NCBI GenBank assembly: GCA_951406725.2
Contig: OX597814.1
Location: forward strand, 180,730,001-180,794,000
Length of the DNA stretch: 64,000 nt
Direction: 5' to 3'
Source of the DNA: Octopus vulgaris
Taxonomy: Eukaryota
Shown here: in pieces, positions 1-64,000 of the stretch
Layout of the letters: each line of letters opens with the position of its first letter
Position numbering within the stretch: the stretch's first letter is position 1
The notes under the pieces: generated by a model
Seen by the model: the letters and a program-made list of their open reading frames with translations, nothing else
Told to the model about the DNA's origin: nothing
The model's database searches: none
Position numbers and translations under genes: made by a program

Positions 1-675
1 GTAGTGTGTTATGTAATTTTCAACAAAACTTCCTTATCAAATATTTGATTATTTATTCTGATACATAGAGAATGTTGATAAATTTATAAATAAGGTGAAT
101 AAGTATATACTTGGTTATAATCACATTAAATTAAATTAAAATTGTTATTCATTAGTTGTTTGACTCACGTGTTCACTCTTCGGATTATAATCCCAAAATG
201 GATTTTGAGCTATGCTATAAATTATTCCTTCAATAGAATCATAGATACTTAAGAGATAGAACATAAGAAGTGACTACAGCAGATGATCTCGGGGCCTCAT
301 TGATTTTGCTTTCATTCCTTCAATTTCGACGAATTAAGTGCCAATAATGCACTGACATTTATTCATTCTGCTGTACCTTTCGTGCATTTTCATAATACGT
401 ATTATACGTACGTCTACAATTAATTCTAAGGAACACACAACTGTATCATTGAGTTTACAGAAGTGAATATGTTTCTATGCTTGCGTGTATTGTATTCATT
501 CTGCAGCCTATTTGGATTGGACTATAAGAATTATTTCCTACCTAATGAACGTTATTGAAATTAATGAAAAATTAACGATTTTTATGAAATATTGCAAATA
601 TTATGAAAATATAAAGTTAAAGCAACACATCCATTAGAATGTTTATTAAGTTTCTACGTGAAATAACATTATTCA

Positions 676-677
<2 letters not shown>

Positions 678-749
<72 letters not shown>

Positions 750-788
750 CGTGCGTGCGTGTGTGTGTGCGTGCGTGCGTGTGTGTGT
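678..788. repeat. (GT)n/(GCGT)n microsatellite
   Basis: Visible dinucleotide run; source of the spurious MCVCV ORF. Confidence 0.97.
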
Positions 789-2379
789 TTAAATGCATTA
801 AATATAATTTAGTGAAAATAAACTTTGAAGATTTAGCAGTTAGTTCACGTAGTACACTAGAAATACTTTACGCTAGGTAATACAGGAAAGTTGTTACGAT
901 CCACTGTATAACATACTTAAAACTATTTAGTCTAAAGCCAAATCGATACAGAAACATTGGCATGTGATACACATTTAAGTGTATTTATCACTTGAGGATT
1001 TTCTAAAGAAGGTCAAAATATTACTTGTATGACGATAATTCAGCACAACAGTGTTAAGCATGGCAGTTTACAGTCGATATGGTGGAAATCCATATGTTCA
1101 GTGAGAACGAAGGAGGAGTGACAAAACCGCTTTTGACTTATAGATAGTTTATACAGCTGTGTGTGTGTGTATGTGTGTGTGTGTGTGTGTGTGTGCGTGT
1201 GTGTGTGGGTTTTACATAGAGAGAGGGAAAGAAGGAGAGAGAGGGGGGGAAAAAAGAGAGGTTGAATTAATATTAATGCGTTTCGGGTTGCTATTGCATG
1301 GCTGTAATATTTACCTCGTATATGAATAGTATTTCAAATGTCAAATACTTCTTTCTCTGTGGATGGGTAAGACGGATTAAGTTCAACAAATTATTGCTTA
1401 ACTATAAATACAAACAGCAGAGGTTATATATATGAGAACAGATTAATTTAGATAATGACAGAAACTTTGATCAGATTAGTTAAAACTATCGACAAATTGC
1501 TGTTTGAGAAATTATTGTGTGCGTTAGACAGTAGACAAATTGTGTAAAATCAATAACTGTTCAGAAGATTGCGAATTATAACTTTCCATCAGTTGGTATA
1601 TTTACCAACGAAGTTGATATGACTTATCGTCTGAAAGAAACAACGAAACTTTTGAACCGTATGAAGATGTGATTATCGTCTGTGTCTCATGAACAGGATA
1701 GATTCACGATAACATTGGAAATTATCGAATGTCTAAAGAAGTGCAACGTTGATAAATAAGTATGTCTTAATCGAACCGATTTTACAGTATAGTTTCGGTT
1801 CCAAGTTAAATCCATTTTCATTCACTAAATTGTTTTAGCGAACGTCACATTTTCCCATTTAAACTTCTGGGCTGAAACATCGAACCTGTGAACGAATAAA
1901 AAATATATGAATTTATTCATCAAGAAATCCAGTGCTCTTATAATTTTAATAAATTTCAATGTTTTTTTTTTCTGAAAATGGTAGATTTTTGTCGCTATCA
2001 AAAAGATAATTTCAAAGTTTATATTCATATTTTGTAAATATTTTCGTAAGCACCCAAGATTATATTATCCTGAAATGAAATCTTCAGCCGGCCAGTAAAT
2101 AGCAGCTATTATCCTTGCGTAATATTTAATATCTCACGTTTCGATTGTATAGTATCTTGACAATAATCTTGACTGTTTAAATGAATAAGAGTTGATAAAA
2201 CTGAAATGAAAAAATAATTCATATCACTCCCAATTACTTCAGCAATGATAATTGCTGATATGAAGACTGATAAAGTAGATTGTTCACATATCTGATAGAC
2301 AATGCTTCTTCAGCCTACAGCTTAAACAAAGCTGAATAGAAAGACTATGCTTAAGCAAATCACTGATTCCATTTTATCC

Positions 2380-3545
2380 AATTTGTTTCATTACAGCTAT
2401 CTCTACTGATGGACCAACGAGCTTGAGAAATCTTGTCACCTTGATATCTTTCATACATTGTTTACTGTTAGCCTCAGTGTTAACTGTATGCAATATACTT
2501 GTCCAGATGACTATGATTGATGCATTTTACTAATATTTACGTTTATCTTTTATCAAGTCTTTCTAATAAACATTATAAATGCCTTCTCTATAGAAATTAA
2601 AGAAATCCATACACTAGTTTCAGTCTGCTATTCAGAAAGATTATAAGGGATGTATTCTACACAAAGCTAATTTTCTTAAAATCCTTACAATGTGTGGGTT
2701 GTTTAGTAACAACAAACTCTTCTGCTTTCACAGCAAATTTATAAATCGTCATATATATATATATAGTAAAACGTGTGTACTATTCTTCCATGAAGAAGCA
2801 TTCGTTCATTTACATCTATCTTAACACAAATTGAGTCATTTTTGGTAAGTACAGCGAAGATTAAATTCGCTGATGATATTAAAACAACACCAAAATATAT
2901 CCAGAGTTGTCTCTTGTAGTTGCTTTCATATGAAGTAAGTATTTCACTAATATCGTCCTACCATAGGTATATTATTTCTAATTATCTTGTTAACTCATGC
3001 ATATCAATCACTATGACCATTTTTTTTTTTTGTCATTATTACTATTTGGTCAGCGAAGGAATGGCGGGATCTCCGAGAATCGTAATAGAAATAAAGGATA
3101 TACTCTCCAAACGAAAGACCTGGTCCGAATTCTTGCATCAGTGGACTTTACTAAAGGCAAACAAAGAATCAAACGTCGATAATAAACCGGTTGATGGATT
3201 TACTATACAAAACCTACATATGAAGCTATAACTGCAAACATTTATTACTAAAATACCATTTTTGTATGGTAAACTATTTCGCTACTTGTTATCGTATGGA
3301 TCAACTAATGATTTAAGTAGTATATTTTAAAGCCTTTGAACATTAATAAAGATGAAAATCATTGAATATATTTATAATGATTATGATGGATTTGCGTTAA
3401 AGTCGATACTTAGGCCAAAATTCAGTATGATATAGCTAAATTTCTCTCAAATGCCTCCAACTTATCTTTGATAAAATTTTCTGGAGTTTTGGAACCTACT
3501 ACTTCTAAGTGAAGTATGTCAGCATAGAGATACATTCAACGGTTA
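2380..3545 (+). pseudogene. Highly decayed hAT (Charlie/SPIN/Buster-like) transposase relic
   Basis: Manual translation gives ordered remnants ITAISTDGPTS...FIHCLL (2390-), IEIKDILSKR...QNLHMKL (3080-3230) and LEFWNLL (3481-), resembling hAT TDGA, CxxH, LNxKLQG and dimerisation-domain motifs; many stops. Confidence 0.4.
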
Positions 3546-6473
3546 AAACAACACAAGAGGTTATTGCACGATGCATTATACATTTGTATATGGTTTACCA
3601 TGCATAGCATACTTAGCTGGTTATAATTGCTTAGAATAATATAACCTCACTGAAGACTGTACAACATGCTTCAGTGGATATGAACTCAGGAACCCTCTGC
3701 TACTATGCTAGCTAGTTACCATTATGTACCCGATTATTTCAACACTCGGCTGAAGACCAGACAATTACTCAATTACTAGAACTGCATCTATCGATATCAT
3801 GAGATCGTCGATTTCTTTTTTTTTTAATAAGATTCAATATGACTCACCAAGTCAAGAGTCCTCAGCCTGAATAGCATCAACTAGTTGTTATCGAATATCT
3901 TTGGAAGGTTTCTTAAGGCAAAAACATCAGATAACTTCATATCGACTACTTGGACAGAAATCCATACATATCTTTAAATTTATTTATAACTACCCGTTCT
4001 GAGATGTTGCATTGAGCAGAAATACATCTTGTAAATGAGAAAAAGAAAGAAGTGTTATAAAATTAGTTTCAAGTATTTCCTGTGAAGTTAAGACGATGGA
4101 GAGGCAAAAAAAAGATAAGATGCTAGAATAATCACATTATTTGCTTTTGTCTGCCTACATTGAGAAGTTTCAGGGAGCTTGATTTTGACTTTTATCCTTT
4201 TGAGTTCAATAAAATTACTGCCAGGCATCATAAATTATCTTTGGCCCTTGAAAATTTTGATCTGCCAGTGTTTCATAACATTTTACAGAGAAAGACTATT
4301 TTAGGGTGTGAGGCTGAGGGTGAAATATTTTTATTGTTTAAATCAGGGGCGTGACGTTGTGCTCATAACCTGTGCAGCCCCACCAGACTAATGAAATTGT
4401 TATGGTATATGTTCAGCTTGAACATCTGTGTGACGATATATGCAGGAAAAGCCATGGTGGATAGGGATTTCCAGAAAAGGGTTGAAGTTCTGGGAAAGAA
4501 GAAGTAGCCATATCTGTTAGATTAGGGTCTGGGTAGGGAGAAACTGGACGAGTGACGAAAGTAAAAGAAAAAATGGTGGCTGGTGTTATTGAGTGGAATG
4601 GGGAGTGAATATATTTAACTATTTCTGAGAAACAAAGGTCATTGCAGTGGTTTTAGAAAAGGGTGGATGAGGAAACAGCTTGCTTTTGGTCCAGATGTAG
4701 GGGTGTATTCGTGGTACTTTCTGTGTCTTTCTTTTCGATGTGATCTCAGCTATCAGTGTGTGTTGCAGCAGCAGCATTCCCAATGTGGAAATAGTATTCC
4801 GTTGCAGGTCTTGCCTCAGCTTTTAAGAGAATAAGATGTTCGAAGCTGAAATACTGAGCCCCGAAGAAGACAAGTTTTGGGAGCGCAGTTTTTTTTCCAT
4901 ATTACGAAGAGATCATTTGACAGGCTTAGTTGCGTGATGTCCAAAAGCAAAAGTGTTTGAAGAATGTTTTCGGATTTCAAATTTGCATGTGAAGAGGAAG
5001 CTAAAGAGAAATAAAGAGTGATACCATGTATTTGGAATGGGTATTTCTAGAATTGACAAGTAGTTAGTATAGAGGAGGAAGAGTATGTGTGAGATAACTG
5101 AACCTTGAAGTACAATAGAGTTGATAGAATGCAGTTCAGAAAGATATTGCTAATGTGATCTGATAAGATGCTCCCAACACAAGGGACACGAGATAAATAG
5201 CACCTTCAAGTGGGCTGTTTAGCTAAGTGATTCCCATACCAAACACGAACAAAATGTTTTGTCGATGTCAAACGCAACGACGTTATTTTAGCCAAATAGA
5301 CGAAAAGATTACTGATGAATGACATATGAAAGCAGGTCTCTTGTATATATGACTTCTACTAACCTTGTCACGCTACCAGCGGAAGTAGTCTATTTATTCG
5401 CTTTGCCTCATTCTGAGTAATAACATCCGTTAAGTTTCGTTGTAAAATGAATTCTGGTATGGTGATGTTGGTGGGCAGAAGTTTACTATTTGCACTGGAT
5501 AAATTATACCACTTCCATACAAAGTGTTAGGCCTTATACCAAAATCAGAAATCCATATTGGGCCTCTCTGCGTCGATTACACCTAAACTAATATTCACAA
5601 ATATGTGTCAAAAACCAATTTATAATAGTTTATTTACTCTTTGTTAGTTGGTTTCATGTGTCACCAAAAATGTCGACAGCAGCACTTTCTTTCTTAATAA
5701 GTAAGTCCATAGAGTGGTGGTAAAAAATATTGGGTCGTAAAAAGAACGCCCTTTTCTTCATCACTTCCAGGACTGAGAGAGAGGGAGAAATAATTGCAAT
5801 ATTCGATTGGTAGTTTCTTTATCGAGATCAAAAAGATGACAGGGAAAGTCATTCGTACTACAGAGCGCAGAGAACCGGAACAAATACCCCAATGTATTTC
5901 ATCCGATGATTTAACGAATCTGCCGATTCGCCGTCTTTATTGACAACACTAATTATCTGATGTCACTGACATTAATATTTCACCGAATGATTCGCTAAGC
6001 CGTGTTAATTGCTCCCCAGCATTATGGCTTCTATTTCATGTCTTGCCAATATCTATAGTAGTGTTGATAATTATTAACACTGCAAGATCATTGATTTTTT
6101 TTAGCATTCGGATATGATATCAAATTTTGCGGTAGGTGGCATTCAATTAAATTGCCCTCAGTCCTGATTGGTATTTATTTTATCAAATCCAGAAGTACAA
6201 AAATGCAAAAACAGTCTCTGCTGGACAGATCTTGGAGAAAAATTCAGAACGTAAGGAAACATTTTGTTCGACGTTCTCCCATTTCTGTCATCCACCGTAA
6301 TAATGTTAAAAATTAGTGATTTATTTGTCAGACAGTGGAAGGCACTGAAAGGTGGAATCGGAAGGGATAGAGTAAAATTCTTTACAATATTTAGTTGTAG
6401 TCCTTTACATTCTGAATTCTATCCCCGCCGTGGTTGATATTGTCTTTCATCCATCTGAAATCGATAAAATACC

Positions 6474-6680
6474 TATTTCTTTACTACCTACAAGGAGCTA
6501 AACACAGAGGAGACAAACAAGGACAAACAGATTAAGTCGATTGCATCGACTCCAGTGCGTAACTGGTACTTATTTATTCTACGCCGAAAGGATGAAAGGC
6601 AAAGTCAACCTCGGCGGAATTTGAACTCAGAACGTAACAGCAAACGAAATACGGCTACACATTTCTGCCAGCTCGCCACC
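6474..6680 (-). mobile_element. tRNA-derived SINE family A (Nin-like core) nested in an older SINE
   Basis: Matches other family A copies (GGCGAGCTGGCAGAAA head, AAAGAAATA end); TSD GATAAAATACC at 6463-6473 and 6681-6691. Confidence 0.88.
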
Positions 6681-8119
6681 GATAAAATACCAACCAAGTA
6701 CAGGGGTCGATATCGGCAGTTCCCTTCCCCAAAATTTGTGACCTTGTGCCATAAGATATCGATAATTACCGATTTCTTTATCAGGGCAGTAAATGGTAGA
6801 ATCTGTAAATCATAAGATAAAATAATTTGCGTAAGAATTATCTGAGTAATGTGGTGCCTTTCGTAAGATCGGGTGATCTACTATAAACAACGACCTATCA
6901 TCTTAAAAGCGAAAGATCACATTAAATAAACATAACCTTAGACACAATGTTTGAAAAGGACAGGAGGATCACAGTTGTAAGCATTTGTTCGAAGTTTATC
7001 TCCATCATGGTTGATCTGGGGCTAAACTACAGTAACATGCCCATACTGTGTACACTTTCCATAGATTCTACACAAGGGATGGTGGCGACCTGGCAGGACT
7101 TTTAGGACGCCAGACAAAAATGCTTAATAGCATGTATTCCTTCTCTTCGTCCTGAGTTCAAATTCCGCTTTTTATCCTTTCGGGGTTTATAAAATAAGTA
7201 CCAGTTGAGCAGTGGGATCGGTGTAATCGACTGGCTCCCTTCCCCCAACATTTTAGGTATTATGCCTGTGGTAGAATGAAATATTTCTACATAATGCGGC
7301 TCGACAATGAAAGGAAATATTTAAGAACTTATAAAACTGCTGTTGTAGTTGTTTAACCTCCCCAGTTGCAATGCATTGAGAACCACATTTTCCAATATAT
7401 CCGTGTTTTAATTTTCATAAAAGGTAGAGCGTGTGCCTGATTTGGGAGAGATTTCACTGCAATTTCGAATGATCATGTAGAGACTAGTTTTGAGTCGTTA
7501 TGAAACTAATTACTAAAAGCACTGAATATTTTGATATTTTTATTGTGCAAATATCAAAGTAGAAAACATTTACTACAGTGTAATAGATTATAGAAAAGAT
7601 CACGATATTCTACTAATCATCGTACAGCAACTACTTAATTTGTTTTTGACTTAGCACCTAAACCTTTGCCTTCGTGAAATACTCTGGCGCAAATTATCAT
7701 AGCAGAAACAATCTTCGCTAGAGATATTAAGCTATGATCTAAATATCACAGTTGTACAGTGTCAAAATGACATGAATTCAAAATTAATTTTTTAACATTT
7801 CAATATTTCAGAAAAATTAGCGGGTAATTCTCGAACAGCTTTGCATAATATTTAAACACGCTCCCACACAAATGAAAAAAAATGTTCTATTGTTTAAGTA
7901 CATATTCAACAGCTATTATTTGATGTATAAATATGAGGTCATTTGTTGGCGTCTTTTATTGTTTGAGAACTGGTAAAATGTGAAACTCAGAGTCACAGTT
8001 TGTGAAATGTCAGCCTGAAATAAATTTTACTAAATTACCCTTTTTCTGAACTTCATTGTTCTGACTTTCTGTTCTTCTTCAGGATTGTTTTAGACTGTAA
8101 AGATTTTCCTTCCCATATG

Positions 8120-8154
<35 letters not shown>

Positions 8155-8212
8155 CACGCACACACACACACACACAAACTATATTTATATATATATATTG
8201 AGTGAATATATG

Positions 8213-8354
8213 TAGGAGTGACTGTGTGGTAAGAAGTTTGCTTCCCAACCACATGGTTCTGGGTTCAGTCCCACTACGCGGCACTACTATAAGCCTTGGG
8301 CCGACCAAAGCCGTGTGAGTGGATTTGGTAGACAGAAACCGAAAGAAGCCCATC

Positions 8355-8409
<55 letters not shown>

Positions 8410-9290
8410 TCTAGTTGTGTGAATGTCTGTCCCCTTCGATTTAGATTCCTAACTCCTCCCACATTTTGCGGTGCAGTTTAACCAAATTCGGGTATCTTAT
8501 AGTCGTGATTCATATCGAGCCCGTCTGACTATTAGCGCGCATCAACGATGAGTCTACGATTTTTAAAATAATTTAACATCATTTTTTATTCCATTTTAAT
8601 GCATAAAATGCATCGTATGTCGATGGCGGCGGAGTTGGCGTCCACGCTCACAGCTGCACCTGTTTGCTTCTCCCCCTTCCCTCCCTCGTGAAGCTGTGGG
8701 GAAGGGAGTGTAAAGAAATCAACGTCGTAATGCGTTGTGAAGGAAACCAGCGTTCTTTTAGAACAACGACTTCATGGCTTGAAGACACCAAAACAAAAAT
8801 GGCTAAGAAAGCCCGAATTTATAAGGAAAGTAACTCTCTAAAAATGCTTATATAGTTATTTCCCTTACAAACCCGAGCAACGCCGGGCGATACTGCTAGT
8901 TTATATATAAAAGTCAAGTTGGGTGTCTGTCTCCTTCGATTTAGATTCCTAACTACTCCCACATTTTGCGATGCAGTGTAACCAAATGCGGGTATCTTAT
9001 AGTCGTGATTCATATCGAGCCCTTCTGGGTATTAGCGCGCGTCTACGATGAGTCTACGATTAAAAAAAAATTTCCATCATTTTCACCCATTTTTAATGCA
9101 TTTTTTTGCTATTATATAAGGGAAGTAACTCTCTAAAAATGTATTATTAAATCTCAGAACGTAAAAAGCTACAGTAACACCCCTCCTTTGAGGTTAGCCA
9201 TATTGAGATGGCTATTATACTTTACATCTCTAAAAATGCTTATATAGTTATTTCCCTTACAAACCCGAGCAACGCCGGGCGATACTGCTA

Positions 9291-9338
<48 letters not shown>

Positions 9339-9530
9339 ACATGTGTGTGTGTATGTATGTAGGTATGTATTTGCGTGTCTGTGTTTACGTCCCCGTAACT
9401 TAGCAGTTCGACAAAAGAGACCGATAAAATAAGTACTAGGCTTACAAAGAATAAGTGCTGGGGTCGATTTGTTCGACTAAAGACGGTGCTCCGGCATGGC
9501 CGCAGTCAAGTGACTGAAACAAGTAAAAGA
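8213..9530 (+). mobile_element. tRNA-derived SINE family B, split by Helitrons inserted in its internal (TA)n
   Basis: Head AGGAGTGACTGTGTGGTAAG...GGGTTCAGTCCC and tail GACTGAAACAAGTAAAAGA match the copies at 25648 and 28479. Confidence 0.85.
8395..9291 (+). mobile_element. Two head-to-tail non-autonomous Helitrons
   Basis: Each unit ends with hairpin CCCGAGCAACGCCGGG then ACTGCTAG|T (ends at 8899 and 9291); units share 5' and 3' blocks; left boundary is hidden in (TA)n. Confidence 0.85.
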
Positions 9531-9609
9531 CTATAGACACAATACATATACATATATATTTATAGATATCTATATGTATACTTATGTATGTATATGTGAG
9601 TGTTTTGAT

Positions 9610-10131
<522 letters not shown>

Positions 10132-10497
10132 GTCAATTTGAACCTAACTTAATATCTTCTGGTATTGAGTTACGTCTTTTTACTTTCTGTTTTTAGATCA
10201 ATAATCAGGTCCAGCTTACCTTTCATTCTTCTGGGATCGATGAATTAAACGACACTCGATAAAATAAATACTGGGATCGATATAATCCACAATAATCTAG
10301 AAGGCTGTGTGGTATTATGATCACAGCCTAAAATATTAACTAATTCAGCTAATTGTATGTACACACACCGCCTATGCATATACATATATATGTATGTGTT
10401 TATGTTTGTATGTGTGTATGTATATATACTTATGTGTGTGTATGTATTTGTGTGTGTGTGTGTGTATCTGTGTGTATACATACATATATATGTGTGT

Positions 10498-10783
10498 GTG
10501 GAGGCACAATGGCCCAGTAGTTAGGGCAGCGGACTCGTGGTCGTAGGATCGCGGTTTCGATTCCCAGGCCGGGAGTTGTAAGTGTTTATTGAACGAAAAT
10601 ACCTAAAAGCTCTACGAGGCTCCGACAGGGGGTGGTGGCGATCCCTTTCGCCACAACTTTCTCTCACTCTTTCTTCTGCTCGCTTAGCCAGCAGGGGGCG
10701 TCATTTGAAGGCTAAAACAATGCAAATCGCATTGTGACCAGCGATGTGTAGCAATATCTGATAGCCTGGTCGGTCACGGTGAT
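10498..10783 (+). mobile_element. tRNA-derived SINE family C
   Basis: A-box/B-box-like head TGGCCCAGTAGTTAGG...GGTTTCGATTCCC; homologous to copies at 27941 and 50726. Confidence 0.85.
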
Positions 10784-11154
10784 ATATATATACATATCAA
10801 AGTCCAGCAATATATAAAACAATTTAACTTCAGATTAGGAGGATGACTCAATAATATATTGTAGATTACGTATTTATTAATTTTTACGAGGAAAAGATTT
10901 ACAATGGCTTCGAATTTTCGGCTTTGACACCTTTATCAGATTGTAACTTACTTGGATTCATTTTGGTTATATAGAGTCTTTCATAAGTCGTGCTGAGATG
11001 GTTTATTTTGGTCTGATATGGAAATTTGTTATTGTTTACTGTTTATTCAAGTGTGGAAGTAAAGGTGCGTGCGTGTGTGTGTGTATATGCATATATATGT
11101 ATATTCGCATATATATGTTTGTATGTATTATCTATCTATCTATGCATACATACA

Positions 11155-11186
<32 letters not shown>

Positions 11187-11576
11187 AATTACGTGGCACC
11201 TTGGGTAACTGTCTTCTACTACAGCCTTTGGCCGACCAAAGCCTTGTGAGTGGATTTGGTAGACAGAAACTGAAATGTTTCTGTCAAATCTTTAGTAAAA
11301 TGATCTACGGTGGGAGGGAGGAATGAAAGTGTGCTCAATAGTGTAAATCGATTTTCCAGCAAATACTAACATAACGTTAAAGATGAGAAAGTAAATATGT
11401 ATGACGACCTAATGAGAAGCCTACAGTTAGTCTACATGGTACATGTTCAGAATTATACCTATAAATTTACACACTTTGATGAGTAAATAACTGCCCTAGC
11501 ACAAATTTCGAGAATCTGGATGCCACTAAAGAAACACTGTGAAAATATGTAAAACATTCCGTATGTTAAGTATGTA

Positions 11577-12120
11577 TTTGGTTGCCCGGAAAGTTCGCGC
11601 CGATTTTTAAAGGAAAGAAAAAGGTCGATAAATACTTGCCATTACATTTTTAATCAACCAAATGCGTCTCCATCTTTCCTTTAACTTGAAAATACCCTCT
11701 TCCCAAAATTGAGGTGGTCTCATGGCTAATAATTCATTAAGGTATCTTTTTACGTCATCCAAGGAATTGAAATTTTTACCATTAAGACTATTCTGCAGAG
11801 ACCTGAATAAGTGGAAATCCGAAGGAGCAATATCTGGTGAATATGGAGGGTGGGGTAACACATCCCAGCCGAGCTGCAGCAATTTTTGTCTGGTTCCCAA
11901 AGCATCAAGTGCCGAAAAGGAACTTTCTTATCTTCCATTTTAAAGGATTACAGAATTAACGCAGGTTATAGGAACATAAACATTCTGCCACGAAAAGATA
12001 GCTTAAACTGTGCTCTAAATGGAGGTGTAGTCAAATCCTATTTTATGGACTCAACCATGTTCTAAAATAAGTCGAAAGGTAAGCTACTCTATATCGGCAC
12101 GAACTTTCCGGACAACCCAA
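11577..12120 (-). mobile_element. Internally deleted mariner transposon
   Basis: TA-flanked TIRs (TTTGGTTGCCCGGAAAGTTCGCGCCGAT / ATCGGCACGAACTTTCCGGACAACCCAA); C-terminal transposase with HPPYSPDIAPSDFHLF joined directly to the N-terminal MEDKKVPFRHLML. Confidence 0.93.
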
Positions 12121-13141
12121 TACTAAGTCGATATACAGAAGAGGGAACATTGCAAGCGTATGAATGTGTACATATATGTAAGTCAAAACATACAGATCTA
12201 CACAGATAATGAGACCCATATTTGCAAACATACACGTCTTTGCACATGCTTAATGGATACATGTTTACATGCATACCTATGTACATGCATGCATATAATA
12301 CAAGCATGTATCCATACACACACAGACACATACATGCACAAAACTCATGAACATACATTATACATATAGTATGCGTCGCTGTATGTAAACACCAAAATGC
12401 ACAGGAGGGTATACCATTATGCATACACACGTACACACATATAGTCAAGAACATATATGAGTAGAGACAGTATAACATAAGCCTTAGATGAACGCTGTGT
12501 TGGTAGAATCAATCGATCAACGCTCATTGTTCTTATTCCTCGTCTATCGTCTTTGTTTGGGACCAAACGTCTACTTGGTCTGCAAATCAATAGTACACTT
12601 CTCGATAGTTACTTGATAGATCATCGACCACTGGTAGAAGAGTCAGAACAATGTCATAGATTGTTGCTGTTGTTGTTGTTGTTGTTGTTACTGCTGCTGT
12701 TTTCTTAATGGTTTGTTGTTATTTTTTTTTATTGACATTTATATTGCAATTTTTCCCGTTTTGTAATGGTCGTTGAGTAGAGAGAGATGCTATTTCACTT
12801 TGTATGTAAGTGAATATGTATGTATGTATGTATGTATGTACGCATGCATGTGTGCTCGCGCGCGCGAATGCATATTTATGAGTGTGCATGCATGGGAGTG
12901 TCTGAGAGTATGCTCGTGTGCATGTTGCACGTGCATAAAAGTTGTGTACACATTTAGACTTGTATAAATGTGTGTGTGTATATGTGTATGTGTGTGCGTG
13001 TTTATGCTTATGTATATGTATATATGTATGTTATATATACAGTCACACACAAACACATTTACCCACACACGCCTATATACACAAATATATAGCCATACAT
13101 GTACGCATGCATATGGAACTACCATGTATGAAACACTAAGC

Positions 13142-13207
13142 TAATGGTTCTAACTTGGGATCCGCGGACCCCTGGTGGTCCGTGAACTAAATTCAGAATT
13201 TCATATA

Positions 13208-13257
<50 letters not shown>

Positions 13258-13355
13258 AGGATAAGCATATTAGAAAGGTCCGTGAAAAAAGTCGTTTGAA
13301 TAAAAGGGTTGGCAACCGCTGTTGGGAACCACTGTGAAAAGGTTGTGAACCACTG
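13142..13355. mobile_element. hAT-Charlie-type MITE with triplicated right end
   Basis: CAGTGGTTCNCAAC-like termini, internal GGTCCG(C/T)G motifs, possible 8-bp TSD CACTAAGC/CACTAGGC. Confidence 0.6.
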
Positions 13356-13402
13356 CACTAGGCCCTTGAGTCACTTGTGTAGTTGTACAGCAGCAAATAA
13401 CG

Positions 13403-13468
<66 letters not shown>

Positions 13469-14207
13469 CACGGTGGTACTCCAGCATGTCTGCAGCAGCA
13501 TTGCTGAAACGAGTAAATGAATAAAAGAATATATATATATATGTGTATACACACACATATGTGTATGTATGTATGTATGTATGTATGTATGTATGTATGT
13601 ATGTATGTATGTATGTATGTATATGTTGCTCCTTGCTGCATTCAACGTTCCATTGATCCGTTCATTATCTCAGATAAGAGTTTCTTATTTCCATTTCTTT
13701 TGTTTCACATTCAGCTTTTTACTGTTGCCGCAGCTGCTGTTGCTGCTGCTGCTACTTCTGCTGTTGCTGCTACTGCTGCTGCTGCTGCTAGTGTTACTGT
13801 TTGTATTTTCCTCACTATTGCTTTTTGTGGTTGTTCTGCTATTGATGTTGTTTACAACAACTGCAAGGACGACTATTGCTACTGCTCGTACTACTACCAA
13901 AAATAATTATTATTTCCAATTTAAACATAAGGCCAAACATTTTAAGGGTAGGGAGCTAGTCAAGACTAGCGCCACCAGTACTTGAATCTATTTCATTTTA
14001 TTGATCCCAGAAAGATGAAAATTCAAAGTTCACCTAGATGGAATTTACACTCAGGAATATCTTCTCAGACTATTTCTGAATGAAATAGAGCGCAATGCTC
14101 GTAATTTCGTTACAGTTTTTACCTTTACTTATCTGGACGTTCGACCTTAACTACATTCCAAGTATCTTAACCGGACCGTACGTCCAACAACAGATGATAT
14201 AAATCAA

Positions 14208-14238
<31 letters not shown>

Positions 14239-14544
14239 CCAAGGATCGCCCAGAGTTCCCGCGTGAAGCGAGAAACCTATCTTTCTAAGTGGTGAGTTGC
14301 AAGCCCTCTGAATTGTCCTTATAAATGAGTACCCCTGTTATGACATTGTAAATCCTTCAGTATGGTACCGATCACCTTGATTCCGATATGTCTGCCTTCG
14401 TAGCGATAATGCCGTCCTTTAAGCAGTTATGGCCATCCTGCTTTTGATCGCGAGTAGGGTGGTCCTCACCATAACAGTTTACGCAGTAAAGGTTCATTAT
14501 TTTCTGCAATTGTCAAAAAATCTTTCAATATTACTTTCTAAATA

Positions 14545-14760
14545 AAGGCAGCGAGCTGGCGGAATCGTTACTGCATTGGAATGCTTAGCGGCATTTCTTC
14601 CGACTTTACATTCTAAATTCAAATGTCGCTGGAGTCGACTTTGCCTCTCATTCTTTCAGGGTCGATAAAATAAAAACCAGTTGAGTACTGGGGCCGATTT
14701 AATCGACTTGCCCACCCCCGAACTTTCTGGCCTTGTGCCAAAATTTCAAAACCAATATTA
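14545..14760 (+). mobile_element. Diverged SINE family A variant
   Basis: AAGGCAGCGAGCTGGCGGAATCGTTA head plus Nin-like core. Confidence 0.7.
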
Positions 14761-15304
14761 CTTCTACAATAACGGCTTTTGTTTAATATTTACGCTCTGG
14801 GTTCAAACGCCACCAGGTTTGCCTTTCATCCTTTCGAGGTCAATAAAATAAGTACACTTGGATCAATGTAATCGACTTATACCTCCCTCGAAATTGCAAG
14901 TCATGTACCGAAATGTGAAACTAATGGTATCTGCTACATTATTCGAAAAGCTATTTTTTTTAAATATCTTAATTGCTTTTCACGTGAGTATACAGTCCGC
15001 TCTCAACACTTGCATAACTGCATTGTCTATTATCTGCTGCTTCTACAGAAGCAACTGTGTTTACGATATAAAATTGCAGTGGCAAAAAATATATAAAATA
15101 AAGTTGAAATAAAATGATTTTTTTTTTTTTTTTTTTTTTTTACAAAAAGAATCGGACAGAAATAAAGGCTTAAAATCTCACCTCATTCCTTCAAACTTTC
15201 TATACAATATAGAAACATATAACACGCGCTTTCGATAGTAATCCAATTTTTGAAGCACAAAAGCGGGAACAATAATGAAACACGTCTGACTGGTTATACA
15301 ACCA

Positions 15305-15308
<4 letters not shown>

Positions 15309-15353
<45 letters not shown>

Positions 15354-15373
15354 TAATAATAATAATAATAATG

Positions 15374-15434
<61 letters not shown>

Positions 15435-15448
15435 TGATGATGATGATG

Positions 15449-15499
<51 letters not shown>

Positions 15500-15516
15500 T
15501 TAATGATGATGATGAT
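15309..15516. repeat. (AAT)n/(GAT)n microsatellite
   Basis: Trinucleotide run giving the poly-N, poly-I and poly-L ORFs. Confidence 0.97.
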
Positions 15517-16377
15517 TTCACTTAGTTGCCACCAGGGGGAAGTATGAGAGGGACAATACAAAACGGATATAAAGTATGGGGGGATTACATACAACGAAAT
15601 GATAAGATAATGTAAATAAATGACAAAAACGGAATAAGTACATATGGTATACAATGAAAAGGAAGGGAAATATAAATAGTATACAAAGGTTAAAATTTAA
15701 AATAGGGGCATGGTAGAGATGTAGTCCTCCTGAACCAGGATGACTTCTAGGGATAATAAAGGAACCCCACTGTCCAAGGTCTCCCTGAACACCAAGGACA
15801 AGTACCATCTACAATTCCCTTTCTCCAACTTGCAGGTCTACGCTTAGAGAGGTACCATCCACTCTTGCTATTTTCGAAACTTTCCCTCTCTACCCTCAGT
15901 TTCCTTTTCAAGTGAAACTTGAAGAAGTCAATGAGACCTCTACCAAAGAGGAATGTATGTGTCCCCACGCATTTCAGCCTCGTCCACCAGATAACCTCTT
16001 TTGCCACAGCCACAGGGCAAAGGAAAACTGCCTTGCATGCCCGATTAAGGCGGGTCGGCGGTGCAATCATCACTATAGACTCGGCCGATTTACGGATCCG
16101 TTCAACACGTGGCAGCAGCTGTTTGACATAACTCCACAAGTTAGCAATGCCCGGAAACTGAACGAGTGCGTGCAGAACAGTTTCGTCACTCTGCGCACGC
16201 CTCGCGCCTGTAGAGCTTATCTCGAACAGGTAACACCCCCGGTAGCACTGCCAAGTCAAGGACATCTGGAAATCATCCATGATAGTCCCCCGACCAGTTC
16301 GTTTTCGTCAACGCCCAGAGTCTCCCTGAGAACGTCGTTGCACTTCACCGCCACTAATCTATATATATATAAATCAA

Positions 16378-16433
<56 letters not shown>

Positions 16434-16654
16434 CAAGGATCGCCCAGAGCTCCCGCGTGAAGCGAGAAACCGGGAAAAACGGTGTTTTACACGGGTTTTT
16501 CTCTAAAAAGCTCTGCAGTTTTTAACCATTTCTCTCTCTTTTCTCTCTTTGTTTATTTCTCTCTTCTCTCTCTTTTTCTCATTCTCTGTTTCTCATGCAT
16601 ACACATATTCTCTCTCACCCTCTGTAATAGTTCCTCTTTTTTAGTCTATGTCTA

Positions 16655-16688
<34 letters not shown>

Positions 16689-16694
16689 CCTCCC

Positions 16695-16725
<31 letters not shown>

Positions 16726-19149
16726 CTTTAACTCACACACTTGCCAACTTCTGTCACAAACTGGTTTCCGCATATTTCAATTACTCGTGCGTAAAAACCT
16801 CTGTTGTTACGGTTTTTGTACGTTCTCCGTGAAAAATGATTTAGTTATTTTTTATTTTTCTTCACCCACTATGTTTAAATTCAATTTCGCCACATCGGCC
16901 TAAAAATTAACTTCAGTGTATTTCAATTTTGTCGTGAGTAAATATCTTTGGATGTCTGTGTTTCTGTGTGTGTGTGTGTAGTACGTATATATTTCTACAG
17001 TTTTCAACCGAATTCCACCAAATTTTACACATACATTGCTTATGTGCCAATGATAGTCATGCACTATAACATTTTGCCCAGAGCTCCCGCGAAAAACGAG
17101 AAACCGTGGAAAAAGGTGTTTTACACGGGTTTTTCTCTAAAAACTTCTGCAGTTTTCAACCGAGTTTCTGCTTTCTTCCTCTAAATTTTTTACACAGAAA
17201 TAACAGATTGCTAGAAGATACAGTGGAATACAACGCTGACAGAGGCCACTGCATCAAAGTCCCAGCCTTGGGAGAGTTTACACGGTCCACCACAATCAAC
17301 AGGAGTGTTTCTACCACAGTCTTTTACTGCACGAGGTCAGAGGACTAACGTGCTTCCATGACCAGAAAACCTATGATGGCGAGATATGTGAAACATACCG
17401 GGAGGCCTGCTTCAAGCATGAGCTGTTAGAAGATGGGGCACAGTGTCATGCAGCGCTGGCAGAGGCCGCTGCATCAAAGTCTCCCAAGAGTCTCGGGACA
17501 TTGTTTGCAGAGATATTGCAAACACACATGTTATGTGATCCCAGTTCTTTGTGGTTCAAGTACAGGAATGCGGAAAGGGGGAGGACGTCTTCATACCGGG
17601 GATTCCCCTTATTACGTCGGGAGCGAAAATCCCCTTCACTTTCAGGGGGTTGCAATTTCCTGTTCATGTAAGTTTTGCAATATCGAGCAACAAACAACAG
17701 GGGCAAACTCTCTCTGTGGAAGAACTTCACCTGGAAGACTCGTTAGTAGCGCTGCTGAAGTTGTTAAGTTTGTACAGTTATATATGTTTTCACCGACAAA
17801 TTGACTGTATTGTACGTTTTAAAGATTTTAAATTTCAATATTCTTTCTTTTTTAAATGTATTTTCATCAATTTCAAGTCATTATACACACATATATTTCA
17901 AAATTTCTACGAAAAACTGGTATTTTTCTCTATTTTTGCGGTTGTGACATATTTCAAAAATATTTTATACGTTTTTTTGTGAATTTTGGTACGTTTTGGC
18001 ATGGGATTCTGTACGTTTCTCAAAAAAGTTTCGGCAGCGCTCGTCGCTAGACTAGAAAATAAGTGTTCTTAGAATGACGAAGCGTTCACACCCCGAGCAA
18101 CGCCGGCTACCTCTGCCAGTCCTCTATATATTGCCAAAGCGGAACATCCACCGACCCCATTGCTCGTCTGGTGAGTGCCTGACGATATTCTAGGTGTCAC
18201 ACGTCCAGTCTCGGTCTTCAGCCAGAACTAAATTTCCATCAAGGAGACGAGCTATGGAAAGATATGCTTCACAAACGGAGCCCACACACGCTCACCGTCC
18301 ATAAATCGTTGCAGGTAGCGCAATAGAAGCCACCCAGAGGGCGCTAGTAGCAGACTGAACGCCGGACCTTTGGAACGCGTTCCTTCCACAAGAAGTTAAA
18401 TAGGAGACGCTCCAATCTGGCCAAACAGTAACTGATACAAGCCATGACGGTTAGGCGTTAAATGATAACGGATGTAGATATTCGCTACCTCTGCCCGACC
18501 TTTCAGGAACAGCTTCCTCTCAGCTCATTCCTGGGTAAGACTGGCCACCCTGTTCGTTACCTCCTCCCAGTTATTATCTATTAACTCGAGCAATTTAACA
18601 GGTCTGTCGATCCAGCGTCCGACGACGCCGTCCGAGGGTATCGACCTGCCTCTCCAGCAACCCAACCGCAAAACCTACCGATTTGCCGACGTTGATTTTA
18701 GCCCCTGCAACCGACTCATATGGCTCTAGAATAGTACCGACTTCGGAGGCGTCCGACACCATGACGGTAACGTCGTCCGCGTACGCTGACATTGCCTTTT
18801 CGTGTCCCAATTCGAAAGGATGATCCTTAACTGTTCCAACTTCCGCAGCAGTGCTTCAAGTGCCAATACGTACAAAAGAGGCAGCTCTGACGGACCGAGC
18901 GTGCGATGCTAAACGCAGGTGCCACTGTGCATTGCAGCAACCCAGCCTCTGAAAACATGTCTGAAACCGACTGCTTTCAAAATGGCTTCCAAGTATCGAT
19001 GGTCGACCCTATCGAATATTTTGGATTGATCCAAATTAATCCGAGCAAACCCGAAGCCAGTTTTGGCCCCGGGCCTATATATGATGTATCGCATAAGGTG
19101 GAGGTTATCATGGATACATGTTTTTGGGATTGCGCACGTTTGCGTTTCT
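15517..19149 (-). mobile_element. 5'-truncated, decayed L1/Tx1-clade LINE ORF2 (interrupted by a Helitron)
   Basis: RT motifs INLDQSKIFDRVDHRYL, SAYADDVTV and AGAKINVGKS; C-terminal RRAQSDETVLHALVQFP...LWSYV (zf-RVT-like); 3' UTR runs into (ATC/ATT)n. Confidence 0.85.
16358..18119 (+). mobile_element. Deleted Helitron with Rep/Helicase remnants
   Basis: A|TC start, 3' hairpin CCCGAGCAACGCCGG and CCAG|T end; PIF1-type GEDVFIPGIPL...LQFPVHVSFAISSNKQQGQTL and upstream YTVHHNQQECFY..LLLHEVRG..TYREAC..LLED. Confidence 0.92.
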
Positions 19150-19171
19150 CAATAATAATGATATTTGCGCC

Positions 19172-19252
<81 letters not shown>
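19150..19252. repeat. (AAT)n microsatellite
   Basis: Trinucleotide run abutting the 5' end of the Tx1-like copy. Confidence 0.93.
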
Positions 19253-19432
19253 TCTTTCTACTTGTGGTAGGAGGCCTGGAATTTGAGGTGAGGGGGATAG
19301 TCAATCACATCGATCCCAGTACCTAGTTGGTACTTAATTTATCGACCCCGAATGGATGAAAGGCAAAGTCGACCTCAGCGGAATTTGAACTCGGAACATA
19401 GCGAAGGACGAAATACCGCTAAGCATTTCGTC
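19253..19432 (-). mobile_element. 5'-truncated SINE family A variant
   Basis: Nin-like core and B-box GAGTTCAAATTCC on the minus strand. Confidence 0.8.
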
Positions 19433-19680
19433 GAGATGCACTTGGAAGTTTCAGCACTCAGCAACTAACATGGCTGAAAATGATCGGTGCAAATATGAAG
19501 GTAGCATACCTACAAAAATCAGCATTGCTTGGAGCTGCAAGAATTCTTTGAAGGGTTCTTGAAGCATGACCAGTAAACAAGTGTCACTTTAGTCTGCTGG
19601 CTGTGGACAGCTGACACTTTCTATCATACCCAGCAAAATAAACTGTGAGTTTTCATCACGTAATAATGAAAATAATAATA

Positions 19681-19716
<36 letters not shown>

Positions 19717-19943
19717 ACAACAGCAACAACGTCAACAACCAGCAGTACCCATGGGAATTACATCGTTGTTTTGAAAATTGGAAGATGGAATTGTATACTT
19801 TTCTGAAACTTTTGATTCTTGAAGGTGTAATCTCAGTTGCAATACAACACATCATAAATGAAGCTGTTACTATCTCTATCTCTCTCTCTCTCTCTTTGTC
19901 TCCACCCCTTTCTTTTCACCTTCTCTCTCCACCCTCTCTCTTT

Positions 19944-19987
<44 letters not shown>

Positions 19988-20369
19988 ATGTGGAAAGCTT
20001 ACAAGCGTCGCCATCATACTCTTCCATACCCTCCTACATCCACTCAGCTTAACACTTTATCGGACCGGTCTTTCAGAAGTCAGCTGTTAAAGGCATCGAA
20101 TGTCTTCACTCTCTGTCTTCTTTGGCTTCCTTCTCTCAGCTTCTTAATTGTCACAAAATACCCCAGGCTTTTTCGTTTCATATGGTCTTTGATCAACTTA
20201 GTCTGTGTCTCCTTTCGTTGTTTAGCTGTTGAACAGTTTAGAAGCTTTTTAGTGATCTTTTATTTGTTTAAGGACTTCACTGTTGTCAATATCTGCAAAG
20301 GACAAATTCAGCCTTCTTGTAAAGAACCATATCTTTGCAGCATTAATAAGCTTTTGCACTTGTTTGTTA

Positions 20370-20750
20370 GGAGTATAACGCTAGACCGTTCTTACGATAC
20401 GAGGATGTTTGCAAAAGGGACATGAAGGTCTGCAACATCAATATTAGCAACTGGGAAGCTGTTGCCAGCAACCGTGGAGATTGGCGACGTACCGTAAAAG
20501 AGGGAACACAAAGGAGTGACATAGAGAGAGAGGAGAAATGGAAAGACAAGAAAAGACGTCGACAAGAAACTATGTCATTACAACCAGCCAGGAAAAGTCT
20601 TCGCTACATTTGCGGCACCTGCCAGAGGGAGTGTTTGTCCAGAATAGGACTACACAGCCACAGCAGGAAATGTATTAAGACATGAGATGTAAAAGCCGGA
20701 CTAGATTATTTTATGCGCAACTCCATTGTCTCCCGAGACAAAAAGGATGC

Positions 20751-20755
<5 letters not shown>
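20370..20755 (+). mobile_element. 3' end of an RTE-BovB-type LINE
   Basis: RPFLRYEDVCKRDMK...WEAVASNRGDWRR...CGTCQRECLSRIGLHSHSRKC, the typical RTE C-terminal C2H2-like region. Confidence 0.88.
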
Positions 20756-20787
<32 letters not shown>

Positions 20788-22479
20788 GCATATATATATA
20801 TATATATAAACGCAGCCATCCGAAATCTCAACCACCCTTTACTCAAGAAAGACACCCTTTCGGTTTAGCCGCTAGCCCAAACATAAAAGCAGGACTTTCT
20901 AAACAAGTCAAACATGCAACTTAGATCCACCTTTCATAAAACCTTCCCCAAAGATTTTTTCCACACTCACCTTCTCCTTGTTGTGGTACTGGAGTAAAGG
21001 GATGAGGGTTGGATAAATCAAGCTCATTTATTACACAACTTCTTTATCTATACTTTCCTGTCATACACACAACCGTTGTTGTGCAAGGTGACCTCAGAAA
21101 GACCGTCCCAATGACAATTGTCTGCGGTACAGAAGGAATGGGTGGTCTATGATCGATGACACCGCTAGGTATGATACATGAATAGAGACAGACAGACAAA
21201 TTGTCAGACAAGAAGTTCATGGATGAAATATTCACCCTATTGTCTCTGAGTGATGTGAACAACAATATGTCGTTCTAGTTTAAGGAGTCATGGGATATTT
21301 TTGTATTTTTGTCGATTCTAAATTAAGGATTTCTGATTCAGAAGCAATGAACCTTTAATCCTACTTCAAAAGACTTGTCGTGACTTTTGACAAAATAGGT
21401 GTAACGATTTGAAGGGCCTGTTATAAAAGTACAACAGTCCCTGGTTAATTGCAGAAAATATCTATGTTATCAATCAACTCTATTTAGATGTAACATTTTT
21501 GTTCCCCCTACTTTAACGTTGTCTAGCAACAAACTAAAGGTTATCTTTTTTTCTAGTTTTATGATTTGATGAATCGAAATATTGAGAAAAAATACACTGA
21601 GAAATTAAGATATAGAAATTGTAATCCTGTTAGGCTAAAGTACTATCTCAAAAGTTAACGCTTTTACTAAATAGTTGTGGAGCTAACCTGACCATAAACT
21701 TCATAGCAACCTCTATAGATTAGGTAGAACTAAGCGAGATACATTATTCGTGACTTTCTAACGTTTACTTGTTACCAACACATAAACGTTAAATGTTTAA
21801 TAATGCATAACGTTCTAATTGATCCGTATCTAATATGACTATTATAGATTACGCTACATAGTGTGGTTGAGAATATACTGTTAAACAATGCTGGCCTAAG
21901 TACATAACTGCATACTATGATGTAGGTATTGAGAAAGGTTCTGACATTTCATTGTCATGCTGCACATGACAAGAATCATTATACTTACATAGAATTTAAC
22001 AATGTTGAACCCACGACGATGAAATAAGCTTCCCTGAGCAAGCGTTGCTGATTTGTATCAGTCTTAATGAAGTCCACAAATTTAATCAAGGGATTTACGA
22101 CACTCTGAATAGTTACACACATACACATATACACACACTTACACGCATTCTGGGGATATACGTTCTACTCTACACTTTTTCAACGATATGCATCTGTATA
22201 TTACTGTTCTTTTATCTGCATTGGTATTATGAGTGTAGCTTTCTATCATGTCTGCCGATGTGTATAGCTACTTCTTATAAGTACTGAGGTTTTTGTCCCG
22301 TAGAACAAAAAGGAAATGACTTTGCAGCAGTCGTAAATGAACAGCTTTTGTAGGGCTTCTACAGCTATTGCTGTTTCTGTTATTGTGTTGCTGTTTTTAT
22401 GGTTTATTACTAGTGTGACATCGGTTTTAGTACCATATTTTGTTGCCAAAGGAGATGTAGTAGTTATGTTTTCCTTTCT

Positions 22480-23978
22480 CCAGTAGTAGACCAAGAGGAA
22501 ACTATACCTGAAGAGTCATGTAGCGGTAATTAACGCCTACGTTGCTCCTGTCATCTCTTACCTCTTGATTGTCGTGCTTTGCCCAGGTTCACGTTTGATC
22601 AGACTGAAGCGTCTGCACTTTCACATTTTGTTGAAAGGACGCATTGCACTGGACATATGGGCCATCAGCTACCAATATCCGCTGTGTGGAAGACTGGACA
22701 AATCGTGGCTAAAGACGCGCAGGAATGCACTGAGACCACATCTCTGATTCATCGATGGTAAAAAGATGTAGTTGCCGTTTGTTAGACGCATTTTTCCATA
22801 GCATGTCTCTTTGTCAGAGTAGTAGTTCTGAGCCCAACAAAGCCGGAGGCAGGGTGCTTGGCATTTGGAAAGTAATCCAACATCCACAGACTTATACCAG
22901 TTGAGCAACGCAGTCAGCGCGGAAAATTCCGTATTAGCGTTCAATACAGAGTTAGTATCGGGCAAGAATTACGACGTTCTTGTAGAAACTCAGGGTGGCA
23001 ACGAGAATCAACTGGGTGGTTTACCTTATATGCCTTTCCGTAGAGGGCTCACGCATAATTTTCAGAAATGCCAGGCTTGATAGTGTTATCGGGGGACATT
23101 ACTAGCTCGGGAAAAATTCTATGAGCACGAGGATGCTATTAGCCGGGCTAGTCCGAGATGCGCGCAAAGCGACGAAACAGTTCTGCTCACATTTGTCCAG
23201 TAACCGACATTGCTGACTTGTGGCGTAATGTCAAACAGTTACCGTCATGTGCAGGACGGATTCGGCTATCAGATGAGTCCGTTTGTGAAGATCGCTCCGC
23301 TGCCTTCCATGGCTACGAAGAGAAAATAGTTTTATTCTCTCCAGTTACCGTGGCGAAAGAGGTTGTGCCGAAGATAGACACTTTCCTCTTCAAGGGAAAT
23401 TTGAAAAAAATACCTCAAAGAATAAACTGGAGGTGGAGAGGGGAGTGTTGAAAGGTGGATGAGAGTGTGGAGTGTACTCCAAATGAACAGGCCTGCACTT
23501 ATAGAATTCGGGGAAGGACTGCTTGAAGAACGTGCTTGCCTTAGTTATTTCTTTACTACCCACAAGGGGCTAAACATAGAGAGGACAAACAAGGACAGAC
23601 AAACGGATTAAGTCGGTTATATCGACCCCAGTGCGTAACTGGTACTTAATTCATCGACCCCGAAAGGATGAAAGGTAGAGTCGACCTCGGCAGAATTTGA
23701 ACTCAGAACGTAATGCCAGACGAAATACGGCTCCGCTTTTCACCCGGCGTGCTAACGTTTCTGCCAGCTCGCCGCCTTAGTGCTTGCCTTAGTGGTTAGC
23801 ATGACTTTGCGTCAGTGAGGTTTCCACGGTAGCCCTCAGAGATACTTTTTTGTAAATCTTATAGTTAACATGCTTTTGTTTATAGTTTTCTTACACCCAG
23901 AACTCCTCTCTATTTTTGTAACCTTTTCCTTGCAATGTCCTCATTTGTGTGTGAGCCCTGGTGGTTCATAAAGAAACA
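22480..23978 (+). mobile_element. Decayed 3' part of an L1/Tx1-like LINE, related to 15517-19149
   Basis: PRCAQSDETVL..IADLWRNVKQL..VAKEV motif; 3' end GAGCCCTGGTGG..ATAAAGAAAC; left boundary approximate. Confidence 0.7.
23546..23778 (-). mobile_element. Full-length SINE family A
   Basis: 14-bp TSD GTGCTTGCCTTAGT at 23532-23545 and 23780-23793. Confidence 0.92.
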
Positions 23979-25049
23979 TTATTTTCACCATCATTATTGA
24001 CATCTTCACTTTCATGAAATAATATATAATCATCGTAAGGATTATTATTCATGTTATTAAAAAAAAACTAAGACACACCTATATTCTATACATTTAAAAT
24101 GACAAAAAAATCATTAGATTTAGTTAATGATAATTATATAATTATATAATTATGTAATGCATAATTGGCACATACAAACCGATCATTTTTGCACAGATTA
24201 TATTTCTTCAATGAAATCAATAGTTATTTGATCATCAATATATGATTTTAAAATTGAATAAATAAAAAGAATACAAATAAAATATAAATACATGTATAAA
24301 TAAATTTAAAAGAAAAGAAAGCTCTTAATGAAATCAGAACCTCCTTCCACTTAGATTATAGCAGACAACTAATTAGGCTTCCGTTTGACAATTAGTCCAG
24401 AACAGACACAAGTAACCGCGTTATTTGACACAAATATCTTCTTTTTGTTTTTTCTTTCTGTCTACGTTTACAAAAATGATTTTTTCCCCAAAAGGATATT
24501 TCTTAATATTTTAAAATTTTAAGACGAACAGAGAGACGAAGAAAAATAGTGAGGAAGAAGTGGGAAGAGAAAGCACCACAGGTAAACGAATAACAGAGAG
24601 AGAGAGAGATACACAGATAAAAAGAGCTAGACAAGCTGAAAGCTGGAGATAAACCGACAAGTACGAAAGACTTGTGTGTGTGTGTGTGGTTTCCCTATCA
24701 ATCGATACATCTAGTTGTACTTCTTTGCTACCGGGTTGTTGTTGCTTCGTGCTCGTTGTAGTAAGAAGCTGATCTGTTATTTTAGTTTAGGGTTGTGAAA
24801 GAATAAGTCTCTAATCATAACTGATCTACCCCGTTGTGTCATGAATTCCATGACATTCTTTTGTAAAGATAACATTTCGTAGAAAAGAAATAGAACAACA
24901 TGGGTTTGCATTCACTTTCTAGTTTCATAAGTAGTAGAAACTATATAGTAATTTTGTGTATATTTATGCGTTTGCGTGTAAATATTTGTATATGTGTCTG
25001 TGTGTGCGTGTGTGTACGTGTGTGTATATACGTACATGCATATATATAT

Positions 25050-25108
<59 letters not shown>

Positions 25109-25647
25109 TGTAGATATATATAGATATATAGATATATATACATATATATATTTATATGTTTGTATATACGTGTGTGTATGTATATGAATATGTATATTTA
25201 TACATATGTATAGAGAGAGAGAGAATGGGGAGACAAGGGAGAGACATGGAAGTATATAAATACAAATAGGCTTAATTTGTATATTTACATAGATTATAAA
25301 ATCCAGAGTTTGGAATAAAGGAAACAAAAAATATTTATATAATAGTCATATCTTGACAACTGTACATGTTTGTATACTCTTTTGTTATTTTAGCTTTCGT
25401 CACAGCATTAATGTATGCAGCATTCTCATCGATCCCGAAGTACTTTTAGCTTTCATCTTAAGAGATAAGGGCGGAATCTAAAACGCGCGTTTCTGGCTCT
25501 TTAGTCTTCCTCAGTTGGAAACGCCGAAGGGAGATAACCCAAATATGGTGTTTTACAACTTTTATCTAAAGAGAAATTTGTTTTTCTCTGCGTTAACTGC
25601 AGTGAATTTAGAAGTTGAAATATATCACAAACATATCACAAACATTT

Positions 25648-26063
25648 AGGAGCAGGAGTGGCTGTGTGGTAAGTAACTTGCTTACGAACCACATGGTTCC
25701 GGGTTCAGTCCCACTGCGTGGCACCTTGGACAAGTGTCTTCTACTATAGCCTCGGGCCGCCCAAAGCCTTGTGAGTGGATTTGGTAGACGGAGACTGAAA
25801 GAAGGCTGTCGTATATATGTGTATATATATATGTATGTGTGTGTATGTATATGTTTGTGTGTGTCTGTGTTTGTCCCCCCAACATCACTTGACAACCGAT
25901 GCTGGTGTGTTTAGGTCCCCGTAACACAGCGGTTCGGCAAAAGAAACCGATAGAATAAGTACTAGACTTACAAAGAATAAGTTCTGGGGTCGATTTGCTC
26001 GACTAAAGGCGGTGCTCCAGCATGGTCACAGTCAAATCACTGAAACAAGTAAAAGAGTAAAAG
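25648..26063 (+). mobile_element. Full-length SINE family B
   Basis: tRNA-like head, internal (TA)/(TG) tract, AGTAAAAG-type tail; near-identical to 28479-28899. Confidence 0.92.
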
Positions 26064-26269
26064 AAAAAAATAATATTTTAACTAATTCGTTTATTCCTAA
26101 TCACTGCTTGGCGCTTTTGCTACTATTTTTGTTCCGACTCAACGGTCCGCTAGCGCAACTCAGTCACTGATGTTGACCATTTTTTTTCGTTAGAGCTACA
26201 GCTTTGAATTTGTCTTAGGTTACCCTTCGTCGGTATTTACCATTGCGGTATTTACCATTGCGGTATTTA

Positions 26270-26342
26270 CCGGAATTAGCTCAGATGGTAGAGCGCTCGC
26301 TTAGCATGCGAGAGGTACCGGGATCGATGCCCGGATTCTCCA
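26270..26342 (+). tRNA. tRNA-Ala(AGC) copy lacking G1 and G2 (probable retrocopy or pseudogene)
   Basis: Cloverleaf with D arm, anticodon loop TTAGCAT (AGC at 26303-26305), T loop GATCGATG and G3:U70 alanine determinant; positions 1-2 are CC, so two acceptor pairs are lost; no encoded CCA. Confidence 0.9.
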
Positions 26343-26357
26343 CATGATAAAATTTAT

Positions 26358-26590
26358 AAGGCGGTGAGCTGGCAGAAACGTTAGCACGCCGGGCGAAATG
26401 CTTAGCGGTATTTCGTCTGTCGTTACGTTGTGAGTTCAAATTCCGCCGAGGTCGACTTTGCCTTTCATCCTTTCGGGGTCGATAAATCAAGTACCAGTTA
26501 CGCACTGGGGTCGATGTAATCGACTTAATACCTATGACTGTCCTTGTTTGTCCTCTATGTGTTTAGCCCCTTGTGGGTAATAAAGAAATA
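26358..26590 (+). mobile_element. Full-length SINE family A fused downstream of tRNA-Ala
   Basis: AAGGCGGTGAGCTGGCAGAAACG...TAAAGAAATA. Confidence 0.93.
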
Positions 26591-26821
26591 GGTATTTACC
26601 ATTGCGGAAAGCTAAAGAGTCAGAAACCCGCGTTTGGGAATCCTGTAGAAGGAAGCACTGGGCAGATATGGTGTTTTCACATCTTTCACTATAAGAGAGG
26701 GCTTTTTTTTCCCCATGGTAACAGCAGTGAGTTTGCCTTTAGAAGTTGAAATATGTCCCTAATATATTTTAACTAACCTAAACTTCGTTTATTCCTAATC
26801 ACTGCTTGACACTGATGCTGC

Positions 26822-26870
<49 letters not shown>

Positions 26871-27123
26871 AAGACGGGTAAGGGTGATTAGGTGATGGTC
26901 TAGGGCTTAGGGGCGGGAGACCCCCATACCTTGGAAAAAAAAAACTTTGGTTGTCTTGTTGTAGTCGAGGGCTCTTCGTTGACACCTGACACCACTGGGA
27001 GGTGGCCCCTCGAAGTAGCTGGAAATGGACATCTCCAGGTCCAGATTCTTGAACGGCTGATGCTGCTGTGTGTGTGTGTATGTGGGGGTGGATGTGTGTG
27101 TGTGTGTGTATGTGTGTAAGGAC

Positions 27124-27161
<38 letters not shown>

Positions 27162-27409
27162 GGGAGAGAAAGTGGAGGAAGAATGAGGAGGGAGAGGAGA
27201 AGAATGAGGAGGGAGAGGAGAAGAATGAGGAGGGGATGAGAAAGTAGATGAAGAGCAAAAGAAGGAGGGGAAGAAGAGGAGGAGGGGAATATAGGGAGGA
27301 AAGAGGGGAAGACTATTTAGTTGATCTTCAGACAGGTTTTAAATGATAACATGTCAGATTCACCAAAAATTTAATGTTTATATTAGCAACTCCTCTCACA
27401 ATCCAACAA

Positions 27410-27451
<42 letters not shown>

Positions 27452-27940
27452 ACACACACACACAGACACCCTCTCTCTCTCTCTCTTTCTCTACTTCTCT
27501 TTCTTTCTTACTTTCTGAAAATTACATACACTAGCAGCTGATTTCGAAAAATACAAACAATAGCACCATTCTGGCTACCAAACCAACCTAACACTAAGAA
27601 TTACGTTACTTTATTTTCTAAAAATATGTCTTCCGAAACACATTGTATTTTAAGGTAGCATTAATTAGTTTAATGTATTCAACTAAAAAGTAATGTGTGT
27701 GCGCGTGCGTGTGTGAACGATCGTTTGAAAGTGTGTGTTTGTTTTCTAGAGGAAGGCAGAGAGACAGACTTCTCAGTCAGTTTAGTCAGTCAGAGATGGC
27801 TCCTTCCCATTTACATATTGTTCTTGCTACAGAGTGAGTCGAACAAAAATACTTGTGGCTCCCGGTGTGGTACAAGTTACGTTCCTTTACTCCTTTGCTT
27901 TTGGTCACCTACGAGATCGATAAAATACGTATTGGATTGG

Positions 27941-28322
27941 AAGCACTCCGTCGGTTACGACGACGAGGGTTCCTGTTGATCCGAATCAACGGAACAGCCT
28001 GCTCGTAAAATTAACGTGTAAGTGGCTGAGCACTCCACAGACACGTGTACCCTTAACGTAGTTCTCGGGGATATTCAGCGTGACACAGAGAGTGACAAGG
28101 CCGGCCCTTTGAAATACATGTACAACAGAAACAGGAAGTAAGAGTGAGAGAAAGTTGTGGTGAAAGAGTACAGCAGGGATCACCACCATCCCCTGCCGGA
28201 GACTCGTGGAGCTTTAGGTGTTTTCGCTCAATAAACACTCACAACGCCCTGTCTGGGAATCGAAACCGCGATCCTATGACCGCGAGTCCGCTGCCCTAAC
28301 CACTGGGCCATTGCGCCTCCAC
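27941..28322 (-). mobile_element. SINE family C (long form)
   Basis: Head GGAGGCGCAATGGCCCAGTGGTTAGGG on the minus strand; similar AAAATACGTATT flanks on both sides. Confidence 0.9.
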
Positions 28323-28478
28323 AAAATACGTATTAAACAAGTACGGGATATAATTGACTAAAATCCTCAGAGGTAGTGCACATGCACGCCGCCGCAGTCC
28401 AATGAGTGAAACCAGTGGAAAAAGAAAAACCAATTAATCTGGATACATGAAAAGGAAAACTGGAGCATATGAAAGAAT

Positions 28479-28695
28479 ACTCTTTTAATCTTTTACTCTT
28501 TTACTTGTTTCGGTCATTTGACTGTGGCCATGCTGGAGCACCGCCTTTAGTTGAGCAAATCGCCCCCAAGACTTATTCTTTGTAGGCCTAGTACTTATTC
28601 TATCGGTTCTTTTGCCGAACCGCTAAGTTACGGGGACGTAAACACACCAGAATCGGTTGTCAAGCGATGTTGGGGGGGGGACACAGACACACAAT

Positions 28696-28727
<32 letters not shown>

Positions 28728-28899
28728 CATATATACGACGGGCTTCTTTCAGTTTCCGTCTACCAAATCCACTCACAAGGTTTTGGTCGACCCGAGGCTA
28801 TAGTAGAAGACACTTGCCCAAGGTGCCACGCAGTGGGACTGAACCCGGAACCATGTGGTTCGTAAGCAAGCTACTTACCACACAGCTACTCCTACGCCT
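28479..28899 (-). mobile_element. Full-length SINE family B
   Basis: Reverse-complement match to 25648-26063. Confidence 0.92.
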
Positions 28900-28917
28900 A
28901 TCTTTTTTTTGAATATG

Positions 28918-30129
28918 TATGAGAACCATCAAAAAAGAAACCAAACATTTTAGAAAAACCACTTCATTGGTTTCTTTACAATTTTTTCACATTTACCGCC
29001 TTCAGAATTGTTTCCGCCACTGTTGTTGATACACGGCTCCTAACTATTTTTAAGCACATTTTCATGGATAGTATGTAGTCCACACAAGGAATTTCCTTCA
29101 GTTTTTTGTCATCATAAATCCACGAGATTTGAGGATGGATTTAAAATATGGGGGTCGAACCCAGAGAGTAGAGTGGCTGGAAGGTGTGAGATAGCTCGTA
29201 CTTTCCAAAAAAGTCATGGATTAAGAGATATGCATGAGCACATGCGTTGTCGTGGTGTTTCATTCGGAATTTTTTCTCCATGTTTCCTAGTCCAAGCCTC
29301 ATCCTTCGCAATGCATCTTACAAATGCACCAGAACATTCAAGTAAAACGCTTTATTGATCGTCTAGCCATGTGGGACAGACTCATTACGCACGACACCTT
29401 TCCAATTAAAAAAAACTCACAATATCACCTTTACGTTTGAACGGTTTAACGTACTTATTACGTCTTGACGATGATGGTTCACCTATTGGGAAGACTTCAT
29501 TTTTGTTTCACCATCGCTGTGTACCCACAATGCATCATCTTTCATTTATACCTTGCAGAAAGTTTTCATCAGCATTCGCAGCCCAAGCAGCTTCTGACTA
29601 TAGTAATTCAGTTCCATTTTTGTTCATCTGTCAGCAGTCGATATGAACTTTATAGCAACACAATACATCTTCAATTTTTCTATTAAAATTATGTGGGCCA
29701 AACTTTTTATAAAGTTTATTATTGCGGGGACAATTTTCACGGAATACAACTTGCACTTTCGTAATGTGATCGTTGTCCGTTGTTGAGAAAGGTAATCCAC
29801 ATTAGAGATTGCCTATGGTGACTCTCGTGATATTTGATACAACTCAATCTTTCTATAGGCGTATTGCAACATTAGAAAAGTCCCTATAAAAGTTTCCTAA
29901 TTTCAAACAGAACTTTATACAAGCCCGCTGCTCTTTCCAAACCTTTATTGTTCAGTTTAGACAAATCGCTTAGTGCAGGTATAGATAGATAACTAACTAC
30001 GATGTGGTGTAGCTATTGTTAGACATGCGTGTAACGTCACCCTAACACAGTGCAGTTTTCACGATGACGCTCTGCTAGTTGGTTGGTGTGCTGTTTTAAA
30101 AATTGTTTCTTTTCCGACAGACTTCGTAT
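28918..30129 (-). mobile_element. Old, decayed mariner element
   Basis: ~1.2 kb with degenerate TIRs (TATGAGAACCATCAAAAAAGAAAC / GTTTCTTTTCCGACAGACTTCGTA); remnant AHASLLIHDFFGK...QPLYSLGSTPYF resembles PPYSPDLAPCDF. Confidence 0.6.
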
Positions 30130-30783
30130 ATTAAACAACTGAACTTGCGGAAAAATGTGCACAAGAAAACTAGAAAAAAATAGAAGCACATGCGTAATAT
30201 CTCGAATATTAATTTATAGTGGTAAGTAACAGAATGTTAATCGTCATTATTTTTCTGTGTGTAACTTAAATAAAAAGGTGTTCATTACCACTTGGTTGAC
30301 GTGAACTCTTTTTAAAAGCTCCATGTTACGTTTCAAAAAATTTCCTCGTATTTATTTCTAGATGAACGACTAAAGAGGTGAATCTACTGTATTAGCAAGC
30401 AATAAATCCTTTAAATAATTGTAATAGTGAGGGAAAACATAATATTCATCCTTTCTCAAACGATATAAATGACATTAAACTGAAAATCGAAACAAGGTAC
30501 CAGATTCTTGTTAGGAAAAAAGCATTAGAAATTTTGTTTTAACAATGTGAAGTATTAGTCGGTTTTTTAATTAGGAAACATTTATTTGAGAAACAGAAGG
30601 TTACCATTTGTATGGAATTCCCTCAACGGAGATAAACATGCAAATGGATATACATGGTGATGTAAATATACAATCAATACTAAATACATTTTAAAAAGAA
30701 ACTTGATGCTGACATAGATACTACATTGATTTACTTCAGTTATTTAAAGATTCAAGGAATGCAACATAGCAATAATCTTGACA

Positions 30784-31496
30784 ACCACTTGTGATAAGAC
30801 GGAAAAAAAGTGATAAATTAGAAGTTAATCCTACTGTTAATTGTATCTCGTCTTATATGTTATAGCTTGACAGGAGACAGGGGAGAAACCTAGTCATCAG
30901 AATATCTGGTTTATCTTCAAGGCCAAGAAACAGTAACAGTAGAGCAAGTGTAGATAAAGCAAGACACGTTTATTGATTGAATGAGAAGAACTTTATGCTT
31001 GACAGTTATATGGATATGTGTTTTTCGAAACAGATAGCACTTTATTAAAACGAATAATGTAATAAGCTATTTTATGATCACGTGGACAGGTTCCCCTTCC
31101 ACATGTGATTGCCCAATCTACAAGAAATAACTACCTAATATCTCTCGAATCACAAATAGGACAAAACAGTTAGGCTGGTCGTGGCTAGAACGTCTTTTCT
31201 CAGGCTGTCTGCGGGGCTAAACAACAACGGTCATAATATAATAATTGAAGACAATTTGGCAATATTACCAGTATTAAATAAACCGAAAATTTTAAAAACA
31301 TGTTATAAGTCCGTTGTGGAGGCGCGTGGCTTAGTGGTTACTGTTACTGTTTCTTGGCCTTGAAGATAAACCAGATATTCTGATGACTAGGTTTCTCCCC
31401 TGTCTCCTGTCAAGCTATAACATATAAGACGAGATACAATTAACAGTAGGATTAACTTCTAATTTATCACTTTTTTTCCGTCTTATCACAAGTGGT
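30784..31496. repeat. Perfect 158-bp inverted repeat (30784-30941 and 31339-31496) with a 397-bp spacer
   Basis: Arms read as exact reverse complements. Confidence 0.95.
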
Positions 31497-31715
31497 GTCA
31501 GCACCATGATCGTAAGATTGTGGTTTCGATTCCTGGACCGGGCAACGCGTTGTGTTCTTGAGCAAAACACTTCATTTCACGTTGCTCCAGTCCACTCAGC
31601 TGGCAAAAATGAGTAACGCTGCGATGGACTGGCGTCCCGTCCAGCTGGGGAACACACACGCCATAGAAACCGCGAAACCGGGCCCATTAGCCTGGCTAGG
31701 CTTTAAAAGGGCGAC
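31316..31715 (+). mobile_element. SINE (family C-related) whose tRNA head is split by the 158-bp insert
   Basis: GGAGGCGCGTGGCTTAGTGGTTA | insert | GTCAGCACCATGATCGTAAGATTGTGGTTTCGATTCC. Confidence 0.85.
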
Positions 31716-32894
31716 GTTTATTTTTATTTTAAGTCTATTAATTACGAAAATTGACAAAAGTCAGGAAAGATTTTCCTGGCAATAATTGTACTGATGGATT
31801 TCCAGAGTACAATACGGAGGTACAATATTCAACGGTTCATTGTTGCGGACAGTTTCAACAATTTATCTTATTTTACATTTATTGATCATTTTCTGGTTGG
31901 TTGTGATATTTGATAACTTTCAATTGCATTGTATTCTTAATATTCCAGCTTGTAACAAAACATAAAAATATTGTGTTTACTTTATGAAGCATAACAATAG
32001 TTTATTGACGAGTTAATATGTGCTATTTGCCAAGAATGTAACACCGGTAAATCCAGTATTAAATGACATAGTAGTGCCTATAATAAAAAAAAAAAACAGC
32101 GTTGAGTATGGTTTGTTTTCTGCATTGTTGAAATTTCTATTTTTTTCTCTCTACAACATCCAAAACTGTGTTCTGTGGCCTCATTTTAAATACGTTAATG
32201 TTATATAGAAATGTCGAAGAAATAGAATAATTACATTCTTCATAAAACCATGCGATTTTTCAATTTCCAATACAAATTATGCGACAGTAAAATCACGAGT
32301 AAAGTATAAACATTGTTAATAGAGTTTCTCTATTCCATTCCAGAATTGAAGTTCAACCGATGCACGACATTTCACGGTTCCTGGTGCTCGTCACAGAATT
32401 CTAGTCTAAATATTGGAATCTATCTAGTTGGTTTATTCACGAGTTCAGTGGTCTTCCGACCTACTAAAAGCAGTAGCCATATCTCTCTCAAATCATACCT
32501 TGCTTTATTTTAATATTGATAATATAATCTTGGCTCCTCAATACCTCCACAATACCTGTAAAAATATGTAGTGGTCTTTAATCATACGTCTGCTTCATCA
32601 GAGCTGATATGGGCTTAAACAAGATTAACTACAAAAATGTAGAGGAATGTTACCTGTGTCTTGAAACCACACTATGAAGTATTCTAGTTCGTATATTTAT
32701 ACTAATGCAACCATACTGTTCTAGTTGAAACAAACTATCATTCATGGAAAATAACTATCTTTATTTTAAAGAAAACAAGAAAATAATGTCGACCCATGCG
32801 TTTGGATATATTTGTAACCAAACGCATAGGTCGACTTTCAATATTTCATTCTGAAACTTCAGAAAATTCACGTTTTTCCTTTTTTATTTTCCTC

Positions 32895-32925
<31 letters not shown>

Positions 32926-33449
32926 AGAAAAACGCAAATGTGGCAATACAGTCTACATAATGGGTCAGAATATTTGTCATTGTGAGATGAAGTACCGAGA
33001 AAATCTTTTATATCATACATAGCCATTAGAAATTCGTGAATATCGAAATAATCACGAAATGGTTAAAAGATGGTACTACTTTCTCTCTTCAAATGACACA
33101 AATCATCAAAGACTATATTGACCTCAAGCTATATGCACATTTTGTAAAGTTCCTAATTCACTATCTCAAAGTTCCTAATTCACTATCTCTTGAATAGTAT
33201 TATATTATTATATACTACATGAAAGAAGTTGCTTTATTCGATACAGCGCCTTCTTTATCTTTTTCTCTGAGTTAAAAGCATGTTGATTATAATTTCCTTT
33301 TCAGTATTCCGAGGTCGACCAAATTTAGTGGATTTATTTAAACGATGATACGTTTCAGCAGTAAAATTATACTTCTAACAAATATGCAAAGTATCATGTT
33401 TTGTTTTTGTTGTGTGGACGCCCCCAGACGATAAAGTAGGCTAGCGCAA

Positions 33450-34720
33450 TACGTAGATATAGAGGGAGAAGGCTAGACGTCAGAGTGGAGTAGAGGTCAT
33501 CCGAACGTGCGATATAACAGTGACGACAAGGATTTCGTAACTCACACAGCCACTGTGTAGTATTGCGATATAACAGTTTTAGAAGACAAAATCAAATAAG
33601 GCAGTACCGTGTCTATGACCATTGAAGGATCTCCAACACTAGTGAGATTGATGTAGTTAATGTCCACCAAGAAAATCAGACCGATGTCAACAGCGAAATA
33701 TAAGAGGGGGGGGGAAATTTTAGAGGATTAGCGTTCCGGGTGGAAAGGATTGGGCGAAGCCTTTCTTATTTGAGGAGGTAAGGGAGAGCGAGTAAGATAA
33801 AGAAAGAATGAGTGACGGGTGGAACAAGCGAGTCTTGACAGGAAGGGCATGCAGAAGGACAGTTTAGAGAAGCAGAGTCCATTGCAGTAGCCACATAAAA
33901 AGCATGCAAAAGAAAGACGAGAAGTTAAAACAAATTGTGATTAAATCGAAATTTTTTCAGTTAGTCGAATGGCTTTTTTTTTTTTATGTGGTTGAATATG
34001 TATACTAGTAGCACTCCTCATGTAAGTAAGCAGTAATCTAATGTGGGTTCTAGTCACATGCTATTCGATTTTTATGGTTGGTAGGATTACAATATTGTTT
34101 TCTTTGTGTGTGTAATGATGGTATCTGTTAAAAGAAATTAGATCGGCATGACCCCACAGGAGAATATTTTAGAGATTTCTGCCCATGGAATCAGTGAAGG
34201 TTTGATGTGGTGTCTAGATTGCATATGGTTGACACTGGGGAATGGAAGGGATAGCTTCAGTGGAGGCGTTGTTCGAAGTAACAACAAAAACGTTGCTGTA
34301 TAGAAGGAAGAATATGGGAACGAAATCGATCCTTGGTGATCACTATATTTGACAGACTGTGTGTCAGAACTCCACCAACACACGTCGTAGCTATGATACT
34401 GATAGAAATCTGATATTAATAGAAGCGTGTAGTTTTGTGAAGAGATGTGCATATCAGATAGGATCCAATGATTGCTGATGTCAAATAAGAACGACGGGAT
34501 CGTAGTTAACAGTGTGGAGGAGGTTTAGGTTTTTTTTAGGAATGGTACGCATTGTGACGTGTTTCCAAAGATTCGGATAAATTCCTGTAGGCAAGTAGTA
34601 GTAAGGCGTTTGGATGGATATGAGTTAACTCTAGAGTGCATTGCTTGAGTGTCACGAAGGCCTGGTCGCCTTGTGAGATTGGAACAATCCGAGTAGCTTT
34701 CACGCTTGTTGACTATGTGC
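33450..34720 (-). pseudogene. Decayed CR1/Jockey-group LINE reverse transcriptase
   Basis: Minus-strand remnants TLKQCTLEL...TGIYPNLWKHVTMRTIPKK...NYDPVVL and EISKIFS (cf. DISKAFD); boundaries approximate. Confidence 0.5.
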
Positions 34721-34967
34721 ATGTGAGGCTGTGATACAAGAGGAATGAAGGAAAGCTTGGAACGATTTTACTGATCGACAATTAAATGTGTTTGCTAGTT
34801 TGTTTTTTTCTGCAAGATTAAATATATTTGAGCAGTCTTAGTTGAGAAGTGGTTCCTGAAAGGATTCAATCAAATAGAAATTCTTTTTACAAGGAACCAG
34901 CAATTTTTCTTGCAGTAGTCTTAGTGACTATCTCCAATAGTTTAATAAATTGCTCTTTAATCATACC

Positions 34968-35199
34968 TATTTCTTTACTACCCACAAGGGGCTAAACACA
35001 GAGAGGACGTACAAGGACAGACAAACGGATAAGGTCGATCATATCGACCACAGTGCGTAACTGTACTTATTTAATCGACCCCGAAGGGATGAAAGGCAAA
35101 GTCGACCTCGGCAGAATTTGAACTCAGAACGTAACGGCAGACGAAATACCGCTAAGCATTTCGCCCGGCGCGCTAACGTTTCTGCCAGCTCGCCGCCTT
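34968..35199 (-). mobile_element. Full-length SINE family A
   Basis: TSD AATCATACC at 34959-34967 and 35201-35209. Confidence 0.92.
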
Positions 35200-36093
35200 C
35201 AATCATACCGCTACGAGCAAAACAATTTAGTGTATTTAGTGTTATAAGTTTTGGCTGTGTGAGGATTGTGAAGTTACATGTATGGAATATGGTTTCGATC
35301 ACCAGCCTAGCTATCTCAAATGGCTCAGTGGTGAAATACATTTGCTGCTAGTGTGTGCTAAGTACCAGAGGATACATAGTGAAGACGCTCGGATAATTAG
35401 TGGCGTGTTGCTTTGAGTGGTAATGATCTGATAATGATGTTGACGCAACAGTTATTCTTGGTTTACGGATAGAAAAGATATGGAGATAATCTCGTAAATT
35501 GTTATTTATGAAAGACATAGGTAGGTATAGGTACTTATTGGGGCACACGGGTCAGAATGGAAAAGACATATACACCTTGAGTATCAGTATGAGAGAAGTT
35601 AGAGTACCAGGAGCTGTTCTGTTTCATTATAGTTTCTAGGTGCGTTAACTTCATGGATGTGTGATATAAGATATGTTTTCAATGCAAGAAGTCGGTCAAA
35701 TAGGTGACGGTTTGTGGAGAATGTTGGTAAGTGGTAGCAACAGCAGATGAACTTAGAAGAATAGAAAAGAGAAAATGTGTGTCAGAGTTAATGTTGTTGA
35801 AATCCATGTAGCATAAATGAATGTTGTAATGACTAAATTCTACGTATGCAGCCATCACCTTTCAAAGCATATTTAAAAACCAGTACCAGTTTCTATATGA
35901 CTGTAGAAAATATATTCCTGTATGTGAATATATATTTACTTACCTCTAGTAGTCGGTTGAATAGCAAAAATGTTGTTATGGACAAAAACTTCTATTTTGA
36001 TTTTAAGAAATATTGTAAAAGAAACGCTCAATTCCTAACTTACTTTCTAGACTGTCTATACTGCGTAAAACATTGCTAGAATCACAAAATACT

Positions 36094-36145
<52 letters not shown>

Positions 36146-36231
36146 TATATTATATTTAATTTATATAAAAATTTTTATGTATTGGATTAAGTCTTTCTTT
36201 GTTTGATTTGCATAATAGTTTTTATTTCTAA

Positions 36232-36273
<42 letters not shown>

Positions 36274-36527
36274 ATATATAGAGAGAGAGGAGAGAATGAG
36301 ATTTGTGTGTGTGTGCGTGCGAGCGTGCGTATGTGCGTGTGTGTGTGTGCGTATGTGTGTGTGCATGTGTGTGCGTTCATCTATGTATGTATGTATCATG
36401 TTTGTATGTATTATGTATGCATGCATGTAAATCCACATACACACCCATACACACACACAAAGACAGACAGACTGATACATACATACATATATACATACAT
36501 ACATACATGCATACATACATACATACA

Positions 36528-37080
36528 TGGTGGCTGCACCCTCGTTATCGAGTATGGCCATTGCACGAAGCTTAATCAATGTTGTTATCGTGCAATGCCT
36601 GTGCAAGAAGACTTTTTTTAAAGTGAGGAAAGGCTGTGCACTGAGTCAGTCTCACTCACTAAGCAACAGCAGCCATAATCCGAAAAGAAGAACAAGTCAA
36701 CATCATCGGTAACCACTGAGCCGCAAGTTTTATGTTGGAGTTATCCCAGTTACCTGAGTTACCTTCTCCTAGAAGGATGCCCTAACAAAGGCTAGGAGTC
36801 CTTCACTCCCAATGGTTTAACCGCGCGATCAGGTATTCAGTCCGATTATTTCTATGTCCCCGCGCATGATACAGCCTTAAGTCATTTATTGGATGACAGT
36901 TGACTCTCAAGAGTTCCTCCGCCCTTTGACGGGTTTTGTTTTTCATCCCGCAGGGTGTCCAATAAACACCCTCCACACCAAGCAAGCTTGGTGGGGTTGC
37001 CGGTTTAGTCGCCGACGACCCGACCATGCAACAGGTTGTACTGGGTTACATGTTACCAGTAGCACTCGAAAGTGACCTGA
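36528..37080 (-). mobile_element. Non-coding RTE-related short retroelement inside a (CATA)n tract
   Basis: GC-richer island; contains CTAGGAGAAGG.AACTC motif typical of RTE 5' UTRs; flanked on both sides by (TACA)n. Confidence 0.5.
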
Positions 37081-37231
37081 CATACATACATACATACATA
37101 CATACATACATACATACATACATACATACATACATACATACATACATACATACATACATACATACATACATACATACATACATACATACATACATACATA
37201 CATACATACATACATACATACATACATACAT
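37081..37231. repeat. (CATA)n microsatellite
   Basis: Perfect tetranucleotide run. Confidence 0.97.
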
Positions 37232-37357
37232 AGTGGATTCTCCTCTCCGATACGATTAGATAACATTGAAGACACTAAAAGAAACCTGAGGGGAAATATT
37301 TTAAGATACAAGCCAGCATTTAATTTAGCAGTATGAACTATTATAGTAATTCCTTAA

Positions 37358-38001
37358 CCCCTTCAATCACAGATAAAAAAAAAAGTAAAACAGTTTTTTT
37401 AATTTTCACTTTCTATTTATACCAAAATTGAGGTCAATAATATATATTAAGTAAATTTTCAAAGAATTCTGTATTCAATATGCTTAATTTTTGGCATGGA
37501 TAAAGAAAGATTTTGCTAACACTAGGTAAAAAAAAATACCAATTTACTTACATCTGTGAGATTTACGAGAAGACGCAATCATCCTCTAAGACTTGTGAGC
37601 AAACACGGAGTCAGAATCACGTGGTCTTGGTTACATATGCGTTTTAGAGGTGTTTAAATAATTGGCAACTGTGACTCAAAAAGGCGGCGAGCTGGCAGAA
37701 ACGTTAGCATGCGGGGCGAAATGCGTAGCCGTATTTCGTCTGCCGTTATGTTCTGAGTTCAAATTCCGCCGAGGTCCACTTTGCCTTTCATCCTTTCGGG
37801 GTCGATAAATTAAGTACCAGTTACGCACTGTGGTCAATGTAATCGACTTAATCCGTTTGTCTGTCCTTGTTTGTCCCCTCTGTGTTTAGCCCCTTGTGGG
37901 TGGTAAAGAAATAGGTAGCTGTGACTCAATTACAAATTATATCTCTTTGGTAATTTAAACTGAAAAATTGTCCAATGCATTGGACAAAGTGACGGAAGGG
38001 G
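37358..38001. mobile_element. piggyBac-type MITE with a nested SINE A (37681-37913)
   Basis: TTAA on both sides; TIRs CCCCTTCAATCAC / GTGACGGAAGGGG (11/13 match). Confidence 0.75.
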
Positions 38002-40574
38002 TTAATTTCGCCGGAGCACATGCATAGTAAGATATTGAATAGGAACTCTGTCAAGGTTCAGCCCATAAAGATTTTGAGTGATATATCAGAGGTTATAATG
38101 CAGCAAGGCTGAATGAAGCAGTGTAGCTGACCAGCATCACTCATCAATCTGCAAAATTCATGGGTTGGTAACAGTTTAGCAAACTTGGCAGTAGAGTCGC
38201 TAAATTAGAAACAAACAAGAGAGATGAATCAAAACCGTAAATTGGAGCAACTAAATTAAAGTTGAATAATGTATTTTATAAACGCATATATTCATTTTTC
38301 GGTTAAAATTTAAAGTAAATATTCGCTACTTTTGTCAAAATTTATACGCTCTTTTCCTGATACAAGTTTTCGCCAATTCAAAAGTACCTTGTCAGTTGAA
38401 GATAACACACAACCCTAAAGGAACAGCAGCTTCAAATCAAATTGCGAAGTGATTTTTTTTAGGCAAATATTAAAAACCTTTTTTCTGGGGATTAACGATT
38501 TGAACAAAACAACTTTAAATGCATGGAGCTAAGTACAAGCTTCCTTGATTTCCAACCTGGTTCGGGCAAAAATCGTTGGTTACGAAGTGTTTTCAAAAAA
38601 TTATTTTAAAGAATTACTTAAGCAACCAATTGTATTTCTGGGCGAACAGTTCTTAAAGTGAACTCCCTTGTATAAGGTTTGAGTTCTGAATGCAATGATG
38701 AGAAAGCAGATTGTTTGGAGTATTCTCATGAGAGCCAGAAATGAAATATATAACATAAGCGTGAGATATGCGTTTTTCATATGTAACATTCGCAAGATTT
38801 TTTAAGATAGAGACATAAGCGTTTTCTTGATAACGTTCACACAATATTTCAAAATATACTCAAATACCAATAATTTACGAGAACAAAAACTTGGATTACG
38901 GAGCGTAAACAAGAAACTGGCAGTTTAGAGCCCTTCAGATGGTAATAATGCATAAAAAAATACTCTATGTTTATGCATGAGTTCTGAAATGTATTGCTTC
39001 TTTGTGAGTTAACAGAAATTGATGTATGCGAGTATGCATATGTATACACGTGTTTGTTCGCAAGCGAAAGAAAACTTGCTCAGTACATGTAGACTTGACA
39101 TTTCTCAGGGATAAGTTTTATGATTCATTGCGTTGTTACTCAAAGTTTTGTGCCACGTACGCTCGTTCAAGCATCAGTATGCATGTGCACGCACACACAC
39201 ACACGTGTGTGTGCGTGTGTATGTGTGTACACATGTATATATGTATATATGTATGTATCAAGAAGGCACCGAGCTCAGAACGAAAACAGCATAGAAAGGA
39301 CAAGCTTTGATAAATGTTATATTATTTTCATTCTTAAAAAAGAAGGAAAGAAACTTGACGCTTTAGAGACAAGTCCTTTAGCAGAAAAAAGGTAGAAGCC
39401 AAAAACTAAAAGAGAAGAATGTATGAGAAAAGGTGATTGGAGAAAAAAATTCAAAGGATAAAAGGCCAGATGGAAAAGCGATTCAATGTGGGAGCTAGGA
39501 AGTAAGGAGCACGATGGTATTAGAAGTCTTTTTGTGGGGTGCATGTAGTTGTTGGGGGGGGGGGTAAAGATGTGTAGAAGTGTGCAAGTATAGTGGAGTG
39601 AGATAGTGAGGATGTGAGAGAGTGTAATAAAAACGCGCGCTCAGAAACGTGGAATAGTTTTATAGAGAATTATCTTAAATTATTTCCGTTAGTTTGGCTC
39701 CAAAATTAAACTTCTCAGACGCCGTCTCATCCCTTGGCGCTTGAGCGTCTACTAACATTCATTTATTTCTTCTGATCTGTATTTTTTTAACTGTTTTCTT
39801 TTATTATGCAACGAAATTAGAACACATAAATACAGAGTTGAATACCTTCACAAGCAAATAATTTTCAAATTATATGAACGAATTATTCAGGGAAAATATA
39901 AACAAAATAAGTGAACGTTTTAACCCATTTGTTGCAAGAATAACCTTTTATTTCTGATTTTGCTGAAACTTTATTTAAGGGTTAGTTTAAACACCAGTTA
40001 CATTGATTTAAAGCCAGAAATGTAAAATCCAAAATACATTCTTAAATAAACCTAGGTGCCATATGGCACCGCTAGGATAATAACGGTACAAAAATACAAC
40101 TGTGGTAATTTCTTCCCTTTTTATTCAGTAATCAAATGTATAATAGGTTCCTCTTTTATAGCAGTGAAAATAACAAAAAGAAAAGGCAAGATGATACATT
40201 TTATGGTAATTATTATTGAAAAAATGCTCCTTTATTTCATACATTATTATTTCATACATTATTTCATACATTATTAGTTAATCACGTCAGTTGTGGGATG
40301 ACGTCAGCAGCTGGGGAGCTGACCGAAAGGGGCAGCAGTGACACGTGCGCAGGGAGGGCAAGATTCTACATTTTCGATCGAGGTCGCCGAGCGAGTAAGA
40401 CGGGTCAGCACGTTGTTAAGGTTGGGAGAAGCAGCTGCTATTTCTAGTGTTCGGGTCGGACTGTGTTGAAGGATCCATTACCGCTGAAGGGTCTCCGTCT
40501 GAGCGAAGAGCAGGTAGGTACCTTTATTTCGAATCTCTCGCATACACCACATCAGTAACGGATTATTTTTTATG

Positions 40575-41674
40575 ATAATATCTGCAAAACACGAGATACA
40601 TAATCCCACATTGCATTTTCCACATTCAGCTCGAATCTGTGATTTACAAAATTCTCCCTGACATTGACATCGCTTGTTCCCAGCTACTGGTCGCTCATAG
40701 TGTTCAGAACCATCGTATCGTATATCAGAGTATCCTGGACATGATTTCCTCTTTTTTTTTTTTTTGTCGAAAAATGGAGGGCATCACTTGTGTTTCGACC
40801 TTTTTCCAAGTAATTTGGCATTTTTTTCTTTTGTTTCCCACACCTGAAGCCTGTCCAGTTTCAGCAAAACTTCCTTTCTGCGTCACTTCGTTATCTTTTG
40901 TTTTCATACTTCGTGATTGCAATTCTGCTGGGGCGCGAAGTTGGTTGCCTGAGAGATGATGAATGTGTTGAACGATGTCAGCTTCATCTTCTTTCCTCGA
41001 ATCCTCATCTGTTAGGTCAGTAGCCTCTGGGGGTTCAATGAAAATATCATATAGGCCGTCATCTTCCTCTTCAAAAATAATCAAAATTTCATTCAAAGAC
41101 AGTTCACGTTTCCTGAAAAAATTCACGATTGTGAAAAACTAGAAACTTTAGCATTCGGAAAGCGTAGACCTCAGCCAAGCAGCATGCCCCTCTCCCGTCC
41201 CCTAGTTTGATTTACATCGAATTTAATCATGTGTTCTTTGTCCTATTTTAAAAATTTCCTGAAAATTTCATCAAAATCCATCTATAACTTTTAGAGTTAT
41301 GTTGCTAACAAACAAACAGACAGACAGTCAAGCGGACAAACCAACGCCGGCAACAACAGAACATCCTTGACGGAGGTAATAACACGTATAGTAAGAGAAA
41401 ACTATGCTGCCATAGTTGTAAGTCCAGGTTCCAAGGAAAAAGCCAAAAATATAGGAAATAACACATGTTGTACTGTATAATTCCTAGCAGTGCCATATGG
41501 CACCGTAAAATAATTCAACAAAACAAACGTCATTGCAATAGATCTTATGGATTATTTTCATTTGTTTCTATTTCTAACGAAGTATTTAGATATTATTCTA
41601 ATAAAATGCGAGATATTTTGACCATATTTCCGAATGAGCAAACATATAGTAACTCACCTGTTTAGAGAAGTCAT
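40575..41674 (-). pseudogene. Two-exon, core-deleted piggyBac transposase (exon 1 41674-41658, exon 2 from 41112)
   Basis: ATGACTTCTCTAAACAG|GTGAGT donor and TTTTTTCAG|G acceptor splice in frame to give MTSLNRKRELSLNEIL... Confidence 0.65.
41200..41381. mobile_element. Short Helentron/DINE-like element
   Basis: AAATTTCATCAAAATCC...(ACAA)(ACAG) microsatellite...CCTTGACGGAGGTAATAA end, typical of this class. Confidence 0.4.
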
Positions 41675-41745
41675 CTCCGTAGAGGATTTTTTTCACATTA
41701 GCTGACAAACACATATGCTCACTCTCCCAAGGTGGCACAGCTTCT

Positions 41746-42163
41746 TATTTCTATATTGCCCACAATGGGGTAAACATAGCGGGGACAAACAAGGACACAC
41801 AAACGGATTAAGTCGATTACAACTACCCCAGTGCGTAACTGGTAATTAATTTATCGACCCCGAAAGGATGAAAGGCAAAGTCGACTTCAGCGGAATTTGA
41901 ACTCAGAACGTAAAGACAGACGAAATACCTATTTCTTTACGACCCACAAGGGGGCTAAACACAGAAGGGACAAGCAAGGACAGACAAAAGGATTAAGTCG
42001 ATTATATCAACCCCAGTGCGTAACTGGTACTTATTTAATCGACCTCGAAAGGATGAAAGGCAAAGTTGACCCCGGCGGAATTTGAACTCAGAATGTAGCG
42101 GCAGGCGAAATACAGCTAAGCATTTCGCCCGGCGTGCTAACGTTTCTGCCAGCTCGCCGCCTT
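41746..42163 (-). mobile_element. SINE family A dimer (full copy plus 3' part of a second)
   Basis: Single TSD GTGGCACAGCTTCT at 41732-41745 and 42169-42182; internal junction GAAATACC|TATTTCTTTAC. Confidence 0.9.
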
Positions 42164-44964
42164 CAATAGTGGCACAGCTTCTAAACTGTCGCATCATACA
42201 TTGAGGCAAGAACCATTCCTAACATGTTCAATACATGTTCCATGGAAATTACTATTCCTGTTGTTGTTATGAAGTTGTTTTTTTATCCCTAATTTTTACG
42301 GGACCGTTATGGCACCGCTAGGATTAAATGGGTTAAGATAATATTGGAAATAATGTACAACGAAAAATATATAATATAAGACTAATGTTTAATTTATATT
42401 AATAAACAGGTCACACAATCAGCAGTGACAATGCGTCAATGGAGATAAAGTATTTAATGAGAAGTTTGCGTCTCTGTAATTATATATCACGTTTGTAGTT
42501 TAAAAGAAAAAGAAATTACAACAATGCAACTTCTGAATATATCACTCGAATATAATTGTTTCCAATTCATTATTTCCATATTATGTTCTCGATCCAATCA
42601 TAAACAAAATTAAGTTTCAAAAAACTGCTTCATATATTCCACAAATTCAATGCTTTTAATTAATTTTCTTTTCGTTATTACTGTAATTTTTTTAATGTCC
42701 TTTATAGCTGCTGCAACACGATATCTTACACTGACTTCGATGCCAGATATAAACCCACACAGTAATATAATAAAAGTAATATAATAAAAGATCGGAATAT
42801 TTTTTATGCTTGTCTAGTATGCAATCAAGAGTTCGTAATATTCATAACAAACTAAAAATACCAACGATCATTCAAACTAAAAATGAAAAACAAACGAACC
42901 TTTTTTATTATTGCATGCAGTTCACTATCAGCAATACATTATGGCAGATATTGACCGAAACGGTGAATCGACAAATTAGTTGTTATGCAATATGTAGTAA
43001 CCTCCTTTCACGTTCTCTAGGCAATCCCGTCGAGAGTTAAGTTTACCTTTCAACATTCCACTCGATTTGATCGAGAGTTTCATTCCCATAATACGTGGTC
43101 TTATGCTAAAGTTAGTACACAATAATCAGCAAGAAAGTTGTGCCCTCTATGGCATCATAGTGCTTTTCCAATTCAAATAAGTTTGCTTCATCACCCGTAA
43201 AATATAAGGTTCTTTTAGAAAATCAAACTTACTTCCTGTAAAATATAGAATGTTTAAGCTTTTTTTTTTTATAACGAAATTAATAGTTTTGTCCTATAAT
43301 TAAAATACAATTCACAGATAATTAAGATGACGCACACAGATAGACATTTTCACCCGTTTCGCAACCTCTTGGTTTCAGGTTCATTCCTACTACGAAGCAC
43401 CATGGACAAATAATATTATAGTAAATTTGGTAGGCAGAAATTGTTTGGAAACCTCTTATATGTATGTGTATGCGTCTGTGCGCGTGCGCGTCTTTGTACT
43501 TGCCATCACACTGTTTGACAACCGGTGTTGGTTTGCTTAATTCCCTATAGCTTAGCGTTTCGGCAAAGGCCGATAGAATATTTCCACGCTTTACAAAATA
43601 GGTATTAGGGTTGATTTTTTTTCAGTAAAAATGTATGGCTTTGTCGTCCATAGTCTTCCATCATAGCCGACTGAATCAAGTCATGTGTTCTTGTACCAAC
43701 GTAAGAGATGATTGTTTTGAAGAATGGTAGAATCTTTGGATCGATTGACAATATGCTTCAAGTATTTATTTAGTTAGCGTCAACTTTTTTTATCCTTTCT
43801 GCTCCGATAAAATAAATACCAGCTAAATTCTGGAACGAGTTAATTAGCTAACCTCTCCCAAAAGTTAGAAATTTGTTATCCCAAGAGCACAACCTACGGT
43901 TGTATAAAAGTCAGTCTCATACCCTACTACATAAAACATGGGAATTTTGTGTATTAATATCTGGAGATATCTTGGGATTATTTGATTGAATTTATTTTGC
44001 TTTTCATCCCACGGGGTTAGATAGAATAGCTACCAGCAATGGCTTGCAGTTAGATCTCGTATTCAGCTTTAAGCCTGTGACGTCAATCGTTTTAGTCAAC
44101 CTAACCACTTGGTTTTCGACCTAGTTCAGATTATGAACTGTGAGTGATATTTTGTGTATAGCAGTCCATTCTCTGTAAAACTAATCAGGGACATGCATCA
44201 ATGGTTGGATAAATATTTTATGCGATTATGGAGATTATATTACGATGATACCACAACATTATTCTACAGTGAAATAAAATTATAACCGATATCTCCGAGT
44301 TCTGAGTGGATGTAGGATACTGTAATATATAAAATATCTCTGTTACTGAACACCTATTGCAACACGGTAAAAACTGAATGTTATAAAGGGTTAAGAAACT
44401 GAAGGAATAAAATTATATTGACACGAATTTTGAATACAAATACAGTAATAAAAAAACAGATCGTTAAATGTAAAGAAAAAGACATTGAAGAAACTGTGTA
44501 AGCCTATCATTAAGGAACCAAAGAGTAGAAACATATATTGTGATTTTGCAGTGAATGCATATTAAGGGTTTTAAAAGTGTAACATTTTGACATTTACAGC
44601 ACCATCATCGGATAGAATCCAACCACAAATTAATGGGTCCAGCTAATTGGCACGTATTGTTTCTTTCTGATCCTTCTGTCACAACCATAGTAATTTCTGT
44701 TCCTCCGAACCACAAGCTACACACCATGTTCATACGGTCTAAATCAATGTTATCACCGATCGGTAACCCTTTTGAAATTCACCAGTCAATAATTACTTAC
44801 AAACTTCATAAACGCCTCTTTTTTCCTTCCAAATAAGTTCATGAAATTTAAAACATTATTGACTGAAATGCCAACCGAAATTATCATTTCTAACAAAAAT
44901 ACTAGTACAATAATGACTCTTGAATATTCCTCAATATACCAATATACTAAAAGATAACTTCCCT

Positions 44965-45985
44965 GTCATACACTATTCCCTCCCCTCTCACATCCATGAC
45001 ACCAATCACGCGCTTCGTTTGTTTAACTCTTCCTCTTTCCCTCCTAGCCCCTCTAAACTTCTCTTCACTTTCGACATCCAGAGCCTTTACACGGTGATCT
45101 CTCACCACGAGGGGCTGCGTGCACTCCAACATTTCCTTGACCTTCGACCCAACCCCTAACCCGACACATCCACACTCGTTCGTCTGGCTGAACTTGTCCT
45201 CTCACTCAACTGCTTCTCGTTTGCGGGTGATTTTTACCAGCAAGTCTCGGGAGTGGCCATGGGAACGAGAATGGGCTCAACTATGCGAACCTGTTCGTTG
45301 GCTACGTTGAGGCCCAAATATTTCTCAAGTTTCACTGGTCCCACACCCGAACTATACGGCTGTTATATTGACAACTGTATCGGTACGACTTCACTCTCCC
45401 GCGAACATCTAGACTCCTTCCTCTCTTTTGTCAAATCTTTCCATCCTGCCCTCCACTTCTCCTGCATTATCACTGACACCTCTGTCTCCTTTCTTGACAT
45501 TTCGGTCAGCATTCATCACTCCACTCTCACCACCTTCATCCACTACAAACACACAGACTCACTCATACCTCAACTTCACTTCCTCCCACCCTAAACTTAC
45601 CAAGCTTTCCACACCCTATTCCCAATTCCTCCATCTACGCAGGCTCTGTAGTGACGACCATGACTTTGAGACTCAGTCTCAACTCATGGCTCACAACTTC
45701 ATCCTATGTGGATATCCCCTCACGGCTATCCACACTGCCTTTGCCAGAGCACGTTCCGCGGACCGTGCATCTGCTCTCACCCCCCGCACCTGCCCCGCCG
45801 TCTCCTGTTTCCCCTCACCTACTACCCCACCACCCTACCTCTCCATTTTCCGACCCTTCCGGCGACTCCAGTCCGACCCCTCCACTTCGCACATCTTCCC
45901 TAACCGACCCCTCCCCTCCTTCAAACGAGCCCACAACCTACGAAACCTCTTGGTCCACAGCTTCTTCCCCAACTCAACCTCTCAA
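44965..45985 (+). pseudogene. Penelope-like element reverse transcriptase (frameshifted)
   Basis: LLFTFDIQSLYTVI, LVLSLNCFSF..FYQQVSGVAMGTRMG, YIDN (cf. YIDD), FLDISV, SYLNFTSSHP, LRRLCS motifs. Confidence 0.92.
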
Positions 45986-46248
45986 CCCGTACGCGTGGGA
46001 CTCGATCCGACACCTCTTTGTTTTCACAACTACTGTCGCGAAAACAAAGAGGTGTGGGTTCGAGTCCCACGCGTACGGGAAAACCTACTTTTTTTCCGTC
46101 GAGGGCTTATTGTAAAAATCGACACTCGTTAACAAGAACCATCATATATATATATATAAATATAAATACATTTATTTGTGACCGCGTGTGTATTGTTGGC
46201 GATTTTTATTCCTCCGAATTCCCTTCCTTGGATCTTTCCTCTTCCTAT

Positions 46249-46284
46249 GTTTCTGACGAAGAGCTCCGCACGAAAAACGTGAAA
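46249..46284 (+). ncRNA. Degenerate minimal hammerhead ribozyme in the Penelope-like 3' repeat (46150-46370)
   Basis: CTGACGA-A-GAG-CTCCG-CAC-GAAA core; stem II has one mismatch. Confidence 0.45.
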
Positions 46285-46396
46285 TTCTCCTTCTTTCTTT
46301 CCTTTCCTGAGCATCCAATAACACTATACTTATTCCACGTCCTCGTGTTGTCGTGTTTTCATGTTTGGATTATATATATATATATATATATATATA

Positions 46397-47575
46397 TTTC
46401 AACAATTGAGGGTAAAATTAATTAATTATTAATCAACTTCACCAAGTGTTCAGTATGCAAAGGGACCATTTAAGGCGAATTCAAATTATTACATTATATA
46501 AAAGGGCTTAGTAAAATAAATTACTTTGCCGCATACTGAACTCATTAGAAATAGCAGCTAAAAAACTTTTTTTAAACTATTTCTAATACTTAAAAAACCT
46601 CTCTCAAATAGTGTTTGCTCAACTCAACTCACGGAAGTTTGGGGGTAAAGACATTAAAAAATCAAATGCAAAGGTTATTTGAGAACGTACGTTTCAAGAT
46701 TAGTATATATATATATATATATATATCTGCTCGTAACTAACAGTGCCAACAAACTCAAATATGCAAGCGAAGAATTTTTGTTCTCCCCTTTCCACCAGCG
46801 TGGGTTAAAATCAGCAAACACTATGCTTATTTCGGTAAAATCCGAAGCATTAATTAGAGGGAGATTAATTATAATTTCAACAATTGAGGGTAAAATTAAT
46901 TAATTATTAATCAACTTCACCAAGTGTTCAGTATGCAAAGGGACCATTTAAGGCGAATTCAAATTATTACATTATATAAAAGGGCTTAGTAAAATAAATT
47001 ACTTTGCCGCATACTGAACTCATTAGAAATAGCAGCTAAAAAACTTTTTTTAAACTATTTCTAATACTTAAAGAAAACCTCTCTCAAATAGTGTTTGCTC
47101 AACTCAACTCACGGAAGTTTGGGGGTAAAGACATTAAAAAATCAAATGCAAAGGTTATTTGAGAACGTACGTTTCAAGATTAGTCAACACGACACTTCTA
47201 TCATCAGCTCAGAAACTCCTTGGTTTGGATTTGAAAACACTGAAAGTGAGAGCATACCCTTTCGGCTTCTCATCGCTTTCGAAGATCTGCTCGTAACTAA
47301 CAGTGCCAACAAACTCAAATATGCAAGCGAAGAATTTTTGTTCTCCCCTTTCCACCAGCGTGGGTTAAAATCAGCAAACACTATGCTTATTTCGGTAAAA
47401 TCCGAAGCATTAATTAGAGGAGATTAATTATAATTTCAACAATTGAGGGTAAAATTAATTAATTATTAATCAACTTCACCAAGTGTTCAGTATGCAAAGG
47501 GACCATTTAAGGCGAATTCAAATTATTACATTATATAAAAGGGCTTAGTAAAATAAATTACTTTGCCGCATACTG
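46397..47575 (-). repeat. Tandem ~559-bp unit (46397-46874 deleted copy, 46875-47433 full, 47434-47575 partial); Penelope pLTR or retrozyme-like
   Basis: Near-identical direct repeats starting TTTCAACAATTGAGGG; abuts (TA)n. Confidence 0.9.
47160..47211 (-). ncRNA. Type I hammerhead ribozyme candidate
   Basis: Minus strand TGAG-CTGATGA-TAGAAGTGTCGTGTTGACTAATCTT-GAAA-CGTACG-TT-CTCA: both core boxes, stem I TGAG/CTCA, palindromic stem III, GUU cleavage triplet. Confidence 0.65.
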
Positions 47576-47688
47576 CTATGGGAAGTGGGTCAGGGGCATT
47601 ACTTTTTTAAACGCCCCTCGTATATATATATCGGGGGAGACACACACACACACATATATATATATATGCATGCATGCATGCATGTATG

Positions 47689-47722
<34 letters not shown>

Positions 47723-47899
47723 TGTATGTATGTATGTATGTATGTATGTATGTATGTATGTATGTATGCATGTACGTATGCATGTATGTATGTATATATG
47801 TATGCATGTATGTATGCATGTATGTATATATGTATGCATGTATATATGTATGTATGTATGTATGTATGTACGTATCCATGCATGTATGTATGTACCCAC

Positions 47900-48927
47900 T
47901 TGCAGTTGTTTGATCTATGAAAGTAACTTATGGTGATTATGCCCCATCATATGACCTTGTAAAACGCTGGCATTGTGAATTCAAACTCTGTGGAAACAGC
48001 TCCCAGATCTGGTCGCCCCCTTCTGCCGTTGATGAGACGTCTGTCCGTCAAGTTGTGGCTGCCATTTTGGAAGGTCAACGCATAACTATTCGCCAAATAG
48101 CCCATAAGGTCAAGATTAGTACCGGGTCTGTGAAAACTATCATTCATGACCATTTGCATATGCAAAAGGTGTCTGCCAGATGGATTTCCAGGTTGCTCAC
48201 ACCTTTCCAGAAGCGAGAACGCGTTGAGTGCTCGAGGATGAATTTGGAGATGTGCCAAGATGAGTCAAAATTTTTCAAAAGACTGATCACACAGGATAAA
48301 ACCTGGGTCCATCACTATGATCCATAGACCAAAGCCCAGTCAATGCAGTGAAAGCACCGTGACTCACCTCCTCCAAAGAAGGCAAGGGTGCAGCCCTCCG
48401 CTGACAAGGTTATGCTCACAGTCTTCTGGGTCCAGGACGGAGTAGTGATGACAGATTTCCTGGCAAAGGGTACCACAATTACAGGAGCCTATTATGCTTC
48501 ACTTTTGAGGAAATTAAGAGAAACTATCAAAATCAAGAGGCGGGGCAAGATCAGCAAAGGCATCCTCCTCCTGCAGGACAACACTCCGGTCCACAACTCG
48601 CGTGTCGCCAGATCAGAAGCACAGGCGTGCAGCTATGAACTCCTCCCCTTGCACCCTCTGATTTTCACCTCCTCCCAGCCATGAAGTTGATTTTGAAAGG
48701 AAAGCGTTTCCCAGATGATGCAGCTTTGATTTCTGAAGTCACGTCGTGGTTGGAGGACCAAGCTGGGGTCTTCTACAAAAATGGTCTCCAGAGCTGTATC
48801 AAACGATGGGAGAAATGCATAACTCTGGGTAGTTCCTATGTAGGAAAAGACTAATAACTGTGCCAAGTGTCGTTGCTCTACTGCTATGGGAAGTGGGTCA
48901 GGAGCATTACTTATTGAACGCCCCTCG
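47900..48927 (+). mobile_element. Mariner transposon (irritans-like TIR), 5' end lost; transposase pseudogene
   Basis: KVSARWISRLL, ITQDKTWVHHYDP, KVMLTVFW, LLQDNTPVH and LAPSDFHL-like motifs; right TIR TTATTGAACGCCCCTCG|TA. Confidence 0.93.
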
Positions 48928-48995
48928 TATATATATATCGGGGGAGACACACACACACACATATATATATATATGCATGCATGCATGCATGTATG

Positions 48996-49029
<34 letters not shown>

Positions 49030-49412
49030 TGCATGTACGTATGCATGTATGTATGTATATATGTATGCATGTATGTATGCATGTATGTATATATGTATGC
49101 ATGTATATATGTATGTATGTATGTATGTACGTATCCATGCATGTATGTATGTATGCATGCATGTATGTATGTATATATGTATGTATATATGTATGCATGT
49201 ATGTATCCATGCATGTATGTATGTATGTTTGTATGTATCCATGCACGTGTGTATGTATGTATGTATGTATGTTTGTATGTATGTATGTATGCATGTATGT
49301 ATGTATGTATCCATGTATGTATGTATGTATGTATGTATGTATGTATGCATGCATGCGTGCATGTATGTATGTATGTATGTTTGTGTGTATGTATGTATCC
49401 ATGTATGTATGT
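48928..49412. repeat. Complex (TATG)n/(CATG) microsatellite
   Basis: Visible; a related copy lies at 47620-47895. Confidence 0.95.
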
Positions 49413-49614
49413 AGCACCGTATATGCGTTTCTAATAGACATTAGTGACATTGGCATAATTAACAATTTTGAAAATTTTGGCATTATTGACATTCCTATTG
49501 ATAGAGTGAAATGACTTCGAAACGGAATTTGAATTGGCAACACGAACTTGCCTTCCATCCGTATTTAATTTTTCATTTCATTATTTTTTATTTCTTTCTA
49601 TATCGGCATATCGA

Positions 49615-49628
49615 TGTGTGTGTGTGTA

Positions 49629-49660
<32 letters not shown>

Positions 49661-49711
49661 TGCGTGCGCGCGTGTGTGTGTATGTGCGTGCGTGCGCGCG
49701 TGTGTGTGTGT

Positions 49712-49792
<81 letters not shown>

Positions 49793-49795
49793 TGC
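49615..49795. repeat. (GT)n microsatellite
   Basis: Visible run. Confidence 0.96.
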
Positions 49796-50192
49796 TCGGG
49801 GAGTAACAATAGCATTATTATGACAGCATCAGTAAGGCATTTTAAGTTAACGCTTTGCGGTAATTTCAGTCTTTTTATGTTTTGCATAAAATTTCCCGCT
49901 GAGATCGATTTTACCTTTCATCCTTTTGTGGTCGATGAAATAAAAATAATAGTCAAGAACTCAAATGATTTAATCGACTATAACGTTTTCCCCAAAATTT
50001 GTGATCTCGTACCCATTGTAGTCGTGGTAGTGGTGGTGGTGTCATTCTAAATACATTTTGACTCCATTCTGGTGCGATGCAGAAAATATCATTTGATATA
50101 TATATTAACTGTCGCATGTTTGATTTTGTGTTATTTTGATTTTCGGGACGCAAATCGTCACTGGTCTCATCTAGCTCTAGGTTTGTTCTTAT

Positions 50193-50424
50193 AAAGGCGG
50201 CGAGCTGGCAGAAACGTTAGCGTGCCAGGGGAAATGCTTTGCAGTATTTCGTCTGTCGCTACGTTCTGAGTTCAAATTCCGCCGAGGTCGACTTTGATTT
50301 CATCCTTTCGGGGTCGATTAAATAAGTGCCAGTTACGCACTGGGGTTGATATAATCGACTTAATTCGTTTGTCTGTCCTTGTTTATCCCCTCTGTGTTTA
50401 GCCCCTTGTGGGTAGTAAAGAAAT
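50193..50424 (+). mobile_element. Full-length SINE family A
   Basis: TSD GGTTTGTTCTTATA on both sides. Confidence 0.92.
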
Positions 50425-50725
50425 GGGTTTGTTCTTATAGAAAATAAGAAATTCTTTCAAAGAATGTAATTTATCACTGAAGGAGAATTCCGGACCTGTT
50501 AAGTTGTTGCATGTCAGTCAATAGGTTAAAGGGTCGTACTATGACCCGTTACTGATTCTCCATAATTAAAACCAATGTTTTTACAGTGTAGAGCTATAGT
50601 CAGATACTCTATGATGTGTTTAGCTTGTAGAGATGTACACGTTAGTGTTAAATTATTTAACACACAAAACATTAAAAAATTAATTAGAAATATACAGAGA
50701 GGAAAGACATTTTTTTGTGTGTGTG

Positions 50726-51359
50726 GTACTCCGTCGGTTACGACGACGAGGGTTCCAGTTGATCCGATCAAGGGAACAGGCTGCGCACTCCACATACATG
50801 TGTACCCTTAACATAATTGTTGGGGAGATTCAGCGTGACACAGAGTGTGACAAGGCTGGTCCTTTGAAATACAGGTACATCATAAACAGAAAGAAAGAGA
50901 GAAATTCGTTGTGAAAGTATACAGCGGGGTTCGCCACCCCTACCCTAATGGAGCTCGTGGAGCTTTAGGTGTTTTCGCTCAATAAACAATCACAAGGTCC
51001 GGTCTGGGAATTGAAACCGCCATCTTACGACCGCGAGTTCAGTGCTCTAACCACTGGGCCATTGCGCCTCCACAATAGGAGCACTCCGTCGGTTACGAGG
51101 ACGAGGATCCCAGCTGATACGATCACCGGAACAGACACGTGTATCCTTAACGTAGTTTCCAGAGAGATTCAGCGTGACACAGAGTGTGGCAAGGCTGGCC
51201 CTTTGAAATACAGATACTACTCATTTTTGCCAGCTGAGTGGCCTGGAGCAACGTGAAATAAAGTGTCTTGCTCAAGGATACAACGCGTCGCTGGGAATTG
51301 AACTCACGAACTTACGATCGAGAGTCGAATGTCCTAACCACTAAGCCACGCGCCTTCAC
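50726..51359 (-). mobile_element. Two adjacent family C-related SINEs (50726-51073 and 51079-51359)
   Basis: Shared tail ACTCCGTCGGTTACGA and tRNA-like heads on the minus strand. Confidence 0.85.
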
Positions 51360-52163
51360 TAAAGACATTATTAGTCAATGACTAATATTATTTTTATTTT
51401 ATCTGTAAGTACAAGAAACGACTCTGGAGGCACAACAAGAAAATGACTCTCCCCAGACTGGAGATGTCTCGGTCTTATTTTGCTTTCTTCAACAAAGGAT
51501 GGCTTAACTTTCACTTTATTGCTGAAGTATATGTTAGCAAAAGAAAATTAAAATATTTAGAAGTTATTCAAGGACATCATCCACAAGAAATATATTTACG
51601 TTAGTGTTAATATATCTAGTGTATGTCTTAGTTATGACGAAGGAATCACTTAGTAACGTACAATTTGACGTACTCTCTCTAATCTTATTTCTTTCTGCCT
51701 AACTTTCTATCTCGAAGTAATTTTACTGAATACGTGAGAACATTTGTAATTGAAACGTGAAGATATAAATCCTCAGTAGAATTCCATCATCGGTTCCAGT
51801 GGTTTGTTGGACAACAATTATCATCATCATGAACTTTCAACTAAGAATTCAATCTATTTTTCTCTCGCCTCACTATTCAACATCACGCATGTCTCTTTGC
51901 ACTTTAGAAATAACTGTTGACTGTTGTATCAAGAAACGAATCATTAATATAATTTTAAAACATTCTGCAATCCATGTATTTTAATTAACATACAAGAAAA
52001 CAATTGATTGAAACAATATTCCTTGGCATCTAACAATATTTTATTGTAGTTGTTATTTTTCAGAATCTTTATTTTATTTATTATTTTTCATTTTTTATAT
52101 AATTAATGATATTCAAAAAGCAATGTCTCTATCTCCATTACTGATGTGCAAAATCTTGAGTAA

Positions 52164-52539
52164 TCTCTCTCTATATAAACGGCAGTTTGTCTGTGCGTGT
52201 TTCTGTGTGTCTGTTTGCTTGTACCTTCACCCTGACCACGGCTTTCAACCGATTCTGATGAAACTTGACACACACATAGCCCAATGTCATAATTCAAAAC
52301 TAACGCAGCGAAAATTTTGAAAAGTTCCCCCAGTTCTGAAAAAAATCGATAAATTCGACATGGGGTCCAGAATCAGAAACACAAACTGTCTAGGGGACGC
52401 AACTCCACCTTTTTTAACTAAAAAAAAAATTTACCATCATTTTTTCCCATTTTTTTGCTATTTTTTGGCTATAACTCTCTAAAAATGCTTTATAGTTATT
52501 TCCCTTACAAACCTGAGCAACGCCGGGCGATACTGCTAG
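52164..52539 (+). mobile_element. Non-autonomous Helitron
   Basis: A|TC...CTAG|T with no TSD; 3' ~60 bp near-identical to the 8395-9291 units. Confidence 0.9.
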
Positions 52540-54545
52540 TTATCTCTAAGTCTCAGAATTGAACCAAATTCTGGAACTCTGCAATGGAAATTCAGATATA
52601 TCAATGATATTATAAATTATTATTAAATTTGCAGATTAAAATGTCCGACTGTGTTTAGTTAGACCCTTTTACATTCCAGATCTATTCACCTTCGGCTTTC
52701 ATGACTGATAAAATAAATACGTTAATTATGACTGATAAAATAAATACCAGTCAAGTACTAAGATCGATTCAGCATACTATTACCATCCCCCAGCATAATC
52801 GATAGATTTGCGCCATTGTTACAAACCAAATGAACAAGGGAGTGGTACAGTGATAAAGTAGGTAGAGCGTTATACAAAACGTTTTTTGGTATTTAGTTGC
52901 ATTCCTTTGCGTTCTAATTTCAAATCCTACAGATTGACTAAACCACTAACGTTTCTCTACTGGATGTCGATATAATCGACAGTTCCTGCCTTATGCCTAA
53001 GTTACAAAACTATTATATTGAAAGATATGGCAGAAATAGTATACACTGCGTGTAGGGTGGCCGACAATCAGTCATTTTAAAGTGAATTTCATTTCAATCA
53101 GTCATTTTAAAGTGAAAGTTTATTCTTCGGTATCGCATCTTGCATTAAAGATAAGAATCTAAATTAATTTAGACTAATTATACAAGCCGAGTGAAATATG
53201 ACCCCGTTTTCGAGAGAAGTGACAATATTTAAACATCTTTAACATTTGATTTGTGATCAAAACTGAAGATATTTTGTATCTTTTGCTTTCAAATTATCTG
53301 CAATCGTAATTAGAACTATTGATGTGAGCATAAATATTTTAACATCAGGAAATGCATAGAAATAAGTCATCCTCAAATCGTCAAAGACTCCAAATGGCTA
53401 AAATTTAAAGACAAAGATTAAATTAAATAAACCAGTGGTCCTTGTGGTCGAGGACGATGGCAGACTTCCTTCGCGAGGGCTGTTAAAATCGAAAACGGAC
53501 GGAGTAATTGCTATGCTTTAATAAAATTAAGCTGGTTCTAAGCATTTGAATTTGTGGAAGAAAGAAGAATTATATAGGTGCAAATTCCGTTGTGCACTAA
53601 TTAATATAGAAGGGGAGATAATAGAATTTGACTAACATTCTTTTGGAGAGAGAAGGTAAACATTTGTCAGTTTGAGGACCACTGCATTAAACGGTAAAGA
53701 ACCTGACAAAATATTTTGTGCATTTAGTTACAAATGTTTTTATTCTAGGTTCAGATACCGCCGTAGTTCACTTTACTTCCCAAATCAACAAAATAAACGG
53801 CAGTCAAGTTCTGAATAATATAAGTTATATAATCTCTTTGTGACCTAGTGCTAAAATTGGGAATTTTTTTTCAGTCTTTTTATTATTTTTATTATTAAAC
53901 CCAAGTTAAATCTTATCGTGTGTATCAACCGTGATCGTTCCGACTGCTGAGCAAAATGCTAATCAGGACATAAATGTGGAGACATTTTTCTGCTTCGTAC
54001 AAAATTTTAAAATCACTCTGTATTCAGGTAGAATTTTTAGTATACTGAACAATGATATGTATAGATAGAATCAAATAATAGAATAAATTATTTATACTAT
54101 TTAGCTTCGCCATTTTTTTATTTTATTAAGATAGCAATTTCTCCGCCCCTATTCAATCTTACTCTCCCCCACTACAACCCCATTCCCAGCCACGAGAATC
54201 ACTGAAGCAATACATAAAATTAATAAATATGCTGACTAATATCTGTCAAAAACTTGTTCTGGCTTTAAAATTAGACACACGTGGTGGGTGGATCTTTTGA
54301 AAAATTAGGTTTGAAAATTGGAGTAAACTATCAATGAGCCAAACGCTCAACATAGTTTCTATTTGAAATCATTCTTGTCATCTGTCTTTAAATATATAAT
54401 CAACATATCTTTAAATTCGGATTTCGCAATCATATCTAAAAAACAATCATGTGGCGAGCAACAACGAACAAGATTTAGTTACACACCTAATTCTCTTCTA
54501 AAGGCACGAGTGTTACGAATTCCCACAGTTTTCCTTTAGAATAAT

Positions 54546-54941
54546 CCTTTCTATAACAGGCACAAAGCCTGAAATTTGGGGGAAGGGGATAGTCGATTAC
54601 ATCGCCCCCAGTACTCAACTGGCACTTAATTTATCGACCCTGAAAGGATGAAAAGCAAAGTCGGCCTCGGCAGAGTTTGAACTCAGAACGTAGCGATGAG
54701 CGAAATACCTATTTCTTTACTACCCACAAGGGGCTAAACACAGAAAGGACAAACAAGGACTGGCAAACGGATTAAGTCGATTATATCGACCCCAGTGCGT
54801 AACTGATACTTACTTTATCGACCCCGAAAGGATGAAAGGTAAAGTCGACCTCGGCGGAATTTGAACTCAGAACGTAACGGCAGGCGAAATACGGCTACGC
54901 ATTTCGCCCGGTGTGCTAACGTATCTGCCAGCTCGCCGCCT
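54546..54941 (-). mobile_element. SINE family A composite (full copy plus 3' part of a variant)
   Basis: TSD TTTCCTTTAGAATAAT flanks the whole unit; junction GAAATACC|TATTTCTTTAC near 54710. Confidence 0.88.
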
Positions 54942-57795
54942 TTTTTTTCCTTTAGAATAATGGATGCCCAAGATTAATGTTATCGCACGTATTTCTGATG
55001 TAATTGTGGAGACTTAATCAGGTCGGTTTGTGTTAACAATTAACTGGTCAAAAATATGAGTGCAAACCAGGTATTCACACTTCATATAATCTACTCATCG
55101 GTGTGACTGAAGACTGCATTGTACTATCCGACTCGCAGTAGGTTGTTGTTCTTGTTGTTGTTATGCAGCATGTCAGCGCTGATTAATCAGACTTATTACC
55201 AAGGGAGTTCCATCCGTGACTATTGCATTTTCTTAGTGCTTTCTAGGAAGAACTATCGTCACCTTGCGAAACAGAGTCGCAAATGCGGAAATCATCAAGC
55301 GAAACGAATCCAAACTATAGCAAAAAAATAGAGATGCTGCATTAGTCTCCCTTACTAAGTCAGATTTTATGCCTGTCAGCCGCTCGGTATTCAAAGAATG
55401 CAATGGTGGAAAGCCTGGAAAAATGGAAAACGGTAAAGAAGTAAACCTAAAACAGTTGAAGCCGGGCATTGACGCACGAGAACTACTTGGACAGGAGCTA
55501 AGAAAACAACGTTAGATTGACCACGCTAGTGGATGCTTGTTGCCTTATGCGTGGAGGATCTAAGACTAAGACCTATCTTAATTAATATGGTAGGGAAAAT
55601 CTGAAGGGATATGGCTGTCATTTCTACCATCACAAGTGAACATGTGGTTGTCCCCTCGTTTATCAAATGACATACAGTGTGGAAACTTGGGCGTCTTGTA
55701 TTTCCTTCGCGTTCCAGTCTGCTCTTGTATGTCTATAGCTTCTGGTATTGTCTACAACGAAGACAAGCAAGATGAACACTGACGTACTTAGTGATTATGT
55801 TGTTACCGTTGTTATTTTTATTTTTCTACTTCTGAAATCCAAGTCATTTCACTACTAAACAAAAAAAATATAGAAAACAATTTTCTATGGTAATGTTGCT
55901 GCGTTTACTTTATCTTCCATTTTTTATTTTCGTATTGAATATTTTGTATTTTGTAAAGAATGTTTTTATTTTATTTTCGTGAAGAATATTCAACAATTAC
56001 AATCACTCTCTTATAGTTCTGAAGTCTAATCCTGTTGAGGATTTGCTTTTATCTTTTCGGAGTCAAAAAACTAAATGTAGAAAACTAGAGTGTTTCATAA
56101 GTTGGAGTGATCTTCTTCTTCTTCTTCTTCTTCTTGTAGACGCTGCTACAGCAAAGATAGCATTGTTGTAAACAGATATTAAGCTTCATAATGAAGTATG
56201 GAATTATCTTTCATTGCCTTTAATGTTTATGAAATTCTTATTTCATGGCACATTTAATACTTTCAATGTTTTCCTCGTCATATTACAGCAGAAAATATAA
56301 CTCTGTTATTTACCCTACATACGCGAACTACTTTTAGTGGAAGAGTCGAAGAGAAGAAGAGACAGCACCGGCATAATTTTTATTTCTCAAAAATGTGACA
56401 CTTTCCTCATTCATTTCTTCCTAGAAAAGTGCTCTTCTAAAATTCCTCTTTTTTTTTTACTGTCTCACAAACTTGTCATCAACATTTCAAACAAAACATC
56501 GACCACATGGATTTCACCAATCAGGAGATACCTTTAAAGGCCATAGTCTCTGTTTAATATTTTAATGAAGTAAATCCACAAACTTTTTTATAACAATATC
56601 AGTTGAGTAACAGATTAATCAACTTCCACAAATGTTTGGTAGTTATTGTGTCAATAATGCGTTGAAGCTATGACTTCTACGTAGATTCTTAGACTGCGAG
56701 CTATTGTGGTCTTTTCTTGTTGAGAGCTCTTTTCTTAAAGTGGGCTGCAATCTTAAGTCAAGCGTAGTTCGAGAGTAAATGGTCAGCCGTCTACCGACTG
56801 TGCAAATCGGTCGATGAAACATCAGGCCTTGACTTTTTTAGAATGTTACTGGAAGGTTTAAATGCCGGTGTCCATAAGGATAATATAGTCACCGATGAGA
56901 ACGTTCTGAATTACTTTTCCTGGAGAACTTTCAGGCTGGAAATTACGAACAATTTTCAAAATTCCTACTCGCATCCATTCAGTAAGTAATGACTGCTGAC
57001 TTGTGGAATAATATTATGCAGTTGTTATTACTTATAGAAAGATTCCTATCTGTCTGAGTCTACTAAGGAGAAGTGAGAGTATATATCTTTCCTATGGAAA
57101 AAGTCATAGTAATATGAGGTAAGTTAAAATGACTAGAGACAGGGTCTTCCTCTGATTAAACCATCCTTAACTTCTTCAAGTACTTTTTGAACAGAAAAGT
57201 GTTGGTGAGAATGGCAAACTTGGTTTGGATGAGATTATTAGCCCTTCAATTTTACCTGGGATTTTCAATGAAGACAGGGTATATATCCAAAGTCAAAGAT
57301 GGTCATGGTTTTGCAGAGTCTTGATCATCTTTGAGAGATTACTTGCCACATTTGAAGACATTCCATATCAATTCTACATTAAACGTTGTTTTGTTTCAAA
57401 CCTATACACATTTAGCAAGTTTGTTCATCTGAGACTGTATGTTGAAACCTAAACAGTCAAGTACTGAGATCAGTATAATCGAAAAAAACTTCTGAAATTG
57501 TGATGAGTAGCAATGGTTGGCTGCACGACGTGTAAATCGTTTGTTTTTACCCCTCCATGTTATTTTTGCATTTTTCATATATTTTGCTGAATGGTTCACC
57601 GTATGGAACTTGTGTGCTTTTAGTGGTGAGGTCGACCTTGTCCCAAGGATATGGACCAGTTCTCCTGTTTGAGGGTGAGTTGATATCGTAAAGTGCTGCT
57701 CTTTGTTTCAACAATTCATCGGTGATGGTTTCTTCCTCTTCAGACTAAACTGTAAATATGTGTGTGTGTGTGCATGTGCGTGCGAGCGTGCGTGC

Positions 57796-57838
<43 letters not shown>

Positions 57839-59483
57839 TATGTGTGTGTGCGTGTGTGTGTATATGGGTGTGTGTGTATGTGCAAAGGTATTTCATAGAA
57901 AATCTGTTACGAACTTCATGCTAACAATAAACTGGTGGACACTGAATAATAGATGTAAACCTCGTTTTCCAGTCAACCGACATCTTTGCAAATTCGTTGA
58001 ATTGTACCATTCTACCTGTCAATATACCTCATGGTAGCGTGAGTTTTTGAAGCATTTCCATAAATTTGGATGGCCATCAGTAAAAGAAAATTAAGCATTT
58101 GTTTCTCATCGGTGCCCGGAATCTTCCCCGCAACATCAATGCTTTTCCTCTCTATTTCTCCTCCCCCAACACACTTCATCAATGAACATTCTATTGGCGC
58201 CTTTCTCCAGTTGCTATTAGACAAACCGCTAACAAGACAATAATACTTTTCAATGTGATATGTAATAGATTCGATGTAATTCCTGTCATAGGAAAAGCCT
58301 CAGACATATATTAAATAGACATCATTTCAAATGCTTCTGTCGCTCAACTTAATTTCAGCTGTATCAAATGGAATGTAATGTATTCCTCGTACGTTTCCAA
58401 ACGCCTCACTAATTGCATAGACACTTATTAAATAGTATTTTTCTTCTTCGTCGTCTTCTCTGAATTTTTTAATTTTTTTCTTGCATTTATTCCTGCTTTT
58501 ATTCGATACACTTTCTTTTTCAGTCATTATTATTGTTGCTATTGGTGTTTCTGTTGTTGTTGCTGTTGCAAATGACGTTGTTTCGTTCATATTGTTCAGT
58601 GTTCAAGGTCGTTGATTTGACCACCGCTTTTTTTTCTCTTTTTCTTCTTGTTAACTGAAAACAGCAGCAGATAGTTGGATGTTGATGCGTTCTAGAATAT
58701 ATCCAAAAGTTTTCTGGTCCCAAACAGAGAGATTCCAATGGGAACGATTTTTTTTTTTTTACTTACTGGTATTGCTATCAAATAAAGCAGAGAAAAAGAA
58801 GACAAAAGCCGAGTGAACCAGTCACCTTTATATAATTTTTTTTTTAGAGTGGCAAGTGAAGAAATGCATGTATAGACTTTTCTGGCAATACTGCACTTGG
58901 CAAATACCCCAGTCAGAGACAAACCGTGTTTATTTCGTTAGGTACAGAAACAAACATTGCAGAAAATGTTGCACTTACAACAATAGACTTAATTGCAGTA
59001 ACGTATGCACAGTAGTAAGAAGGACAACTGCATCAAGAACAGTAGCAGTAGCAAAGATGAAATGACTGAGTTCCCACAAAAAGAACAATACCACAATCAT
59101 TAAAATATTGTACATTAGCAGCCATTAAAGCATGAAAATCATTTCAAAAATTTTGTCTATCATGCCACAGTGCATTACTTTAACATTGCTACAATACACT
59201 GTCTTACCACAACTAAACCATTGCAGTTTCTCAAAATTCCTATTCTTTATGATATTCCAGTAGAAGTAACGACATTAAAAGCAAGCAGATAAAGGGCGCT
59301 TTACTAAGGGGTTCGACCTGCAAGAAAAAGCAGTCATATTCCCTTAAATCACACTAGCACCTTCTTTTAAAAAGAAGATGAGCTGTTCGTGACTGAATAC
59401 ATTTTATCTTAGTTCTGCCCAGTCGCAGCAGACGTGGCTGTAAACAAAATAACAACAATAGCAGTAGAAAGAATACTATCTTT

Positions 59484-59745
59484 TGATTGATGGCAATCCC
59501 TCAAGGTCGAGGATGATGGTCTTCGCGCAAATTTACTGGTGAGTCCGTAGGTGACCGGTAAGACCAATTCTTGCTTGAAAAGATCGGTCGCAGTGCGGAC
59601 ATCTAGTGCCGGAAGGGAGAGTCGCACGTGGTTGTTGTTGGCGCTCCTTCCGTCGTCGTCTTTTCTCCTCCAGCTCAGCAGACCTTTTCGACTCGAAAGT
59701 CGCCGTTCCCTCATGGATGGTGGTTTTCCAGAGTGGTCTGTTTTT
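59484..59745 (-). mobile_element. 3' end of an RTE-BovB-type LINE
   Basis: Minus-strand RPLWKTTIHEGTATFESKR...CPHCDRSFQARIGLTGHLRTH*. Confidence 0.85.
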
Positions 59746-62700
59746 TGCCGTTAGAAAGAATACTATATCGACTATAGTAAAAAGAAGACCAATGGTAGGG
59801 ATTGTAACAGCAAAAGCTAAACCTACGTTAACAGCAACAACAATAACAGCACCATGAACGTGTCATTCAACCATTTTAATGAAAATACTGTTTTATCCAA
59901 AACTAATCTCTAACCAAGCATTCTTATGACCAAAGGCGTTCCAGCTTTGGACCATTCAGTGTGTCGCTTTTTAGACGGCAGGCATGAATATTTAGCTGTT
60001 GCTTCTTACAGGTCAAGCGATCGCATAAAACCTTCCTCATTTGAATGCTAGTCTGAAAGGCATGAAGCGCACTTTAATTATACACCACTTCTGCGAATTA
60101 CTGTGGTAATTTACAGTCTTTCTGGCTTGACTAATTTTCATCGAGATGTGAACAATTGAGATCTAAGTGCACCATCCAAGAACGCAATGGTGTTACAAGG
60201 ATTTTGGTCTGATATAAAAAAATGATATTTCATAAGTACTCTTATGATTAAAGCTTTAATTTTACAAATGGCCTGGAGTGATAGCTCTCAGAAACGATCT
60301 TGTTTCATTTTCTCGTGTGCAAATACGTTTGAAATTTTAAAGAAGGTTGTCATGTAACCAAACGTCGACAAATGCATAAAACTATAGTTTGGCAACCAGA
60401 GTTAGAGGCCTCGATAAGAACGAGATGTAGGTCATGAAATTGCCAGGAGAAATCTCACCAATTAGTATAATGACATTTTCCATAGATGGATATATTGACA
60501 TTTCTTTTATGACCATACTTTTGTGGGTACGAAACAGATCAGGTCATCATCACTGTTAGATTCTAAATCAGAAAGTGAATTAAAGAGCTTGTTTTGTCGT
60601 TAAATGATCTCTCTTTTGTTGTTAAATAAATTTGTCCTAAAATTCGCAAAGGTTAAAGTTATTCTATACTAGTCCAAATACTGGGTATCTATTAATTTAT
60701 AAACAAATTCACTCCATGCTTTTAGCTGCTTCTTGCAGTTTGTGTATGTTTTCTAATGCTCGAGTTGTTGTTGTTTTTTTTTTCTCCGCAGGAAATAATA
60801 TTTTGCTTTTACCCTGTAGAACTTTTATTTTAAAAACGTACTTGTCAAATCTCAGTAGTAGGTAACATTTCCATTATTTGTCGAACCAATTTTGGAGCCT
60901 CTTTAATGAAACATGTTTCTATTGTATCAACATAAAGTACCAGTTGTACTACAGTACTTTTATTTTTAAAAAACACAATTGAGTAGTTTTATTACTATTT
61001 GGGAACATCTAATCTGTCGAGTTTTTGTTTTTTTTACCTCACACAAAACTTTAGTTTCATGAAAAATTTTTAGAAAGGAGTCAGCCTTAAGAAAAACCAT
61101 TCTTCTCAAGCTAACTCGGTGAAATAACTTGAGTACATTTGTTGTCTTGTCCCTAATCATCTCTGACTGACCATACCTATGACCAAAGGTGTTCCATCCA
61201 TGGTTATCCAGTGTTGTATTGAGACAGTATATTTTGCACTATATTAAGCATTAAGTCTTTCGTTTTCAAGACTGGTTGTGTGATGTAAAGATTAGGCTGT
61301 TGTTTCTAACAAGGCAAGTGACCACAAAATCTAATTCAAATGCAATTGTACAAGGCATGAAGTGAAATTTAATTATACAGTTTTCCTACAAATTGCTGTG
61401 GTGAATTACACTCTTTCTGGCTTGATACTGTTTTTCATTTAGATGTGAACTTTCGAGAGTTAAGTGTATTTTACAAGAACACATCAATGATAAAAAGATA
61501 AAATATGCCTTTTCTTTGATCATTCAGCCGAAATCTTATCTCAAATTTTCATCAATAATCTTGATAAACGTTACCTTCTCTTTGCGTTATCTGCTTTTCA
61601 CTTTAGTAGTACGAGATTCTGAGAAGGTTTTTAAAGGATATGTTGCTTCTCGAAATACAATAATCAAACAAACATTCAACACTTCTATAAACACAAAATA
61701 AGTTCACATCACATATATTTTACGTATACAGTGATACAATGTGATATATACCAAATTCGATACGTTGGTGTAACTGTGTCAATTACTCGCACAGCGTTCC
61801 AATTTACTGAAACTGCGAAAGTATTTGCTTGACACAGCATTCTGAGAGAAGCAGAAATTTGGATTGTTTTACCAAAACAATGATAACAAAGCACACATAA
61901 TCAAGTGTCATAATCTAAGTCAACACATACATTGAATTAGCCGAAATAATTCATTTATCTTCACGAAATAATCTTACAGAGGTTAGAGTAAAACTATTCT
62001 GTCATATCTTCAGAATTAGCCATAATGGACGTTTATTAGAATAGCATGACGTATAAGTGAAGAATCATTATCTTGTCAATAGTACCATGGAGAAGAGACT
62101 CTAAACAATGTCCAGTTGGCTGTTAGATTGACGTGTTTCATTATCGGGTTTCCTAATTCAATAGTGAATATAACCGCCTCCAAATTCTAAATAAGATTTG
62201 CCTGCAAGCCTTCCTTCCATAAGAGCAGTGATGTCAATTTTGCAATTTTTTTTTAATATCCGGACAATTATAGATTTTCGTTCCAACGGGGAGCTGCTGT
62301 CAATCAATTCTCTTACTCTACAATGTACAATTATTCGATTTGCTAGATTTTTGAAAATTGTTTTAACATCCTCACTTGAAAATGTCTTTTGAATGTCCTG
62401 AGTTTTTATATTGTTCTTCTTTAGGCTTATATGTCGATGAGAATACTGTATGTACGTGAGAAAACCAGTACAGTACTTAATATTAACTTATCTATCATAC
62501 ACGAGTTACAAGAATAGCGTACTTAATAAATATTTGGCCGAGGATTGGGAAAAACAATAGTGCATCAGGCTAAATGCCTTGTAATGTTTGGTTTCTTCTC
62601 TCTGTGTTCTGAGTTCAAGTCACGCCAGGATGATTTTGAATTCATTCTACTAAGGACGATAAAATGAATTCCAGTCACGCACTGAGGTAGATTTAATCGA

Positions 62701-62868
62701 CTATACTTCACTCGCCTGTAAATGTGTGGCCTTTTACCAATAATAAATCGATATTAAATGCAAAAGTGTTATAGCCCAGATATTGACTATCTGTGCAATT
62801 CGGACCTGATAAAGAAATAACAGAAGAACCTGGTGATAGACAGAGATAAGAGTAGTATGCGGAGGGAG

Positions 62869-62880
62869 TATGTGTGTGTA

Positions 62881-62951
<71 letters not shown>

Positions 62952-62990
62952 TTGTGTGTGTGCATGTGTGTGTGTATGTGTGTGTGTGTG
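62869..62990. repeat. (GT)n microsatellite
   Basis: Visible run. Confidence 0.96.
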
Positions 62991-63460
62991 CTGAATGGGA
63001 AGGAAGAAATCAAATCTTATTCGCTTTCTTTACAAATGAAAAGTATAATTTATCATAAATTATCGAAAATGAAAGCATTTCGTGACACAGAGTTTAACGT
63101 GCTCACCATTATTAGAACATTCTAGTCACAGTCAGATTAGTGCAAACAAGTAATCTTTAAAATTCTCTCCTTGGTCACAACTCCAATTCTCTACACATTT
63201 TCTGAAGTATGTTGAGAATACAGTGCCTTTTTTATTACATTTCGAAATAAATATTTTATCTGTGTGTGTTCTGCCTCCACCACCCCACCTGTACAATTTT
63301 CATGATAATCTAATAACAGAAACTCGGTCTCTCGCGTTTAGCACGTTTAAAGCAACTGCATACTCCTACGTAACACGTTAATATTCAATCTCTTTCTAAA
63401 TATTCTTTTTGAACTAAGGAAATCTCAAAACTCTCCTTTTTCACGCCACTAGGTTCACCA

Positions 63461-63461
<1 letters not shown>

Positions 63462-63519
<58 letters not shown>

Positions 63520-63639
63520 TACACACGCACACACTTACCCACCTTTACGAAGGTACTTTAATAACTTGAAACAAGACCATAAACTCTGACGATGGCCTTT
63601 CTGCTACCTTCAAACAACGCCCGCCTCTCTCTCCCTCTC

Positions 63640-63697
<58 letters not shown>
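63462..63697. repeat. (CA)n and (CT)n microsatellites
   Basis: Visible runs at 63462-63533 and 63625-63697. Confidence 0.95.
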
Positions 63698-63699
<2 letters not shown>

Positions 63700-64000
63700 T
63701 GTCTTTCACTGTGTGTGTCTGTGGATATACACCTCTTCCTCTATCTAAATATTTCGTTGCCAACTTAAGAATCATAAAAACGTATTGAATTTTTTTAAAT
63801 AGACATAATTTTTCACACATTTATATTATATAAATATAACATCCATGTTTTGCCGATGAATATATAATGTAAGGGAAGAAAAATTGTCTCACTAGAAATA
63901 ATATGTTAATGGAACTGTAATAGATTAAAAAATAAACACAGGTTGCTACTCGATTCTACATCTCTCGAATCGACCAGCAAATGCCTACTCAAACTCCATT

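What the first reader, a model, noticed from the sequence alone, without database searches (positions are those of the whole stretch)
26231..26607. tRNA-Ala(AGC)-SINE chimera retrotransposed as a single unit
Seen: an almost unmutated tRNA-Ala (26272-26342, first two G missing), a 15-nt trailer CATGATAAAATTTAT with no CCA, and a full SINE A (26358-26590) all lie between two copies of GGTATTTACC (26262-26271 and 26591-26600). The SINE alone has no TSD of its own. The target 15-mer CGGTATTTACCATTG is also tandemly repeated upstream. Inference: one integration event from either a Pol III read-through of a tRNA gene into a SINE, or an RT template jump or RNA ligation from SINE RNA onto a pre-tRNA ending in UUU, analogous to U6/L1 chimeras. 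Because it keeps intact A and B boxes, it could be a new dimeric SINE at birth.
Basis: partly seen in the sequence, partly recalled or inferred. Interest (0 to 1): 0.72.

Follow-up and report, generated by a model that had tools for sequence, protein, structure and literature searches.

The report
Precursor tRNA hitch-hiking on a SINE
A copy of an alanine tRNA with its unprocessed tail sits joined to a short jumping element (SINE) inside one insertion footprint, likely because the copying enzyme ran off the SINE RNA and jumped onto a newly made tRNA; it is a single copy and one of dozens of separate such fusions in this genome, not a spreading new element.

Summary
Observation confirmed, with one correction. 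Paralogues of the host repeat carry one copy of the 15-mer, so the target-site duplication is most likely 15 nt, with 25 nt of re-copied target at the 5' junction, not 10 nt. The tRNA equals bases 3-73 of real tRNA-Ala(AGC) genes. Read-through is unsupported: 0 of 111 cluster genes has a retroposon behind it, and a near-identical trailer is fused to other partners at three more loci. A family is unsupported: the junction is single-copy. The class is common here: 20 of 43 T-loop-plus-SINE-head hits are other tRNAs with trailers, all 11 callable duplications enclose both parts, and 21 of the top 30 U6 hits are joined to retroposons. At least 1 in about 2,200 SINE A heads carries a tRNA. Five of ten Ala captures start at bases 58-62, as a methyl-A58 block would give. 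Best reading: a reverse-transcriptase template jump onto a pre-tRNA U-tail (0.72); RNA ligation is not excluded. It is a variant of known U6/SINE chimeras; my eight literature searches found no description of sense, trailer-bearing tRNA-SINE fusions. The scan found this class before, in this genome and in others.

The parts
26066..26231 (+). Left part of the host: an old dispersed repeat
   Evidence: 39 other places at 74-86% identity among 40 scored; colinear with the right flank in paralogues
26232..26246 (+). Left copy of the likely 15-nt target-site duplication
   Evidence: Occupies the position of the single 15-mer in 13 of 14 paralogues; exact copies listed
26247..26271 (+). 25 nt of extra target sequence (one full 15-mer plus its first 10 nt), likely re-copied while the 5' junction was made
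   Evidence: Absent from 14 of 14 paralogues; a plain SINE A insertion shows re-copied target at its 5' junction too (L176). Timing is inferred
26272..26342 (+). tRNA-Ala(AGC) bases 3-73, no differences from the genes, A34 and A37 unedited, no CCA
26343..26355 (+). 3' trailer of the precursor tRNA, ending in three T
   Evidence: 1 mismatch to the trailer at L032-L034; 2 mismatches in 13 nt to the gene at L002 (= L042 minus 2256), whose trailer runs into TTTT
26356..26357 (+). Two junction bases: SINE leader or untemplated
   Evidence: The same two bases precede the SINE head in L033, L037 and L129; origin not resolved
26358..26590 (+). Full-length SINE A monomer, 233 nt, B box at 26432-26444
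   Evidence: 49,167 exact heads in the genome
26591..26605 (+). Right copy of the 15-nt duplication; its first 7 nt match the SINE tail continuation (likely priming microhomology)
26606..26820 (+). Right part of the host repeat; its first four bases equal the first four copied tRNA bases

Best explanation
This is a single-copy chimeric retro-insertion in which a trailer-bearing tRNA-Ala copy is joined head-to-tail to a full SINE, likely made when a LINE reverse transcriptase finished the SINE RNA and jumped onto the U-rich 3' end of an unprocessed pre-tRNA during one target-primed integration. Steps: (1, inferred) a LINE enzyme nicked an old repeat at the 15-mer, and the SINE RNA tail paired with GGTATTT there; (2, shown as product) the whole SINE was copied; (3, inferred) the enzyme moved end-to-end onto a pre-tRNA-Ala that still had its trailer and no CCA; (4, shown as product) it copied the tRNA to base 3; (5, inferred) it, or a repair polymerase, re-copied the single-stranded target twice before the gap closed, leaving 25 extra nt and a 15-nt duplication. 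The product lacks G1-G2 and a nearby terminator, so it is likely not a working tRNA gene, and it has not spread.
For: One trailer, several partners: the near-identical trailer is joined to SINE B (L033) and to two tail fragments (L032, L034). One tRNA-Glu trailer occurs 13 times, with SINE A 7 times, a short tail element 3, SINE B 1, LINE-like 3' pieces 2, and with variable junctions. Two chimeras match a gene trailer exactly (L037 14 of 14 nt, L009 13 of 13), and those genes continue in T-runs with no SINE. 0 of 111 Ala-type genes has a retroposon head within 77 nt. Of 43 T-loop-plus-SINE-A-head hits, 20 are tRNA by ARAGORN or BLAST; a duplication was callable in 11, and all 11 enclose tRNA and SINE, against 4 of 11 among the other 23 hits (Fisher p = 0.004). 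SINE parts of the seven same-trailer Glu chimeras are 88.4% alike, background 89.3%. Captures respect RNA ends: U6 hits that run to the U-tail are joined to the same partners in 21 of 30. Ala captures start at bases 1-4 (5) or 58-62 (5), none between. RtcB ligation fell sharply with a 3'-OH or a 5'-triphosphate end (PMC6789731, passages); these are the ends expected on a pre-tRNA and a full SINE RNA (recalled).
Against: No experiment separates a jump from ligation; the RNA end chemistry here is recalled, not measured. The exact source gene is not in the assembly: the best gene has 2 mismatches in 13 nt, and none of the 13 Glu loci is a free gene. No orthologous empty site was seen, so the 15-nt reading rests on paralogues about 80% identical; the tandem could predate the insertion. 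9 of the 20 tRNA hits gave no callable duplication, and one of the 11 is a TA microsatellite. The SINE tree has no well-supported branch, so one origin is not formally excluded by it. The gap in start positions holds for Ala only: Glu captures start at many places between about 6 and 40, and A58-T59 can be target microhomology. The LINE that moves SINE A was not found in the top 30 RT loci.
Confidence: 0.72

Rival explanations
1. The pre-tRNA and the SINE RNA were ligated as RNA (RtcB or another ligase) and then retrotransposed together, as shown for U6/L1.
For: Gives the same DNA product. U6 chimeras are common in this genome (21 of 30), and ligation is shown for U6/L1 in human cells (PMC6789731, passages).
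Against: RtcB needs a 2',3'-cyclic phosphate and a 5'-OH. Here the trailer ends in the terminator U-run and the SINE is complete to its first base. Junctions carry 0-14 extra bases, and one (L037) has no U-run. Fold-back and re-copying at 5' junctions (L124, L083, L176, this locus) point to a polymerase that changes template repeatedly.
Confidence: 0.13
2. Two sequential events: a tRNA retrocopy or gene came first and SINE A later landed in its T-rich trailer.
For: SINE A heads are abundant (49,167) and often follow T-rich sequence; 7 hits are such secondary insertions into non-tRNA sequence.
Against: Those 7 carry a duplication right at the SINE ends; this SINE has none, and none of the 11 callable tRNA cases has one. 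The host repeat is split once, with the 15-mer on both outer sides.
Confidence: 0.05
3. Pol III read-through of a tRNA-Ala gene with a SINE directly behind it, retrotransposed as one RNA.
For: The trailer in this copy ends in only three T. Read-through past a first T4 does occur in captured RNAs (L129, L039). The exact source gene was not found.
Against: 0 of 111 genes has a head within 77 nt. The same trailer has different partners at four loci. The only SINE A heads behind an Ala 3' end are this locus and L037, plus two chance hits.
Confidence: 0.04
4. DNA-templated patch: the cDNA end invaded a genomic tRNA gene and copied it as DNA.
For: A34 and A37 are unedited in 5 of 5 long Ala captures, as DNA would give; target DNA was re-copied at the same junction.
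Against: Captures begin at the terminator U-run and end at or near the RNA 5' end. In 3 of 12 copies of an unrelated tRNA-like unit, both DNA flanks are lost at the ends of the predicted transcript when it is joined to a SINE. Five Ala captures stop in the T-arm.
Confidence: 0.04
5. An active dimeric tRNA-SINE family.
For: The tRNA A and B boxes are unmutated, and the SINE tail is intact, so the copy could in principle be transcribed and re-mobilised.
Against: One copy of the junction at up to 2 mismatches; the two other hits have no tRNA upstream. Upstream A+T content at -36 to -21 is at the bottom of the range of 64 genes (0.625 against a mean of 0.82; weak).
Confidence: 0.02

Closest known systems
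U6/SINE and U6/LINE chimeric retrocopies of platypus (U6-Mon-1, U6-L2) and anole (U6-AnolisSINE2, U6-RTE); Doucet et al. 2015, PMC4476161 (passages read)
   Same: Pol III RNA in sense orientation on the 5' end of a SINE or LINE, one duplication around both, independent events, template switching proposed. The same U6 class is present in this genome.
   Different: The 5' partner here is a precursor tRNA with trailer and no CCA, from many isotypes. The passages read mention pre-tRNA retropseudogenes only as an L1 product in humans (citing Schmitz 2004), not as SINE fusions.
U6/L1 chimeras made by RtcB ligation; Moldovan et al. 2019, PMC6789731 (passages read)
   Same: Small RNA ending in a U-run fused to a retroposon.
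   Different: Needs a cyclic phosphate and a 5'-OH, and the L1 part is 5'-truncated. Here the SINE is complete and the partner is a pre-tRNA, expected to end in 3'-OH (recalled).
Human tRNA/LINE-1 chimeras; PMC13174262 (passages read)
   Same: tRNA and retroposon inside one duplication (9-19 bp).
   Different: 21 cases, mostly half-length and antisense, ascribed to twin priming; the word 'trailer' does not occur in the main text. Here sense, 3' end always present, trailer kept. Its Table S3 was not read and may hold sense cases.
Head addition in SINE evolution; Kojima 2015 PMC4494074 and Kojima 2018 PMC5786205 (passages read)
   Same: Propose that a template switch or jump adds a small-RNA head to a SINE or a bipartite LINE; 26 SINEU-2 copies carry U1-like 5' extensions.
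   Different: There the step is inferred from established families or snRNA extensions. Here single, unamplified tRNA-head additions can be counted, and none found has spread.
Tailless retropseudogenes; PMC5322556 (search listing and start of abstract only; definition from a passage in PMC4494074)
   Same: Retrocopies of tRNAs and other small RNAs with duplications.
   Different: Those are 3'-truncated and stand alone; this one has a complete 3' end plus trailer and rides on a SINE.

Membership tests
Small-RNA/retroposon chimeric retrocopies (U6/L1, U6/SINE kind) | Cellular small RNA in sense orientation at the 5' end of a retroposon | tested here: met
   tRNA-Ala 3-73 plus trailer, then full SINE A, same strand
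Small-RNA/retroposon chimeric retrocopies (U6/L1, U6/SINE kind) | One target-site duplication around both parts and none around the retroposon alone | tested here: met
   15-mer on both outer sides; single in 13 of 14 paralogues; none around the SINE
Small-RNA/retroposon chimeric retrocopies (U6/L1, U6/SINE kind) | Empty orthologous site lacking both parts | tested here: inconclusive
   Four runs laid on the right flank; no empty-site contig among the rows shown, most rows not shown
Small-RNA/retroposon chimeric retrocopies (U6/L1, U6/SINE kind) | Source gene is not linked to the retroposon | tested here: met
   0 of 111 genes; met for the gene family and for L037 and L009; the exact source of this copy is not in the assembly
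Small-RNA/retroposon chimeric retrocopies (U6/L1, U6/SINE kind) | Copies arise independently | tested here: met
   Different partners, junctions and 5' ends; SINE parts no more alike than background
RtcB-ligated U6/L1 chimeras | 5' partner ends in 2',3'-cyclic phosphate, 3' partner starts with 5'-OH, fusion RNA exists without RT | not testable with these tools
   No RNA data on the junction; expected end chemistry argues against (and recall)
Dimeric or re-headed SINE family | Many copies share one junction | tested here: not met
   One copy
Dimeric or re-headed SINE family | Transcribed by Pol III from the new head | not tested
   No RNA run was laid; predicted 405-435 nt
Functional tRNA-Ala gene | Complete acceptor stem and a terminator close behind | tested here: not met
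   G1 and G2 are missing; first T4 about 330 nt downstream, against within 36 nt in 110 of 111 genes
Human tRNA/L1 chimeras (twin-priming type) | Half tRNA, antisense to the retroposon | tested here: not met
   Near-full, sense (paper passages)

The most novel reading that the evidence does not exclude
The LINE enzyme of this genome routinely jumps from finished SINE RNAs onto nascent Pol III transcripts, so SINE 5' junctions are a fossil record of the germline Pol III transcriptome. They keep leaders, trailers, read-through ends and methyl-A58 stops of pre-tRNAs, reveal unannotated transcribed RNAs, and give a countable rate (at least 1 in 2,200 insertions) for the head-addition step by which new SINE families are thought to arise.
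Probability: 0.45. Interest if true: 0.62.

Novelty: new variant of a known kind. Interest (0 to 1): 0.43.

Why it matters
Adding a small-RNA head by template switching is the proposed route to new SINE families, but it is usually inferred from old families. Here the single events are preserved and countable, with the precursor's trailer naming the donor gene. They also offer a way to separate template jumping from RNA ligation, because pre-tRNAs and U6 should have different 3' ends yet share the same partners. Practically, such copies pass tRNA scanners (11 of the 43 hits and this locus were called as tRNA genes), so they inflate tRNA gene counts. This one locus has no sign of function.

Tried and rejected
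Read-through, sequential insertion, DNA patch and active family: see rivals.

Reads: contigs of runs X1, X2, X4 and X7 were laid on 26562-26820. One X1 contig covers 26574-26681 without differences and one X4 contig covers 26572-26681 with 1 letter and a 2-base gap. They have only 17 and 19 letters on the SINE side, below the tool's 31-letter bar for bridging, and X1 may be the source sample. No empty-site contig is among the rows shown; 605 loose ends and 71,277 pieces were not shown. No conclusion on presence in other individuals. No RNA run was laid.

Partner LINE: none of the top 30 of 150 scored RT loci shares a tail with SINE A. The window's 17 ORFs of 150 aa or more were not followed up.

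'5'-processed precursor' as a rule: rejected. Ala captures show no leader (5 of 5), but two Glu captures share a 4-nt leader-like sequence (L120, L130).

Vault RNA for the odd captured RNAs: no Rfam Vault hit at E up to 0.5 in 20 loci.

Selection on the tRNA part: 0 differences in 71 nt against a SINE end branch of 0.03 is within chance (about 0.12, my arithmetic).

Literature: searches gave 0 papers; some searches gave lists without a description of sense trailer-bearing tRNA-SINE fusions, judged from titles, abstract starts and five papers read in passages. Schmitz 2004 was not held under the id tried. No supplements were read.

Full report
The window lies on contig C1 of a 2.8-Gb animal genome. 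The SINE types look like those of octopus; that is recalled and also said in earlier scan notes, and was not tested. SINE A, B and C are working labels.

Observation. The sequence is as described. ARAGORN finds one tRNA in the window, tRNA-Ala(AGC). Bases 26272-26342 equal bases 3-73 of a cluster gene. A 13-nt trailer ending in TTT and two further bases follow, with no CCA, then a full 233-nt SINE A, 88-91% identical to six other full copies in the window. The SINE has no duplication of its own.

The footprint. The left flank matches an old dispersed repeat (39 other places among 40 scored). I aligned 14 of them. Thirteen read through the site into the right flank with one copy of the 15-mer; none has a tandem. 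The 15-mer is at 26232, 26247 and 26591. The simplest reading is a 15-nt duplication with 25 nt of re-copied target before the tRNA. It fits background SINE A insertions: of the first 30 heads on C1, 16 had a callable end, and 8 of these had duplications of 12-18 nt; one (L176) carries re-copied target at its 5' junction. A tandem that predates the insertion is not excluded. The SINE tail itself continues as GGTATTT in multimers, and most loose contig ends lie behind 26595-26597, so the target was likely chosen by pairing with the RNA tail. The first four copied tRNA bases equal the four bases after the right 15-mer, a possible microhomology that would explain the loss of G1-G2. This is inference.

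Source of the tRNA. Real tRNA-Ala genes lie in clusters on C5, C12 and C4, each with its own trailer. In 340 kb of these clusters there are 111 Ala-type genes; 110 reach a T4 within 36 nt and none has a retroposon head within 77 nt. The closest trailer is that of L002, 2 mismatches in 13 nt. A search at 1 mismatch found no closer gene but three more dispersed loci, each with a short tRNA 3' piece, a trailer one base from ours, and a different partner: SINE B, and two tail fragments. Two other chimeras match gene trailers exactly (L037, L009), and those genes run on into T-runs. L037 is a second Ala-SINE A fusion with a clean 16-nt duplication. Read-through is therefore unlikely.

How common. 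A general T-loop followed within 14-44 nt by the SINE A head gives 43 hits, control 0. By ARAGORN or BLAST to those calls, 20 are tRNAs (Glu, Asp, His, Gln, Arg, Ser, Leu); three more look tRNA-like by eye or Rfam and were left out of the count. Among the 20, a duplication was callable in 11 and all 11 enclose tRNA and SINE; 8 were weak and 1 had no called end. Among the other 23, 11 were callable and 7 flank the SINE alone (p = 0.004). With the two Ala cases that is 22 in 49,167 exact heads, about 1 in 2,200, a lower bound because captures that stop before the T-loop are missed. One Glu trailer occurs 13 times with four kinds of partner and varying junctions; none of the 13 is a free gene. 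U6 behaves alike: 21 of the top 30 of 48 scored hits have a retroposon within 60 nt by pattern (L188, a SINE A with a 14-nt duplication, was missed by the pattern).

Not a family. The junction is single-copy at up to 2 mismatches. SINE parts of the seven same-trailer Glu-SINE A chimeras average 88.4% identity, background 89.3%; the two Ala chimeras are 90.1% alike (11 loci were skipped for lack of a full copy). The tree has no well-supported branch, so it shows no clustering rather than proving separate origins.

RNA fingerprints. Ten Ala captures start at bases 1, 2, 3, 3, 4 or 58, 58, 58, 61, 62. The set comes from three searches with different bias, which would show intermediate starts, 0 of 5 were intermediate. 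A stop near A58 is what 1-methyladenosine would cause (recalled). One Glu capture (L124) also begins at base 59 and folds back on itself. Against a general rule, other Glu captures start between about 6 and 40, and A58-T59 may come from the target. All five long Ala captures keep A34 and A37, so the template was likely unedited, as in an early precursor.

Mechanism. Shown: the product's anatomy, the unlinked donors, the many independent cases. Inferred: target-primed copying of the SINE, an end-to-end jump onto the pre-tRNA U-tail, then re-copying of target. Ligation gives the same product. RtcB works poorly with 3'-OH or 5'-triphosphate ends (PMC6789731, passages), which are the ends expected here, and re-copying and fold-backs suggest a polymerase that changes template often. 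I put the jump at 0.72 and ligation at 0.13. End-to-end jumping by R2 RT was seen only as a citation. The partner LINE was not found. Reads gave no answer on an empty site, and the 5' junction was not examined in reads.

Known kinds. It works like the U6/SINE chimeras of platypus and anole (PMC4476161, passages) and meets the tested features of that broad class. It differs from human tRNA/L1 chimeras, which are mostly antisense halves (PMC13174262, passages). It is the step proposed for SINE head addition (PMC4494074, PMC5786205, passages). Eight searches did not turn up a description of sense, trailer-bearing tRNA-SINE fusions; subscription papers and supplements were not seen. Earlier scan notes report the same class in this genome and in others. 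I saw them after my own tests; they are not independent support.

Verdict. Real, single-event, single-copy, probably inert. A new variant of a known kind; interest 0.43, carried by the genome-wide class rather than by this locus.

Noticed in passing
L241-L252 (first seen in L085): A tRNA-like unit of about 90 nt with A and B boxes, a long terminal stem and a T-run sits in a dispersed repeat with conserved flanks (584 first-look candidates). In 3 of 12 loci it has lost both flanks and is joined to SINE A or B, which suggests it is transcribed by Pol III.
   Followed up: partly
L095, L103 (also L075, L086, L091, L094): Unidentified B-box-containing sequences ending in T-runs in front of SINE A; L095 and L103 have 12- and 13-nt duplications around both parts. 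No Rfam family at the junction.
   Followed up: partly
L124: tRNA-Glu bases 59-73 plus trailer plus a tail element, preceded by their own inverted copy: a fold-back at the likely stop site.
   Followed up: no
L120, L130, L074, L083, L099: 4-7 extra bases before tRNA base 1; L120 and L130 share the same four, so they may be pre-tRNA 5' leaders.
   Followed up: partly
L129, L039: Captured trailers run past a first T4 to a later T-run, a record of leaky Pol III termination.
   Followed up: no
L181-L210: U6 chimeras with SINE A, B, C, tail elements and LINE-like ends: 21 of 30 by pattern; five tandem U6 genes at C1 139.42 Mb.
   Followed up: partly
G000:C5 51.55-52.13 Mb, C12 72.98-73.09 Mb: Very large tRNA-Ala clusters: 119 ARAGORN Ala calls (73 TGC, 43 AGC, 3 CGC) among 128 tRNA calls in 340 kb fetched.
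   Followed up: no
window 25473-25636, 26066-26231, 26606-26831: The host is an old dispersed repeat with internal direct and inverted units, also interrupted by a SINE B at 25650-26062; class unknown.
   Followed up: partly
window 54942-54591 and 42163-41746 (minus strand): SINE A forms head-to-tail multimers that restart at about base 50 of the element, where the internal sequence matches the tail continuation.
   Followed up: no
L211-L240: A young LINE family with many near-identical open frames up to about 950 aa dominates the RT hits; its tail does not match SINE A. Clade not determined.
   Followed up: no
L084:2872-3055: Start of a eukaryotic SSU rRNA sequence at the end of the locus, outside an rDNA context as far as seen.
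   Followed up: no
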